A DNA stretch of 63,543 bases, the filler included. It is 4 parts of 4 records of this genome, joined end to end, with 100 filler letters (N's around TTAATTAATTAA, not from the genome) between each part and the next. Parts side by side here need not be neighbours in the genome. Positions count along the whole stretch, not along the records: positions 18,995 to 38,914 come from SRR31156797_334; 3 more parts are not named here. One strand, given 5' to 3'. Both the position numbers and the translations under genes were made by a program. Under the pieces are notes generated by a model. It worked only from the letters and a program-made list of their open reading frames with translations, was not told the origin of the DNA and searched no databases. Shown here piece by piece: positions 1 through 63,543 of this stretch. Numbering within the stretch: position 1 is the first letter of the stretch; every line of letters starts with the position of its first letter.

Positions 1-1
1 C

Positions 2-2824
2 TTCGATGGTGACCAAATGGCGGTACACGTGCCTCTAACTCTAGAAGCACAGCTAGAAGCTCGTACTCTGATGATGTCGACAAACAACATTCTGTCGCCA
101 GCGTCAGGTGATCCGATCATCGTACCTTCTCAGGACGTTGTATTGGGTCTGTACTACATGACTCGTGAGAAGATCAACGCGAAAGGTGAAGGCATGTACC
201 TTGCTGGCCCAGAAGAGGCTGAGAAGGCATACCGCACTAAGAGCGCTGAGCTACACGCACGCGTTAAAGTACGTATTACAGAAACCGTTGTTGACGAAGA
301 TGGTAACAGCACAACAGAAACTAAGATGGTAGATACTACTGTCGGCCGTGCAATGTTGTGGCAAATCGTACCTTCTGGTCTTCCTTACAGCATCGTTAAC
401 CAAAAACTAGGTAAGAAGCAAATCTCTAACTTACTTAACGAGGCATACCGTAAGCTAGGTCTGAAAGATACTGTAATCTTCGCTGACCAAATCATGTACG
501 CAGGTTTTGCATACGCGGCACTTTCTGGTGTATCTGTTGGTATCGACGATATGGTTGTACCGGCGGCTAAATACACTGAGATTTCAGAAGCTGAAGAAGA
601 AGTACGCGAAATTCAAGAACAGTTCCAATCTGGTCTTGTAACTGCGGGCGAACGCTACAACAAAGTGATCGATATTTGGGCATCAACCAACGATCGCGTA
701 GCGAAAGCGATGATGGAGAACCTATCTTCTGAAACAGTTGTTAACCGCGACGGTGAAGAAGAACAGCAAGAGTCATTCAACAGCATCTACATGATGGCTG
801 ACTCGGGTGCTCGTGGTTCTGCAGCTCAGATTCGTCAGCTAGCAGGTATGCGTGGTCTGATGGCTCGTCCAGATGGTTCAATCATCGAGACGCCGATCAC
901 TGCAAACTTTAAAGAAGGTCTAAACGTACTTCAGTACTTTATCTCAACGCACGGTGCTCGTAAGGGTCTTGCGGATACAGCATTGAAGACAGCGAACTCT
1001 GGTTACCTGACTCGTCGTCTAGTAGACGTTGCTCAAGACGTTGTAGTTTATGAGCACGACTGTGGCACCCATGAGGGTGTAGACATGATGCCTCACATCG
1101 AGGGTGGTGATGTTAAAGTTCCTCTAACTGAACTTGCTCTTGGTCGTGTTGTTGCTGAAGACATTCTGAAACCAGGAACGGAAGAAGTGCTTGTTCCTCG
1201 TAACACGCTTCTTGATGAGAAATGGTGTCAGATCTTGAACGACAACTCTGTTGACCAGATTAAAGTTCGTTCAGTAGTAACCTGTGACGCGGACTTCGGT
1301 TGTTGTGCACTATGTTACGGTCGTGACCTAGCTCGTGGTCACCTAGTGAACCAAGGTGAAGCAGTTGGAGTTATCGCTGCTCAGTCTATCGGTGAACCAG
1401 GTACACAGTTAACGATGCGTACGTTCCACATCGGTGGTGCCGCATCGACAGCAGCAGCTGAGAACAGCATCCAAGCTAAGAACACGGGTTCTGTTAAGCT
1501 ACACAATGCTAAATTCGTAATTAACAAAGATAAGAAGCTAGTGATCACTTCTCGTGCATCTGAGCTAACTATCATTGACGAATTTGGTCGTACGAAAGAG
1601 AAACACAAACTACCGTACGGTTCATTGCTAAGCAAAGGCGACAACGACGCAGTAGAAGCTGGTGAAGTTGTTGCTAACTGGGAAGCGCACACATTGCCAA
1701 TCATCACTGAAGTGGCAGGTCGCATCCAGTTCGTAGACATGATCGATGGCGTAACCGTTTCTCGTCAAACTGATGACCTAACAGGCTTGTCTTCAAGCGA
1801 AGTCACTGAACCAGCAGCTCGTCCGGCAGCAGGTAAAGATATGCGTCCAGCTATCAAACTTGTTGATGAGCAAGGTAAAGATGTAATGATTCCTGGTACT
1901 GATATGCCAGCTCAATACTTCCTACCTGGTAAAGCGATCGTTAACATCGAAGATGGCGCTGAAGTGAATGTGGGTGATACTCTTGCTCGTATTCCTCAGA
2001 AATCTGGTGGTAACAAAGATATCACCGGTGGTCTTCCACGCGTAGCTGACCTGTTCGAAGCTCGTAAGCCTAAAGAGCCTGCGATTCTTGCGGAACACAC
2101 TGGTACAGTATCGTTCGGTAAAGAGACCAAAGGTAAACGTCGTCTAGTAATCACTCGTGATAGCGGTGACGCTTACGAAGAGATGATTCCTAAGCATCGT
2201 CAGCTGAACGTATTTGAAGGTGAGCGTATCGAACGTGGTGACGTGATCGCAGATGGTCCTGAGTCTCCGCACGATATCTTACGTCTACGTGGTATCCATG
2301 CTGTAACTTCTTACATTGCTAACGAAGTTCAGGAAGTTTACCGTCTGCAAGGCGTTAAGATTAACGATAAGCACATCGAGACAATCGTTCGTCAGATGCT
2401 ACGTAAGTGTACAATTACTTTCGCAGGTGACTCTGAGTTCCTACCTGGTGAGCAAGTTGAATACTCACAAGTTAAGATTGCTAACCGTGCACTAGAAGCT
2501 GAAGGCAAAGAGCCTGCACGTTTCGAACGTGAACTTCTAGGTATCACGAAAGCGTCTCTAGCAACAGAATCGTTCATCTCTGCGGCATCGTTCCAAGAAA
2601 CGACGCGCGTACTGACTGAAGCAGCGGTATCTGGTAAGCGTGATGACCTACGTGGTCTGAAAGAGAACGTTATCGTTGGTCGTCTGATCCCTGCTGGTAC
2701 TGGTTTTGCGTACCACCAGGACCGTCAATCTCAGCGTGAAGCTCAGAAAGAAGGTCCTTCAGCAGAGCAAGCTAGTGACAACCTAGCTGCACTACTGAAT
2801 GCAGGTTTCTCTTCAGACGAGTAA
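2..2824 (+). CDS. rpoC: RNA polymerase beta' subunit, 5'-truncated by window edge
   Basis: Frame opens with FDGDQM (end of the NADFDGD catalytic motif) and contains [13 protein letters not shown] and SFQETTRVL. Confidence 0.99.
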
Positions 2825-2840
2825 TCGCTTGATAAAAATG

Positions 2841-2868
2841 AAAAAAGGCACCGAAAGGTGCCTTTTTT
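2841..2868 (+). terminator. Intrinsic terminator after rpoC
   Basis: AAAAAAGGCACC-GAAA-GGTGCCTTTTTT. Confidence 0.9.
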
Positions 2869-3014
2869 ATTGCTTGAAATTTGTGTTTATGAGCATTCGT
2901 CATTTTGAAAATGCGCCGCATTTGTCCAGAATCTGGTTTCAGCGAGCGCAGCTTTTAGATTCCAGCCTTGGAATGACGGAAAAATAGTCATGACTAATAG
3001 GGTTAATAAGTATG

Positions 3015-3040
3015 AATTCCCACGCAGGGGCGTGGGAATT
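3015..3040 (-). terminator. Hairpin/terminator after rsd
   Basis: AATTCCCACGC-AGGG-GCGTGGGAATT inverted repeat 20 nt past the rsd stop. Confidence 0.6.
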
Positions 3041-3060
3041 AGAAGGTTTTAGCTGGTGGA

Positions 3061-3555
3061 TTAAGCACCAGGCGGAATCGACAAGCTATCGATGATGAGT
3101 TGAATTAAGTCGTCTTCAAGTTCAAATCGTGACTCTAATATCTCTCCCACTTGGGAAAGATCATTATCAAGCTCTTCTAGCTCGTCTTCTTCGCTGACCG
3201 TTGCGTAATTGTCGGTGAAGTTGAGCAGCGGGTCTGTTGTCTTGACGATTTCAGCATAAGCTTTATGAATGTCGTCAGTGATCTCAAAGCCGGTTGATTT
3301 CCACTTATTCATCACCATATCGTAGACTTTAAAATGGCCTTCAGAGATATAGTCCACCAGATCTTGGCAGAAGCATTGAAGTTCTTGAGGAGATGGAAGT
3401 TCAGAAAGAGCAGAATTAGAACTGCATGGTTGAAGAGCAGCAATCTTACAATATTCAACAACAACTTGTTGTCGTTTATCTAGCCAGTGGTCTATTACAT
3501 CACTGGAACCACCCCATTGTTCTTGGGATTTTTTGAATTTTTTTAACATGATCAT
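3061..3555 (-). CDS. rsd: Regulator of sigma D (Rsd/AlgQ family)
   Basis: WGGSSDVIDHWL, LVDYISEGHFKVY and RFELEDDLI motifs; divergent from nudC as in gammaproteobacteria. Confidence 0.95.
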   Translation of the reverse strand: MIMLKKFKKSQEQWGGSSDVIDHWLDKRQQVVVEYCKIAALQPCSSNSALSELPSPQELQCFCQDLVDYISEGHFKVYDMVMNKWKSTGFEITDDIHKAYAEIVKTTDPLLNFTDNYATVSEEDELEELDNDLSQVGEILESRFELEDDLIQLIIDSLSIPPGA

Positions 3556-3720
3556 GCCCTCAAGATCGATCTATCGTAGGATAGACTTTCTTTTGCACAT
3601 TAAAAGATGCAGCTTCTTGTCTTTATAACGTTTATTAATGTACAAACAAATCAAGACAAACTCTGGAATGAATTTAGATTGCCAGTAAAATGAACGAACT
3701 GCAAGCAAACAGGAGTTTGT

Positions 3721-4497
3721 ATGTTAAAAAATAGTGACCTCAAATCAGCTTATTGGTGTGTTGTTTCAGGAAGTGAACTTTGGACAATTGATGGTGGTTT
3801 ACCTTTTGGTACTGCTAAGCAGTTCGATCTTCCAATCAACTCTGCGATCGAAGTTGATCAGCTCAATGGACATCCTGTCTACTGGGTTAATTTTTCCGAT
3901 GTGGATCAAGATCTTGAACTGGCGTCTTTGAGAGATCTGCTGAGTTTTGATGAGGAGACGTTCCTTGCGGCAAGTCGGGCTGTCCAATATGGTCACATGA
4001 GCCAAACGCAGCGGTTTTGTCCTCAGTGTGGTGGCAGAACTTACCTCAACCATCGAGACATGGCGATGCAGTGTCATGATTGTCGTACTCTGCATTATCC
4101 GCGTATCTTCCCATGTATCATCGTAGCGGTACGTAAAGAACAGCAAATATTGCTTGCTCAGCATCCGAAGCATAAAAATGGTATGTACACAGTGATCGCT
4201 GGCTTCTTGGAAGTGGGTGAAACACTAGAGCAGTGTGTTGCTCGAGAAGTTCAGGAAGAGACTGGAATCAAGGTTACCAATATTCGTTATTTTGGTAGTC
4301 AGCCATGGGCATTTCCTTCGAGTATGATGATGGCATTCCTTGCTGACTATGAAAGTGGTGATGTTCGCCCAGATTATAGCGAACTGAGTGATGCTCGGTG
4401 GTTTGGGACTGATAAAATGCCTCCGGTTGCACCGAAAGGAACCATTGCCAGAGCATTGATTGATCATACCGTTGACGCAATTAATAGTGGTAGCTAA
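3721..4497 (+). CDS. nudC: NAD(+) diphosphatase/NADH pyrophosphatase
   Basis: CPQCG..CHDC zinc ribbon, Nudix box [31 protein letters not shown] signature. Confidence 0.97.
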
Positions 4498-4502
4498 TTC
4501 AA

Positions 4503-4602
4503 AAGATAAAAAAAACCCTCCGATAAGGGAGGGGGTAAGTAAGATGTCGTTATGAGATATCGAGTACTATGTACTCTGTTTATAATTGTAGTTTTCGCTA
4601 GC
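4503..4602 (-). ncRNA. Candidate small RNA between nudC and hemE
   Basis: Minus-strand terminator CCCTCC-CTTATC-GGAGGG-TTTTTTT with no ORF; TTGCGC-17/18 nt-TTAAAT/TAAATT promoter-like element about 100 nt upstream. Confidence 0.4.
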
Positions 4603-4754
4603 AACGAAATTTAAACACCGTTACACACTGTGCGCAAATTAAGCATTGATTTAAAAGTCAATAACTTGATCTAGGTTGCAAAGCACTCGTCTTTTAGGCA
4701 TAGATCAGTGTTAGAATACGCGCCAAATAATTAAGCCTGAAATTGGAAGACAGA

Positions 4755-5825
4755 ATGACAGAATTAAAGAACGACCGCTATCTTCGTGCTTTGCTCAAGC
4801 AACCTGTTGATTGCACACCTGTATGGATGATGCGTCAAGCCGGACGTTATCTACCAGAGTACCGTGCTACACGTGCAGAAGCGGGAGATTTTATGTCTCT
4901 ATGCAAAAATGCAGAGTTGGCTTCAGAAGTAACATTACAGCCACTGCGTCGTTTTCCTCTTGATGCTGCGATTCTGTTCTCAGATATTCTGACGATCCCT
5001 GATGCGATGGGGTTGGACTTACGTTTTGCAGCAGGTGAAGGCCCTATTTTTGATCGTCCTATTACCTGCAAAGCCGACGTAGATAAAATTGGTCTGCCGG
5101 ATCCAGAAGGTGAGCTTCAGTATGTCATGAATGCGGTTCGTCAAATTCGTAAAGATCTTAAGGGCGAAGTACCTCTGATTGGTTTTTCTGGCAGTCCTTG
5201 GACCTTAGCGACTTACATGGTTGAAGGTGGCAGTTCGAAAGCGTTCACGAAAATCAAAAAGATGATGTACGCGGAACCGGCAACATTGCACGCTTTGTTG
5301 GACAAGCTTGCCGACAGTGTTATCGAGTATTTAAATGCACAAATTAAAGCAGGTGCTCAATCTGTGATGGTATTTGATACTTGGGGTGGTGTTTTAACTC
5401 CTCGCGACTACAACCTGTTCTCACTGCAGTACATGCATAAGATCGTCGACGGTTTGATTCGTGAAAACGAAGGCCGACGTGTTCCTGTTACGCTTTTCAC
5501 TAAAAATGGCGGCATGTGGTTAGAAAGCATTGCAGCAACGGGTTGTGATGCTGTAGGTCTTGACTGGACGATTAATATTGCTGACGCAAAAGCACGTATT
5601 GGCGATAAAGTTGCACTGCAAGGTAATATGGACCCTTCAATGCTTTACGCGCAGCCTGAACGTATTCGTGAAGAAGTTTCTACTATTCTGGAAGGTTTTG
5701 GCCATGGTGGTACAGGTCATGTATTCAACTTGGGCCATGGTATTCACTTAGATGTTCCACCTGAAAATGCAGGCGTGTTCGTCAATGCGGTTCACGAACT
5801 GTCTAAGCCTTACCATCAGAAATAA
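4755..5825 (+). CDS. hemE: Uroporphyrinogen decarboxylase
   Basis: [15 protein letters not shown] and VFNLGHG signatures; ATG at 4755 preferred. Confidence 0.98.
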
Positions 5826-5834
5826 TTAGTACTT

Positions 5835-5861
5835 AAGCGCTCGTTTTTGAGCGCTTTTTTT
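5835..5861 (+). terminator. Intrinsic terminator after hemE
   Basis: AAGCGCTC-GTTTTT-GAGCGCTT followed by a T run. Confidence 0.85.
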
Positions 5862-5919
5862 ACGTATTTAGTTTAGCTGTCTTATACTGCTGATAAGTAG
5901 AAAGGAAAGTGACGAATTA

Positions 5920-6555
5920 ATGAAAACAAGAGACAGAATTGTTCATGCGGCATTAGAGCTGTTTAATGAGAATGGCGAACGCTCCATCACAACCAACCAC
6001 ATTGCAGCACATATCGAGATCAGTCCGGGGAATCTCTATTATCACTTTCGTAATAAACAAGAAATTGTGAGAGAGATTTTTGCCCTGTATTCAAAAGAGT
6101 TGATCGAACGTTTCACTCCTTTGCAAGGCCAGTATGAAAGCCTAACTCTATTGAAGCATTACTTAGACTCTACTTTCAGCTTAATGTGGAAGTATCGTTT
6201 TTTTTACGCCAACTTACCTGAGATTCTTCAGCGAGATGAACAGCTGCATGAAGAGTACATTCAAGTACAAGAAAAGCTGCAAGCGAACTTGGTTAACATC
6301 ATGCAGGCTTTTGTCGATATGGAATTGTTGGACCTTGACGAGAAAAACCTTAAATCATTGGTCACATCTCTGCACCTGACGGCATCCAGCTGGTTAGCTT
6401 ATCGCTCAGCCATGTCGAAGAAAGCCCAAATCACTGAAGAAGTGATTCATCAAGGCATGTTGCAAATGATATCGATCGTTAAACCTTGTGCAACGGCTCA
6501 GGGGTATGAGCAACTTCAGCTGTTAGAAGAAGGTGTTCGAGCAATGCACGCCTAG
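5920..6555 (+). CDS. TetR/AcrR family transcriptional regulator
   Basis: N-terminal HTH TTNHIAAHIEISPGNLYYHFRNK. Confidence 0.93.
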   Translation: MKTRDRIVHAALELFNENGERSITTNHIAAHIEISPGNLYYHFRNKQEIVREIFALYSKELIERFTPLQGQYESLTLLKHYLDSTFSLMWKYRFFYANLPEILQRDEQLHEEYIQVQEKLQANLVNIMQAFVDMELLDLDEKNLKSLVTSLHLTASSWLAYRSAMSKKAQITEEVIHQGMLQMISIVKPCATAQGYEQLQLLEEGVRAMHA

Positions 6556-6656
6556 TACCAACTTACATTGGTGATGAGATATAACCTTTCAATCTTGTCG
6601 CCAGCGGTTTAACGCTGTTAGTTTAAGGGAAAGATGACCCAGGGACTATTAGCGTA

Positions 6657-7613
6657 ATGCATTATGATATTTTCAACGGTGATGCCGATGGCATCATCTC
6701 TCTTCTTCAGTTAAGGCTTTCTCATCCTCGAGATAGCCAGCTTGTTACCGGTGTAAAGCGTGATATCCAGCTATTAGACAAGTTGAAAGTTGAACCGTCA
6801 GATACTTTGACTGTGCTTGATATATCGATGCAAAAGAATCTTTCTGCTTTAAATCGTATATTGGCAACCGGAGCTAAAGTCTTTTACGCCGACCATCATC
6901 AGGCAGGCGATATTCCTGTACATATTAATCTGGAAGCTCGTATCGATCTGGATGCCAATATGTGTACTGCTTTAATCATCGATCAACTGTTGGAAGGTCA
7001 ATATCGTCCATGGGCGATAAGTGCGGCTTACGGAGATAATCTTTTTGCTGTTGCAGACAGAATGTGTGAGGAATTTGGGTTAAGCGCAGAACAAGCCAAT
7101 CAGTTAAAGGAACTCGGTACACTCATTAATTACAATGGCTATGGAAAGTCGCTGAAACAACTTCATTTTCATCCCGCAGAACTTTATCAGCAGCTGTTAA
7201 AATATCCCTCTCCATTTGATGCCATCTCGGATACGACTTCGCCATACTACGCGCTAAAACAAGCGTATGAAGAAGATATTGAAGCGGCAACGAGTTTGCC
7301 TGCGCTCTATGAGAGTACAGCTTTGAAGGTATTCTTGTTGCCCGATGAAGACTTTTCTCATCGAGTGAGTGGTGTTTATGGCAACTTATTGGCCAATCAA
7401 TCACCTTGGCTCGCTCATATAGTTCTCACTTCTATAGATAGTGAAACCTATACCGTTTCTCTAAGAGCGCCTTTAGACAATAAACAAGGCGCGGGAAACC
7501 TGTGCGGTCAGTTTGAAACCGGAGGCGGAAGGGAGGCGGCTGGTGGTATCAATAAGCTTCCAAAAGAGCAATTGGATAGGTTCATTTCTGTGGTTGAAAG
7601 TTACTATCGCTAA
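6657..7613 (+). CDS. DHH-family phosphoesterase-like protein
   Basis: GDADG, LDIS and DHH motifs plus C-terminal SLRA..GGGREAAGG (DHHA1-like). Confidence 0.8.
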   Translation: MHYDIFNGDADGIISLLQLRLSHPRDSQLVTGVKRDIQLLDKLKVEPSDTLTVLDISMQKNLSALNRILATGAKVFYADHHQAGDIPVHINLEARIDLDANMCTALIIDQLLEGQYRPWAISAAYGDNLFAVADRMCEEFGLSAEQANQLKELGTLINYNGYGKSLKQLHFHPAELYQQLLKYPSPFDAISDTTSPYYALKQAYEEDIEAATSLPALYESTALKVFLLPDEDFSHRVSGVYGNLLANQSPWLAHIVLTSIDSETYTVSLRAPLDNKQGAGNLCGQFETGGGREAAGGINKLPKEQLDRFISVVESYYR

Positions 7614-7621
7614 TGGATGAA

Positions 7622-7641
7622 GGAGGTGAAACCTCACCTCC
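7622..7641. terminator. Hairpin between convergent genes
   Basis: GGAGGTGA-AACC-TCACCTCC. Confidence 0.6.
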
Positions 7642-7646
7642 GGAAC

Positions 7647-9206
7647 TTATGCCACGTCACTTAAAGAGTGAAGCTGATGAACTTGTGGAAGCGTAAAGTA
7701 TTCGGTTTGGCTATGTAACTGAGCGAGCTCTTCAAAATTATCTATCAGTAGTTGGGTAAGCTCAGGATCAAAGTGTTTGCCTTTCTGGTCGCTGAACTCT
7801 TGCCGAACTTCTTCTTTCGCCCATGCATTTTTATATGGCCGCTTACTTAATAAGGCATCGAACACATCAGCAATGGCAACAATACGGGCAAAAATGTGAA
7901 TATCTTCACCGGACTTACCACAAGGGTAACCATTCCCGTCCCATTTTTCGTGATGCTCATGGGCAATGATAGAAGCCATTTGCATTAAGTAAGAATCACT
8001 GCCTTGCAATAAGTCTCGTCCCACCTCAGAGTGTGTTTTAACGATATCAAACTCTTGTTTTGTTAGCCTTCCCGGTTTATTTAAAATGGCGTCAGGTACC
8101 GCGATTTTTCCCACATCATGCAGCGGGGTTGCGGTGTATATCGTCGTCACATCTTCATCGCTTAAACCGTGCAGCATCGCAAGTTTACTTGCTACGCAAG
8201 CCACGCGACGTACGTGGAGCCCGGTTTCATCGGAGCGCTTTTCTAAAATGTCCCCAAGAACCTGTATGATTTCCTGTTTCTCAGCAAAGCGTTTCTGTCT
8301 TTCGGCTGCTAGCTGGTTTTCATAAGCCGTTAACGCTGAGATGTCTCTTAGCATGATGATAATGGAATCATGTTCGTCACGATAACGCACCATGCCCTTG
8401 TACTTATAGAAGTACAGTTCATAGGGCGTATTATTAATATTAACGACGTTGAATAAGTGTTTATCCGTTTTGTTTGACTGACTGATTTTATTGAAGTCAG
8501 GGATCAGTTCGTTAAGATTGAATCCTTTATCATCTAAGTTCACATCCCAGTAATTTTGGTCATCCGCATGAAAAGAGTGACCCGATAAAATTTTGTGACC
8601 TAACCCATTGGCATGACGGATGTTGCCTAGATTGTCGATCCCAAACAGAGGCTGATCGATGCTTTCAATGATAGATAGCAGTTGGTTCTTGTGGGTTAGT
8701 ACTTCTAGGTGGCTTTGTTTGACCTCCTGAAGTTCCGTGTCTGAATTTGAAGAAAGCTTCTGATATTCGTAACACGTTATGATTTCACCACGATCAAAGT
8801 AGCCACTAATTATCCCGACGAGCTTTTGATGCTCTTCTAGACTGGTATCCAGTTCTGTCACTAAATCGATATAGACTTGGCGGTAGTGTTTTAGTAGCCC
8901 TACGTACATATAAAGTTCGATGGCTCTCTTTTGATGAACGATCGCTCTTTCTCGGAAATATCCAGTGATAGCTTCGTTCCAATCATCACACTCGATACGA
9001 ATATTAGGATCAAATGTATCGACGTCGATGGTTGAGAATAGGTTTAGTAGTCCACCAGAGACGCCAACAATCGATTCTCGCCAAGTTGCGGTAGTATTCG
9101 AGGTATACGCAATGTAGCCGTACTTTGTCCCTAAATTAATAACATTGTCCGTTAAAGTGTCAGTACTGGCATTTATCAATATTTGTGCTTTTTCAGTAAG
9201 AGACAT
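7647..9206 (-). CDS. HD-GYP cyclic-dinucleotide phosphodiesterase with PAS-like and helical N-terminal domains
   Basis: ETGLHVRRV, HDVGK, HHEKWDGNGYP, ADVFDAL and RPYK motifs. Confidence 0.9.
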   Translation of the reverse strand: MSLTEKAQILINASTDTLTDNVINLGTKYGYIAYTSNTTATWRESIVGVSGGLLNLFSTIDVDTFDPNIRIECDDWNEAITGYFRERAIVHQKRAIELYMYVGLLKHYRQVYIDLVTELDTSLEEHQKLVGIISGYFDRGEIITCYEYQKLSSNSDTELQEVKQSHLEVLTHKNQLLSIIESIDQPLFGIDNLGNIRHANGLGHKILSGHSFHADDQNYWDVNLDDKGFNLNELIPDFNKISQSNKTDKHLFNVVNINNTPYELYFYKYKGMVRYRDEHDSIIIMLRDISALTAYENQLAAERQKRFAEKQEIIQVLGDILEKRSDETGLHVRRVACVASKLAMLHGLSDEDVTTIYTATPLHDVGKIAVPDAILNKPGRLTKQEFDIVKTHSEVGRDLLQGSDSYLMQMASIIAHEHHEKWDGNGYPCGKSGEDIHIFARIVAIADVFDALLSKRPYKNAWAKEEVRQEFSDQKGKHFDPELTQLLIDNFEELAQLHSQTEYFTLPQVHQLHSLSDVA

Positions 9207-9395
9207 ATCAGTGATTGGTTAATGAATAGACGTGTTGATTTTATCTTGTTTGTGGTTGGATTTTGATCCAACTCGAACAGATAAGCGTTATCTGACACTG
9301 ATTTGGCCTTTGACTTATTCTGTTTGGTTTACAACTCAGGTCAAGGCTTATGAATAGTGGGGTGTTGATTGGTTATAAGTATGAGTAGAAGGTGC

Positions 9396-10535
9396 TTAGT
9401 TTAACCAACGACGGGGATTTTCAGCCTTACTGTTGCGCCGAACTTCGAAATATAAGCTTGGGCGAGATTGACCACCAGTGTCACCCGCTAACGCAATGGT
9501 TTCACCAGCTGTCACTTTGTCACCTTCTTTTTTCATCAATGATTGATTAAATCCGTACAGGGTCATGTCGCCTTTGCCGTGGTCGAGTAATACAACTAAC
9601 CCATAGCCACGTAAATATTCAGCAAAAACCACAGTACCGGGATAAACCGCTTTGACCGCTTGGCCGTAATTGGCCGAAATGACGACGCCTTTCCAGTCGA
9701 TTTGTCCGGTTTGGCGTTCCCCAAAATTGTGTAACACCGAGCCTTTAATTGGCCAAGGAAGCTTGCCTCGCTGGCGGCTGATCCCATCCATCGGTACGGC
9801 ATTACGTTTAGCTGCTTTAGCGATCTCTGCTTTTAGGCGAGTTTCGTTGCGTTGCAGTTCGGCGAGGTAGACTTTATCTCCAGAAATACTCTTCTGAATT
9901 TTGTTAACCGTCCCTTTTCTCGCGTTCTGCGTTTTAGCCAACTTATCACGCTTCTGGGTTTGTTGTTCCAGAAGTGAAGTGATTTGGTCGCGCTCTAATT
10001 GCAGCTGTCTTTCATTGGCGGCTAACTCTTCGCGAGTGTTTTGCAGAGCCTGAATAGTCTCACTACGTGCTTTGGCTAAATGCTGGAAATATTGGCTAAT
10101 GCGATCTTCTTCGACATCATTGTTGAGGAGGCTACCGTTGGTATTGGCATTCTTCGTGATGTAATAGGTTTTAATGAGCTGTTTGAGTTTCGTTGCTTGT
10201 TGTTCGCGTTGGCTTTCCAACGCTTTGACTTTGACTTGCAGCTTACCGATATTACTGTTGGCTGTAGCAAGTTCGTTTTTGGTCTGCTTAATTTGTCTCT
10301 CTAAAGTCGAAATATTGAGCTCTTGTTGCTTGAGAGAGTTTTGTAATTGGTCGAGCTGCTTTTGTTGCTTGGTGAGTTCTTGTTTCTGGCGAGATATTTC
10401 ACCGGACACACCTTTCAGCTCTTGCTGCGAAGCCGCAAACACGTTTGAAACTGACAATAGCGAGACGCAAAAACATAACGTCGCCATGATATGGGCGATA
10501 CTGAATTGTGATTTGCTGCGTAACGTGATTGTCAT
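9396..10535 (-). CDS. envC: Murein hydrolase activator EnvC (coiled coil + degenerate M23)
   Basis: Signal peptide, long coiled coil, WKGVVI..LYFEVRR; adjacent to gpmI. Confidence 0.93.
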   Translation of the reverse strand: MTITLRSKSQFSIAHIMATLCFCVSLLSVSNVFAASQQELKGVSGEISRQKQELTKQQKQLDQLQNSLKQQELNISTLERQIKQTKNELATANSNIGKLQVKVKALESQREQQATKLKQLIKTYYITKNANTNGSLLNNDVEEDRISQYFQHLAKARSETIQALQNTREELAANERQLQLERDQITSLLEQQTQKRDKLAKTQNARKGTVNKIQKSISGDKVYLAELQRNETRLKAEIAKAAKRNAVPMDGISRQRGKLPWPIKGSVLHNFGERQTGQIDWKGVVISANYGQAVKAVYPGTVVFAEYLRGYGLVVLLDHGKGDMTLYGFNQSLMKKEGDKVTAGETIALAGDTGGQSRPSLYFEVRRNSKAENPRRWLN

Positions 10536-10653
10536 GTAAGGAAAATGTTCGCTAATATATTCAATAGGTAATCAGGGTAACCAGTATACTCAAAGAGTGG
10601 CATGAGGCGAGAGCCGAATGCAAAAAGTTTGTCATTCTACTCGATACAGGTAC

Positions 10654-10680
10654 AAAAAAGCCCCGACAAAGTCAGGGCTC
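10654..10680 (-). terminator. Terminator after gpmI
   Basis: AAAAAAGCCCCGAC-AAA-GTCAGGGCT on + strand (hairpin then U run on -). Confidence 0.7.
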
Positions 10681-10699
10681 AATAGTGCTTTATAACCGA

Positions 10700-12232
10700 T
10701 TACTTGTAGATAACAGCACCAGACATTTCTGCTGGAATTTCAGTATCTGTAAGTGCAAGCATTGTTGGTGCAAGGTCAGACAGTTTGCCACCTTCAGTGA
10801 ACTCGATGTCTTTGTTACCAACGTAAACCAGTGGAACTGGAAGGCTAGTGTGCGCTGTATGAACACCACCGGTTTCTGGGTTGATCATCATTTCAGCGTT
10901 ACCGTGGTCAGCGGTGATAAGTAGTTGGCCATCAACTTCCTTAATCGCTTCTACAACACGGCCGATACACTCATCAACTGCTTCACAAGCTTCAACTGCA
11001 GCTTGGTAAACGCCAGTGTGGCCAACCATGTCACCATTCGGGTAGTTACAGATGATCGCATCGTACTTGCCAGACTTGATTGCAGCAACAAGCTTGTCTG
11101 TCAGTTCTGCTGAACTCATTTCTGGTTGTAGGTCGTAAGTCGCCACTTTTGGAGAAGCAACAAGTTGACGCTCTTCGCCGTCAAATTCTTCTTCAACACC
11201 ACCATTGAAGAAGAACGTTACGTGCGCGTATTTCTCGGTTTCAGAGATACGTAGCTGAGTTTTACCTGCTTTTGATAACCACTCACCGTAAGTGTTTTCT
11301 AGTGATGCTGGTGGGAATGCTGCTGGCAGTGGGATGTCAGCTGCATATTGAGTTAGCATTACGAAGTTTAGTGCTGGGAATGCTTTACGCTCGAAGCCTG
11401 CGAAATCAGTCACGAAAGTACGAGTGATTTGACGCGCACGGTCAGCACGGTAGTTCATGAAGATAACAGCGTCGCCGTCTTGCATTGCTGCTGCTTCCTG
11501 ACCTTCTGCACGTAGCTCAGTTGGTTTTACAAACTCGTCATTTTCTTCACGAGCATAAGCCGCTTCAAGACCCGCTACAGCCGAATCGTAAGTGAACTCA
11601 CCTTGAGCTGAAGTAAGAAGATCGTAAGCTTTTTCTACGCGATCCCAGTTGTTATCACGGTCCATAGCGTAGTAACGACCAACCAGAGAGGCAACGCGGC
11701 CTTTACCCAGTTTAGCGAATAGCTCATCAAAGCGTTTTAGCGAGTTTTCAGCGCTACGCGGTGGAGTATCACGGCCGTCTAGGAAGCAGTGTAAGTAAAT
11801 CTTTTCTGCGCCGCGAGCTGCTGCAAGTTCAACCGCTGCGTAGATGTGATCTTCGTGAGAGTGAACACCACCTGGAGACATTAGGCCCATTAGGTGTACT
11901 GCTTTACCTGCAGAAACCGCTTTATCGATCGCTTCTACAAGTGCTGCGTTAGTGTTGAAATCACCGTCAGCGATAGACTTAGTGATGCGAGTTAGGTCTT
12001 GGTACACGATACGACCAGCACCAATGTTAGTGTGACCAACTTCGGAGTTACCCATTTGACCGTCAGGTAGACCCACATCCATACCAGAAGCTGAAATCAG
12101 AGTGTTTGGGTTGTTTGCCATTAGAGCATCCATTACTGGAGTCTTAGCGTTGTTGATAGCATTGTTGCTGCTGTCTTCACGGTAACCCCAACCGTCAAGA
12201 ATAACTAGAGCCATTGGCTTCTTAGCTGACAT
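10700..12232 (-). CDS. gpmI: 2,3-bisphosphoglycerate-independent phosphoglycerate mutase
   Basis: [21 protein letters not shown] and ETEKYAHVT motifs; start MSAKKP. Confidence 0.98.
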
Positions 12233-12411
12233 AGTTCTAACCTCGTCAAATTCAAAGTAACCCATAATTTGGGTATAAATATAAATTAGCGTAATTTTAC
12301 TACACTTTATAGCTGTTACAGTAGGGCAAGATCAATGATTCTCCCTATCAGTGCAATAAAATGTAGCCAATTGATCAACATTTCTGGTCACAGGTGCTTC
12401 ATTTATCGTCG

Positions 12412-13299
12412 TTATTGAACCAGGATTCCGGTTCCAATTACGGCTACCACAGCCCCAAACCAAGCGAAACGATTGGGTCGCTGTTTGGTGTAAATCCAAA
12501 GTATAGGCAATAGCATGATAGGTGTGGTAGAAGAAAGCAGGGCAACCATACCAACATTTCCTTCACGCAGAGCATAAAGAATCAAGGTCATCCCCATAGC
12601 CATTCCAATAAAGCCATTCACTGCTGTTATTCCGAAAATATTCCAGGTCATTTTCTGCGTTGGTCGAGCAACACGAGTGCCTGTCGCTCTAAGTAGGCAG
12701 TGAGCCACAAAAGCGGTTAACATCCGAATGGATGATGCGGCAACAGGATCAATATCCGTTTGCATCACCGGTTTTGCAATAACGCCGCCTAAAGCTTGGC
12801 ATAGCGCAGCGGTGAGTCCTAAACCGAGCCCTATCCAAACACTGCCATGCACCATCTCTAAGTGATTACTGGTTTGCCCGCGGCGGCCAAAAAATATGGC
12901 CGTGAGAACTCCCGAGAACACCAATGTTGCACCGACGAGTTCAATCCAAGTCATGGTTTCACTGAACAGGAAATATCCCAGAATGGTTGAGAAGACCGCG
13001 TGACAAGAAAAAAGCAGCCCTGATTGGCGTGGTCCCATGCGGTTGAGACAAGCGAAAAGGGCAGTATCACCAATAAAAATGCCGATTAATCCAGACCACA
13101 TCATCGGCTGGATGGCCGATGCATCAACCGTTGACCAACCACCAGTGAGAAGAGCCATAGTAGCGAGAATGGTAAAAGTACACCCCATACGCCAGCGGCT
13201 ATAGGCAAAGGTGCCTAAATGTCTGGCTGGAGTAACAGATAATAAGCTGGCAATTGCCCATAAAAATGCGGCAGCAAGCGCGAGCCATTCGTAGCCCAT
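12412..13299 (-). CDS. DMT/EamA family transporter
   Basis: About 10 hydrophobic helices in two EamA repeats. Confidence 0.88.
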   Translation of the reverse strand: MGYEWLALAAAFLWAIASLLSVTPARHLGTFAYSRWRMGCTFTILATMALLTGGWSTVDASAIQPMMWSGLIGIFIGDTALFACLNRMGPRQSGLLFSCHAVFSTILGYFLFSETMTWIELVGATLVFSGVLTAIFFGRRGQTSNHLEMVHGSVWIGLGLGLTAALCQALGGVIAKPVMQTDIDPVAASSIRMLTAFVAHCLLRATGTRVARPTQKMTWNIFGITAVNGFIGMAMGMTLILYALREGNVGMVALLSSTTPIMLLPILWIYTKQRPNRFAWFGAVVAVIGTGILVQ

Positions 13300-13395
13300 G
13301 AATATGACCTTTGAGAAGAAGGATAAAAGGGTTCTCAATATGCCATTAAGGGAAGGGAAAACAAAGAAAATTTAAAGTGTTGCGTTGGAGCGCAC

Positions 13396-13419
13396 CGCCT
13401 CCCTAAAAATAGGGAGGCG
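13396..13419 (-). terminator. Hairpin after the SLC13 permease gene
   Basis: CGCCTCCCTA-AAAA-TAGGGAGGCG. Confidence 0.6.
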
Positions 13420-13438
13420 AGTAAAGCGAATGAGGATG

Positions 13439-14854
13439 TTAGGTGAGAATCCAAGTGGCAGTGTAAACAATCATCAAGCCAATAATACCTATGATGACGC
13501 CTGTTTTTGCCATATCTTTGCTTTCAATTAAGCCGGTAGAGTACGCCAATGAGTTAGGTGGCGTGGATACTGGCAGAATCATCCCTAGTGATGCTGAGAA
13601 CGCAACGACGACCAGTAAACCTTGTAGTCCACCAATATCGACCAAACTGTGCATTGATGCACCAATCGCAGCGGCTATTGGCATAAGCAAGTTAGCGGTT
13701 GCGGTGTTTGACATAAAGTTCGCCATTAACCAACAGATAATTGAAAGCGTTACGACCACCGACATAGGTGATAAAGACTCATAATCAATCGCGTGAGCCA
13801 GAGCTTTTGCGAGTCCTGTTTGTTCGAGACCAATGCCAATCGCGATACCCCCGGCAACTAACCACAATACATCCCAGTTGATTTGCTTCAGTTCGTCTTT
13901 GCCCATGATCCCTGTCAGGGTGAAGACAGCGAGTGGAATGACCGCAACCACGTAGGTGTTCATTCCATGTAGAGAAGTCGTCATCCACAGAATAATGGTG
14001 GCAGCAAAGGTGATATAAACCACGTAGGCGCGCCAATTGCGGATGAATTTGCCTTCCAGTTTTAATGTCATCTCTTTTTGTGAAGAAGGGAAAAGCTTCT
14101 GCAGTAAAAACCAGGCGATGGTTAGCTGAATCAATACAAATGGCAAGCCCATCATCATCCAAGACAAGAAGCTAATCGCGTGTTCACCGGTTAAGTATTG
14201 CAGAGCGATGGCATTGGGTGGTGTACCAATAGGGGTCGCGATACCGCCAGTGTTGGCCGCAATAGGAATACATAATACCAAGGCCTTAATACCTAGATCC
14301 CCTTTAGGTGCGGAAGCAACAATGGGGCCTAATAACGCTAGCATCATCACGGTTGTAGCGGTGTTAGACATGAACATTGAAAACACGGAAGTAATCAGCA
14401 TCAAGCCGAGCATTATAAACTTAGGTTGGCTGCCGAATGGCTTAAGCAAAACGCGAGCTAAGTTATTGTCTAACTCGTATTTTGAGGCTGCAATAGCCAG
14501 AGCAAAGCCGCCCATAAATAGGATGATAATCGGTGAAGAAAAAGCACCAAAAATTTCAGTGTAAGGGATTAAATTGCCCAGTTCGTGGCCTTCTGGTGGT
14601 TGTCTAAACCAGTGTAACCCTTTGTTCGATAGCATGATCAACTCTAGCGTGATGATGAATATCGACGTGGCGAAAACAGGCACAGGCTCTAGTACCCAAA
14701 GTAAAGCGGCCAGTAGGAATATAGCGAGTAAGCGATGTTGGATAAGGGTGAGGTCATCGATAGGTATTGCGTCGATTGGCATCATTAGGACACCAAGAGG
14801 AATCAGCAAACACACGAACAATTTTATGAGCAACATAGGTTGCAACGTTGGCAT
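13439..14854 (-). CDS. SLC13/DASS family anion:sodium symporter
   Basis: Two SNT motifs (MSNTATT, MSNTATA), GTPPN and STPPN. Confidence 0.93.
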   Translation of the reverse strand: MPTLQPMLLIKLFVCLLIPLGVLMMPIDAIPIDDLTLIQHRLLAIFLLAALLWVLEPVPVFATSIFIITLELIMLSNKGLHWFRQPPEGHELGNLIPYTEIFGAFSSPIIILFMGGFALAIAASKYELDNNLARVLLKPFGSQPKFIMLGLMLITSVFSMFMSNTATTVMMLALLGPIVASAPKGDLGIKALVLCIPIAANTGGIATPIGTPPNAIALQYLTGEHAISFLSWMMMGLPFVLIQLTIAWFLLQKLFPSSQKEMTLKLEGKFIRNWRAYVVYITFAATIILWMTTSLHGMNTYVVAVIPLAVFTLTGIMGKDELKQINWDVLWLVAGGIAIGIGLEQTGLAKALAHAIDYESLSPMSVVVTLSIICWLMANFMSNTATANLLMPIAAAIGASMHSLVDIGGLQGLLVVVAFSASLGMILPVSTPPNSLAYSTGLIESKDMAKTGVIIGIIGLMIVYTATWILT

Positions 14855-14980
14855 GGGAACACCCTCAATCCAAAAATGATGATGAAATCTTAAGCCATTG
14901 AATCATTAGGGTCTTAGAGGAGGGTTAAAGTTTTTTGTTTTCACCAAGATAAAAGGTGGATGTGTGGTGTAGTTCAAAAT

Positions 14981-15009
14981 AAAACGCCCAGACAAAGCTG
15001 GGCATTTTT
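14981..15009. terminator. Terminator after psd
   Basis: AAAACGCCCAG-ACAAAG-CTGGGCATTTT. Confidence 0.7.
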
Positions 15010-15027
15010 CAACGACATTTGAGACTT

Positions 15028-15888
15028 TTATTTTTTGATGTGAGCGTAAGCGCTACCTAGCAAAGTAGGTGCGTTGTTTTTCATGCTTTCATCGAAATAA
15101 ACAGCATCTTTTGCGAATAAGTTAATGACGGTTGAACCGAGTTTAAAACGGCCCATTTCTTCGCCTTTCTTAAATGAAATTGCTTTATCACCCTGTGCTG
15201 GGTAATCCCAACGGTAAACTGTGTTGCCGCGAGGTGGTGTGACAGTTCCAGCCCAAGTCAGCTCAATGCTGCCTACGATAGTTGCCCCAACCAGCACTTG
15301 TGCCATAGGTCCGATTTCAGTATCGAAAATACACACCACACGTTCATTACGCGCAAACAGGTTAGGCACGTTTTCAGCGGTCAAAGGGTTTACTGAGAAC
15401 AGGTCGCCAGGTACGTAAATCATCTGACGCAGAGTGCCGTCGCAAGGCATGTGAACGCGGTGGTAATCACGTGGTGATAGGTACAAGGTTGCGAATTCAC
15501 CATCGACAAACTCTTCTGCAAGTTTAGCGTCACCGCCAAGCAGTTCCTGTGCAGAGAACTCATGGCCTTTGGCCTGAATAAGCTGACCGTTGGTGATTGG
15601 CCCAAACTGGCTAACACACGCATCGGCTGGATGAGTGATAACTGATTCATCTTCAACAACAGTACGAGCATCAGGTTTCAGCTCACGAACAAAAAACTCG
15701 TTAAACGTTTTAAAGTGTTTAGGATCTGAATGCAGAGCTTCGTCCATATTGACTTTATACTGTTTGATAAACCAGCGGATAACGGCTGTAGTTAGACCAC
15801 CCGCCTGAGCTGAGGCTAACTTACCGACTAAGCGAGTCAAACCGTGTTGTGGAATCCAGTACTGCAGTCCAACTTTAATTTTATCCAT
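15028..15888 (-). CDS. psd: Phosphatidylserine decarboxylase proenzyme
   Basis: [11 protein letters not shown] and GRFKLGST self-cleavage motif. Confidence 0.98.
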
Positions 15889-15973
15889 TGTGTGTTATTC
15901 CAATGTGTTTAATCTTTGGGCGCGAGATGTTACTGAATTTCGCGCCAAGTGTCAGCTATTTGGATGTTAAATT

Positions 15974-16008
15974 TAGGGTCTGTTGACCTCAAAGGTCAAC
16001 AGACCCTA
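15974..16008. repeat. Perfect 16-bp inverted repeat, collapsed MITE-like element
   Basis: TAGGGTCTGTTGACCT-CAA-AGGTCAACAGACCCTA with TA at both ends. Confidence 0.75.
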
Positions 16009-16009
16009 G

Positions 16010-17071
16010 TTACAAGTCAGCTTTCTTGCTTCTAGAATACTGACGATTTGCCTTATTCTCATCCATACTTTCAATGATTCGATGGTAGTTTTCATAGCGG
16101 GTTGAGCTAATTTTACCTTTTTCCACTGCTTCACGTAGGATACAACCGGGATCATCTCCGTGTTTGCAATCGCGGAATTTGCAACCACCTAGATATGGGC
16201 GGAATTCAACATAAGCCTTTGTGATATCTTCGGCTTCTAAATGCCATAAACCAAATTCACGAACTCCGGGTGAATCAATTAAATCACCGCCTGAAGGAAT
16301 GTGGTACAAGCGAGCGGCTGTGGTTGTATGCTGGCCTAATCCTGACGTCGCTGAGATAACTCCTTCTTCAACAGATTCCGCTAATTCAGGCATCAGTGCG
16401 TTAACTAAGCTCGATTTGCCCACACCAGATTGTCCGACGAAGATATTGATTCTGTCGCGAAGTTTCTCTTCCAAAGCATTAATGCCTTCACCCGTCTCCT
16501 TACTGACGTACAGTACTTGGTAGCCAATACGTTCGTATTCTGCGAGTGATTCTTGATATTGATTACGCTGTTCTTCATCGAGCAAATCGATTTTGTTGAG
16601 AACGATCAGTGGAGCAATTTCCAGTGTTTCTGAAGCAATGAGATAGCGATCGATGATGTTCAAAGAAAGCTCAGGTAGTACCGAAGACACAATGATCATC
16701 TGATCAACATTAGCGGCAACGGGTTTTAAACCATCGTAATAGTCTGGACGAGTCAGAACAGATGTTCGCGGCTCTACTGCTTCCACGACACCTGAAATAC
16801 CTGCGAGGATTTCGTTGCCCGGACGCCAAATCACTTTGTCGCCAGAGACCAAGGTTTCAATACCACGGCGTAAATTACAACGATGGACCTCTCCGGTTTC
16901 AGGGTCTTCTATATCAGCATGTTGACCGAAGCGAGTGATCACTAACCCTAGCTTTGCGCTTTCCAGCATCGACTCTTCCCATTGTACGGAGTCTTCTTGT
17001 TTTAGCTTTCGGCTCTGGTTATTACGAACTCGTCTTACTTGGCCTTTCGTCAGCTTTTTTTTCTTTGCCAC
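16010..17071 (-). CDS. rsgA: Small ribosomal subunit biogenesis GTPase
   Basis: Circularly permuted GTPase ([16 protein letters not shown]) with CKFRDCKH..C zinc site. Confidence 0.98.
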
Positions 17072-17216
17072 TCTGTTCTACTTTTTTGATTCGGGTGTAT
17101 TAACCACCAAATAGTTTATCAAACCCCCGGAGTAAATCCGGACCGGTCGCTATCTTGGTGATCTGAATTTGGGTATAGTACCTCTTTTAGCGATAAACCC
17201 ATATAGGCAAGTATTT

Positions 17217-17762
17217 ATGTCTTTTAGCGATCAAAACCTTATTTGGATCGATTTAGAGATGACAGGCTTAGATCCTGAAACTCATAAAATCATCGAAATT
17301 GCGACCATTGTAACCGATAGCGAGTTAAACATTCTGGCTGAAGGTCCGGTACTAGCTATTCATCAACCTGAATCTGAGTTAGATAAAATGGATGACTGGT
17401 GCACAACTACCCATACGGGGAGCGGGTTAGTCGATCGTATTCGTCAAAGCGATATCACTGAAGATCAGGCGGTTGCTCAAACTATTGAGTTTCTAGAAAA
17501 ATGGGTGCCACGAGGTAAATCACCAATTTGTGGCAACAGCATTGGTCAGGATCGTCGTTTTCTGTATAAGCACATGCCCGTATTGGAAGAGTACTTCCAC
17601 TATCGTTACGTTGATGTAAGTACGTTAAAAGAACTGACTCGTCGCTGGAAGCCGGAAGTTTTAGATGGATTTTCAAAGACGGGAACGCATTTAGCGCTAG
17701 ACGATATTAGAGAGTCTATTGCAGAGCTGAAATATTATCGTGAAACGATTATGAAAATTTAA
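17217..17762 (+). CDS. orn: Oligoribonuclease
   Basis: [30 protein letters not shown] (DEDDh); start MSFSDQ. Confidence 0.98.
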
Positions 17763-17787
17763 TAGCAGGTTTGCCTGATATTGTTAT

Positions 17788-17815
17788 AAAGCCGCAGTGT
17801 TCACTGCGGTTTTTT
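17788..17815. terminator. Bidirectional terminator after orn
   Basis: AAAGCCGCAGT-GTTC-ACTGCGGTTTTTT. Confidence 0.8.
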
Positions 17816-18507
17816 CATGGGACGGGTAGGAACGCAAGTTGAGCAACGCCCTGAACGACTTTGGTAATTCCGCGGTTGGTTTTGTCAGCGACAATCAGTG
17901 CCATCATGTCTTGAATCATGACCATTTTAGAGAATAAGCGATCAAAACTGATATCGACACTCGATTCACCGATGTGATTGGTCAGTAAGAATACATTCCC
18001 CTTACTATCTTTTCGGTGATACAAACGCCACACAAAAATCTCGATGTTACGTGCACTGTTGTACAGCGATTGTTCGTCCAATGAATCAAGAATGAAAAAT
18101 TCTTGCTGGTGGTTGTAGGAACGACGCAGCATCTCTGTAAGTCCGACCATCGCCGCAAACACCCTGTCGCCTTTGAACTCTTCATCAAAACTTAGAAGAA
18201 TGGCATCAATTCCCGTTACGCCATTGAGTTCGGCGAAGACAAGTGAAGGTATTTCTATCGTGTCGTAGGTGCCAAAAATTTGCGCCATTCGTGCATCAAC
18301 CGTCATTCCAGAACTTTTCTTGAGTTGCCATGGGTTACGCACATAAAGTTTACGAGTTAACTCCATCAACAATTCTTTTTGCTGTTTTGCGTGCACATCC
18401 ATAACGAAATCCACATCACTTTTACCCAAATTACGTACGGGCTTCGGCATCGAGCCGCAGCCTGTAAGTAGAACACTGAATATCAGCAAGAGAACCAGCG
18501 TTGTCAT
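17815..18507 (-). CDS. Hypothetical lipoprotein
   Basis: Hydrophobic N-terminus with lipobox LLTG-C; start uncertain (18507 or 18540). Confidence 0.7.
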   Translation of the reverse strand: MTTLVLLLIFSVLLTGCGSMPKPVRNLGKSDVDFVMDVHAKQQKELLMELTRKLYVRNPWQLKKSSGMTVDARMAQIFGTYDTIEIPSLVFAELNGVTGIDAILLSFDEEFKGDRVFAAMVGLTEMLRRSYNHQQEFFILDSLDEQSLYNSARNIEIFVWRLYHRKDSKGNVFLLTNHIGESSVDISFDRLFSKMVMIQDMMALIVADKTNRGITKVVQGVAQLAFLPVP

Positions 18508-18806
18508 TTGTTGGTATTGCTTTGGGATTTGCTGAATCAAACCCGAATTCCTTTAGTCAAGGTTGGCCTTTTTGGTGGATATTAATGACGTTAGATGATA
18601 AAAATACGTTTCTTTCCAGATTGCTTGCAAATAATTCTATTAGAATAATGAGTTATCACGCATAAAGTGCAGGTTCTGTTCCGTGGTAGACTCACTTAAG
18701 AATAGAAAACTAAGCAAGCTTTCGGTTGCCTTTCAAGCAATTTTCTGAGTTTATGGTTGCTTTTTAGTCAAACGGAAAAAAAAAGATTATTTTTTTCGAT
18801 AAGGGC

Positions 18807-18834
18807 TTGCATCACAAAAAAATGCTCTTATAAT
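18807..18834 (+). promoter_or_regulatory. Sigma70 stable-RNA promoter
   Basis: TTGCAT-16 nt-TATAAT, A/T-tract UP element upstream, GC-rich discriminator downstream. Confidence 0.85.
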
Positions 18835-18866
18835 TCGCAGCCCTAAACGACGGAAACGTTGTTGAT

Positions 18867-18894
18867 GCGACACTAGCTCAGTTGGTAGAGCGCA
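18867..18894 (+). tRNA. 5' part of a tRNA, probably tRNA-Gly (anticodon not visible), truncated by contig end
   Basis: GCGACAC-TA-GCTCAGTTGGTAGAGC acceptor strand and D arm; orn-tRNA-Gly synteny is typical. Confidence 0.8.
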
Positions 18895-18994
18895 NNNNNN
18901 NNNNNNNNNNNNNNNNNNNNNNNNNNNNNNNNNNNNNNTTAATTAATTAANNNNNNNNNNNNNNNNNNNNNNNNNNNNNNNNNNNNNNNNNNNN
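18895..18994. other. Artificial contig linker
   Basis: N run, TTAATTAATTAA (stops in all frames), N run; composition changes abruptly. Confidence 0.98.
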
Positions 18995-19834
18995 TCAGCC
19001 CCCGATCCCTATCAGCGCGGCGCCGGAGATGGCCAGTATGAGTCCCGTGATCCGGGACACATTGAGTCTCTCTTTGACGAAGACCCGCTGCAGGATCACC
19101 GTGGGCGCCGGGTAAAGGGACGTCAGGATCACAGCCGTTACCATGATGCCCGAGCGGGTGGAGAGGAGGTAGAACACATTCGCCCCCATGTCCAGCATTC
19201 CTCCGGTCACGGCCTGCAGACGGCTGCCCCTTTCCAGCCTGAGAGGACTTCCCCTGAGTGCGGCCATGAGGAAGAAGAGGGGTACGGTGACACTGCGTGC
19301 CGCCACCAGGGGCCACATCCCCGAGGCCTCCGCTGTCAGGGCTATGAGGATAAAAAAGGCGCTGAACGAGGCTCCCGCCAGGAATCCTATGCGCAGGGAC
19401 GGGAGCACATGATGCCGCTGTTCCCCCTTCTCGGAGGAGAGGAGGAGAATGGCCGGCAGGGCGAGAAGCACTCCTGTCCATGTCATCGCGGGGGGTCTTT
19501 CCCCCCTGACGAGGACTCCGAACAGGACGGGCAGGGCCGCTCCCGTCAGGGCGGCGACAGGGGAGACGATGGAGGCCAGCCCCGTGGCCAGTCCCCTGTA
19601 GAGGAGACCCACCCCTGCGGCTCCGCATATCCCGGCGGCTGCGCCCCAGGCCAGGTCGGAGGGGGCGACGGCTGCGGCTCCCAGCAGGGGAGCGGCGACC
19701 AGGGCCACCAGGAAGCCCAGGCTCTGAGACCAGGCCACCACTGTGACGGCCGAGTTGCGTCGGGCCGAAAGACCGCAGAGAAAATCGGCGGCTCCGTAGG
19801 TCAGGGCGGATAATGCGGCGTAGATCAGTGTCAT
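18995..19834 (-). CDS. DMT/EamA family transporter
   Basis: YGAADF start, 10 TM helices, SLYPAPTV motif. Confidence 0.88.
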   Translation of the reverse strand: MTLIYAALSALTYGAADFLCGLSARRNSAVTVVAWSQSLGFLVALVAAPLLGAAAVAPSDLAWGAAAGICGAAGVGLLYRGLATGLASIVSPVAALTGAALPVLFGVLVRGERPPAMTWTGVLLALPAILLLSSEKGEQRHHVLPSLRIGFLAGASFSAFFILIALTAEASGMWPLVAARSVTVPLFFLMAALRGSPLRLERGSRLQAVTGGMLDMGANVFYLLSTRSGIMVTAVILTSLYPAPTVILQRVFVKERLNVSRITGLILAISGAALIGIGG

Positions 19835-19965
19835 GGTCCTGTCATTCTAGTCTTTCCCATTGAGCTGATCAACAGAGGGATGGGAGCAAAGGCATAAAGA
19901 TGTCTGACCTTTGTAGACACTTCTCAGTTGTCCCGGTACACTGGTTCCCAATAGGAGACCTTACG

Positions 19966-20883
19966 ATGAAAAAAATCTTAATCATTCTGAGTCTTGTCCT
20001 GTTCCTCGCCCTGCCTGCGGTCGCCGAGGGGAGTCAGGAGATTATCGCAGACGACAGTGAGCGCATCGCCATCATATCCGCTTTCGGACCGGAGATCGTA
20101 AAGCTCAAGGAGAACGCCGAGATCGAGCGGGAGCTGGTGATCAATGGAAAGAGCTTTACCCTCTGTGAGATCGAAGGGAAGAAGGCCGTCCTTTTTCTCT
20201 CCGGCATCAGCATGGTCAATGCGTCCATGACCACCCAGATGGCCCTTGATACCTTCAACATCTCCCATATTCTGTTCAGCGGAATCGCCGGCGGGGTTGA
20301 TCCCGAGCTGAATATCGGGGACGTGACCATCCCCGCGCGCTGGGCCCAGTACCAGGAATCCCTGTTCGCCAGGGAGACCGAAGAGGGCTATGACCTGGGC
20401 TGGCATGAAGAGATCTACCCCGGTTTCGGCATGATGTATCCTCAGAAGGTGGACGTCACCCACGGTCGTCTGGACGAGGCGGACGCCTTCGAGTCCAAGT
20501 TCTGGTTTGATACGGATGCGGAGCTTCTGGCAGTGGCAAAAAAGATCAGCGGGGTCAGCCTTCTCTCCAAAACCGATGAGGCCGCCCTTTCCCATGTCCC
20601 CAAGCTGGTGGTCGGTGGAAACGGTATTTCGGGCATGACCTTTGTGGACAATGCGGAGTACAGGGAGTGGGCCTTTGAAAACTTCGAGGCCGACTGTCTG
20701 GATATGGAGTCCGCCGCCGTAGCCCATGTTGCCTATGTGGCGGACGTGCCCTTCATCGCCTTCCGTTCCCTTTCCGACCTGGCCGGGGGCGGAGAAGGGG
20801 AGAACGAGATGGGAACCTTTTTCGGACTGGCCGCAGACAACGCCGCCGAGGTTCTGCTCCAGTTCCTGAAGGCCTGGGACTGA
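19966..20883 (+). CDS. Exported 5'-methylthioadenosine/S-adenosylhomocysteine nucleosidase-like protein (PNP_UDP_1)
   Basis: SGISMVNA, SGIAGG, DMESAA, RSLSDLAG motifs; AGGAG RBS before MKKILII signal peptide. Confidence 0.88.
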   Translation: MKKILIILSLVLFLALPAVAEGSQEIIADDSERIAIISAFGPEIVKLKENAEIERELVINGKSFTLCEIEGKKAVLFLSGISMVNASMTTQMALDTFNISHILFSGIAGGVDPELNIGDVTIPARWAQYQESLFARETEEGYDLGWHEEIYPGFGMMYPQKVDVTHGRLDEADAFESKFWFDTDAELLAVAKKISGVSLLSKTDEAALSHVPKLVVGGNGISGMTFVDNAEYREWAFENFEADCLDMESAAVAHVAYVADVPFIAFRSLSDLAGGGEGENEMGTFFGLAADNAAEVLLQFLKAWD

Positions 20884-20900
20884 TCATTTTGTCAGGCAAG

Positions 20901-20930
20901 AAAAAACCGGCGGGGAATCGCCGGTTTTTT
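20901..20930. terminator. Bidirectional terminator
   Basis: AAAAAACCGGCG-GGGAAT-CGCCGGTTTTTT. Confidence 0.85.
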
Positions 20931-20949
20931 CTTCAGAATTGATAAGCTC

Positions 20950-21324
20950 TCAGTCTTCTGACATCGTGTCCAATTCTCCATCTGCATCGATGTAGAAGGT
21001 ATATTTTTTTCCCTCTTCCACAATCATGGCCGGTGTATAAACAGATGCAGTGCTATGGTTGGAATCCGTATCAACAAGAGGGTTGTATGTGCCTGCATCT
21101 ATTTCACTATAGCTACTTGTACTTCCGCTGGAAGCGAATACCCAATCGGCATGACTGTCATCGAAATACGTTCCGTCAAAGTCTCCGAGATTAAAGTAAA
21201 CAGTAGCGCCTGAAGCATTGTTAACCCTGAACTCCGCAGGATCATCGCTGCCATTGCTGTTATCACAGGACACCAGAGCGTAAGAACTTAATAAAACCAG
21301 TGAAAGAAGAAGTAGTTTTTTCAT
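20950..21324 (-). CDS. Hypothetical lipoprotein
   Basis: MKK + hydrophobic stretch + LVS-C lipobox; AT-richer than neighbours. Confidence 0.7.
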   Translation of the reverse strand: MKKLLLLSLVLLSSYALVSCDNSNGSDDPAEFRVNNASGATVYFNLGDFDGTYFDDSHADWVFASSGSTSSYSEIDAGTYNPLVDTDSNHSTASVYTPAMIVEEGKKYTFYIDADGELDTMSED

Positions 21325-21530
21325 GAGAGAGAACTCCTGATAATGTAGAAATAATTTCTAATATATCATAAGTCATCGGTCTTTACTAATACCCTGTTTA
21401 TTTTTTTATCAGTCGGTATACGATTTGAAATGTATTCCTCTATATTTCTGTTGTCCGGGACTTGATACTCGATTTCCATATTTGTCCGGGGAAGAGCCGC
21501 TCCCTTCAGGGACGTCCTTCCCCATCAGCT

Positions 21531-22319
21531 TTAGAAACTGAAACCCGCCTCCGCGCAGACTCTGGTGATCCCCTGCTGGTCGAAGAAGTCATTGGTGAAG
21601 CCCTTTCCCGTTTCCTCTCCATAGAGCGAGAGTTCGGGGATAATGGCGACTCCCAGTTTGAAGTCTTCGCTTCTTATGATATCGACACCGGCGCCGACGC
21701 CCACCATAATGCCGCCTAGCATGTCGGAGTCTATGATCTCATTCCCGGACTTCAGAGAGTTCCGGAACTCCCAGAACATCATGAACCCTCCGAAACGGCC
21801 CAAAAGATAGGGGGAGAGATAGGTCATTCCGGCCAGGGGATAGAATCTTCCTTCCATACCGACCCCCAGGGTCAGGACGTCTCCCTTTATCGACTCGGAA
21901 ACGGAATGGGAATCCCTGGTCTCAAGGCTGTTGAATCCGGCGTAAAGATAAACTTCTGCCCTTCGGCCTATCCGGTCTCCCACCAGTATCTCGCCGTCAA
22001 AACCCTCGTCGAAGAAGGGATCGCCTGCAAATTCGTATCCTCCCCGGGCGATTATCATCAAAGAGGACAGGCCGCCTGAACCATCGTCCTGGGTTTGGGG
22101 GCTTTGATCGGCGGGCGGCCTGTCATCGGGCTCTTCCTCAATCTCCCAGGGATCAGGCTCGTCGGGGACCTCCCTCTCATCTTCGTAATCATCCCTGCTT
22201 TTATCCATGGCATCGCTCAGGCTGCCGCGGTTTCGGGGGGACGAGGTCATGCAGGCGCTGAGGGTCAGCACCAAGAAAAGGGGAATGAGCTGTTTTGCGT
22301 ACTTCATAAGATTTAGCAT
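21531..22319 (-). CDS. Hypothetical lipoprotein with possible beta-barrel C-terminus
   Basis: LSA-C lipobox, acidic Pro-rich linker, amphipathic strands ending AGFSF. Confidence 0.65.
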   Translation of the reverse strand: MLNLMKYAKQLIPLFLVLTLSACMTSSPRNRGSLSDAMDKSRDDYEDEREVPDEPDPWEIEEEPDDRPPADQSPQTQDDGSGGLSSLMIIARGGYEFAGDPFFDEGFDGEILVGDRIGRRAEVYLYAGFNSLETRDSHSVSESIKGDVLTLGVGMEGRFYPLAGMTYLSPYLLGRFGGFMMFWEFRNSLKSGNEIIDSDMLGGIMVGVGAGVDIIRSEDFKLGVAIIPELSLYGEETGKGFTNDFFDQQGITRVCAEAGFSF

Positions 22320-22521
22320 AATATATTTTTGCGATATCTCAATGAATAATCTCGGGGCTCTTTGTGTTTTTCAACTGTTCTCATCTGATCTGTTCAGAAA
22401 TAATCCTAATAAGGTATAATATATATTATTCCTATGAAAAGAATTAAAATTGAATGTTGTTGACGGCCCTTCTTTGGGGCGTTACGATTTGAGGAAGAAA
22501 AAATCCGCTTGTGAGGCTGCT

Positions 22522-23706
22522 ATGTTTTTAAAGAAGATGATGGAAAGGAATCCCCGTTTTATCCGGATCGCCCTGGAACTGCACAGGAGCGGCCGACTGC
22601 CCCCCACAAGCTATCTGCTGGACTTCGATACCATAAGGGCCAACAGCCGCATCATTAAGGACACGGCCCGGAGGAACGGCCTCGGACTCTATCCCATGAC
22701 CAAACAGATCGGCCGCAATCCCATCGTCGCCCGGGAGATGGTCGAGGGGACCGACGGGGCCGTGGCCGTGGACATCGACGGGGCCCGGTCTCTCCACGGC
22801 AGTGGCATCCCCGTAGGGCATGCGGGGCATCTTTTACAGATCCCCAACCGGGACATTCCCTTTCTGCTTGGGGAGATCCGCCCCGAGGTGGTGACCGTCT
22901 CTTCCGTGGAGAAAGCGCGTCAGGTCGCGCGGCATGCGAAGGGACTGAAGCGGCATCAGAACCTGATGCTCCGGATCGCCGACGAGGACTGCTTCTTCTA
23001 CCGCCTGCAGGAGGGCGGCTTCGACAGGGACGAGGCCCTGGCCGCCGCCCGGGAGATCGGGGAGATGGACAATGTCGATGTGACGGGGGTGACCACCTTC
23101 CCGACCATGGTCTACGATCCGGAAAGGGGCGATATCGTGGAGACGCCGAACCTGTCGGTTCTGACCGAGACGGCTGACGCGCTCTGTTCCGCGGGATTCG
23201 ATATAAGACAGATCAACTGCCCCGGTTCCACCGCCTCCGCCGTGATGCCCCGTCTCAAGGCCCGGGGAGCCACCCATGTGGAGCCCGGACACGGTTTCGC
23301 GGGCATGACGCCCCTCCACGCCTTTACTGACCAGCCTGAGCTTCCGGCGGTCCTCTGGGTCTCGGAAGTCTCTCATATCTATAGGGGGAGCGTCTATATC
23401 TACGGTTGGGGCTTCAAACCCGATGTAGCCGTTGGCGGAGGCGAGGGCAGCGTCGGTCTGGTGGGGGACGGAAGCGCCCCCCTGGGCGAGAAGACCCTGT
23501 GTGTGGAAGAGTTCTATCAGCCCATGGACTATATCATCCGCGCACGGGGGCCTGAGGATGTGAAGGTCGGGGACACGGTGATCTTCGCCTTCCGGCAGCA
23601 GATCGCCTTCTCCGTCTCCAATGTGGGGGTGGTGAAGGGAAGCCGGGAGGATTCGTGGAGCTTCGCCGGCCTCTTTGACAGGACCGGAAATCCCCTGGAG
23701 CACTGA
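22522..23706 (+). CDS. YhfX-family PLP-dependent enzyme (alanine racemase fold)
   Basis: YPMTKQIGRNP, GHAGHLLQIP, QINCPGST, THVEPGHG..GMTPLH; start MFLKKM. Confidence 0.85.
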   Translation: MFLKKMMERNPRFIRIALELHRSGRLPPTSYLLDFDTIRANSRIIKDTARRNGLGLYPMTKQIGRNPIVAREMVEGTDGAVAVDIDGARSLHGSGIPVGHAGHLLQIPNRDIPFLLGEIRPEVVTVSSVEKARQVARHAKGLKRHQNLMLRIADEDCFFYRLQEGGFDRDEALAAAREIGEMDNVDVTGVTTFPTMVYDPERGDIVETPNLSVLTETADALCSAGFDIRQINCPGSTASAVMPRLKARGATHVEPGHGFAGMTPLHAFTDQPELPAVLWVSEVSHIYRGSVYIYGWGFKPDVAVGGGEGSVGLVGDGSAPLGEKTLCVEEFYQPMDYIIRARGPEDVKVGDTVIFAFRQQIAFSVSNVGVVKGSREDSWSFAGLFDRTGNPLEH

Positions 23707-23779
23707 TTCGCCGGGCTTTAAGATATAGATTTTCAATTAGCTCCTTTCTTGCAGTATAATTATGGGAGTAGGAGACGTC

Positions 23780-26374
23780 ATGTTGAAGATCCTCCTCTTA
23801 TCGCTCAGCCTCCTCTTCGTCCCTCCCTTCCTCTATGCAAGGCCCGAGGAAGAGCCCATGCATGTTCTGTATCTGAATTCCTATGATTCCCGCATGAGCT
23901 GGCACAAGGATATCCTTCAGGGGATTGAGGATATTCTGGAACCGGATCAGAGCAATATGATCCTCCACATTGAGAACATGGACTCCAAGCGCTTTCACTC
24001 GGAGGAGTATTTCCGGGCCTTCTATGAGTTTATGGCCCTGAAGTACAGGGATCACAGCTTCTCCCTGATCTTCTGTTCCGATAACAACGCTTTTGATTAT
24101 ATGCGGCGTTACCATAAGGAACTCTATCCCGGGACTCCCATCGTGTTCTGCGGCGTGAACGATTTCGAGTCCTCCATGCTGGAAGGCCATGAGGAGATAA
24201 CGGGGATAGAGGAGTTATTCTCCGCCCGCAGCACGGTAGAGCTCGCCCTTTCTCTCCATCCTGAGACCGAGGAGATCTATATCATTAACGACTATCTTGT
24301 TACCGGCAGGGCCTGGGCGAAGACCATCGCGTCCGATCTGGACTACCTGAAGGATCGCGTCCGCCTCCGCTACTCCGAGGATCTCTCTATGGGGGAGCTG
24401 AAGGAAGAGATAGCCTCGCTGCCCGGGAATAGCGTCATACTATTGGGCGTCTATTACTCGGACAGAGACGGAGACCTTCTGACATACGAGACCACGGGAA
24501 AGGCCATCGCCGAGGCCGGCCGCGTCCCCCTGTACTGCCTGCTTGAGTTCAATATCGGTGACGGGATAATAGGCGGCCACGTGATCAGCGGCTATTCGCA
24601 GGGACTGAATATGGCCCGGATCGGAAAGCGGATTCTGGAAGGAGCGTCACCCGCCGATATCCCCGTGGCTTCAGAGGAGTATAACAGCCTGATCTTCAAC
24701 TACGGGGAGCTCGTCCGTTTCGCTATTCCCGAGGAGGCCCTGCCCGAGGGAAGCATCATCCTGAACCGTCCCTACTCTCTGTACGAGGACTACTTCCGGG
24801 AGATCTGGGCCTCCATCATCGTCTTTCTTCTCCTGACCCTGACGGTCATCGCCCTTGTGGTGAACATCCTCAGGAAACGGCAGGCCGAGAACTCCCTCAG
24901 GGAGCTGGTGGAGGCCAGCTGGGAGGGCATCGTCATCCATGACCATGGGAAGCTGATCAATTGCAACAGGGTCTTCGTTTCCATGTTCAAGCTGCGGGAG
25001 GAAGACCTTCATGATCCCGGCCTTATAGGCCGCGTCTTCACAGAGGACAGCCTTTCCACGATCATGCGTAAGATTGACGACAGGAGCACAGAGCCCTACG
25101 AAGTGACAGGAGTGAGAAGCGACGGAAGCCGGTTTCCCGTGGAGATCCGTATCCGGCTGATAGATCAGAAGGGCAGGGAACTCCGCCTGGCGGCCCTGCG
25201 GGATCTGACGGAGCAGAGGACGATGGAGGAGCGGCTGCAGCAGTCCCAGAAGCTGCAGGCCATCGGTACCCTGGCCGGCGGCATAGCCCATGACTTCAAT
25301 AACATCCTGAGCGGGGTGCTGGGCTATGCCGATCTGGGGCTGATGAACACGGAAGGGGAATCTACCCAGCACAGCTATTTCGCACAGATCCTGAAGGCGG
25401 GAACGCGGGCCAGGGAGCTGGTCAAACAGATCCTGACCTTCAGCCGCCAGACCGTGAAAGAGCTCAGGTCCGTGGTCCTGGCGGAGCTGATAAACGAGAC
25501 CCTCGCCCTGTTGCGGGCCACCCTGCCCGCGACGATCAAGATCAGCAGCGATCTCGACAGGGAGCTGCGCGTTCCCGGAGATCCCGTACAGCTGCAGCAG
25601 ATCGTGATGAACCTCTGTACCAATGCGGGGCTGGCCCTCGGCGAGGACGGAGGAAACCTTGATCTTGTTCTCGGCAACGTCATGGTTGATGAGATCGCTG
25701 ATCCCAACCTCGGCCTGGAAAAGGGCCGTTATGCCCGTCTCGTGGTCAGCGACAACGGCTGCGGCATGAGCGAGGAGGTCCTTTCCCGCATCTTCGATCC
25801 CTTCTTCACCACCCGGGACCAAGGGAAGGGAACCGGCATGGGGCTCTCAGTGGTGCATGGCATCATCAACCAGATGGCGGGGGCCGTGACCGTCTATTCC
25901 ACTCCCGGGCAGGGGACGACCTTCAATGTCTTTCTGCCCCTTTGCGGAGCCAATGATCCTGATCATAAGCAGTACGCGGAGGACCTTAGCGTTGCAGGAG
26001 GTCACGAGCGGATTCTGTTCGTCGACGACGAACGCATCCAGCGGGATATAGGACGGGAGATCCTCGAATACCTGGGTTATCAGGTAACCGTCTGCGCAAG
26101 CGGGCGCGAGGCTCTGGAGCTGTTTCGTTCCTCCTCTGACGACTTTGATCTGCTGATCAGCGATGTCACCATGCCGGATATGCCCGGAGATGCGCTTGTC
26201 GAGAAGATCTGGTCCGTCAGGCCCGGATTGCCCGCACTGCTTTGCACCGGTTTCAGCGAAAGGCGGTTCCGTGAGAGGCTGGAGAAGCTGGGGCGGCTCC
26301 GTATCGTCATGAAGCCCCTCCTCCTCCAGGAACTGGCCGCGAACGTAAGGGCTGTTTTGGAAGGCAAGGGGTGA
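23780..26374 (+). CDS. Hybrid sensor histidine kinase (periplasmic binding domain, PAS, HisKA, HATPase, REC)
   Basis: GGIAHDFNNIL, DPFFTT..GTGMGL, ILFVDDE..SDVTMP. Confidence 0.93.
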   Translation: MLKILLLSLSLLFVPPFLYARPEEEPMHVLYLNSYDSRMSWHKDILQGIEDILEPDQSNMILHIENMDSKRFHSEEYFRAFYEFMALKYRDHSFSLIFCSDNNAFDYMRRYHKELYPGTPIVFCGVNDFESSMLEGHEEITGIEELFSARSTVELALSLHPETEEIYIINDYLVTGRAWAKTIASDLDYLKDRVRLRYSEDLSMGELKEEIASLPGNSVILLGVYYSDRDGDLLTYETTGKAIAEAGRVPLYCLLEFNIGDGIIGGHVISGYSQGLNMARIGKRILEGASPADIPVASEEYNSLIFNYGELVRFAIPEEALPEGSIILNRPYSLYEDYFREIWASIIVFLLLTLTVIALVVNILRKRQAENSLRELVEASWEGIVIHDHGKLINCNRVFVSMFKLREEDLHDPGLIGRVFTEDSLSTIMRKIDDRSTEPYEVTGVRSDGSRFPVEIRIRLIDQKGRELRLAALRDLTEQRTMEERLQQSQKLQAIGTLAGGIAHDFNNILSGVLGYADLGLMNTEGESTQHSYFAQILKAGTRARELVKQILTFSRQTVKELRSVVLAELINETLALLRATLPATIKISSDLDRELRVPGDPVQLQQIVMNLCTNAGLALGEDGGNLDLVLGNVMVDEIADPNLGLEKGRYARLVVSDNGCGMSEEVLSRIFDPFFTTRDQGKGTGMGLSVVHGIINQMAGAVTVYSTPGQGTTFNVFLPLCGANDPDHKQYAEDLSVAGGHERILFVDDERIQRDIGREILEYLGYQVTVCASGREALELFRSSSDDFDLLISDVTMPDMPGDALVEKIWSVRPGLPALLCTGFSERRFRERLEKLGRLRIVMKPLLLQELAANVRAVLEGKG

Positions 26375-26458
26375 ATCTTTCATTATCTCTCCGCTTCATT
26401 GTATAGTGGGAACAGGCCTCCGCCTGAAGGGTGGGCGTTTTTTTCACAGGATTGATTA

Positions 26459-28024
26459 TTGAAACTGGTTAGACGAATAGTAACGACAACCCTCATCAGC
26501 GCGCTGGTCTTCATCATCATGTTCGGCATAAGCATCGGCATCACAGGAACCATGCTCAGGCTGAAAGAACTCTCGGGCCAGACCCTGAAGGTCCTTTCCG
26601 ACTGGAACGCTCTGGACAGGATCACCAACGATCTGCTCTACTACCGCCTGGATTCGGTCGACCGCCTCTCCTCTCTGGAAGAGGGCTGGCTGGAGGCCAC
26701 CGGGGAGCTGGAGCAGTCCTTTGGAGAGCTGAAGAACAACAGGCTTCTGAACATCCTCCCCCATGAGCTCTCGCGCTCCCTGGAAGAGGCCTGGTATCTC
26801 TGGCTCTTCGCCAATGAGAAGCTGGTAACCGGACAGCGGATTTTCAGTGAGATCCTGCGGGAAAGCAGCGGGGGAGAGATCTCCCTTCTGGAGATCGAAA
26901 AGATCACCTTCTATGAGAAACTCCTTTTCCTGAAAGAGAGCGGCGATACGTATGAGGACCGGTATCTGTATCAGAGCTTTCTCTCCCATATGTATGTTCT
27001 GGATATCACGGGGGAGAGCGTTTCCGTCCTTCTGGAGAAGATCAATGAAGATATACCCGGCGAGATCGAGGAGTACATCCTGGGAATGCTCTCCGCCGTA
27101 GGGCTGCTGCTGGTCCTGGTTATCCTGGTCTCCCTCTACTCGGCCCGGAAGCTCGCCCGGCCCATCATTCAGATGGCCGACGCGGTCCGCGAGATGGGAG
27201 AGGGCGATTACCCCGTCCACTTGGAACCCGCCGCATGGGATTCCCCGGCTCTGTCTCAGCGGGACGACGAACTGGATATCATAAGGGCGGGCTTCAACCG
27301 GATGGCGGTGCGCATCCATGCCCTCTACGACGAATCTCTCCGGAAGGAGAAGGAGAAGCGGCAGGCCGAATTCCGGGCCCTCCAGTATCAGATCAATCCC
27401 CATTTCCTCTACAACACCCTGGGCTCCCTGCGGATGAAGGCGGCCGTCCGGGGCGACGCCGAGATGGCCGGTCACATTCAGTCTCTCAGCCGCTTGCTGC
27501 GGAACACGATAACCAGAAGCGGAAGCTTTATCATGGTCAACGAAGAGATCGATATCATGAAGGACTATCTGGATATCATTCAGATCCGCTACAAAAGCCG
27601 TCTGAAGGTAAGCTTCTCTTTTGCGGAGGCCGTGCAGGATCTGTTCATCCCCTCCCTCCTCTTCCAGCCTCTTCTGGAGAACGCGGTGCTTCACGGGCTG
27701 AATACCAAGCTGAACAGCGAGGGGGAAGAGGCCCTTCTGGAGGTGGAAGGCAGGCTCGTAGAGGGGCATCTGCGCATCTCCGTCTATGACAACGGCAAGG
27801 GGATGGGCAGGGAGGTTATCTCGGGCCTTTTTGCGGAGAGGGCCGTTCCCGAATCCCGGGAGTCCGTTCATATAGGCCTTAAGAATATCCACGACCGTAT
27901 CCAGCTCCTCTTCGGAGAGGATTACGGTATCGCCGTCGATTCCGAGCCCGGCGGGTACTCGAGGGTGACCCTGAGTCTGCCGGTGATCAGAGAGGAAGAG
28001 GATGCTGAAGCTTTTAATCGTTGA
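26459..28024 (+). CDS. YesM/LytS-type sensor histidine kinase with HAMP
   Basis: QINPHFLYNTL, QPLLENAVLHG, DNGKG, HIGLKNIHDRI. Confidence 0.93.
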   Translation: MKLVRRIVTTTLISALVFIIMFGISIGITGTMLRLKELSGQTLKVLSDWNALDRITNDLLYYRLDSVDRLSSLEEGWLEATGELEQSFGELKNNRLLNILPHELSRSLEEAWYLWLFANEKLVTGQRIFSEILRESSGGEISLLEIEKITFYEKLLFLKESGDTYEDRYLYQSFLSHMYVLDITGESVSVLLEKINEDIPGEIEEYILGMLSAVGLLLVLVILVSLYSARKLARPIIQMADAVREMGEGDYPVHLEPAAWDSPALSQRDDELDIIRAGFNRMAVRIHALYDESLRKEKEKRQAEFRALQYQINPHFLYNTLGSLRMKAAVRGDAEMAGHIQSLSRLLRNTITRSGSFIMVNEEIDIMKDYLDIIQIRYKSRLKVSFSFAEAVQDLFIPSLLFQPLLENAVLHGLNTKLNSEGEEALLEVEGRLVEGHLRISVYDNGKGMGREVISGLFAERAVPESRESVHIGLKNIHDRIQLLFGEDYGIAVDSEPGGYSRVTLSLPVIREEEDAEAFNR

Positions 28025-29573
28025 CGACGAGCCCATGTTCCGGGAGGGACTGATCCATACCATAGACTGGGAGGCCCTGGGCGTCCGGATCGTAGGGGAG
28101 GCCTTCAACGGCCTGGAGGCGCTCAAGTTCATCGAACGGGAGGATGTGGATCTGGTCATAACCGATATCCGCATGCCCGAACTGGACGGCATCGGACTGA
28201 TCCGCCGGGTCTGCGAGACGCGCCCCTATATCCGCTTTATCGTCCTCAGCGCCTACGGCGACTTCAGCCAGGTGAAGCAGGCCTTTCAGCTGGGGATCGT
28301 GGATTACATCCTGAAATCGGATATCGACGGGAAGGAGCTGGAGGAGATTATCCGGCGTCAGAAGGAGGAGTTCGGAGAGCGGCGGGAGATCCGTAACGAC
28401 GAGATGAGCTCCTATAATGAGCGGACCAGGCGGATGTTTCTCCAACAGCTTCTCAGGAACTGCGTGGACCGGAGGCTCAGCCTGACGGAGATTCCCGAAC
28501 TGGCCCGGTACCTGGGGAGGGGAGAGAGCGGGGCGCTCTGCTGCGTCGTCGTGCAGATCAACCACACCAATCCCATTATACCCTCCGACCGGGTGCGGCG
28601 GGAGCGCATGCGGGGCCGGGAGCTGGTGGAGAACCATCTCCAGCACTCGGAGGAGTGGATAGGCTACTGGGACTCGGAGTCGCTGATCCTGTTCTTCCGT
28701 TCTCATCGGGCTGTGAACTGGCAGCTCTTCTCGGGACGGGCCGAGCTTCTCCGACGGGATCTCAGCCATGCCTTCCGGAACGCCCACCCCGATCTGGAGA
28801 TCACTGTGGGCATGAGCTCGGTAAAGGCGTCGGGCAATCCCTTCAGGCAGAAGAACGAAGCGGAAAAGGCCTGTCTCTACTCCTATTTCCGCGGGGTGGG
28901 ACGCTGTATCGCCTACCACCACTATCAAAGGAGCCTGGAGGCGGAGAGCCGGGACTGGGAGGGGCTGTTCCGGGAATTCTCCGCCCTCCTGAACCACAGG
29001 GAGATGGATGAACTGAAGGAGGGGATCGACCGCTTTCAGCTGCCGCCCCTGAGGGCTAACGGAGGGCAGAGGCTGGAGATCCAGGATCTGTTCCGGAAGT
29101 ACTACTACCATCTCCGCAGTTTCTGCGATCAGCCCGTACTGGAGAGTCTGGATGACATCTTTCTGGAATTCTCCTCATTGGAGGCGGGGGGAGCGCCGCT
29201 GGAGCGCTATAACGACTGGCTGCGCCGTATGGTGGCGCAGCTGCAGGCGAAGATGCAGATGAGCCACTCCCTGAGCCATCGGGTGACCCGCTATCTGGAG
29301 ACCCGCTATCAGGGGGATGTCTCCCTCAGCGAGGTGGCCGAGCATCTGCAGGTCAATCCCAGCTATCTGAGCAGGGCCTTCTCCAAGGAGGCGGGCAAGG
29401 GCTTCGCCCAGTACCTCCAGGAGCTGAGGATCCACAAAGCCCAGGTGCTGATGGAGGAGTCGAACAGGAAGATCTACGAAATCGCCGAGCTGGTCGGCTT
29501 CCAGAGCCCCGAGGCGTTCAGCAGGGCCTTCAAGAAGGTGACCGGTACCAGTCCCCGGAAATACTTTCATTAA
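28002..29573 (+). CDS. YesN-type response regulator (REC + AraC HTH)
   Basis: LIVDDE..TDIRMPELDG; C-terminal YLSRAF..FSRAFKKVTGTSP. Confidence 0.93.
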   Translation: MLKLLIVDDEPMFREGLIHTIDWEALGVRIVGEAFNGLEALKFIEREDVDLVITDIRMPELDGIGLIRRVCETRPYIRFIVLSAYGDFSQVKQAFQLGIVDYILKSDIDGKELEEIIRRQKEEFGERREIRNDEMSSYNERTRRMFLQQLLRNCVDRRLSLTEIPELARYLGRGESGALCCVVVQINHTNPIIPSDRVRRERMRGRELVENHLQHSEEWIGYWDSESLILFFRSHRAVNWQLFSGRAELLRRDLSHAFRNAHPDLEITVGMSSVKASGNPFRQKNEAEKACLYSYFRGVGRCIAYHHYQRSLEAESRDWEGLFREFSALLNHREMDELKEGIDRFQLPPLRANGGQRLEIQDLFRKYYYHLRSFCDQPVLESLDDIFLEFSSLEAGGAPLERYNDWLRRMVAQLQAKMQMSHSLSHRVTRYLETRYQGDVSLSEVAEHLQVNPSYLSRAFSKEAGKGFAQYLQELRIHKAQVLMEESNRKIYEIAELVGFQSPEAFSRAFKKVTGTSPRKYFH

Positions 29574-29674
29574 TGCCCTTCATGAGTAAAAAACGGACAG
29601 AAAATGTAAAGATGCATCATGGTCTTTTCCCGATTTCACCCTCTACAATGAAACCATCTTAAGGAGCCGCCGAC

Positions 29675-30631
29675 GTGCTGAAGCGCCTGGTATTCACAGT
29701 CTTTTTTCTGATGATCAATCTTTCCGTTCTGGTCTCTCTGGGACAGAGGGGGGACGACGGTTTTCCCGAGTCCGGATTGACGATCATCGTTCCCTACGCC
29801 CGGGGCGGGGGAACGGATACGACTTCCAGGGCTATCGCAAAGGCCCTGGAGAAGATTCTGAGCCAGCCCGTGCGGGTAGAGAACAGGCTGGGCGGTTCGG
29901 GCGCCGTCGGCCTGATAGCGGGCGCGGCCGCCGTTCCCGACGGTTATACCCTGACCATGACCACCAGGGAGATCGTGTCCCTTCCCGCCCTGGGGCTGGC
30001 CCAGATTTCCCGCGAGGACTTCAGCCTTCTGGGACTGGTCAACAAGGAAGCGGCGGTGCTGGTGGTGGCCTCGGAGTCTCCCTGGCACAGCCTGGACGAG
30101 CTGTTCGGGTTCGCCGCTTCCGAATCGGGGAGGCTGAGATTCGCCAGCGCGGCGAAGCCTCACTTCTATATCCTGGAGCTGGAGAACCGCCTGGGGGTCC
30201 AATTCAACAAGATCCCCTATAACGGGGCGGCCAAGGCCATCCCGGCCGTTGCGGGCGGTCAGGCCGACTTCACCCTGGCCAATCCGGGTGAACTGAAGGA
30301 CTGGCTTGATTCGGGAAGGGTGAGGGCCCTTGGCATTATGGATGAGTTCCGCTCGTCCTCGATGCCCGATGTGCCTACCTTCAGGGAGCTGGGGATCGAT
30401 ATCACCTCCTATACCTGGAGGGGACTGGCCGCTCCCGTGGACACGCCTCCCGAGGTCCTGTCCGTACTGGAAGCCGCCGTGGAAAAGGCCTGCAGAGATC
30501 CTGAGTTTATCGCCGAAATGGAGAAGGCTCAGTACTCGCTGCACTATATGAACGCCTATGACTTTGAGGATTTCCTCATCCATGACGGGATGACCATACG
30601 GGAGATCCTGAAGAGAATCTCCGGAGACTGA
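29675..30631 (+). CDS. tctC: Tripartite tricarboxylate transporter substrate-binding protein (TctC/Bug), copy 1
   Basis: IVPYARGGGTD, ENRLGGSG, PDGYTL, WRGLAAP. Confidence 0.9.
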   Translation: MLKRLVFTVFFLMINLSVLVSLGQRGDDGFPESGLTIIVPYARGGGTDTTSRAIAKALEKILSQPVRVENRLGGSGAVGLIAGAAAVPDGYTLTMTTREIVSLPALGLAQISREDFSLLGLVNKEAAVLVVASESPWHSLDELFGFAASESGRLRFASAAKPHFYILELENRLGVQFNKIPYNGAAKAIPAVAGGQADFTLANPGELKDWLDSGRVRALGIMDEFRSSSMPDVPTFRELGIDITSYTWRGLAAPVDTPPEVLSVLEAAVEKACRDPEFIAEMEKAQYSLHYMNAYDFEDFLIHDGMTIREILKRISGD

Positions 30632-30752
30632 CCCTCTTAGAGCGGCCCGGCTCCGGACCGGGGCCTTTAGTATCCGCCATATGATGCCGGATGTTCCCCA
30701 TTGATTTTGTACCAAGGACCTTCGGGTCTTTAGATAAGGAGTAGTTTGTAAA

Positions 30753-31724
30753 ATGAACAAACGTAATTTTATTATTGTATCCGTACTGATGCTGCTGGCG
30801 ACTCTCGGCGTATTTGCCGAGGGTCAGGGTGACAAGGCTTCCTTCCCCACGAAAGAGGTAACGACTATCTGCCCCTGGTCCGCCGGAGGCGGAACAGACA
30901 CTATCCTGAGAAAGCTGGCCAAGGAAACCGAACCCTTCCTGGGACAGACCATCACCGTAACCAACAAGACCGGAGGCGGCGGAGCCGTCGGACACGGAGC
31001 CGGTATCAACGCCAAGGCCGACGGTTATACCGTGACCATGATCACCTTCGAGCTCCTCTCTCTGCCCCCCCAGGGACTGGTGCCCTTCACCTACAGGGAC
31101 TATGACCTTCTGATGAGAGTCAACATGGACCCCGCCGCTATCACGGTTCCCGCTGACGCTCCCTACGACACCCTGGAAGACTTCATCGCCTACGCCAAGG
31201 CCCATCCCGGCGAGATCAACATCGGCCACTCCGGCCCCGGTTCGGTATGGCAGATCGCCGGCGGGATCATGGCTGAGAAGGAAAACCTGGACGTAAAGTT
31301 CGTTCCCTTCGACGGTGCCGCTCCCGCCGTATCCGCCCTGGTCGGCAAGCATATCCAGGCCGTTTCCGTAAGCCCCGCCGAGGTTCAGGGACAGGTCGAG
31401 GCCGGAGCCCTGAAGATGCTGGGCGTAATGAGCGCCGAGAGAATCGCCAACTTCCCCGAGGTCCCCACCCTGAAGGAAAGGGGCATCGATGTGGTATTCG
31501 GTACCTGGAGAGGCCTGGCCGTTCCCAATGGAACGCCCGAGGACGTGAAGACCGTTCTGGCCGACTCCTTCAGGAAGGGTATGGAGACCGCCGAGTTCAA
31601 GGAGTTCGCCGCTAACTCGGGACTGGGACTCGCCTACCTGCCCGCCACCGATTTCGCTGCCGAACTGGCCGTTTCGTCGGTTGACGTTGAGAAGGTTATG
31701 AAGAATCTCGGACTGGCCAAGTAA
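30753..31724 (+). CDS. tctC: TctC/Bug substrate-binding protein, copy 2
   Basis: CPWSAGGGTD, NKTGGGG, ADGYT, WRGLAVP. Confidence 0.92.
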   Translation: MNKRNFIIVSVLMLLATLGVFAEGQGDKASFPTKEVTTICPWSAGGGTDTILRKLAKETEPFLGQTITVTNKTGGGGAVGHGAGINAKADGYTVTMITFELLSLPPQGLVPFTYRDYDLLMRVNMDPAAITVPADAPYDTLEDFIAYAKAHPGEINIGHSGPGSVWQIAGGIMAEKENLDVKFVPFDGAAPAVSALVGKHIQAVSVSPAEVQGQVEAGALKMLGVMSAERIANFPEVPTLKERGIDVVFGTWRGLAVPNGTPEDVKTVLADSFRKGMETAEFKEFAANSGLGLAYLPATDFAAELAVSSVDVEKVMKNLGLAK

Positions 31725-31738
31725 CAAGGCTTTCATTG

Positions 31739-31771
31739 CGGCGGCGCCTTCGGAAGGGGGCGCCGCCGTTT
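31739..31771 (+). other. GC-rich intercistronic hairpin after tctC
   Basis: CGGCGGCGCC..GGCGCCGCCG inverted repeat followed by TTTT. Confidence 0.6.
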
Positions 31772-31786
31772 TCACAGGAGTTTGTT

Positions 31787-32245
31787 TTGAAAAGAGTCAA
31801 CATTATTTTCGGTTTGATCGGCATTGCTCTTTGTGCCTATATCTTCGGGGTCACCGCCAGCTTCCCGGAGGACAATATCATGAAGATCGGACCGGGTTTC
31901 TTCCCCAGAGTGCTGGCAGTGGGGCTCGGTATCTTCTCTCTTGTTCTTATCATTCAGAATCTTCTCGGAAAGAGCCAGGAACAGGTGGAATCGGCTTTCA
32001 GTATCAAGGACCCCGGAATCAGACGCTCCATCGTCGCTCTGACCGCCACCATTCTCTACGGCGTCATCATGGGATATCTCGGTTTCGTTATCACTACCAT
32101 ATTCTATCTCGTGTTTATGATGTTCCTCATGAGGATGAGGAAATGGCTCCTTATGACGGGGGTGGCCTCCGCCGTGACCCTGGTGGTCTACACGGTGTTC
32201 AGTGTGCTGCTCAAAATCGCTCTGCCCGAAGCGTTCTGGGCCTAA
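31787..32245 (+). CDS. tctB: TctB small membrane subunit
   Basis: GPGFFP motif, 4-5 TM helices, LP at C-terminus; AGGAG before TTG start. Confidence 0.88.
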   Translation: MKRVNIIFGLIGIALCAYIFGVTASFPEDNIMKIGPGFFPRVLAVGLGIFSLVLIIQNLLGKSQEQVESAFSIKDPGIRRSIVALTATILYGVIMGYLGFVITTIFYLVFMMFLMRMRKWLLMTGVASAVTLVVYTVFSVLLKIALPEAFWA

Positions 32246-32257
32246 TAAGGAGTTGCT

Positions 32258-33754
32258 ATGAACTTTGAAATGCTGCTGGCCGGATTCGCCAGCGTTTTAC
32301 ATTGGAAGTCTCTGATGATGGTTTTCTTCGGCGTGACCGGAGGGATCATGGTCGGCTCCCTCCCCGGACTGACCGCCACCATGGGCGTGGCCCTCCTGGT
32401 TCCCTTTACCTTCGGCCTTCCCATAAACCAGGCCATGGGCATGCTCCTGGGAATCTTCAGCGGGGCCATCTACGGCGGCTCCATATCGGCCATCCTGATC
32501 CGGACGCCCGGTACCCCAGCCGCCGCGGCCACCCTGCTGGACGGCTATCCCATGGCCAAGCGCGGGGAAGCGGGACGGGCCCTCAGTATGTCGGTGTTCG
32601 CCTCCTTTGTCGGCGGATTCACGGGGGCCCTGATCATGTCCTTCCTCTCGCCCCAGATCTCCAAGGTGGCCCTGAAGTTCGGTGCCCCCGAGTACTTCGC
32701 CCTGGCCGTCTTCGGGCTGAGCATCATCATCTCCGTCTCGGGGAACTCCATCATAAAGGGGATCATCGCCGGATTCTTCGGCCTGCTGATCTCCACCATC
32801 GGCTTCGATCCCATCTCGGGATTCCCCCGCTTCACCTACGGTTCCATGGACCTCTTCGAGGGGCCCGCCTTCATCCCGACCCTGATCGGTCTGTTCGCCT
32901 TCTCCGAGGTGTTCAAGGGCGTGGAAACCATCACCAGCAAACAGAGGGTGGAGAACAAGCTGAACCGCCTCTTCCCCGAGTGGAAGGATATCAAGGCCTC
33001 CTGGAGGGACATCCTCAAGTCCAGCATCATGGGGACCTTCATCGGCTCCATCCCCGGCGCGGGAAGCGACATCGCCGCCTTCGTCGGCTACAGCGAGGCC
33101 AAGCGCCGCTCCAAAACCCCTGAGAAGTTCGGGACCGGGACCATCGAGGGCGTGGCCGCAGCTGAGGCCGCCAACAACGCCTGTACCGGCGGGGCCATGA
33201 TCCCCATGCTCTCCCTGGGCGTGCCCGGCGACGCGGTAACGGCGGTCCTGCTGGGAGCCTTCGTCGTTCAGGGGCTTCAGCCCGGCCCCCTCCTTTACAG
33301 GGATCATCTGGACGTGGTCTACGCCGTATTCGCCGCCATGATGATCGCCAATATCGTGATGTTCATCGTCGGTTCCTTCGGCGCCAGGCTCTTCGCCAAG
33401 GTGATCACCGTTAACAGAAGCATCCTGCTTCCCGTCATCTTCGTGCTCTCCGTGGTGGGCTCCTTCTCCATGCGGAACAGCATGTTCGATGTCTGGGTGG
33501 CCCTGATCTTCGGTGTGATCGGGTACTTCCTGCAACGCTACAACTTCCCCGTCTCTCCGATCCTTCTGGCCCTGATCCTCGGCCCCATGGCCGAAAGCAA
33601 CCTGCGCCGGGCCATGGTGATCTCCGACGGGAATCCCCTGGTGGTCTTCACCCGGCCCATCAGCGCCCTCTTCCTTGTGCTGGGAGTGGTCTCCCTGGTT
33701 TCATCGGTGATGAGGCAGAGAAAAAGCGAGGCCCGTCAGAGGGCCGAAACCTGA
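32258..33754 (+). CDS. tctA: TctA large membrane subunit
   Basis: LPGLTA, YGGSISAIL..PGTP, AEAANNA, GVPGD, QPGP. Confidence 0.95.
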   Translation: MNFEMLLAGFASVLHWKSLMMVFFGVTGGIMVGSLPGLTATMGVALLVPFTFGLPINQAMGMLLGIFSGAIYGGSISAILIRTPGTPAAAATLLDGYPMAKRGEAGRALSMSVFASFVGGFTGALIMSFLSPQISKVALKFGAPEYFALAVFGLSIIISVSGNSIIKGIIAGFFGLLISTIGFDPISGFPRFTYGSMDLFEGPAFIPTLIGLFAFSEVFKGVETITSKQRVENKLNRLFPEWKDIKASWRDILKSSIMGTFIGSIPGAGSDIAAFVGYSEAKRRSKTPEKFGTGTIEGVAAAEAANNACTGGAMIPMLSLGVPGDAVTAVLLGAFVVQGLQPGPLLYRDHLDVVYAVFAAMMIANIVMFIVGSFGARLFAKVITVNRSILLPVIFVLSVVGSFSMRNSMFDVWVALIFGVIGYFLQRYNFPVSPILLALILGPMAESNLRRAMVISDGNPLVVFTRPISALFLVLGVVSLVSSVMRQRKSEARQRAET

Positions 33755-33908
33755 TATGTACTGACTTCCCCTTCGGAAGCTTTCTCCTTTGTCGGCCCTG
33801 AGGGCCTGGCGGGGCTGTCTTCTCTGTCAGAGAGGCAGCCCTGTTTTTTTCTGTTTCCTGCGACGCTGCCTCCTTCGCTCCTGAAGGAGGCAGCGGGGCC
33901 ACAGTCTC

Positions 33909-35081
33909 TCATCCCTCATGCCTTCCCAGGCTCAGGGGAGTATGTGTCCTGTTCAGCAACTCCGAAGTCGCCAGCATCATCACCGCGGCAATGAGGATGA
34001 TAACGGGGTATATATCCATGCCTGTGAGCCGGAGGGCGAATCCCAGGAGGGGCGGGAAGAGGGTGCTCCCCGTGTAGGCGAAGCCCATCTGGTAGCCTAT
34101 CAGCTTCTGGGAGTGTTCCTCGCCGAACCGGGCGGGCGTCTCATGAAGCATGGCCGGGAAAATGGGCGCCAGGCCCAGGCCCGACAGAACAAAGGCCAGT
34201 CCTGTCAGGGCCGCGGGAAGCGGCAGGACAAGCAGTATGATCCCCGAGAGGCTTATCCCTATCCCCGATCTGATAAGCTGCCGGTTGCTCAGAGAGAGGG
34301 ATACGAAGCCGCTCAGGAAGCGTCCCGCCGTGATGCCTCCGTAGTAGAAAGACATCCAGAGGGCGGCCCTGTCCAGGGAAAGCCCTTTCGCCTTTACCAT
34401 AAAGCTGCTCCCCCACAGTCCCAGACCGCTTTCGATGGAACAGTAGAGGAACATGGTGGCAAAGGCCGGCACGGCTCTCTGCATCGACAGGGCCGAGCCC
34501 TCCGACTCCTCCTTCTTTCCCTCTTCGTACCCCTGTTTGCCCCGCCAGAACGGGAGGCTTAGCAGAAGGATCAGGGCCAGGCTCATCTGGATCAGGGAGA
34601 TGTTCTGATACCCTCCGCGCCAGCTGCCGTTCCCCGAGAGGGCCCTCCCCATGATCAGGGGACCCAGGGTGGCGCCCACCCCCCAGAATGAGTGGAGCCA
34701 GTTCATGTGCCGGGCCTTGTAGTTGAGGGCCACGTAGTTGTTCAGGGCCGTATCCACCGCTCCCCCGCCCAGCCCCAGGGGGACGGCCAGGAGCAGGAGG
34801 ATGCCGAAGGAGGGGGCCAGGGAGAAGCCCAGCAGGGTGACGGCTGTGATCAGGGCGCTGACAAAGGTGACCCGCGCCGTCCCCAGGCGGGCGATGACAT
34901 GCCCGCTCAGGAAGCTGGATACGATGGTGCTTCCCACTATGACCATGGAGAGGAGCCCCCCCGTGCTGAGGAGGATGTTCTGTCCGGCGCAGATCGCCGG
35001 CAGGGCCGCACCCAGTATGGAGTCGGGGAGGCCCAGGCTGATAAACGCCAGATAGATAATAACTAGGATCAGTACGGTCAT
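33909..35081 (-). CDS. MFS transporter (FucP-like)
   Basis: ISLGLPDS, DTALNNYVA, WLHSFWGVGAT, 12 TM helices. Confidence 0.9.
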   Translation of the reverse strand: MTVLILVIIYLAFISLGLPDSILGAALPAICAGQNILLSTGGLLSMVIVGSTIVSSFLSGHVIARLGTARVTFVSALITAVTLLGFSLAPSFGILLLLAVPLGLGGGAVDTALNNYVALNYKARHMNWLHSFWGVGATLGPLIMGRALSGNGSWRGGYQNISLIQMSLALILLLSLPFWRGKQGYEEGKKEESEGSALSMQRAVPAFATMFLYCSIESGLGLWGSSFMVKAKGLSLDRAALWMSFYYGGITAGRFLSGFVSLSLSNRQLIRSGIGISLSGIILLVLPLPAALTGLAFVLSGLGLAPIFPAMLHETPARFGEEHSQKLIGYQMGFAYTGSTLFPPLLGFALRLTGMDIYPVIILIAAVMMLATSELLNRTHTPLSLGRHEG

Positions 35082-35139
35082 TGCGTTCTCCTATAAAAAG
35101 TCAACCATAAGCTCAAAAGGTACTTACAGTTGAACTGGT

Positions 35140-36252
35140 TTAACCAGCTTTCACGGCGTTCCATGCAGCCGCTTGCATTTCCAGATATTTCTTATCAGGA
35201 GCCATTCTCAAAGGATCAAATGGCTCTCTTGTTTTCAGCATCATGTAAACGATGGAGCTCATCTTTCTGGCTGTAGCAATAATGCTCTGGCCACTGCCTT
35301 TTGCTTTCTTCATGACCCGGTATTTACTCATAATCCTGTATTCACCGGTTTTCTTGCTGTTTCGGACCATTCCCAAGACACTTTGCACCATTGCCGTTCT
35401 CAGTTCCTCTGGTCCCCTCTTAGTTATATGCCCATGATGTATCGTTTCATTTGAATTCTGAACCCAGGGAGCAAGGCCTATGTAAGAGGCAAACTTTTTT
35501 GGACTGTCGTACCGGGAGATATCATCCATATAGGCCCTAATCGTGGAGGCTGTGATGATCCCGACTCCTGGAATCGTCATCAAAAGCTCTACATCTTCAT
35601 CATTCTCTACCAAGCTGAGGATTACTTTCTCCAGATTCTTGACCTGCGCCGATAACTGGTCTATCGTTTCAAACAGCGGTTCTACCGCTTTGGCAGCGCC
35701 TCCGATATACCTATGGTCCGCGAGACCCTCAAGGATGCGCTGCCTTTCTTTTTTACTCTGCAGCTCTCCTCTCTTGCTCTCGATCCCATACCCCAACAGA
35801 AGCCCGTGTATCTGGTTCTTCACACTCACCATGGTTCTAACCAGTAGCGTTCTGGTTTTAAGTACTCGCCGAAGGTCTTCGCTCTCCTGTGAACATAAAA
35901 CCGATTCGGGGAGCATCCCTTTCTCAAGGAACTCGGCGAGTGTTCGGGCATCATGCTTGTCGGTCTTTTTCACCGATTCATTCACAACCTTGAACTTCAG
36001 GGTATTCACGACGGTTACATCGATGCCTGCCCTGAGCAGCCTGTTCCTGAAATACCTGGCATTGCCCGTGGACTCGACGGCTGTCGATACCTCATACCCC
36101 TCTTCCGTAAACTCTCCGGTCTTGGCAAGAAACTCTTCAATTCCCTTTTCACTGACCGGGTACATTCCCGATCCCTGAACCTTTCGACTCTCTCCCAGAA
36201 AACACACGGTGAATTGGGTTTTGTGCAGATCCACTCCGATACTCATCTTCAT
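35140..36252 (-). CDS. IS110-family DEDD recombinase/transposase
   Basis: GVDLHK, VEST, KTDKHDA (DEDD RuvC-like); IPGVG and GLAP..NS (Tnp domain serine). Confidence 0.96.
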   Translation of the reverse strand: MKMSIGVDLHKTQFTVCFLGESRKVQGSGMYPVSEKGIEEFLAKTGEFTEEGYEVSTAVESTGNARYFRNRLLRAGIDVTVVNTLKFKVVNESVKKTDKHDARTLAEFLEKGMLPESVLCSQESEDLRRVLKTRTLLVRTMVSVKNQIHGLLLGYGIESKRGELQSKKERQRILEGLADHRYIGGAAKAVEPLFETIDQLSAQVKNLEKVILSLVENDEDVELLMTIPGVGIITASTIRAYMDDISRYDSPKKFASYIGLAPWVQNSNETIHHGHITKRGPEELRTAMVQSVLGMVRNSKKTGEYRIMSKYRVMKKAKGSGQSIIATARKMSSIVYMMLKTREPFDPLRMAPDKKYLEMQAAAWNAVKAG

Positions 36253-36264
36253 CTTCGACTCCTG

Positions 36265-36445
36265 TCGTTTGAACAGCGCCTTTACGGTGAATTGATTCCA
36301 TTCTCCTATTCGGTCTCGCAGACCATTGAATGTTCCGGTTACGGCTCTTCATTCTCCTTTACGGTCTCGCAGACCAGTAGCAATGGCGAACAATAACCTG
36401 CTGTATCAAACTGGGTTTAATACAGTTTATCAATCCACAAGCCTA
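36265..36445 (-). ncRNA. Putative IS110 bridge RNA; ends approximate
   Basis: Two 27-nt repeats (36299-36325, 36350-36376; 25/27 identical) each with a GGTCT-GCG-AGACC hairpin; variable parts match target and donor junctions. Confidence 0.75.
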
Positions 36446-36476
36446 TGATGACTTTTTATCATTCCTCCTTTACTCG

Positions 36477-37505
36477 CTATGAATAGACGCGTCTCACGAC
36501 CTCAAAGCCGCAGGACATCTTCTGAAGGGCCATAAACTGAAGGCCTCTGATATAGCAGAAGTGGATATCCTCTTCGAAGATCAGCCGGGGGCAGTGGCCC
36601 GGAGGGGCCGCATGCCTTAGCAGCTGTTCGATGCTGGCTCTGAACTCCCGGTCGAAGAGCTCTCCCGTCAGGACCACCGTCTCCGGATTGATGACGCAGT
36701 TGATGGAGAGGATGGTGTTGATCACCAGCTCCCTGAAGACTATGACGTTCTTCTGGGCCGATCCCTGCAGGGTTCTGTCCAGGACCTGGGGCAGATGGGA
36801 TATCTCCCCGGCAAAGTCTGAAGCCCCGTGTATGATCCGGCCGTTGATCACGATGCCCGCACCCGCGTTACCCTCCCGGGGATAGTAGAGATAGGCCAGG
36901 CTCTCCGCTTTTATGTCCTTCTGATGATGGTAGTAGCCCAGGGCGGCGCAGTTTACGTCGTTTCCCACGAGAACCGGCCTCTTCCATTTTTCTGAGAGGT
37001 ACTCGCTCAGGGGAAGATGGCTGAGCTTTTCTAAGTCGCAGAGCCCCGTCGATCCTTCCTGAACCACCCCGGGAACGCCCAGTGCGATGACTCCCAGGGC
37101 AGGTACGGCGGCGGTCATAGCTTCGATCTCCCGGTCCAGGACTTCCAGATCGATCTCTTCATAGCCTTCAAGGTTTTCATAGCTCTTCTCTCCCGCCATA
37201 TTGAGTACGGTGCTGTACAGGGTTTTCCTCTTCCCCTCTATCCGGGGGTAGAGGAGAGCTATATGGGCGTGGTTCGGGTTGTATACGAAGCGGCGGGAGG
37301 GCCTGCCGCCTGTGGAATCGGCCAGATCTATCTCCCGGGCCTCTTCCGCATCGCAGAGTTCGTTCAGTATGGTCCGGCAGGTTCCCGGACTCAGTCCTGT
37401 TTCCCGGGCTATTTCATCCTTGGTGGACGCGTCCCTCTCTTTCAGGGCGCTGCGCACCAGCTCTCTGTTCAATTCTTTTATCTGCGCCGTGTTCATGCCG
37501 TCCAT
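36477..37505 (-). CDS. ROK family transcriptional regulator
   Basis: N-terminal HTH, STGGRP, GVPG, NDVNCAALG, FAGEI. Confidence 0.92.
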   Translation of the reverse strand: MDGMNTAQIKELNRELVRSALKERDASTKDEIARETGLSPGTCRTILNELCDAEEAREIDLADSTGGRPSRRFVYNPNHAHIALLYPRIEGKRKTLYSTVLNMAGEKSYENLEGYEEIDLEVLDREIEAMTAAVPALGVIALGVPGVVQEGSTGLCDLEKLSHLPLSEYLSEKWKRPVLVGNDVNCAALGYYHHQKDIKAESLAYLYYPREGNAGAGIVINGRIIHGASDFAGEISHLPQVLDRTLQGSAQKNVIVFRELVINTILSINCVINPETVVLTGELFDREFRASIEQLLRHAAPPGHCPRLIFEEDIHFCYIRGLQFMALQKMSCGFEVVRRVYS

Positions 37506-37536
37506 TAAAGATTCCTCCCAGATCTAGAATCTACAT

Positions 37537-37557
37537 AATTTAAGTCTTGAATAAAGT
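37537..37557. promoter_or_regulatory. Possible ROK operator
   Basis: Imperfect AT-rich palindrome AATTTAAGTCTTGAATAAAGT upstream of the ROK gene. Confidence 0.3.
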
Positions 37558-37648
37558 GTTACATTAATAAGAAGCTTTGGCAACATCCAGCCTGTTGAAA
37601 TTCAGGTGTTGAGGTAAGGAATTCCATGTCTCCCCCGTCTAATCGGGT

Positions 37649-38353
37649 ATGAAAGGTAAAACAGTTTTAGGTTTTTTGTTGATTTTGATCACACTCCCGA
37701 TCCTGAGCGCAGGCTCACAGTCCATCATGGAGGACTTCGGCTCTCTTGAAAACTGGAAGCCCCTGACCTTCCCGAAGATCGAAGCCCACAGCCGCTATAG
37801 TCTGGAAAGGGAGGGGGAGACCGACTACCTGCGGGCCGAGTCGGAGGCCTCTGCCTCCGGCCTTGTCCTTAAGGAGAGTTTCGATGTGAGAGACACCCCG
37901 GTCCTGAGATGGAGATGGCGGGTGGACGGAACCGTTGACGGGGGAAACGGGGAACGCAAGTCGGGTGACGACTATGCCCTCCGTATCTATGTGATCTTCG
38001 AGTACGATCCGGATACGGCCAGGGGCCTGAAAAAGTTCCAGTACAACCTCGCCCGAGGGCTCTACGGAGAGTATCCTCCCGACTCCGCCCTGAACTACAT
38101 ATGGGCTAACAGAAAGCGGGAAAATCCCGAACTCCCCAATGCCTACACGGACAGGGCTGTGATGATCGCCGTCGACGAAGGGGAAGAGCATATCGGACAG
38201 TGGAGGGAATACCGTGTGAACATCCTGGATGATTACAGGAGGATCTTCGGGGAGGAACCGCCCCCTGCCGCTTCCCTGGCCATCATGTCCGACTCCGACG
38301 ATACGGGGAATGAGGGCGGAGGAGATATAGATTATATCATTCTCAGTCCTTGA
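37649..38353 (+). CDS. DUF3047 family exported protein
   Basis: PVLRWRW, GDDYALRIYV, LNYIWA, IMSDSDDT motifs. Confidence 0.8.
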   Translation: MKGKTVLGFLLILITLPILSAGSQSIMEDFGSLENWKPLTFPKIEAHSRYSLEREGETDYLRAESEASASGLVLKESFDVRDTPVLRWRWRVDGTVDGGNGERKSGDDYALRIYVIFEYDPDTARGLKKFQYNLARGLYGEYPPDSALNYIWANRKRENPELPNAYTDRAVMIAVDEGEEHIGQWREYRVNILDDYRRIFGEEPPPAASLAIMSDSDDTGNEGGGDIDYIILSP

Positions 38354-38384
38354 AGGAGCTTCCCCTTTCCCTGTACTGTAAGGT

Positions 38385-38914
38385 ATGAATTGTCTTGAGT
38401 TCGAACGAGACCGCTTCGGCGGCGTAGTGATAAACGGTGAAAACCTTCCATCCAGGGAGGACTATCCCTCCGTACTGGGTGACACCTTGAACCTCCTGAA
38501 AGGGGAGGGGATAAAACTGGTCTGGCTCTTTCTTCCCCTGGAGCGTTCCGATCTTGTAGAGGCCTCCACGTCAGTCGGTTTCACCTACCATCATGCCGAT
38601 GAGAAGGGGCTACAGCTGACCCTGGCCCTTGTAGGGGGTGCCTTTATTCCCGGTTACGCCACCCATTACATCGGGGCCGGCGGGGTGCTTCTGGATGATG
38701 ACATGCGCATCCTGGTTATTCAGGAAAAGTACCACACCCGAAAGCACTATAAGCTGCCGGGAGGGGCTCTGGATCCGGGGGAGCATATCTCCGACGCCGT
38801 GGTCCGGGAGATCCGGGAGGAGACGGGGATAGAGGCGGAGTTTCTCTCCCTTCACAGCTTCCGCCACTGGCACGACTATCGCTATGGCAAGTCGGATATC
38901 TATTTCGTCTGCCG
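38385..38914 (+). CDS. NUDIX hydrolase (NUDT6-like N-terminal domain), truncated by contig end
   Basis: GFTYHHA, PGYATH, Nudix box GGALDPGEHISDAVVREIREETG. Confidence 0.9.
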
Positions 38915-39014
38915 NNNNNNNNNNNNNNNNNNNNNNNNNNNNNNNNNNNNNNNNNNNNTTAATTAATTAANNNNNNNNNNNNNNNNNNNNNNNNNNNNNN
39001 NNNNNNNNNNNNNN
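38915..39014. other. Artificial contig linker
   Basis: N run, TTAATTAATTAA, N run. Confidence 0.98.
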
Positions 39015-39072
39015 GGGTGTTGTCCTTTCGTGAGAGTTTGCCGGGGTTGAAAAGGTAGTAGGATTTTTTCAT
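39015..39072 (-). CDS. cas1: Cas1 N-terminus (type I-B-like), truncated by contig end; not in ORF track
   Basis: Translates MKKSYYLFNPGKLSRKDNT, resembling the G-x-L-x-RKDNT start of I-B Cas1; lies directly downstream of cas4. Confidence 0.85.
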
Positions 39073-39111
39073 TGGTCAGGGTGTTAATTCATTCATTCAG
39101 TTTTATTTCAT

Positions 39112-39624
39112 TCACTCAGTCATTTCATCTGCCCAGCAGAAATCGAAATATGCACAGTTGCGGCATTTTGATTTTGCAAGCTTCCTGGGGACTTCATCCG
39201 TATTGATGATTTCACGGATTTGTTTTTCCATGCTCTGTATTTCTTCGCGGTCGGGAGAGCTAAGCAAAACTTCATCGCGGTAGCGCAATTTCGGATATTC
39301 GATGATTGCTGTGGCACCTTCGATGCCATTTTTTTCCAGCACATATATGTAATATTTCACCTGCCAAATGTGGGCATCCTCTTTTTTGTCAGATTTTTTT
39401 ACCTCGTGTATGATTTTATTTTGGGGATCGTAATAGTCGATTTTAATGCCATCAATTTCCAATTCGGTGTATTTGTCGCTTCGGCGCTGATAGGTGGTTT
39501 CGTGGATCAGCTTTCCTTCATAAACCAGGTTGGAGTTTTGTTCCATTTGGATATGGTTGGCAAAGAGCCAGAGCTTGCGGCGACAAATGATGTAATAGTT
39601 GAAGTGGGTTCCGGTGATGTGCAT
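39112..39624 (-). CDS. cas4: CRISPR-associated exonuclease Cas4
   Basis: YYIICRRKLWL, KID..HEVKKS RecB motif, QVKYY, CRNCAYFDFC Fe-S cysteines. Confidence 0.96.
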   Translation of the reverse strand: MHITGTHFNYYIICRRKLWLFANHIQMEQNSNLVYEGKLIHETTYQRRSDKYTELEIDGIKIDYYDPQNKIIHEVKKSDKKEDAHIWQVKYYIYVLEKNGIEGATAIIEYPKLRYRDEVLLSSPDREEIQSMEKQIREIINTDEVPRKLAKSKCRNCAYFDFCWADEMTE

Positions 39625-39640
39625 GATTTAAAGGTTGAAT

Positions 39641-39677
39641 GTTGAGCGAAGCGAAATCCCGCTGAGGGGATTGAAAT
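39641..39677 (+). repeat. Single 37-nt palindromic element resembling an orphan CRISPR repeat (or a dispersed Bacteroidota palindrome)
   Basis: GTTGAGCGAAGCGAAATCCCGCTGAGGGGATTGAAAT. Confidence 0.35.
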
Positions 39678-39685
39678 ATATATGT

Positions 39686-40738
39686 TTAAAAAGGCAGCTC
39701 ATCATTATCCGAAAACGGTTTTTTTGGTGGCCCTGCATTTTCATCGTCGGGTAAGTCTTCACCACAAGTGCAAAAATCGCCGAATGGGCAGGTCATTGGA
39801 TCACCGGTGCACAATTCGATTTCGTCGCCCGACAGCGGAAGATGTTTGACCTCGTAAATATCCCAGTACTCCCGGAGTGCTTCATATTTTATTTCGTGTG
39901 GTGCCTCATCAGGAAAATAAACTTTCAGGTGGCAGGTATCGAGCAGATGCAGCATGGCACGAAGCACTTTGCGGGTTTGAAGACCGTCCATATCAATGTG
40001 TTCAGGAAATACTTCATGGTTGATGCCGGTGAGTTCTTCCAGCGTTTGATAAGGATTTTCTATCAACTGCCGGGTGTCCTCAGCACCTCTTTCTTCATCG
40101 GTAGCAGGGCCCGGCTTTGGCTCCATGAATTTCGCAGCAGAGGCCTCCATGTCGCCGTTCAACTGTTCAACATAGCGTTCCATGGATTTTTCAGGCAAAA
40201 ACTCCGCCGGGCCTTTTGCTTCAATGGTTTTGATCTCTTTATCGAGCATGGCGATTTCGGTGGCATTATCTGATCGGAATAATCCATCGGCAGCCGCTTC
40301 CTCGTCTTCGAAATCCTTGCACCAGCAGAATTCTTTGAGGAAGGGGCAGGTTTGCGGGTCGTACTCGCAAAGCTCCACAAAACCTTCGCCCTCGCTCACC
40401 CAGGCAATATCTTTTTCCAGGAAATCCACCAGCACTTTGTAGGTAATACCTGCGGGCAGATTTTCAGGCAAATTCGGATAAAAATGATAGGCTTCCCACA
40501 ACCGGAGCATTTCCTTCACCATCATTTTTAGCTGTTTTTCGGTTAATTTTTCGGCCGGCGGAAACTGCTCCCTTGTAATCCCGAACCATTCCTGCATGGG
40601 TTTGGATTTGGCATTTTCCCATTCGATCACATATTCGATGCCCTCGGCTTCAGGCGGGATGTCGTAATAAGGTTTTGCGGGCACGTTTTTGGCCGCCCGG
40701 TGCATGTCGTCGATGAGGTGGGAGAGATAATGGTGCAT
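39686..40738 (-). CDS. Hypothetical protein with two copies of a Cys-rich domain and an SSB-like tail
   Basis: ELCEYDPQTCPFLKEFCWC and ELCTGDPMTCPFGDFCTC; ends DNDELPF. Confidence 0.8.
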   Translation of the reverse strand: MHHYLSHLIDDMHRAAKNVPAKPYYDIPPEAEGIEYVIEWENAKSKPMQEWFGITREQFPPAEKLTEKQLKMMVKEMLRLWEAYHFYPNLPENLPAGITYKVLVDFLEKDIAWVSEGEGFVELCEYDPQTCPFLKEFCWCKDFEDEEAAADGLFRSDNATEIAMLDKEIKTIEAKGPAEFLPEKSMERYVEQLNGDMEASAAKFMEPKPGPATDEERGAEDTRQLIENPYQTLEELTGINHEVFPEHIDMDGLQTRKVLRAMLHLLDTCHLKVYFPDEAPHEIKYEALREYWDIYEVKHLPLSGDEIELCTGDPMTCPFGDFCTCGEDLPDDENAGPPKKPFSDNDELPF

Positions 40739-40780
40739 TTGACAGATATGGTTTTGTTGATTTTAAGGTTTCTTGTAGCA

Positions 40781-42472
40781 TTAAACTGCCGAGAGTTCTT
40801 CAATCATCGCCCTTCGCCTTTTGTATTTAATACGATAGTTCGTGAGTAATTCCTTAACCAGATCTTTTCCGCCTGGCAGCTGTTTTACCCTCTTTAAATT
40901 GCGTGCAAAATCACGATATTGGTTTCTTGAATTAGATGTTTCGGCAATGTGGTTTAAGGAAATTCGGTATAGTTCCAGAATTTCAGTTGTATAATCATCT
41001 AATAAAAGGCTTTCGTAATGTTGAAGCTTGTGAAATGATGGTTTCGTTTTGAGCAGGGTAAAGAGTTCGGCTTTCATTCCTTCCAATTCAAAAAAATTGA
41101 ATAGATAATGGTCGTCGTTTTTTTTGGTCCAGATAATCAGTTTATCGCGTTCGGTTGGCCAATCATTTTTAGCAATGAGTTTTTTTAGCTTTTTAAGATG
41201 TTCAGTACGGTTTCCGTTATCATTTTTAAAAAGCCATCGTGTTACTTCCAGCTGCTGTGTTTTGTCTTCAGTTAAATTGTGCAATTCAAGCAGTTGTTTG
41301 TGCCAGTCGACAACCAGTCCGGGATAATGTTCTTTTCTGCTCTGTTCAATCCCTTCCCGAATATACTGTTCAGCGTCATTAAAGTTTTTGTCGTCAATTA
41401 ACTGCTTTACTTTAATCTTTCTAAAGTCGTTCAGGTTGATGTTTTCTTCTACAATTTGTTGAGCTTCCTCCTTTTTGCCTTCTGCTGCCAATAATTGCAT
41501 TTTGTATTGCAGGTATTCGGCAGTATAGTAGTTTTTTGTCCAACTGTCGGCTGATTTCAACTCTTTTAGTTTGTTATTGATCAATTCGTATGCGTCATCA
41601 AATTTGTTAAGCTTTGTTGCCGTGTTGAAATACAGGGGTTCCAACTGGTCATCTATACCATAATTATTGTAATCGGGATTTTTTACCTGCTCGTGTAGCC
41701 AATGGAAAATGTTATCGTCAAGTTCATCGCTGTCGTTATCCGACAGTATCATTTCGATCATGTCGAACGCATCGTATATAGCCCCACCGCACTGGCCTGC
41801 CGAATCGTCCATGTATTGTATGGCCTTGCATCCTTCTGACGCAATGGCCGCTGCTATGTAAAAGGCCTCCATGTAATAGCCCTTTTTAACATGGTTTTCG
41901 GCTTTGATCAAAAAACCGCTTACATCCTTAATTGCGTCAAACGTGGAGTTGTAGTCGATGTAGCCATGCCGTTCGTATTGATTAAAACACCTGGCTATCT
42001 GGCTTTGGTAATAAGCCATGTTGTCTTTTTGTGAGCGGGATTCCGGTTTTGCAAACCTGAGCTTAATCTCATGTCTCAGGTTTTTGTCGCGGGTAGCATA
42101 GTCAATAATAAATTCTCGTAACTCATCGGTGCCGGTTTTTTTAATCAATTGCTGCCAGCTGCTCTCCCGGGAACTTTCGCTTCCGTTTTTGGCTTTTGTC
42201 ATCAAGCCTTCTTCTTCGATTTTTAGAGCCACAGCAGCCATATGTTTGCAAATAGGGCCATCATAGGGGCAGTTGCAATAATAATCTTCTATTTCACCCT
42301 GTTCGTTGGTTTCAATTTCAACTACATAATCATCGTAGTTGCCTTCCACCTCGGCAATCCATGTTCCATCAGTGTTTCGGTTAAGTTCGGTGATGGCGCC
42401 ATGATGGTAATAATCTTCGCCCCGCTCCAGAATTATCGGCGAAATCAGTTTAAGGAATTGTTGGATGTGCAT
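40781..42472 (-). CDS. SWIM zinc-finger protein with helical-repeat C-terminus
   Basis: ERGEDYY..AEVEG..CNCPYDGPICKH; ends RRRAMIEEL. Confidence 0.88.
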   Translation of the reverse strand: MHIQQFLKLISPIILERGEDYYHHGAITELNRNTDGTWIAEVEGNYDDYVVEIETNEQGEIEDYYCNCPYDGPICKHMAAVALKIEEEGLMTKAKNGSESSRESSWQQLIKKTGTDELREFIIDYATRDKNLRHEIKLRFAKPESRSQKDNMAYYQSQIARCFNQYERHGYIDYNSTFDAIKDVSGFLIKAENHVKKGYYMEAFYIAAAIASEGCKAIQYMDDSAGQCGGAIYDAFDMIEMILSDNDSDELDDNIFHWLHEQVKNPDYNNYGIDDQLEPLYFNTATKLNKFDDAYELINNKLKELKSADSWTKNYYTAEYLQYKMQLLAAEGKKEEAQQIVEENINLNDFRKIKVKQLIDDKNFNDAEQYIREGIEQSRKEHYPGLVVDWHKQLLELHNLTEDKTQQLEVTRWLFKNDNGNRTEHLKKLKKLIAKNDWPTERDKLIIWTKKNDDHYLFNFFELEGMKAELFTLLKTKPSFHKLQHYESLLLDDYTTEILELYRISLNHIAETSNSRNQYRDFARNLKRVKQLPGGKDLVKELLTNYRIKYKRRRAMIEELSAV

Positions 42473-42526
42473 GTGTTGTTTGTGTTTTTGAACGATCTTA
42501 AACTGCCTGGTAAGGTCGCGTGTAAG

Positions 42527-42862
42527 TTATTCTTCCTCCCACTCGAGGTAAGCATCAAGTATCCCGGAATTAGGCGAGTTAGCATCTACCGGATTTAATT
42601 CTGCCAATGGCACAACATATTTTCGCCGTCCCTTTTTTACATTCATGAGCATACCGTACAAATCTACAATGCTTTCAATTCCGGTTACTTTTACAATATC
42701 TCCGTATTTCAGCACTGAACTGTAAGAATAGGGAGTTACTTCCGCCTCGAAAGGAAAGGAAAGATTCTCTTCCATGAACTCAATCCAGGCCAATTCGATA
42801 TCACTTCGTTTACGGCTTTTGGCACGTTTTAAAACCGATTTTAATATTTCGTTGTGCTTCAT
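42527..42862 (-). CDS. CcbP-like small protein
   Basis: W..FMEENLSFPFEAEV, YG, VPLAEL, Y..W pattern. Confidence 0.65.
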   Translation of the reverse strand: MKHNEILKSVLKRAKSRKRSDIELAWIEFMEENLSFPFEAEVTPYSYSSVLKYGDIVKVTGIESIVDLYGMLMNVKKGRRKYVVPLAELNPVDANSPNSGILDAYLEWEEE

Positions 42863-43028
42863 ATTAGTTTAAAGATTGAACCCGGGATTAGTGATTTATT
42901 TTCAAATAACCCTTCGTGTACTCAATCGGTGCTTTTTGCAACGCATGAACACACAAAAGGTCATGGGTTTATTCGTTGATTTAGTTTCATCGTTGTTTGG
43001 AAATATTCATCATATTAGAGAATTTCTT

Positions 43029-43685
43029 TTAAGAAATTGCCCCAAAACCAATACCTGTTGAATTACCAATACCAACATTCCACGCAAAGGCTTTTGTTTC
43101 TGGATTGGCAAATATTTTTACCGGACAAATACTTGCCCGGTTATCAATACCATTGTATGTAACTTTAGCAGTTCGTGGTTTAGTGGACTTCAGGTCAAAC
43201 TCAACGTTTACACGATCCTTTTTTAGGCCTGCTGCATCCATTTTATTTATTAGGGTTTCTGTCATAAATCTTGAAGACTCTTTATCAGAGTATAAATAAT
43301 GTTTCTGACTATCGTTGATGTTCCTTTTAATAAATATTGGGCTTGCAGTATAAAATTCTGTTTGATGCGTGAAGTCAGGTTCAGGTTGCACAAAAAAGTC
43401 TTGAACCTTCATTCCCCACCTTAAAACAGGGCATTCTATAATACCTGCAATTAACTTCTTGAATAATTCTTTTTCATAAACACTAATAAACAATTTTGCT
43501 CCAAATGGGAAATTTAAACCGTTCTTAAGTGATCTTCCTCCACTTAAACGAGAAAATGAGTAAAGCGACAGATTATCATGCACATTGTTTTTCCCAATCC
43601 ATTTATGAAATGCACCAGTTAAAACTTCCTGATGATTATATGGAATTATTTCATTTGGCTTTGTAAATTGTATATGTACTCTCAT
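43029..43685 (-). CDS. cas6: CRISPR endoribonuclease Cas6 (copy A)
   Basis: LYSFS, SPIFIK, C-terminal G-rich loop GIGNSTGIGFG. Confidence 0.93.
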   Translation of the reverse strand: MRVHIQFTKPNEIIPYNHQEVLTGAFHKWIGKNNVHDNLSLYSFSRLSGGRSLKNGLNFPFGAKLFISVYEKELFKKLIAGIIECPVLRWGMKVQDFFVQPEPDFTHQTEFYTASPIFIKRNINDSQKHYLYSDKESSRFMTETLINKMDAAGLKKDRVNVEFDLKSTKPRTAKVTYNGIDNRASICPVKIFANPETKAFAWNVGIGNSTGIGFGAIS

Positions 43686-43687
43686 TG

Positions 43688-45697
43688 TTATAAGAATTGA
43701 TTGTTCGTAATTATGTTTTCAATTTTTAGTCGTTTGCGGCTGAATGTTAGCGACAAAATCTTAATTTTTTCCAAAACTTCTACCATTCGCTTGTCAAACT
43801 CAGTCCAGCCTTTTTTTCTTTTCTTGATTAATTCCTGAATTTTGTTTTCAAAAAGCAGTTTTAATTTTTTCTCTGCATTAAGTTCAGCGAACATGGCAAT
43901 TGCAGGTGTTTCGGTTAAAGTTGGAATTGTAGAAATCTCGTATTGCAAATCTTTGTCTCGCTCTATTAAATCGCCTACTGTATATTTTTCAATCGTGTAG
44001 TTTTCCCTTTTTATTTCATCAATATCCAGAATTACTTTGTTTTGCAAAATCCATTCGAGCGAATAGGTAAGTTCTTTTTGCTCTGCTTCTTCTACGATCT
44101 GAACAATTTTTGATGCATCCCTGAAAGTTAAATAGGTATCGCGATATCTTTCCCACCAGCTTTCCAGTTCTTTTACAGTTGAACCATTAGGCTCTAACTT
44201 TTTCAAATTCCAAATACTTGAGTTTATACTTTGAAACAGGTTGTAACGAGCAGAATACTTGGGGTTTTCGGAAATTCCGATTTCGTATATTCGGGTTTGA
44301 AAAGTTTTGAAAGTATTGTAGTTGCCAATTTTTTTTCCATTTTTTTTTGTCCGATATATATTTTCTTTAATGCACCACAAATATTCTCCAATGTAAGAAG
44401 GAACGGTTTCCGTGTAGAATTTTTTTGACTTAAAAACTGGCTCGATTTCCTCCAAAAATTCATAATAGCTGAATTCAGCTTCCTGAATATTTTTTTTCAG
44501 TCGATTAAATTGAATATTTTCTTTTATGGCAACCGCAATTTTACCCGGCAAATCGCCTCTTGCTACGCGGCCAAAGCGTTGCACAAAATTCCCGTAGAAT
44601 TTCCCTGGCTGCATTATGGCATATTCCACACCATAATTAACGCCAACTTCGGCTTTATTTGTTGCTAAAATAATATTTGCTGTTTTGATTTCTTCGTTCT
44701 GGTTTTCATCTTTGCTTGCATATCCCGTACTCTGAACAATTTTAAAGTTGGGAAGCCGGCTTGAAATAATTTGCGAAAAGCGCTGCAATTCGGCAAGGGT
44801 ATCAAAAATAATCAATACTTTTCTACCCGATTGGACTTCGGCTTCAATTTCATCATATTTGCTTTCAATCAGTTGCGTGTAATTTTGTGCATGATGAATT
44901 TCAACAGCCAATTTGCCGTGTATGGCACGTGCTTTTTCATTGTCGGAAACAATATCTTCAATTATTTCTTTGTGTTCATGCTTCAAATCAGACAAAACCT
45001 GCTGCAAACCTTTTTCGGGCGTTGCCGAAACAAAAAGGTATTTGATTTTATGGTTTTCACTGCTGAATATTTCACGCATGTAGGTTAATGTGAGAATATT
45101 GGCAATTTGTGCTTCATCGTACAAATGGTATTCATCGAAAATAATGTAATCGAAATAATCCAAGAAATTGTGAAACTCTTTTCTGCCGGTTTTCCCAAAA
45201 TGTCTTTTGTGGTAACCGCCGTGCATGGCATAATTAATTATGTCGGGGTTGGTAATAAGCAAATCATTACTTTGTGCTATTTCCAAAATTCCTGTCCACC
45301 GCTCAAACCCTTTTTTTTGTAATTCGTTCAGGTGTTTTCCTGTAATTTTTCCTATGCTAATTTCATTCTGGTACATATTGGAAAAATTTTCATGCAACTC
45401 GTCAATTAAAGCATTAGTTGGTAGAACAACCAGACCGCGTTTGCCTTGTCGCAAGCCGGTAAAACCTGCATTTTGCTGCGATTTTAAAACCGGAAACGGG
45501 AAAGCATAGCTTTTACCCGTTCCGGTTGGTGCTGTAATTACTGTAAATTCAGGAAATTTATCAAAATCATCTTTGATACGCTTTTGCACGAGATGCAGCG
45601 GAAATTCATTGTAATTTCCTTTGCCATCGGGAAATTGGCCAAGCGTATCGGTTTGTTTTACATATTGCGGTTTTATGCTGAAATTAATTTGCTTCAT
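43688..45697 (-). CDS. cas3: Type I-D helicase Cas3' (no HD domain)
   Basis: APTGTGKS, PTNAL, TNPD, DEYH, SAT, QRFGRVAR; no N-terminal HD. Confidence 0.9.
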   Translation of the reverse strand: MKQINFSIKPQYVKQTDTLGQFPDGKGNYNEFPLHLVQKRIKDDFDKFPEFTVITAPTGTGKSYAFPFPVLKSQQNAGFTGLRQGKRGLVVLPTNALIDELHENFSNMYQNEISIGKITGKHLNELQKKGFERWTGILEIAQSNDLLITNPDIINYAMHGGYHKRHFGKTGRKEFHNFLDYFDYIIFDEYHLYDEAQIANILTLTYMREIFSSENHKIKYLFVSATPEKGLQQVLSDLKHEHKEIIEDIVSDNEKARAIHGKLAVEIHHAQNYTQLIESKYDEIEAEVQSGRKVLIIFDTLAELQRFSQIISSRLPNFKIVQSTGYASKDENQNEEIKTANIILATNKAEVGVNYGVEYAIMQPGKFYGNFVQRFGRVARGDLPGKIAVAIKENIQFNRLKKNIQEAEFSYYEFLEEIEPVFKSKKFYTETVPSYIGEYLWCIKENIYRTKKNGKKIGNYNTFKTFQTRIYEIGISENPKYSARYNLFQSINSSIWNLKKLEPNGSTVKELESWWERYRDTYLTFRDASKIVQIVEEAEQKELTYSLEWILQNKVILDIDEIKRENYTIEKYTVGDLIERDKDLQYEISTIPTLTETPAIAMFAELNAEKKLKLLFENKIQELIKKRKKGWTEFDKRMVEVLEKIKILSLTFSRKRLKIENIITNNQFL

Positions 45698-45698
45698 A

Positions 45699-46388
45699 CT
45701 AAAAAACGTTCTTAAAAATGGTTTCTACTTGTTTCTGTGAAAAACCTTTGAGCAATGCATAATTTTCGAGAATGTACTGATAATTTGCTGAACCGTTTTC
45801 GTCTATCGAAATATCCATTGCTTGTTGCAGATTATCAAAAACCACTTTGAGCGTGTAGGCATTTAGCCAAAAACTATTATCCGTGTTTTCAATCGGGATT
45901 TCTTCCAATTTCAACAAAGTTTCTTTTTGATTGCCTACCCGCATAGTTGGTGGAAATTCAACAGGACTTTTCGAAATCAATAAACAAATAAACTCATTCT
46001 GCAAAGCAACGCCTTGCGTATGAATTAAATTTTTGAATGGCGATTTTCCTGATTTTTCAATGCTTTTAATGTCATAAAAACCATCGGTATTAAACAAAGT
46101 ATTTCGCGTATAACTTCCGGTTCTTGTCGGTTTGCCGGCAAATTCAAATTTGTTTGTTTGTTTTTTTACGGGTTTCCCGACTGTCAAGTAGTATCCAAAA
46201 TCAGTAATTTCTTTATAATTTGGCTTTAACCGATGTTCATAAATTTCGGCGTTTTTGTTAATTGCCTTATTTAGTGCATAAGTCAAAGCCAAATCGCCCA
46301 AAAAACCTCCGGTTATCGAACCATTGGATATTTCGGTATGATAAAATAAATGGTTCAGCAGTGTTATTTTTATTGCTTGTAGTTCCAT
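45699..46388 (-). CDS. cas5d: Type I-D Cas5 (Csc1)
   Basis: ITLLNHLFY..ALTYAL and P..MRVG motifs; lies between cas7d and cas3'. Confidence 0.8.
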   Translation of the reverse strand: MELQAIKITLLNHLFYHTEISNGSITGGFLGDLALTYALNKAINKNAEIYEHRLKPNYKEITDFGYYLTVGKPVKKQTNKFEFAGKPTRTGSYTRNTLFNTDGFYDIKSIEKSGKSPFKNLIHTQGVALQNEFICLLISKSPVEFPPTMRVGNQKETLLKLEEIPIENTDNSFWLNAYTLKVVFDNLQQAMDISIDENGSANYQYILENYALLKGFSQKQVETIFKNVF

Positions 46389-47314
46389 TATTTTATCACT
46401 TTAGTTTCTTTCAATAAGGTTTGACAATCATTTTGTGCTTTTTGGTAATGTTCATGTAAGGCATTTTCTTTCCACATTTTATCAATCAAATCTTTGAATT
46501 GTTTGCCGTCTTTGAATTTATCTCCGTAATATTCTGTCATTGCCGTTTCAATTGCAGCTTTTACGGTGTCAAAATTTACATCGTTGTCTTCTTTCCATTT
46601 ATCGGAAATTGAAAAACTGTTTACCGGTGCTTCAAATTTGTCGAAACCAATACCAACCAGATGATTAACCATATTTGCACCAAGTGTTGTACTTTGTGCG
46701 CCGTAGCGATTTTCGTGCAAAACAGACGAAAGCAGGTGTACCAATAATTCCGGCGTTACATTTTCAACCGTAAGAAAATGCGGGAAATAGGTTTTTGGCA
46801 TTACATACTGTACCTGAAATAGTGATTGGCGCAATTTGCCTTCTTCCTCGTTCCACATGGTTCCACCCTCGCTCAATGCATTGTGTTGGAAAGTGTCGGT
46901 AATTTCGTTTACATCGCGTATTGAGTAAGCCCAATCGTAAATTACACGGCTGGTAATTCCAACTGAATCGCCGCTTTCAGTGGTCGAATCGCCAAAAAGA
47001 ATTGAATTCGGATTATTGAGAAGTTTACTTCCTTTTATTAAATTGTAACGTACATTTTTATCTACAACATCCATTGCACGGCAAATTTTCAGACCACGCA
47101 ATTTCTCTTTGCTTTTTAGTTTTCGCGCCGGAATTTCAACAATGTCCTTTTCTTCGCTTGCTTTAAACGTTATGGTTTCATCAGGAAAATTGCTGCGAAT
47201 AATCATCGGGTTTACTACTTCGCGCAAAAGCGCAATTTTAATAACGCCAAGCGTATTGTCTTTCAGGTTTTCTACGAAATATTCTTTCGGAATTAAATCA
47301 AATATCTGTTTCAT
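46388..47314 (-). CDS. cas7d: Type I-D Cas7 (Csc2)
   Basis: LLRE..P..IRS, RKLKSKE, LFGD, SRVIYD.AYS, YV.P..YFP, RYGA motifs. Confidence 0.85.
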   Translation of the reverse strand: MKQIFDLIPKEYFVENLKDNTLGVIKIALLREVVNPMIIRSNFPDETITFKASEEKDIVEIPARKLKSKEKLRGLKICRAMDVVDKNVRYNLIKGSKLLNNPNSILFGDSTTESGDSVGITSRVIYDWAYSIRDVNEITDTFQHNALSEGGTMWNEEEGKLRQSLFQVQYVMPKTYFPHFLTVENVTPELLVHLLSSVLHENRYGAQSTTLGANMVNHLVGIGFDKFEAPVNSFSISDKWKEDNDVNFDTVKAAIETAMTEYYGDKFKDGKQFKDLIDKMWKENALHEHYQKAQNDCQTLLKETKVIK

Positions 47315-47325
47315 TTTATCTGGTT

Positions 47326-47823
47326 TTATTTGTTTGTTACTTTGTTTAAAATTCTTTCTGTAATTGTTTCGGCAAAATATTTTTGCTTTTCACCCAACTG
47401 TGCTGTAATGTTTTCGGGGGTTGCTTCAAGGTTTTCGTCTTTCAGCTTTTTGATGATTTTCTCATCTACACGGTCGTTAATCAGCTCATCAACTTTCATT
47501 TTGTAAACAAAGCCGAATTGATAAATCCAGTCCTTTTGCCGGTTTATGGTCGGTAAATTACCATTCCATTCTTTTTCGTACAATTCTTCATAAACCATAC
47601 GTGCAAATTCCTGAATCACAGCACTATTTATGCGTTCTTGGCGCAAAGTTTTATGGATATTTCCGCCAATTTGCTGAATAGTGTCTTCTTTGCTTCGTTT
47701 TTCCTTGCGGTTTTTGCGAATGAAATCGAGGGCTTCTCTAATTAGCCGTGTTTCTTCGCTGCCGCTTTTAGCACTGCTTTGTATTTTTAGTGCTACATCG
47801 ACAATTTTTTCTATTGTAGTCAT
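47326..47823 (-). CDS. cas11d: Putative Cas11d small subunit from an internal in-frame start in cas10d (165 aa)
   Basis: ATG at codon 780 (MTTIEKIVDVA) preceded by A-rich ACATAAATTTAAAAAT; helical C-terminal domain. Confidence 0.7.
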   Translation of the reverse strand: MTTIEKIVDVALKIQSSAKSGSEETRLIREALDFIRKNRKEKRSKEDTIQQIGGNIHKTLRQERINSAVIQEFARMVYEELYEKEWNGNLPTINRQKDWIYQFGFVYKMKVDELINDRVDEKIIKKLKDENLEATPENITAQLGEKQKYFAETITERILNKVTNK

Positions 47824-50160
47824 ATTTTTAAATTTATGTGGATATTTAGTTATGAACTTTTTTAACTTATTTGATGCACTTGCAACTTCTTGTTGCTCTT
47901 TACGCATTTTAAACTCATAAAAGGCTCGAAAAATCGAATTTGGCCTTTCTGCATAATTTAAAACCAAACCAGAATTGATGCTTTTTTTGCTTTTCCCAAG
48001 TGCAAAGAGTAAATCTACCTCATCAAGTACATTATCAATTTCATTTAATCGAACTTTGTTCCATCCCAAATCTTTTACAAAACGCGGGGCATTTTCATAA
48101 ACAAAAGTTTCTATATGAGAACGATATGGTGACATAATACCAGTTATATACATCCGGATATTAAGGTTTTTGATAATAACCAAACTATTTCTGATTAACC
48201 AGATAGCACTTATCATATCGCTGCCAATTTCTACAAATTCTAAATTCCTGTTGGTTGGTTGAAATTTAGCTGCTTTATCAAATTGAATTATGCCGTCTTT
48301 TGAAATGGTATGATTTCGCGATTGAATACTGTTGTGGATTATGTCGGGATTGATGTCCAAAGTCGTTTCAAAGAAATCATAGTAAATTACATGATTTGAT
48401 TTTGCACGCTTAAATGAAGATTTTCGCAGTTTATTCTCTTCTGCCATTAATTTTGATACAAAACTCGTTGTATTCTGCAGTGATGCAACCGTTCGGTTTG
48501 AAAATCCTCTGGCATTCATTCCAAAAGCAACACTGGCAACATACTCCTCAGTGCCTGTTGTTCCGGTGTAAGCACACATTTTCTTTTTAACTGGCACGTT
48601 AGGTGTGTCATTAAGTATTGTTCCAAAATCCCGGTTTCCTTTGTAAGTGAGAAATTTTGAATACAACCCGGTAAGTACAGATTGCTCTCCGGCGTTGCTC
48701 GTTGCAAATGTTTGAATTATTTGCTCATACAAATTATTTATGTACGCTTCTTGCGCTTCTTCGTCTTCAAATGAATTAATTGCATTAACGGTTTTTACAA
48801 TCGCAACATAATTTTTCAACAAAGCATTCTGGGAATTTGTGATTCCAGAGAAATATGTTTTTAAGTCAGATATTTTAGATATTGCCATTTTATCATCTTC
48901 CGAAATATTAAATTTACCATCAAGTTCAAACAAAAAATCATCTTCCGAATCAATTGCTTTTTTAAAATCCTTATCCCACGCTTTATTTGATTTTCCATTA
49001 AGCCACATCATTTTTTGCAATGCAAAAAGTTTCACAAATTCAGGAAACTCCTCCATTGCATTTTTATCAAAACGTAAATAAATTTTATCATTTTGAATAT
49101 CAACATTGATTGGTAGCTCGGCAGCTTCGGTTAATGCTTCATTAAATCGCACAAAATCATCAAAATATTCAATTTTATTCCTACCATTAGGTGAAAGCAG
49201 TAAAAAACTATCTGCAGATTTTTCGATTATCTCATTAATTATTACTTTTGTGAGCTCAACCGAACCAAGAAAGCCAAAGTTGCATTTTTGGGCATCAATT
49301 TTTGTCAGTCCCAGAACATTCAGGTCATCGTTTCCTCCCTCAAACTCTTCAAAAATCTGCTGTTTTTCGTTTTCTTGTAAATCATCGCCAAAAAACAAAA
49401 TGCCATCGCGCATGGTGTACAAAATTTTCCGATTATTTTGTGTTATGACTTTTGCAGCGGCATTCAAAAGATTTTGACTTAAAAGCGTATAAGGATTTTC
49501 GTGGATTTTTATGTACGAAATTGGTAATTTAAATATCTGTGCTATTTTATCCAGTGTTTTTTGCGCCTCACGGTAAAACGTTTCTATACCGTCCAATTCC
49601 TGAATTGAAGCTAAACCATCTGCAAAATTGCAAAGTGGCGTAAGGATTTCATTTAAGTGTTTAAACTCCAACGAAACCTTATTTTTGTTTTTCATTGCTT
49701 CGGTTCGATTTTCTGTAGATAGCGAAAGAAAAAATACATCACCTTTATAATGATTAAAATCTTCAAAAAACTCAGAAATATGCAATTCTTTATCTAAACT
49801 TTCAACATCAATTAATGCAGTATCCCAGCTTTTTCTTGTAAGTTTATCGGCATCGTGAAATGTAAAACCAAGAATAAATGTTTTTAGGTATTTCTCAATT
49901 TCTTGGTTTTCAATTAAACCTCGCTGTTTGCAAAATTGCTCATAAACAAAAAGAGCTGGAATCAAGCCATTCAATATATGAATATGATACGGCATATCGT
50001 AAAAATCTGCTTTAACTTTATTGTCAGCTATAAAAAGCCCTTTAGCCTGAATTACATGTTTCAAATTCAAAATCCCTTTCAAAACTGTATCAAAATATTT
50101 TTGAATAGTTTCTTGAAATACATAGGTTTCAAAGTATTGTTCTGTTAATGTGTATCTCAT
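47326..50160 (-). CDS. cas10d: Type I-D large subunit Cas10d (Csc3) with N-terminal HD nuclease
   Basis: 944 aa; D.PY..HILNGL.P, GFTFHDADK and FADGLAS HD motifs; no GGDD; first gene of the effector module. Confidence 0.88.
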   Translation of the reverse strand: MRYTLTEQYFETYVFQETIQKYFDTVLKGILNLKHVIQAKGLFIADNKVKADFYDMPYHIHILNGLIPALFVYEQFCKQRGLIENQEIEKYLKTFILGFTFHDADKLTRKSWDTALIDVESLDKELHISEFFEDFNHYKGDVFFLSLSTENRTEAMKNKNKVSLEFKHLNEILTPLCNFADGLASIQELDGIETFYREAQKTLDKIAQIFKLPISYIKIHENPYTLLSQNLLNAAAKVITQNNRKILYTMRDGILFFGDDLQENEKQQIFEEFEGGNDDLNVLGLTKIDAQKCNFGFLGSVELTKVIINEIIEKSADSFLLLSPNGRNKIEYFDDFVRFNEALTEAAELPINVDIQNDKIYLRFDKNAMEEFPEFVKLFALQKMMWLNGKSNKAWDKDFKKAIDSEDDFLFELDGKFNISEDDKMAISKISDLKTYFSGITNSQNALLKNYVAIVKTVNAINSFEDEEAQEAYINNLYEQIIQTFATSNAGEQSVLTGLYSKFLTYKGNRDFGTILNDTPNVPVKKKMCAYTGTTGTEEYVASVAFGMNARGFSNRTVASLQNTTSFVSKLMAEENKLRKSSFKRAKSNHVIYYDFFETTLDINPDIIHNSIQSRNHTISKDGIIQFDKAAKFQPTNRNLEFVEIGSDMISAIWLIRNSLVIIKNLNIRMYITGIMSPYRSHIETFVYENAPRFVKDLGWNKVRLNEIDNVLDEVDLLFALGKSKKSINSGLVLNYAERPNSIFRAFYEFKMRKEQQEVASASNKLKKFITKYPHKFKNMTTIEKIVDVALKIQSSAKSGSEETRLIREALDFIRKNRKEKRSKEDTIQQIGGNIHKTLRQERINSAVIQEFARMVYEELYEKEWNGNLPTINRQKDWIYQFGFVYKMKVDELINDRVDEKIIKKLKDENLEATPENITAQLGEKQKYFAETITERILNKVTNK

Positions 50161-50218
50161 AAATAATATGTTGTTTTGATATTCAAATTAGAATAAGTCA
50201 TCAAATATTTTTCATCGG

Positions 50219-50383
50219 TCAAACCAATCCCCCCTTCCTCAACTCATCCTTCAGCGACGGTAGGTGGGGTTTGTGGTTGTAGAGTTCGCGGGCAAAGACA
50301 CGGTTTTCGGCTTTGTGGCAGGGGATGTTTTTGGTTAGTAGCTGCCATCCTGCCATGTGATGGGATAATTTTTTAACGTTCAT
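50219..50383 (-). CDS. Possible 54-aa small ORF or gene remnant between cas6 and cas10d
   Basis: MNVKKLSHHMAGWQLL...LPSLKDELRKGGLV, starts 4 nt after the cas6 stop. Confidence 0.3.
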   Translation of the reverse strand: MNVKKLSHHMAGWQLLTKNIPCHKAENRVFARELYNHKPHLPSLKDELRKGGLV

Positions 50384-50387
50384 TTTT

Positions 50388-51200
50388 CTATTGTTCTTTT
50401 TGGATCATTGTTTCCCCACTCCCAAACCCCAATGCATTCATCGCGCCAAAGCCTGCATTGAGGCCGGTGCGGATAAGTTCGGTAGGGGTGGAGATTTCGA
50501 AATCAAAAAGATAGCCGCGCACCTTTACTTCTTCCTGCGTGAACGCCTTAATGGTTTGCAGGCGGGATTTCGGTTTTTTTGTCAGGCAGCGGAATTGCAG
50601 TTCCTCATGATTAAATTCAGTTATATCCTTTCCTGTCTGGCGCTGCCATGCATGATGTTTGTCAGTCAGGTTTTTGAAGAACCTGGAATTGTAATCCGGG
50701 TCCGCAGGTGATAAATATTGCTCCTGTATGTCGGTTTCCGATTTGCTGGTAATCACGATGGGTGAGCGTGCCCTGATCTGCATCGGTGAGTTGAGTGATG
50801 GTTCCTGTAGCATTTCTACGTTTGAAACCTGCATTTGGATGCCTGAGATTTGGTCGGCGATTTCGCATTGTTGGTTGCTAAACAATCCGGCCACAAAGTT
50901 TTGCATGGCATCAGGAAGCATAAACGATATGATCAGCGACGCTTCATGGCTAATTATTTCCATGCGGTCAGTACCCTTGATGATGTGAAAACTGCCATGG
51001 GGAAACCGTAGGTTGGAAAAAGTGAACAGCTTGAAGGTTTTGTGGTTTTTGAGCTGATATCCTGCTTCATGAAGCTTATTTGAAAAATCTTTGTTGCTCC
51101 TTTCGATAACGCTGTAAATCCAGGCGCTCAGGGGGTACTGGTAGTTGAGTGGTAGCACCTGCCTGGACCCGGTTAATGTGTATTTGATATTTATTCTCAT
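50388..51200 (-). CDS. cas6: CRISPR endoribonuclease Cas6 (copy B, I-B-like)
   Basis: LPLNYQY, LHEAGY, FKLFTFS, SPIV, GFGAMNALGFG. Confidence 0.95.
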   Translation of the reverse strand: MRINIKYTLTGSRQVLPLNYQYPLSAWIYSVIERSNKDFSNKLHEAGYQLKNHKTFKLFTFSNLRFPHGSFHIIKGTDRMEIISHEASLIISFMLPDAMQNFVAGLFSNQQCEIADQISGIQMQVSNVEMLQEPSLNSPMQIRARSPIVITSKSETDIQEQYLSPADPDYNSRFFKNLTDKHHAWQRQTGKDITEFNHEELQFRCLTKKPKSRLQTIKAFTQEEVKVRGYLFDFEISTPTELIRTGLNAGFGAMNALGFGSGETMIQKEQ

Positions 51201-51213
51201 AATTTTTTAATTG

Positions 51214-51248
51214 CAAAGTAAAAACAACGGAGTGTCACATCGTGTCAC
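51214..51248 (-). promoter_or_regulatory. Putative WYL-regulator binding site and Bacteroidota-type promoter of the cas operon
   Basis: GTGACAC-GAT-GTGACAC direct repeat (10-bp period), then TTACTTTG (close to TAnnTTTG), just upstream of cas6. Confidence 0.5.
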
Positions 51249-52156
51249 CCGGCAAATTTTGTTTTCGTTTTTTTGATTTTATCAGCCAGGAATAACTTTA
51301 GGCCGTTAGGTTCCAGCACTTCCGTTTCATCACACAATCCCAGCACAAACCGGCCAACCCCTTCAAAGCCGGAGACCGGAGCTTCAAACAGCCAGGTATT
51401 GTCATCCTGTTTGGTAAGATATTTTTCCGAGAGCGGATATTCCTCCCTTAACAGGTTGCAGGCCCGGAGTGACAGCTTAAGTTTCACAAGTACCTGTTCC
51501 TCACTGCTAATGCGAAATACATCCAAAGGGAGGCTTTTGTGCATGGGCGTGAATTGGTGAGGCTTTCCGGTGAGGGTAACCTTCCTGATCCGGGAAGTTT
51601 TAAATACTTTGTTGGTTCTGCTATCCACATCGAATGCCCACACCGAAATGTAGTTGTTTGTGAAATCGAATGGTTCAACGGTACGGTTGCTGATCGTACT
51701 GCTATGGGCCGAGCGATAATCGTGTAGCACAACTATGTGCCTGAGGTTTATGGCTCTGGTGAGGTTGCCTATGTTTTCGGATTGCTCCTTTCTAACAATC
51801 ACTTCAGCCACCTTTCCGAATTTGTACAGCGCGTAGAGCTTCTCCACCAGGTTCATCTTCAACTGGTTGTTTTCGTCGATGGAGTGGATGGCACGCTGAA
51901 GGATCCAGGCTTCCTCTTCGGAAAAATAGGGCAGGTCGTGCAGCTCTTTTAAAGGGGATTCGATTTTATCAATAAAGTACCTTCCATTTTGCTGTTCCAC
52001 CGGAAAGCCAACGTTTTCAAGTGTTTTAATATCGCGGTAAAAGGTACGTTTTGAAATGCCGAATTTTTCGGTCAGGTCTCCGGCAGTGTATTTAATCCCG
52101 CTTGAAAGATTGAGCAATAGTTTTAGCAAACGCTGGATGTGAGGAATGTCAGACAT
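51245..52156 (-). CDS. HTH-WYL-WCX transcriptional regulator
   Basis: FGISKRTFYRDIKTL HTH; YRS..RTVEPF..FKTSRI WYL; EVLEP WCX. Confidence 0.93.
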   Translation of the reverse strand: MSDIPHIQRLLKLLLNLSSGIKYTAGDLTEKFGISKRTFYRDIKTLENVGFPVEQQNGRYFIDKIESPLKELHDLPYFSEEEAWILQRAIHSIDENNQLKMNLVEKLYALYKFGKVAEVIVRKEQSENIGNLTRAINLRHIVVLHDYRSAHSSTISNRTVEPFDFTNNYISVWAFDVDSRTNKVFKTSRIRKVTLTGKPHQFTPMHKSLPLDVFRISSEEQVLVKLKLSLRACNLLREEYPLSEKYLTKQDDNTWLFEAPVSGFEGVGRFVLGLCDETEVLEPNGLKLFLADKIKKTKTKFAG

Positions 52157-52330
52157 GGTAAACTGTTGTTAGCGGCAAATGGATTTCAGAAAATCATGTT
52201 GCACCTTTGATGATTCATATTTCGCATTTGGAGAGTTTAAACAAACTTACCTATATTTCTTTGCATCATCATTATTAAAGACACTTTACTTTGTATATTT
52301 CAGTTACCTGAAATTATTTAAACCTGAAAA

Positions 52331-52576
52331 TTATAATACCGTTATCCATTCCCAAATGCTTTTGCAACCAGTTAAAAATGTATAAATGCAATTTGGAAAT
52401 GATCCGACCCATGAGTCATGAATACTATTTCTATTCATGAATAAAGCCATAAACGGTAAGCAAATCGTTGCAATTACAAGTTCAACTGGGAATGATATGA
52501 TCAAAAACAAGATCATGAAAGCAAATCCGACAACCCCAATCGGAAACCTTACAACCGAAATAAAGAAATCAAGCAA
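52331..52576 (-). CDS. Small hydrophobic membrane protein
   Basis: 81 aa, two long hydrophobic segments; only a TTG start available. Confidence 0.5.
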   Translation of the reverse strand: MLDFFISVVRFPIGVVGFAFMILFLIISFPVELVIATICLPFMALFMNRNSIHDSWVGSFPNCIYTFLTGCKSIWEWITVL

Positions 52577-52682
52577 TAGACCATGAGTTTGTTTTTTCTT
52601 TTAAAATAGTGATGAACTTAAATCTCAAAGTAATATCAGGTAGGTCACTCATAATTATTTCATTAATTGCCTGCAAATCATG

Positions 52683-53117
52683 TTAATTCAATTTGTGGTC
52701 CGACAGCAGATCATTGATTGGAACACACGTGTTATGGTATTCAATTTCGCATAGTTTTCGTACAACAGACTGAACAACATCTTTAAGTTTTGAATACTCA
52801 CCGTATAGATTTTGAAAAGAGTGTTTACATGTGTGACGTTTAGATTTCCTATGTTGCTCAACTTGAAATTTCACTCCATGGAGCGCTTTTTTATACCTGT
52901 TGAGTCTTTTTGTTTGCTTCCTGGAGAGCGGAATATCTATAAAACAATCTACCAGTGCGTTTATCGACTCTATGGCTGAATCAATTAAATATTCATCGGT
53001 ACCATAATGCTTATTCAGTAACACAGGATTTTTGGACAATTCAATCATTTTCGAATGCAATCGCAATAACTGGTACATTTTTTCTCCGGCTGATTTTGCT
53101 TTTAGAATCTGTTTCAT
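52683..53117 (-). CDS. Hypothetical basic helical protein (144 aa)
   Basis: ATG 2 nt after the SIR2 stop; no recognised motif. Confidence 0.7.
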   Translation of the reverse strand: MKQILKAKSAGEKMYQLLRLHSKMIELSKNPVLLNKHYGTDEYLIDSAIESINALVDCFIDIPLSRKQTKRLNRYKKALHGVKFQVEQHRKSKRHTCKHSFQNLYGEYSKLKDVVQSVVRKLCEIEYHNTCVPINDLLSDHKLN

Positions 53118-53119
53118 TT

Positions 53120-54076
53120 TTAAAATTTTAATGTTGTTTGTATTGAGTTAGTTAAATCCCTTCGTGGAGCAGTCTTTTTTAATTCATTTAAGAGGAAGTC
53201 ATATTCCTCGTAGTCTTTAATAATAATTATGTCCGTTCTGAGCCTGTCTTTCCACTTCTCAAACAAATATGAATATTTGTCCTGTGTGGTCACCAGGAAT
53301 GATCGTGGCATAGGGTATCTCTTTTCATCCACAAGTGGGTAATATTCTGCTAACTCCTCAGCAATATCTTCCAGGTGAGGGTCACTTGCACCATAGCCAA
53401 CGAATAATGTGGAATAACGTGTAAAGAGCATGCGAAGGGCAAAGGAAAATCCCTCAAACTTGTTTCGGATGATTTGATTATAGTCTTCTTTTGTAAATAT
53501 GATGTCTTCCAAAGCAAGGTTAATCCCAACAGAGCCATGTATGTGTATGACGCAGGACTTATTCCTGTGGATGAATGACATTATTTTTGAGCCATCATGA
53601 TACGTAAATGAATGACTCGCGAGGTTCAGGGCACCAACTTCTCTTGCAGCAGCTTCAATTAGCATGTCGTAGTTGGTTGTCAAAATGTATGGATAATTTG
53701 TTTTTATAATATTCCGATGACGGTCATTTGGCTCTTTGTCTGTAAGTTTAATAAGCCATTTGTTAAAGTTATAATTTGCAAGTGCATTGTCACTTAGTTC
53801 ACACTCTTTTATTTTCCGTTTTATGACTGTTGTAACATGTATCCGGTTTTTAAATCCCGTTTCTTTTGCACTTGTAATCAATTCATTTAGCTCTGATCTG
53901 TCTTCATCTTCCTGAAGCGGCAATGATTCTGCCATATCAATGAATTCATCCAAAAACCCATCCCAATCCGGCAATCCTGAGGGTATTGAAATTCCTGAAC
54001 CTACAAAAATGATAAGTTGTTCATCTAAAAGGTATTTCCTTAAAACTTGAATGCCTTCTTCCAAGTCGTACTTCAT
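53120..54076 (-). CDS. SIR2-family (SIR2_2) protein, probable NADase
   Basis: IFVGSGIS..SGLPDW, ILTTNYD, IHIHGS, LFVGYG..DP motifs. Confidence 0.92.
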   Translation of the reverse strand: MKYDLEEGIQVLRKYLLDEQLIIFVGSGISIPSGLPDWDGFLDEFIDMAESLPLQEDEDRSELNELITSAKETGFKNRIHVTTVIKRKIKECELSDNALANYNFNKWLIKLTDKEPNDRHRNIIKTNYPYILTTNYDMLIEAAAREVGALNLASHSFTYHDGSKIMSFIHRNKSCVIHIHGSVGINLALEDIIFTKEDYNQIIRNKFEGFSFALRMLFTRYSTLFVGYGASDPHLEDIAEELAEYYPLVDEKRYPMPRSFLVTTQDKYSYLFEKWKDRLRTDIIIIKDYEEYDFLLNELKKTAPRRDLTNSIQTTLKF

Positions 54077-54166
54077 TGTTCTGTTAATTTATTTCTAAAG
54101 GTTAAGATTCAAAATGGTCAATTCAAATTATTGACCATTTCAATAATCAAGTCCTGAGTTATATTT

Positions 54167-54403
54167 TTATCCCTTAGGCGGATAGGGATCCGATTTCCTG
54201 GGGTAAGTTCTTTCTTCCTGGAAGGTACCATCTTTCTTATGGATTTTTATTGAAGCTTGCCCTTCCTTTTTAGCTAGCTCAATGGTTTTGCTTAGCACTT
54301 CCGATTTTGTCTTGCCTTTTACTGAAGCCCTTTTAGCTTTTTCTACTTTTCCTTGCCAACCGTCTTCGGTTTTAGTTACATGAAATGTTTTTCGTTTTGT
54401 CAT
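54167..54403 (-). CDS. DUF2188 family protein
   Basis: HVT....W......RAS....TK.E, IHKKDGTFQEERTY..DPYPPKG. Confidence 0.9.
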   Translation of the reverse strand: MTKRKTFHVTKTEDGWQGKVEKAKRASVKGKTKSEVLSKTIELAKKEGQASIKIHKKDGTFQEERTYPRKSDPYPPKG

Positions 54404-54455
54404 TTTGAATAGTTTTTGCGGTTTTAAAAATAGCTTTCATGAAATGCTAAAATTA

Positions 54456-54482
54456 GGGAACCCTCACCCCAAGAGGGTTCCC
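54456..54482. other. Strong hairpin upstream of the DUF2188 gene
   Basis: GGGAACCCTC-ACCCCAA-GAGGGTTCCC. Confidence 0.65.
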
Positions 54483-55018
54483 GGTTGGATAAATATGCAA
54501 TACAAGGCGAAATGGAAAACCTGCATTGCTCATTATCTTACATTTGCTACATAATAGCTATTCATTTTCTCTCGCTTTTTCCATACATCAATAAAGTGTG
54601 AAAGTTTTATCCTTTTTCATGGCTTCTCAACTTCATTCACATGATACCGTAGTGAAGTTTTAAATGGTCAGCATTTTTTACCAGCAGCACAAACAAAACA
54701 ATCCTTTAGCCCGACCGAAACTTCAATCAAGTTACGCATCTGTTTTGCTGACGTTTGTGTTTCATTAGTAATGATCATTTAGTTTCTGATTTGTCATGAA
54801 AAAAAATACTGGAATCTGATTAAATAAAGCTTTTGAGTGTTTGTAACAGGCTGTCTGTCAATAACAAATGCATTCAAGAAGTAGACCCCATCCAAAAATG
54901 AAAATTTAACTTTCGTTAACATATGAGTCGCTTATCTTAAGCTTTGCAAAAGGGATACGCGATTAATGGATAATGTCTTTTGGTTATCATTGCCGCTTTT
55001 TTAGTGAAACTTGAACAG

Positions 55019-55975
55019 ATGGATACTTTACAGGATGCGATTGCGGCGTTTACACATCATTGCCGTTATGAGAAACGACTTTCTATACGAACTCTCAAAG
55101 CTTATTCACAGGACCTGAAACAATTCGGCCAGTTTTGCCAGAACCGCGAATTTCCTGATAAAATCGGGGAACTCGACAAACACTGCATCAAAGACTACAT
55201 CCGTGAAATTTCAGAGGCTAAACCGAAAACCATCAAACGCAAGCTGGCTACCATAAAAGCGTTGTTCAATTTCCTTGAATTTGAAGATGAGATCGTGGTG
55301 AATCCTTTCAGGAAAATCAGGATACGGATTAAAGAACCCCTTGTGCTGCCCGCAGTGATGACGCTTGCCGAAGTCTCCAAACTGTTCAAAACCATGTACC
55401 GTCTCTGGGAAGAAACGTCGCCAGACAACGACTTCGCCTACAAAGTCATCACCCGAGACATCGCCATCCTGGAGTTGCTGTTTGCCACAGGCATCCGGGT
55501 TTCAGAACTATGCAGCCTCCGACCCGGGGATTTTGGCAGCAATATGAAGCGAATTCATGTTAATGGAAAAGGCGAAAAAGAACGGGTGATACAGGTGTGC
55601 AACAACGAGACCACCGACATTCTGAAAACCACAAAAAAACTGTTTGCAAAAGAAACCGAACTTACCGGCCACTTTTTTATCAACCGTCTGGGCAAACCTT
55701 TTTCTACTCAGTCGGTAAGATTTATGCTCAAAAAATATCTTGAAATGGCCGGCTGCAACCCAAAGATCACCCCGCACACCTTCAGGCACACCTTTGCCAC
55801 GCTATTGCTCGAAGAAGGCGTCGATCTCAAATACATCCAGCAGCTACTCGGGCACAGTTCCATCCTTACCACCCAAATTTATACCCATGTCAACATGCAG
55901 AAGCAAAAGCACATACTCAGCACCAAGCACCCACGCAAAAAACTTCATTTTGGCCGGGAGGGGAATGAAGGATAA
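55019..55975 (+). CDS. XerC/D-like tyrosine recombinase
   Basis: GIRVSEL, GKGEKER, HTFRH, LLGHSS..TTQIY catalytic residues; N-terminal SAM-like domain. Confidence 0.95.
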
Positions 55976-55986
55976 CTAAATATTAT

Positions 55987-56086
55987 NNNNNNNNNNNNNN
56001 NNNNNNNNNNNNNNNNNNNNNNNNNNNNNNTTAATTAATTAANNNNNNNNNNNNNNNNNNNNNNNNNNNNNNNNNNNNNNNNNNNN
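55987..56086. other. Artificial contig linker
   Basis: N run, TTAATTAATTAA, N run. Confidence 0.98.
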
Positions 56087-57072
56087 CCGGCGAGGAGTTT
56101 TGAATTATCCAATAAATCATTGATCAACTTTAGAAGATGTTCGGATACATCCAGAATTGTCCCGGCCTGCTTTTGAGCTGATTCCAGGGACGGGCTCCTC
56201 ATTATCATTTCGGAAAAACCGATAATACCGTTAAGAGGCGTTCTGATTTCATGCGAAACATTAGCCAAGAATTGGGATTTTTGATTATTGGCCTTTTCGG
56301 CCGCATCCTTGGCCGCCTGGAGGTCGGAAGTCCGCGAAGCAACCAAATCTTCCAGGTACATTTGGTGAGCCGTCAACTCCTTGTTCGCGGCGTTCAATCT
56401 TTGAGAGTAAGTATAATATGCACTCCTCAAGACAAGATACAAAGGCGCTGTCAGGAGCAAGAAACATAGTCCCGTCAATGTGGAAATTAAATGTGAACGG
56501 TAGATAAGAGCGTTTACGTAACTTATATCATAATCCGCGCAGGCAAGGTATTCGCGGCCGCCCGGAGATTTTTGCGGCAGAGCTATAGATCGGAAATGGC
56601 CCCATTGATCGGTGTATGTTGAATACACTTTTTGCTTTTCCTTGAAAGCGCGAACAAAATCAGCGGGAATGTCGTCATATGGTAAAAAATACCACGACTC
56701 ACGTTCGCGGGCTTCTTCCTCGGTAACCGTGGGAGCTGAAAAATAAAAGCGGCCGTCTTTTTCAGCCAGTGTGTATAGATATGTAAAGTCCGTTTCTTCG
56801 GCTAAATCCGATACAGCCTTCCGGTTTTTTAATTCCTCTTCCATTCCGATGGAATCTTCATCCACGGCCCTATCGTGAAAATCCGGCGCCAGCATGTATT
56901 TAAGACTCCTGGCCGCCATGAGGAGTTGTTTGTCAATATCACTGAAAATTTCGTGTTTATAATGAGCGGCGTTCCATACGGAGTAGGCCGTTACACCGGC
57001 CACGTAAAGGACCACGCAGGCAATAAAATAGACCCTGTATTTTTTTCTTGTTTTCCCGTGCAAGCCTTTCAC
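56087..57072 (-). CDS. Sensor histidine kinase N-terminal part, truncated by contig end
   Basis: Two TM helices around a Cache-like domain (YTDQWG); [19 protein letters not shown]-box. Confidence 0.9.
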
Positions 57073-57390
57073 CCTTGAAATTAGTCAAGAACGTTTATGC
57101 TCTTTCATAAGGCGTCTAATTCAGGCAAAAACACATTTATTCCCAATTGCCGGCATATTAATCCAACCATTCCCCTGATGTCAAAGTCAATCCATAAGTT
57201 ACACGTAAGCTCGCTGTCGGGATGGTATAATAAAGAACTTACCAGGACGGCATTGTTTTTACCTTGAATAACAAAACGCGGATTCAACATGCTACAGCAC
57301 AGATGCGCCCGGAAAACAAATAGTTGATTATAATAGCAAAGTGTTGTATTTAGCAAAGACTGTCAATCCAAAAAAAAGAAAGTAATCATA

Positions 57391-57813
57391 GTGAAAACCA
57401 TTTACATTGCCGGCCCCTTATTCACCGCCCCGGAACAGGATTACAACAAGCGCTTGTCTATCGCCCTGATTCAAGCAGGCTTTAAGGTTGATCTGCCCCA
57501 GGAGTTCGCCGTTGGTCTGGATAGTTATGAAAAGATTTACGAGCGTTGCATTAAGGGAGTTGACGCAGCAGACCTTATCCTGGCCATAGTCGACGGAGCG
57601 GACGCCGATTCCGGCACATCTTTTGAAATGGGGTACGCCCGGGCCAAGGGGAAGCCCATTATTGCGGTTCGCACCGACTTCCGCAGTTCCGGCGATGCAG
57701 GCGGCATAAACCTTATGCTCAAGTATGGGGCTGACAAGTACGTTGAAGTCCCCATGGACGGTTCGATCGAAAAAATCACGGCAACGGTCAAGGATTTTAT
57801 CACCGAAAGATAG
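57391..57813 (+). CDS. Nucleoside 2-deoxyribosyltransferase family protein
   Basis: IYIAGPLF, DSGTSFEMGYA, NLML. Confidence 0.9.
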   Translation: MKTIYIAGPLFTAPEQDYNKRLSIALIQAGFKVDLPQEFAVGLDSYEKIYERCIKGVDAADLILAIVDGADADSGTSFEMGYARAKGKPIIAVRTDFRSSGDAGGINLMLKYGADKYVEVPMDGSIEKITATVKDFITER

Positions 57814-57827
57814 ACGCAAGGTTAATA

Positions 57828-58151
57828 ATGGCCTGGCCCAGTAAAGGAACAAGGAAAATTACAATCGACGGAGTTGAATATTTATGGCACTATTCCGGCC
57901 ATTGCCCAAGCTGCTCCAGCGACGTCTTCACAGTCGGCCTTTCGGGAAAGCCTTACGTTCTTTATATCGATCCCTTTCCCTGGAGTTTTGAAATAAAGCC
58001 TTCAAGCATGGCCAAGGCTGTTCGATGGGCCGTGTATAAAGGCTGGACGCCAGAAAAAGGACCGACCAGGGCCATGTCCTTTGACGATGACAAAAAGGAT
58101 TATGTATGGCTGCCTGATGGGAAGAGACACCTTTACTGCACGAACAGCTGA
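57828..58151 (+). CDS. Hypothetical protein with CxxC
   Basis: KGTRKITIDGVEYLW, HCPSC, GWTP. Confidence 0.7.
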   Translation: MAWPSKGTRKITIDGVEYLWHYSGHCPSCSSDVFTVGLSGKPYVLYIDPFPWSFEIKPSSMAKAVRWAVYKGWTPEKGPTRAMSFDDDKKDYVWLPDGKRHLYCTNS

Positions 58152-58213
58152 GCCAAATCTGCATAGCAGCATACACATTGATTCATTCAACTTAGAGATC
58201 TTAAGGAAACAAA

Positions 58214-58840
58214 ATGGGGTTTTCAGATTTCTTTTCCAGGCAGGCCGGGAAGCCTTCGGGCTTATTTGGCAGGCTGGTTATGTCTCGCGTTTTTGATAAA
58301 GGAAATATAATCCTTAACACCATGGCCAAGGAACTGCTTTCCGTTAAAAACGGCGGCATGATTCTGGAGATAGGCTTCGGCACTGGAAAAATCATGAGCG
58401 AACTGGTCGACTCCATCGGCCAGGGGCAAATACACGGAGTTGATCCTTCCGATACAATGATCGGAATTGCCAGAAAAAATAATCGCCAGGGTTTGAAGGA
58501 CGGCCGGGTGAAACTATGGCATGGCGTTTTTGAAGAAATGGACAGCAACGAGAACTTCTACGATTCCGTGTTTTCGGTTAACACAATCTATTTCTGGCCC
58601 AAACCGGATCTCACGGCAAACAAAATATACAGCGTCCTAAAATCGGGAGGCAGGGTTATCCTGGGGTTTGAAGATATAGCCCAGATGAAAAACAAACCGA
58701 TCAGCAGGGATGTTTTTCGATTTTATTCCACTGATGATGTAAAGGATCTGCTTGCGGCGGCCGGCTTTCACAAAAACATAGATTTTGTTTCAAAGCAACA
58801 GGGGGAGATGGTCTTTCATTGCGCGGTTGCGGTTAAGTAG
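58214..58840 (+). CDS. Class I SAM-dependent methyltransferase
   Basis: ILEIGFGTG, GVDPS, VNTIYFW, LKSGG. Confidence 0.92.
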   Translation: MGFSDFFSRQAGKPSGLFGRLVMSRVFDKGNIILNTMAKELLSVKNGGMILEIGFGTGKIMSELVDSIGQGQIHGVDPSDTMIGIARKNNRQGLKDGRVKLWHGVFEEMDSNENFYDSVFSVNTIYFWPKPDLTANKIYSVLKSGGRVILGFEDIAQMKNKPISRDVFRFYSTDDVKDLLAAAGFHKNIDFVSKQQGEMVFHCAVAVK

Positions 58841-58955
58841 CGCCCGTCCAGAAATGGTTATTTTTCCCAATATCTTTCCGCCCCGGCGGATAAATCCACC
58901 TGAGGCGGATAAATGTCGAGCTCGGAAAAAATTCCTCATTTCCGGACAGATACCA
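58838..58955. repeat. MITE-like palindromic intergenic element
   Basis: Ends GTCCAGAAATG/CATTTCCGGAC inverted; internal palindromes TCCGCCCCGGCGGA and ATCCACCTGAGGCGGAT. Confidence 0.55.
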
Positions 58956-58987
58956 AGTAGCGACTGTGGCTGTAGCGGATATTATTT

Positions 58988-59731
58988 TCAAGCAAACACC
59001 GGAACAATGGTTTTGACAACTCCCCGGCGATGATCGAGGGTGATGTTCCGGATCTCCATGCCGTACAACCGTTTTAATTGATCGTCGGTCATTATTTCCG
59101 CTGTTTTTCCAAAACGGTAGTCGAGTGAATCATACATAAGCAGGGCCAGATCAGCGATATGTACGGCATGCTGAGGGTAATGAGTCGTAAATACGATTGT
59201 AATATTCCGTTCACGACCGAGCCTTCTTAGAGTTCTCAGAACCAGGTCCTGGTTTTTAAAGTCCAGGGCTGACGCAGGTTCGTCCAGGATCAAAACCCGG
59301 CACTCCGATACCAGGGCCCTGGCGATCAGGACCATTTGTTTTTCCCCGCCGCTGAGCTCCAGGAAATTTCTATCCATAAAGTGAATAAGGTCCAGTTCCA
59401 TCAGGGCTTCTCTCGCTGCATCATAATCCGCCTTTTTTGGAGAAGAGAACAAGGGGATGTGGCGGGCCCGGCCCATTACAACCATATCCAATACGGAATA
59501 AGGAAAAACAGCGGCAGCGTGCTGGGGAACATAGCCGACATGGCCGTTAATTCGAACATGGCCTTCATTAAGCGGCAACAGTCCGATCATGGTTTTAAGA
59601 AGTGTTGTCTTTCCCCTTCCGTTGGGTCCGAGTATTGCCAGTATGGCCCCTTCCCCAACCCTGAAACTGTGACGACGGAAAATAAAATTTCCGGAATTAT
59701 ATTTAAAACCAATATCGACGGCTTCAATCAT
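58988..59731 (-). CDS. ABC transporter ATPase (FepC/BtuD-like)
   Basis: GPNGRGKT, LSGGE, ILDEP, H-loop. Confidence 0.95.
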   Translation of the reverse strand: MIEAVDIGFKYNSGNFIFRRHSFRVGEGAILAILGPNGRGKTTLLKTMIGLLPLNEGHVRINGHVGYVPQHAAAVFPYSVLDMVVMGRARHIPLFSSPKKADYDAAREALMELDLIHFMDRNFLELSGGEKQMVLIARALVSECRVLILDEPASALDFKNQDLVLRTLRRLGRERNITIVFTTHYPQHAVHIADLALLMYDSLDYRFGKTAEIMTDDQLKRLYGMEIRNITLDHRRGVVKTIVPVFA

Positions 59732-60779
59732 GTTTCCACCCCTTACCCTGGGTCTTTTTTAGTAAATACCCGAAAACAGGCGCCCCGATAATGGCCGTAA
59801 TTATACCTAGTGGTAATTCCGAAGCAGTGGCCGCCCTGGCCAGGTCATCGATCAGCAAAGTGTATGTTCCCCCTATCAGGGCGGAAACAGGCAAAAGGGT
59901 CTTATGATCCGGTCCGACGACCATGCGTGCGATATGCGGAACCACCAGGCCGACCCAGCCGATTATTCCGGCCGCGGAAATAACAGCCGATGTTATTACG
60001 GTTACTCCAACCAGTATCATCCACCTGATGCGATCCACGTTCACGCCCATGGCTTCCGCTTCTTCATCGCCCAAGCTGACCAGATTGATTCTGAAGCGCA
60101 TGGCGTAAATAAAACCGCCGGCCAGGAAAATAGGGATTATCGCCGGTAAAAAATTGTTGTATGCGGCGGCAGAAAAACTGCCCATCAACCAGACCACAAT
60201 GGCTGGAAGCTTGTCATAAGGATCAGCTGTGTACTTAATCAGGGACGTCAGGGCGGTGAAAAAGGCGCTGGCGATCACGCCGGACAAAACCAGCATTAAA
60301 ATCGGAGATTTTCCTTCAGTGCGGCTCATAAGGTAGACCAGGGCCATTGCGGCCAGGCCGAAAGCAAAGGCTGACGCCATGGTCATTATCTGACTTTCGA
60401 ACAGCAAAATGGCCAATGCCCCGCCAAAGCCGGCGCCGGACGAAACTCCGATAATCTGGGGTCCGACCAGGGGATTCCTGAAGACGCCTTGCAAGGCCGC
60501 GCCGCACATGGCCAACCCTGCTCCTGAAACCAGGGCCAACAAAACGCGCGGGATTCTTATCAGGTCGATTACTTTTGCATCCGTTGCGGACCAGAACTGC
60601 TCGATCGGCGCAACCTTGGAGATCAAAATCCCGGCCACATTGCTTAACGGAACGTCATACCTGCCTATTCCAAGTGATATCAGGGCCGCAAACGCCATAA
60701 GCGCCCACAAGAATCCCTTTAACCCTAGCGGGTTTCTTTTTATTGAAAACAATTTTGTTTCAGCCAAACCAGCTTGCAT
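59724..60779 (-). CDS. FecCD/BtuC family ABC permease
   Basis: RIPR, QGVFRNPL, WLMGS, GWVGLVVPH. Confidence 0.95.
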   Translation of the reverse strand: MQAGLAETKLFSIKRNPLGLKGFLWALMAFAALISLGIGRYDVPLSNVAGILISKVAPIEQFWSATDAKVIDLIRIPRVLLALVSGAGLAMCGAALQGVFRNPLVGPQIIGVSSGAGFGGALAILLFESQIMTMASAFAFGLAAMALVYLMSRTEGKSPILMLVLSGVIASAFFTALTSLIKYTADPYDKLPAIVVWLMGSFSAAAYNNFLPAIIPIFLAGGFIYAMRFRINLVSLGDEEAEAMGVNVDRIRWMILVGVTVITSAVISAAGIIGWVGLVVPHIARMVVGPDHKTLLPVSALIGGTYTLLIDDLARAATASELPLGIITAIIGAPVFGYLLKKTQGKGWKHD

Positions 60780-60854
60780 GAATCCGCCTGATTTTAGTTT
60801 AAAAAATACTCGACCAGGGGCTGCCGCGCGTTGGACAGCCCCTCTTATTTATTG

Positions 60855-61385
60855 TTAATCCGCCTGAATCGATTTTTCCGTTATTTCCAGAATCTCGGAA
60901 GGATCGTGTTTCATTATTTCATCACCCAGGCCGTGCTTCAGGCCGTTCCAGCGCTCGGTTTCTTCTTCCGTTCCAAATCCGGCTTCACACTTATGGCCCA
61001 ATTCCGCGAAATCATCCGGCAGAATGCCCGCTTTTAATCGGAGCCCGATCACACTTTTTCCATATTGGATTACAAAGGCGAACTTGCCGAATGGAGAAGC
61101 CGGCCCCTGGTCAAGGGACGGATCGACAATGATTCTTTGGCGGGTTGCGGCCCGGGTTAAAAATTCAAAAGTATCCATGAGGCCTGGCGGATTCAGCCCT
61201 GTTTTGACGCTTACCAGGTTGCGGTCCAGCGGCTGATTGTTATTAAGCTCCCTGGCCGCGTACTGAATAATTTTAAAAGCCAGCGCTACGCCGCCCCAAT
61301 GATCCTTGTCGTGGTATTTGGATAGGTCTTCATACGATATTTCAACCTGTCCCTGAAAGTGTTTTACAGCGATTGTTTCAGTCAT
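60855..61385 (-). CDS. FmdE-like protein
   Basis: DLSKYH....GGVALAFK and D.FEF.T pattern resemble the FmdE N-terminal domain. Confidence 0.6.
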   Translation of the reverse strand: MTETIAVKHFQGQVEISYEDLSKYHDKDHWGGVALAFKIIQYAARELNNNQPLDRNLVSVKTGLNPPGLMDTFEFLTRAATRQRIIVDPSLDQGPASPFGKFAFVIQYGKSVIGLRLKAGILPDDFAELGHKCEAGFGTEEETERWNGLKHGLGDEIMKHDPSEILEITEKSIQAD

Positions 61386-61447
61386 TGAGTCTCCTGTTTA
61401 ATTTAGTTTTGCTTCGAGTGTTCATCGACATTCCCTGGCCGACGGTT

Positions 61448-62581
61448 CTACTTTTCCCGCCAGGCCCCGGTTGTCGATGGATTGAGAATTTTTTTCACTT
61501 GTTTATCGTTCAGCTCGTAGTTATAGATTTTTTTAAAATGAGCTTTTATTTCTTCTTTAATGTCCAAGTCTTTAAAGAGGTCGGGATGAATTTTTGTTGC
61601 AGTCCACTTGAGCATAAGGCTTGAATCCCCACTGGGAGGGTACCACCGGTATTCACCCAGGGGTATTTTATAAACCCGGCCGTTTTTAACCGCATTGATG
61701 GATCTCCAGTCCTGCCCCGGAATATTATTTTCGAGAATATCTTCGGGCCTGGTCGGGCAAAAGTTGGTAATGAATATGACATCCGGATTCCAGACCATTA
61801 TTTGCTCCATGTTTACGGAGCTCCCCCTTGGACTTGTCTTTATTTCCGCGGCAACGTTGACGGCGCCCGTCTCGGACAGCCAGAAATTGGCAAACGACCC
61901 TGTTCCCGTGGCCATCAATTTTTCGGCATTAAAAAGAATCAACCCTTTGGGCCGCTTGTTTTGAGGAATTTTTTCCACCCGCTCGGCGATCATCTCTCTT
62001 GTCCGGTTAAAGTCGTCAATCAGTTCCGCGGCCCGCTCTTCCTTTCCAAGCACGCGTCCGACAAGCTCTATATGCTTTTCCAGGTATTGGTCCAGTTCCT
62101 TGAGCCCTTCATGGGTAACGACTACGGGGACGCCCAATTTTTCGAGTTGTTCTATATTCGCTTTTTCAAACGAAACCTGAAAAACAAGATCGGGCTTCAA
62201 TTTTAAAACCTCTTCGATATTCATTTTGAAGCCGCCCTGGATGAATTTGGTTTCCGCCTTTTCCATTTCCGGGGCCATCAATTTCAGAATGGAATTCATC
62301 CAGGCGCTTTTGCTCATGGGATGCATGCCCGCGATTTTTTCACCCGTGCCGTCAACCGCGAATATCAGGTTCGGCATGACCACCGGGCCGGTGACTATTC
62401 TCTCGAGTTTTTTCGGTATTTTGACGGTTCGCCCGGCGGTGTCGGTAATTGTAAAGTAGTCCCCGGCTTGCACTGCAACAGGCAGGGCTGTTAAAGAGAC
62501 CAAGGCGAGCAACATTGTAAAAACAAGAGCTTTATTGAAGTGCACTACAACCGGTTTTTTCAAAATTTTAACGCGCACCAA
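61448..62581 (-). CDS. Periplasmic binding protein, FepB/BtuF (class III) family
   Basis: TITDTAGRTVKIP, NIEEVLKLKPDLV, AVKNGRVY; GGAGG RBS at 62593-62589 places the start at TTG 62581 or GTG 62578. Confidence 0.92.
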   Translation of the reverse strand: MVRVKILKKPVVVHFNKALVFTMLLALVSLTALPVAVQAGDYFTITDTAGRTVKIPKKLERIVTGPVVMPNLIFAVDGTGEKIAGMHPMSKSAWMNSILKLMAPEMEKAETKFIQGGFKMNIEEVLKLKPDLVFQVSFEKANIEQLEKLGVPVVVTHEGLKELDQYLEKHIELVGRVLGKEERAAELIDDFNRTREMIAERVEKIPQNKRPKGLILFNAEKLMATGTGSFANFWLSETGAVNVAAEIKTSPRGSSVNMEQIMVWNPDVIFITNFCPTRPEDILENNIPGQDWRSINAVKNGRVYKIPLGEYRWYPPSGDSSLMLKWTATKIHPDLFKDLDIKEEIKAHFKKIYNYELNDKQVKKILNPSTTGAWREK

Positions 62582-62654
62582 GATATAACCTCCTAATGAA
62601 TTCAATTTTATTTCCAAGCGCCCGGCAGTTATGTCGTCGTCCGTCCCGACCAAT

Positions 62655-62698
62655 AAAAAAGGCGCAATCAGGTAATTTTTATTACCAAACTGCGCCTT
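62655..62698 (-). terminator. Intrinsic terminator within the 5' leader of the ABC operon (attenuator)
   Basis: AAGGCGCAGT..GGTAAT-AAAA-ATTACC..ATTGCGCCTT-TTTT, about 75 nt before the start codon. Confidence 0.8.
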
Positions 62699-62845
62699 CA
62701 CTTTTTCCGCAACCGCGGGGGCTTCGAAAACCGTAAGACATTTCCGGGGCTCATCCGTTTTGATCAACAAACCCCGTTTTTTTAGACCCGGCCGATTTAG
62801 TATAAATATGGATCAGCCCCTTATAGGGATTCCCGTATCGGCCTT
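62699..62845 (-). ncRNA. Candidate riboswitch/cis-regulatory leader RNA, class unassigned
   Basis: Several stems (GGCCGAT/ATCGGCC, CCCT/AGGG, GGGGTT/AGCCCC, CCGC/GCGG) between a promoter and the leader terminator. Confidence 0.5.
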
Positions 62846-62849
62846 GATT

Positions 62850-62878
62850 AAAATAAGCATATTTATTAGGAATGTCAA
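62850..62878 (-). promoter_or_regulatory. Sigma70-like promoter of the leader
   Basis: TTGACA-17 nt-TATTTT. Confidence 0.6.
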
Positions 62879-63029
62879 ATATTATTTTATAGCGCTAACT
62901 CCATTTATAGAATACTTTTCATAATTCATTCAGAGCCTGGAAAGGATTCAGCCGAACCTCGGGGATTCGGCCTTTAAATCTCATATGCTAATTATTGTTA
63001 TGTGAGACAGATGAGAGGAAAATCAATCA

Positions 63030-63543
63030 TCAAGGCATTATGGTTGATATGAAGCAGCCGCCGTTACCGCTGCCTCCGCCGCCAAGATCGATGCCGGAAC
63101 CCGATCCCGGCCCCGGTCCGGGCGCCAGGCCGCCCAGGACGTCATGAACGAAAACATCACCTGTGTTGTTGGCGTCGCCGGGGATCAAGTTTGTTGACAT
63201 GGATTCAAAAGCGATATACCGGGAGTTGTTCGCAGCAATAGCGGAACCGCCGCTTTGACGGTCGCCCTGGGTTCCATTCGGACTTACGCTTAAACATGAT
63301 GTATGGCCTGTATTGCGGTCATGGAGAAAAATTTGTATAAAAAAATTATTAATCCCGGGGGCCAGGTTGGTCGAGTTTGACACAAAAGCTACAAACATCC
63401 CGTCCCCGGAAATTGTCGGATCGGATGAATTCCTGTTACTTTGCTCCCCGGCCGAATTAACGCTGACCATCGTTGTTTGTCCAGCGACTCGGTCACGAAC
63501 GAAAATATCCGTTCGGTTATTTACATCCCCCGGGACAAGGTTG
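63030..63543 (-). CDS. C-terminus of a TolB/PD40-repeat beta-propeller protein with Gly-rich linker and GGCFI C-terminal tag; 5'-truncated
   Basis: Repeats PTISGDGMFVAFVS..NL, DVFVHD; ends GGGGSGNGGCFISTIMP. Confidence 0.85.
   Translation of the reverse strand, partial: NLVPGDVNNRTDIFVRDRVAGQTTMVSVNSAGEQSNRNSSDPTISGDGMFVAFVSNSTNLAPGINNFFIQIFLHDRNTGHTSCLSVSPNGTQGDRQSGGSAIAANNSRYIAFESMSTNLIPGDANNTGDVFVHDVLGGLAPGPGPGSGSGIDLGGGGSGNGGCFISTIMP

Follow-up and report, generated by a model that had tools for sequence, protein, structure and literature searches.

The described systems most like the element analyzed here include IS621 and the insertion sequences of the IS1111 group, and our statements on both follow excerpts of the papers cited. 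In IS621, a guide module uses its 5' side to pair with 8-9 nt of the bottom strand and its 3' side for 4-7 nt of the top strand (Durrant et al. 2024, PMC11208160). The seekRNAs of IS1111-type elements, including ISEc11, ISKpn4, ISPa11 and ISPst6, carry the top-strand-complementary segment 5' of the bottom-strand-complementary one (Siddiquee et al. 2024, PMC11187229). According to the same excerpts, the RNA gene lies downstream in "almost all" members of the IS1111 family, with a few exceptions such as ISMtsp17 (PMC11187229). Solved structures were found in our structure search only for IS621 and ISCro4. A 2026 preprint, in its excerpted part, reports 86 covariance models that cover 32,190 bridge RNAs, with many non-canonical ones among them; given a set that broad, the gene-start-homing family proposed below may already be catalogued.

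Here, we report the analysis of an IS110-superfamily insertion sequence of 1,377 bp, present in one copy in the window (the whole stretch of DNA analyzed, 63,543 nucleotides including filler). The minus strand at 36445-36265 is very probably the core of the bridge/seek RNA gene of this element, which sits in the Shine-Dalgarno sequence of an MFS transporter gene, and the element is a real, unusually legible variant of an already known RNA-guided mechanism. Its boundaries are established: it spans 36464-35090, with an AG core at each junction, is inserted inside the Shine-Dalgarno sequence and is co-oriented with the MFS gene. In run X4, which comes from a related organism, one contig shows the corresponding empty site, joining 35082 to 36529 with 71 letters replacing 1,446. 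The features of the locus are collected in Table 1.

Table 1. Features of the element and of its insertion site, in window coordinates and in the order in which they are read on the minus strand. TBL, target-binding loop; DBL, donor-binding loop.
Feature	Position	Strand	Remarks
Left target half-site AAAGGAG	36465..36471	(-)	LT positions -7..-3 plus AG core 36466-36465; Shine-Dalgarno of the interrupted MFS gene; identical to the TBL 3' guide
Left end of element	36449..36464	(-)	GAATG (36464-36460; right-donor half-site, first 5 nt of the element) plus left subterminal inverted repeat ATAAAAAGTCA (36459-36449)
Upstream hairpin	36401..36425	(-)	Arms 36425-36415 and 36411-36401
TBL outer stem, 5' strand GGTTATTGTTC	36388..36398	(-)	Covariation
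TBL 5' single strand GCCATTGCTAC	36377..36387	(-)	Proposed right-target (top-strand) guide; covariation with right flank
TBL inner hairpin TGGTCTGCGAGACCG	36362..36376	(-)	5 pairs, 100% paired, 4 changed on both sides
TBL 3' guide AAAGGAG	36354..36360	(-)	Match to own left flank vs shuffled pairing
TBL outer stem, 3' strand GAGCCGTAACC	36337..36347	(-)	Covariation
Donor loop 5' guide CATTC (right-donor guide)	36328..36332	(-)	Complementary to top strand, first 5 nt of the element
DBL hairpin TGGTCTGCGAGACCG	36311..36325	(-)	4 pairs, 100% paired, 3 changed on both sides
DBL 3' guide ATAGGAG (left-donor guide)	36303..36309	(-)	Equals the terminal 7 nt of the element with its core (35094-35088)
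P1 3' strand CTGTTCAAA	36268..36276	(-)	Closes the two-loop RNA; RNAalifold
Recombinase ribosome-binding site	36264-36258	(-)	Follows P1 3' strand
Recombinase gene, 370 aa, intact	35140..36252	(-)	PF01548 + PF02371; NF033542
Right end of element	35088..35104	(-)	-35-like TTGACT (35104-35099), right subterminal inverted repeat TGACTTTTTAT (35103-35093; 11-nt perfect match to left repeat), 3-bp extension AGG (35092-35090), core AG (35089-35088)
Right target flank AACGCA + MFS ATG	35079..35087	(-)	Start codon 35081-35079, 6 nt past the core

The recombinase scores 73.9 bits against PF01548 and 76.3 bits against PF02371 (DEDD/RuvC-like N-terminal domain and C-terminal domain, respectively), and its residues 5-344 match the NCBIfam model NF033542, "IS110 family RNA-guided transposase", with 231.6 bits (cut-off 140). 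The catalytic D, E, D and D and the serine of G-L-x-P-x4-S align with the ISCro4/IS621 chains, in an alignment that is weak in the N-terminal part (7.5 bits) and reaches 45-46 bits in the C-terminal part. The serine of this G-x-x-P-x4-S motif we take to be the nucleophile.

Relatives were collected in a scan of genome contigs, which found 97 among 180 candidate stretches (the best 80 of the 97 were used), and in a scan of metagenomes, which found 320 among 480 (the best 80 of the 320 were used). Both ends could be located by motif in 126 of the resulting 161 sequences (160 loci and the window). Among these 126 elements are 86 distinct non-coding regions; their unique complete sites number 106 and fall into 65 RNA classes, and guides were evaluated by comparing the match of each RNA to its own site with the match under shuffled RNA-site pairing. 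The loci collected include distant relatives, L059-L080, at 32-37% identity, and a copy with 71.5% identity is carried by plasmid pSpe of Thiospirochaeta perfilievii. The long non-coding region with the RNA gene lies upstream of the recombinase ORF in the window, as in every one of the 126 relatives with both ends; in the window, it measures 212 nt, vs 52 nt downstream. The 106 sites are all survivors of selection, and selection against gene-disrupting insertions therefore adds to the gene-start bias described below.

The inverted repeats of the two ends change jointly in the L051 group of relatives and in L123, and the right end TTGACTTTTTATAGGAG is kept across relatives. In the window, the end of the right repeat, the AGG extension and the AG core rebuild a Shine-Dalgarno sequence, ATAGGAG. 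The 2-nt core is established, and strand exchange is placed within AG because L156/L157 at -3, and L133 and L143 at -4, have different bases in left flank and right end, and because the first base past the element varies among sites. A consensus scan of the integrated element found no internal minus-strand promoter or terminator; host read-through would supply expression in the integrated state. At the junction of the excised circle, TTGACT, 17 nt and TAAAAA with an upstream TG would form a promoter, for which TGATAAAAA in the left end is a possible extended -10.

The first-pass annotation had described two 27-nt repeats in the non-coding region, and the repeat search finds them at 36299-36325 and 36350-36376, with 25/27 positions identical (93%) and a start-to-start spacing of 51 nt. 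The 15-nt hairpin core TGGTCTGCGAGACCG has exactly two occurrences, and with up to two mismatches allowed there are three matches in the window vs 0.14 expected, a number that 0/100 shuffles reached. The RNA helices are established by covariation. In 68 sequences, the nine pairs of the outer stem of loop 1 are formed in 97.7% of cells, with four pairs changed on both sides; for this stem and for both hairpins (97.7-100% paired), the covariation score was reached by 0/500 shuffles. One pair of the donor hairpin is GC in 41 sequences and AU in 27, another is UA in 44 and CG in 21. Two closing helices emerge from these comparisons, namely the 9-bp outer stem of loop 1 and a long-range helix, P1, around both loops. 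RNAalifold, run on 38 sequences, forms P1 by pairing 36409-36401 with 36276-36268, with both-side changes in 8/9 pairs; the 36409-36401 strand alternatively serves as the 3' arm of the upstream hairpin.

Two earlier structural proposals fared less well. The CATT..AATG closing stems are paired in 75% (loop 1) and 92% (loop 2) of cases, with no pair changed on both sides. The supposed recent duplication of the loops gives way to an old one, relatives keeping both loops with different, individually compensated hairpins (for example, the GC 41/AU 27 pair). For CAUUC of the donor loop, a first candidate partner within the RNA is 92% paired without double changes and a second is 77% paired and has double changes at three pairs; neither makes a convincing closure of the donor module. 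A single-sequence fold (z = -2.65) that cross-pairs the two hairpins was discarded, being contradicted by the hairpin covariation. So was the idea that a third, antisense hairpin with an AGGA motif inside the recombinase gene is a hidden guide, since covariation between its variable triplet and the target guide is absent (1998/10000 shuffles reach the observed score). A search of Rfam with 34800-36800 at E up to 10 returned chance-level matches only, so that no curated family model stands behind the bridge/seek RNA call.

The assignment of loop 1 to the target and of loop 2 to the donor, made at first reading from the window, is borne out by covariation of the guides with flanks and ends in relatives, and three of the four guide-DNA covariations are established. 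In loop 2, ATAGGAG (36309-36303) had been equated with the right end plus core (35094-35088), an identity that can be read directly and that recurs without mismatch in 84/86 distinct elements; L103 and L038 have a 1-nt mismatch each, and L156/L157 have ATAGAAG in both guide and right end, that is, one joint G-to-A change. The complementarity of CATTC (36332-36328) to GAATG of the left end (36464-36460) had likewise been recognized, and this guide covaries with the left end. Among the 86 distinct non-coding regions, the left end and the 5' donor guide read GTATG/CATAC in 4, GCACG/CGTGC in 4, GCATG/CATGC in 2 and GAGTG/CACTC in 1, with a G-U wobble in 9, and 4.80 Watson-Crick pairs are observed vs 4.45 after shuffling (0/5000 shuffles reach this value). 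In L024, L113, L116 and L121, guide and DNA end changed without a compensating RNA partner. The AAUG that follows each 3' guide was tried as an additional guide for the left end or start codon and rejected, given that its variable second base does not track the left end.

Loop 1 carries GTAAAGGAGAA at 36362-36352, a sequence made up of the left flank GTAAAGGAG (36473-36465) and, after it, the two bases that come first past the element (35087-35086). This 11-nt match to the empty site had been noted before; the identity is present, and relatives support positions -7..-1 of it, whereas -8 is weak (34% match vs 23% shuffled) and -9, +1 and +2 give no signal relative to shuffled pairing among the unique sites of relatives. 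The check suggested at the time, guide/flank covariation in homologous elements, bears the guide out. The 7-nt guide matches its own flank perfectly in 78/106 sites, with one mismatch in 26 and two in 2, vs a mean of 24.3 perfect matches and a maximum of 44 in 1000 shuffles. The signal comes from position -7 (80% vs 39% shuffled), -6 (96% vs 59%) and -5 (97% vs 80%), none of which was reached in 1000 shuffles; GAG at -3..-1 is common to all 106 unique sites, and guide positions -3..-1 are invariant. Natural retargeting is apparent in guides ending CACGGAG, CGCGGAG or AGGGGAG, which adjoin flanks with the same ending.

No right-hand target guide had been evident at first reading, and the 5' strand of loop 1 probably fills this role by reading the spacer and start codon: the complement of CATTGC (36385-36380), GCAATG, stands 4-9 nt past the core, at 35084-35079. 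Anchored at ATG, such guides match their own flanks at 2.46 of 5 positions vs 1.88 shuffled (0/2000 shuffles reach), a cross-family signal for which the base composition of the hosts and the split of one sub-group are partial confounders. The TGC variant of the window matches its own flank and only one other among 90 flanks. The first base of the guide lies opposite +8, +9 or +10 (z 4.1, 3.1 and 3.0), an offset that varies between elements, and the proposed pairing leaves 1-3 nt beside the core unpaired. For the same strand, pairing to the left flank in register -1..-9 (z = 2.8) was traced to short-tandem-repeat targets in one sub-group and set aside. The sites themselves are associated with gene starts: a start codon follows the core by 4-14 nt at 95/106 sites, by 6 nt at 55/106; at 75/106 sites it opens an ORF of 60 codons or more, and 9 further ones are open to the end of the locus. 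One host genome contains 1,462 occurrences of the guide 7-mer ACAGGAG, of which only 171 are followed by ATG at 5-9 nt; all 10 copies found in that genome are at such sites.

We consider it doubtful, and less probable than a guide role, that the loop-1 5' strand (CAU...) is purely structural and pairs with the AAUG after the 3' guide. On this reading, the 7-nt left guide alone would select the site and the gene-start location would be a survivor effect, insertions elsewhere disrupting genes and an insertion that rebuilds the Shine-Dalgarno sequence being nearly neutral. Consistent with it, CAU/AUG forms standard pairs in 65, 61 and 53 of 68 cells at the three positions, the offset of the proposed DNA pairing varies, and the observed sites are all survivors. 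Against it, the CAU/AUG stem lacks any compensatory change in the 68 sequences, and CAU is replaced, with AAUG kept, in the very sub-group that targets sites other than gene starts. Moreover, the 5' strand of L127 is complementary to the 8 nt beside the core (7 Watson-Crick pairs and 1 wobble). In the ACAGGAG host genome, four A/T precede the ATG at 7/8 occupied sites vs 19/171 gene-start-like sites (binomial ~1e-6), and this enrichment counts against a survivor effect because selection for neutrality does not predict it. In a second, AT-richer genome, the enrichment is weak, with an A/T run at 10/15 occupied sites vs 67/185 genome-wide, the latter including the occupied junctions, and this favors the structural alternative.

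Two further alternatives concern the RNA as a whole. That the twin stem-loops are not guides at all, being instead protein-binding hairpins, attenuators or a recent repeat whose likeness to the flank stems from the common AGGAG motif, is very improbable. It would be in keeping with an invariant and common AGGAG, two hairpins identical in the window, a third similar hairpin within the coding region and the lack of an Rfam family match. Such hairpins would not account for variable positions -7..-5 that follow their own flank (0/1000 shuffles), for joint guide/flank changes outside AGGAG (CACGGAG, CGCGGAG, AGGGGAG), for a donor 5' guide that follows the left end, or for relatives whose hairpins are non-identical and separately compensated. 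Marginally less credible still is an IS621-like layout of the two-loop RNA, although the RNA gene lies upstream of the recombinase with the target loop before the donor loop, as excerpts of the IS621 paper describe (PMC11208160), and cross-pairing of the hairpins, as drawn in the single-sequence fold, is conceivable in principle. The covariation backs local hairpins, with AGCC/GGCT vs GACC/GGTC in the L042-L045 group and GGTCT/AGACC vs GATCT/AGATC in the Syntrophales group. Local hairpins place the top-strand-sense 7-mers 3' of each hairpin, and the inverted repeats are of 11 bp, not 2-3 bp.

Taken with the guide assignments above, a two-module RNA read out on both DNA strands suggests the following mechanism. 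The RNA would be made and bound by the recombinase. In the predicted structure, the long-range helix encloses the target stem-loop, composed of outer stem, internal loop and inner hairpin, and the donor hairpin, flanked by single strands. The bottom-strand guides AAAGGAG and AUAGGAG would read the left flank and the right IS end, respectively, and the top-strand guides CAUUC and CAUUGC would read the first 5 nt of the IS and the target spacer with the start codon. On these two near-identical hairpins, the recombinase would unite the excised circle (right end-AG-left end) with a site of the form NNNGGAG-spacer-ATG and exchange strands at AG, by a chemistry presumably like that of IS621, and the right end would then provide the host start codon with a new ATAGGAG.

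We tentatively propose, at somewhat less than even chances, that the element represents a distinct bridge-recombinase lineage with IS1111-type geometry and an RNA gene placed as in IS110-type elements, one that reads the translation initiation region in two parts and rebuilds the split Shine-Dalgarno sequence. If so, the IS1111-type traits would be the 5'-side top-strand guide, the long subterminal repeats and the 7/3-bp extensions, and their combination with that gene position would be the sort of permuted intermediate to expect if, as has been proposed, the RNA gene moved from one end of the element to the other. The target module would read the Shine-Dalgarno sequence on the bottom strand and the spacer and start codon on the top strand across a variable unpaired gap, resulting in a programmable, nearly scar-neutral, operon-embedded element that homes to gene starts. 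Such split, gapped recognition would widen the design rules for bridge recombinases. In the limited literature collection searched for bridge RNA or IS110 together with Shine-Dalgarno or ribosome-binding sites, no paper describing gene-start targeting by a guide RNA was found. From about 100 insertion sites, one can read every one of the four half-sites, the 2-nt core, the guides and cases of natural retargeting, which makes the family a convenient test case for IS1111-type guide geometry, and its mixed organization bears on the relationship between the IS110 and IS1111 groups. The arrangement further suggests a low-cost insertion strategy, with transcription from the host promoter and a new ribosome-binding site for the downstream gene.

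Gene-start targeting would also explain old reports of IS110-family elements at ribosome-binding sites. The IS900-type elements of mycobacteria, members of the IS110 family, insert between ribosome-binding site and start codon in fixed orientation, with the recombinase gene facing away from the target gene, whereas it is co-oriented here; to our knowledge, no guide RNA has been described for them. The "hed" ORF of IS900 depends on host signals, according to an excerpted account (PMC8141618). ISEc21, of the 345-385-aa cluster of the IS110 family, resembles the present element in its upstream non-coding region and recombinase size but, in the excerpted description, places the top-strand match 3' of the bottom-strand one and lacks long subterminal repeats (PMC11187229).

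As far as the excerpted papers describe IS621, the shared traits are an RNA gene in a long left end with a short right end, two modules with the target first (PMC11208160; Hiraizumi et al. 2024, PMC11208158), readout of both DNA strands around a 2-nt core by each module, bottom-strand guides that include the core, and a recombinase with the DEDD residues and serine. Alignment with the IS621 protein covers only the C-terminal domain (E ~1e-13). Here, unlike in IS621 as described, the guide sides are swapped in both modules, the core is AG instead of CT, the inverted repeats are long (11 bp vs 2-3 bp), no core is visible in the top-strand guides, right-target pairing has a variable offset with 1-3 nt beside the core unpaired, and the donor module does not form a closed internal loop within a stem of its own. 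The position of the guides on the 3' side had been called unusual at first reading; it does differ from IS621 (PMC11208160) but is the published IS1111-type order in the excerpted account (PMC11187229).

From IS1111 elements, as excerpted, the present one differs in its upstream RNA gene (212 nt vs 52 nt downstream), in recombinase length (370 aa vs 330-350 aa), in S-N instead of S/T-G after the conserved G-L-x-P, and in its target, a gene start here and attC sites, Tn21 inverted repeats or REP sequences there. Similarity to IS4321 is limited to 26.5% identity over residues 5-291 (E 3e-8), and unclassified IS110-family matches score as well. The likenesses to the same excerpted descriptions lie in the guide order, which is firm for the donor module and the target bottom-strand guide and probable for the target top-strand guide; in perfect 11-bp subterminal inverted repeats (~11-13 bp in the IS1111 group); in terminal extensions of 7 bp (left, AG+GAATG) and 3 bp (right, AGG), provided that the ambiguous AG is assigned to the left; in a target duplication limited to the shared dinucleotide; and in abutted ends that can form a -35/-10 pair.

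The first-pass annotation had read the non-coding stretch upstream of the recombinase gene as a bridge RNA gene with a target-binding loop (loop 1) and a donor-binding loop (loop 2). Comparison with relatives shows that this identification was right in kind, with corrections to the stems, the duplication of the loops and the extent of the guides. Both IS110 Pfam domains are present in the 370-aa recombinase (Pfam search), and the NCBIfam model NF033542 ("IS110 family RNA-guided transposase", cut-off 140) gives it 231.6 bits. Its D, E, D, D and conserved Ser residues align with those of the solved IS621 and ISCro4 recombinases. Strong alignment to these two is limited to the C-terminal domain (E ~1e-13), and identity to plasmid-borne IS110-family proteins, including IS4321, is only 22-28%.

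Coordinates of the element's features and neighbours
Feature	Position	Strand	Remark
ROK-family regulator gene	ends 36477	minus	5' neighbour of element
Perfect 11-bp inverted repeat	36459-36449 and 35103-35093	minus	just inside both ends (repeat search)
Two 27-nt repeats	36350-36376 and 36299-36325	minus	25/27 identical, 51 nt apart
Perfect 11-nt direct repeat CAATTCACCGT	36284-36294 and 36206-36216	minus	repeat search
Recombinase ORF, 370 aa	36252-35140	minus	between ROK-family regulator and MFS transporter genes
Third hairpin-like copy, TGGTCCGCGAGACC then CTCAAGGA	35713-35735	+	antisense inside recombinase gene
MFS transporter gene	start 35081	minus	3' neighbour of element

The left junction runs from GTAAAGGAG into GAATGATAAAAAGTCA, with which the element begins, and the right junction from TTGACTTTTTATAGGAG, with which it stops, into AACGCAATG. 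Scans of genome contigs gave 97 relatives in 180 candidate stretches (best 80 of 97 used), and scans of metagenome contigs 320 in 480 (best 80 of 320 used). Both end motifs were found in 126 of 161 sequences (160 loci and the window), the other 35 being mostly truncated contigs and a distant set, L059-L080 (32-37% identity). From the 126 two-ended elements come 86 distinct non-coding regions and, where both flanks are complete, 106 unique sites. GAG at -3 to -1 is invariant across these sites. The left flank may disagree with the right end at -3 (L156/L157) and -4 (L133, L143), and the first base 3' of the element varies between sites; the core common to both junctions is therefore the dinucleotide AG. 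In a contig of sequencing run X4, from a related organism, 71 letters stand where the window has 1,446 between 35082 and 36529, which fits an empty site without the ~1,377 bp. In the compared contigs of runs X1-X4, the probable source run holds the ends of at least two further diverged copies adjoining other flanks. Runs of a second organism hold several element variants, one of them abundant, with the common 5' strand CATGTTTTC against the window's CATTGCTAC.

The twin repeats described in the first-pass annotation are present, and so are the identities it gave, of 11 nt and 7 nt, and its CATTC/GAATG complementarity. The 15-nt hairpin core of the repeats has exactly two exact copies; when up to two mismatches are allowed, the window holds three, where 0.14 would be expected. 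RNAalifold and pair counts over 68 sequences support a 9-bp outer stem of loop 1 (97.7% paired, four pairs changed on both sides) and hairpins in loop 1 and loop 2 (each 100% paired, with four and three such pairs, respectively); the observed covariation was reached by none of 500 shuffles. The CATT/AATG stems proposed earlier show zero compensatory change among relatives. The loops had also been taken for a recent duplication, but relatives keep two hairpins that are unlike each other and separately compensated (AGCC/GGCT versus GACC/GGTC; GGTCT/AGACC versus GATCT/AGATC); the duplication is therefore old. The same separate compensation rules against a cross-paired single-sequence fold as the conserved structure. 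Both modules are enclosed by a long-range 9-bp helix (36409-36401 with 36276-36268), in which eight of nine pairs are changed on both sides (38 sequences). Its 5' strand has an alternative partner at 36425-36415 in an upstream hairpin (36401-36425, 3' arm); the two pairings are mutually exclusive and could switch between an mRNA form and a guide-RNA form.

The 3' strand of loop 1 tracks the left flank. It agrees with its own flank at -7 in 80% of cases (39% after shuffling), at -6 in 96% (59%) and at -5 in 97% (80%). Of the 11-nt match noted earlier, only the central seven nucleotides are supported as guide: the signal at -8 is weak (34% against 23%, with 87 of 1000 shuffles as high), and own versus shuffled RNA-site pairing gave none at -9, +1 or +2. 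Guide/flank covariation among homologous elements, suggested earlier as a check, was found: the 7-nt guide matches its own site perfectly at 78 of 106 sites, with one mismatch at 26 and two at 2, against a mean of 24.3 and a maximum of 44 perfect matches under shuffling. There are 12 different guide 7-mers, including CACGGAG, CGCGGAG, AGGGGAG and TTGAGAG, beside flanks that end the same or nearly so, a case of natural reprogramming.

No right-hand target guide had been evident from the window, where the 5' strand of loop 1 offers a candidate, CAUUGC, complementary to GCAATG, which spans the MFS start codon and the three spacer bases before it. Across families, right-flank complementarity peaks with the first guide base opposite +8, +9 and +10 (z 4.1, 3.1 and 3.0). 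Anchored on the ATG, own pairs average 2.46 of 5 matches versus 1.88 shuffled, a value reached by none of 2000 shuffles. In seven elements with non-gene-start targets, CAU is lost and the strand is complementary to their own repeat-type flanks.

For the donor loop, the 3' strand equals the right end perfectly over 7 nt in 84 of 86 distinct elements; in L156/L157 guide and right end have changed jointly, and L103 and L038 carry one mismatch each. The 5' CAUUC, already proposed as the left-end donor guide, is complementary to left-end GAATG and covaries with it: GTATG/CATAC and GCACG/CGTGC in four non-coding regions each, GCATG/CATGC in two, GAGTG/CACTC in one and a G-U wobble in nine, with a mismatch in five elements (86 distinct regions; score reached by 0 of 5000 shuffles). 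In L024, L113, L116 and L121 this strand has changed and no RNA partner changes alongside, so its partner is the DNA.

IS900-type elements are known from the older literature to target ribosome-binding sites. Here, a start codon lies 4-14 nt past the core at 95 of 106 sites, and at 55 the gap from core to ATG is exactly 6 nt. At 75 sites this start codon opens an ORF of 60 codons or more, and at 9 more the frame is open to the locus end; 11 have short ORFs and 11 no start codon. All elements are co-oriented with the target gene, and the right end puts ATAGGAG before it. An Oceanispirochaeta genome with 10 copies contains 1,462 instances of the guide 7-mer ACAGGAG, 171 of them followed by ATG at 5-9 nt, and all 10 copies occupy gene-start-like sites. 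Four A/T precede the ATG in only 19 of those 171, against 7 of the 8 occupied sites with a flank of exactly ACAGGAG (hand count; binomial probability ~1e-6, hand arithmetic), which fits a putative U-rich top-strand guide, CAUUUUUAC. The difference is smaller in a second genome, which is richer in AT: the A/T run is present at 10 of its 15 occupied sites versus 67 of 185 genome-wide, the latter including the occupied junctions. The gene-start location certainly owes something to survivor bias, which leaves the spacer preference unexplained. For the predicted RNA, the most likely mechanism is guided recombination in which an excised circle (right end-AG-left end) would meet an NNNGGAG-spacer-ATG site and exchange at AG.

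In a metagenomic sub-group away from gene starts (L125, L127, L128, L133, L135, L136, L151, L156-L158), both target-loop strands are rewritten and insertions lie in short tandem repeats with units such as CACGGAG or GCACAGAG; L127 is a tandem element pair with one 8-nt unit between. Six of 15 copies in genome OY776510 (L010, L013, L015, L017, L019, L022) adjoin a left flank ending TTTTATAGGAG, a better match to donor guide ATAGGAG than to target guide TTAGGAG, and five flanks (L014, L015, L021, L022, L039) have CATCCATG-N-GGAA as a common repeat farther upstream. One possibility is that such sites are donor-like or "half-match" targets.

Abutting the ends would place TTGACT 17 nt 5' of TAAAAA, with TG before TAAAAA, a plausible circle-junction promoter by analogy with published elements; this -10 lacks the final T demanded by the consensus scan. 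Since that scan found no minus-strand promoter in the integrated element, expression in place presumably comes from host-gene read-through. Relatives' right ends (for example L010 ~4120-4169, L042 ~1450-1492) carry a conserved GC-containing hairpin directly 5' of TTGACTTTTTAT. It resembles a terminator, which would give insertions a polar effect; the window copy has a degenerate form, in which the scan detected no terminator. L044 has a 29-nt right-end duplication (4120-4178). Over 22 nt, the third hairpin copy has 86% complementarity with the loop-1 hairpin and guide, so pairing between recombinase mRNA and target loop is conceivable. Its motif, whose nucleotides are conserved in 44 of 89 distinct elements, surrounds a hypervariable codon (protein motif R-I-L-x-G-L-x-D-H) whose triplet showed no covariation with the target guide among relatives; autoregulation and a protein-binding decoy are possibilities. 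Of the two CAATTCACCGT copies, the one immediately following the donor loop on its 3' side is conserved in relatives; the other falls in the first recombinase codons.

The family occurs in Spirochaetota, both metagenome-assembled (Oceanispirochaeta, Alkalispirochaeta, Treponema, a Leptospira-labelled genome) and cultured (Thiospirochaeta perfilievii, on plasmid pSpe), and in Desulfobacterota-type bins (Syntrophales, Desulfobacterales). Single short contigs, binned far from these hosts as Dysgonamonadaceae (L050) and Candidatus Gracilibacteria (L026, 2.7 kb), reflect either horizontal spread or mis-binning. A 2026 preprint describes 86 covariance models for 32,190 bridge RNAs, many non-canonical (10.64898/2026.10.21.760802); the present family may already be in its supplements and those of two 2024 papers.

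In the IS110 group the left end is long and the subterminal repeats measure 2-3 bp, whereas in the IS1111 group it is the right end that is long and carries the RNA, and the subterminal repeats are long (PMC11208160). According to Siddiquee et al. (PMC11187229), the IS1111 repeats are 11-13 bp, with extensions of 7 bp on the left and 3 bp on the right; in IS1111-family seekRNAs the match to the top strand comes first, 5' of that to the bottom strand, an order opposite to that of IS110-type ISEc21; and a few members have an upstream non-coding region. The guide side that had seemed unusual beside IS621 is real and is explained by this distinction. The present family resembles IS1111 in guide order, 11-bp subterminal repeat and 7/3 extensions (AG+GAATG; AGG), and differs in its RNA gene upstream of the recombinase gene and in its 370-aa recombinase, with S-N where S/T-G is expected. 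Its remaining interest lies in this hybrid IS110/IS1111 organisation and in the probable two-part reading of translation-initiation regions.
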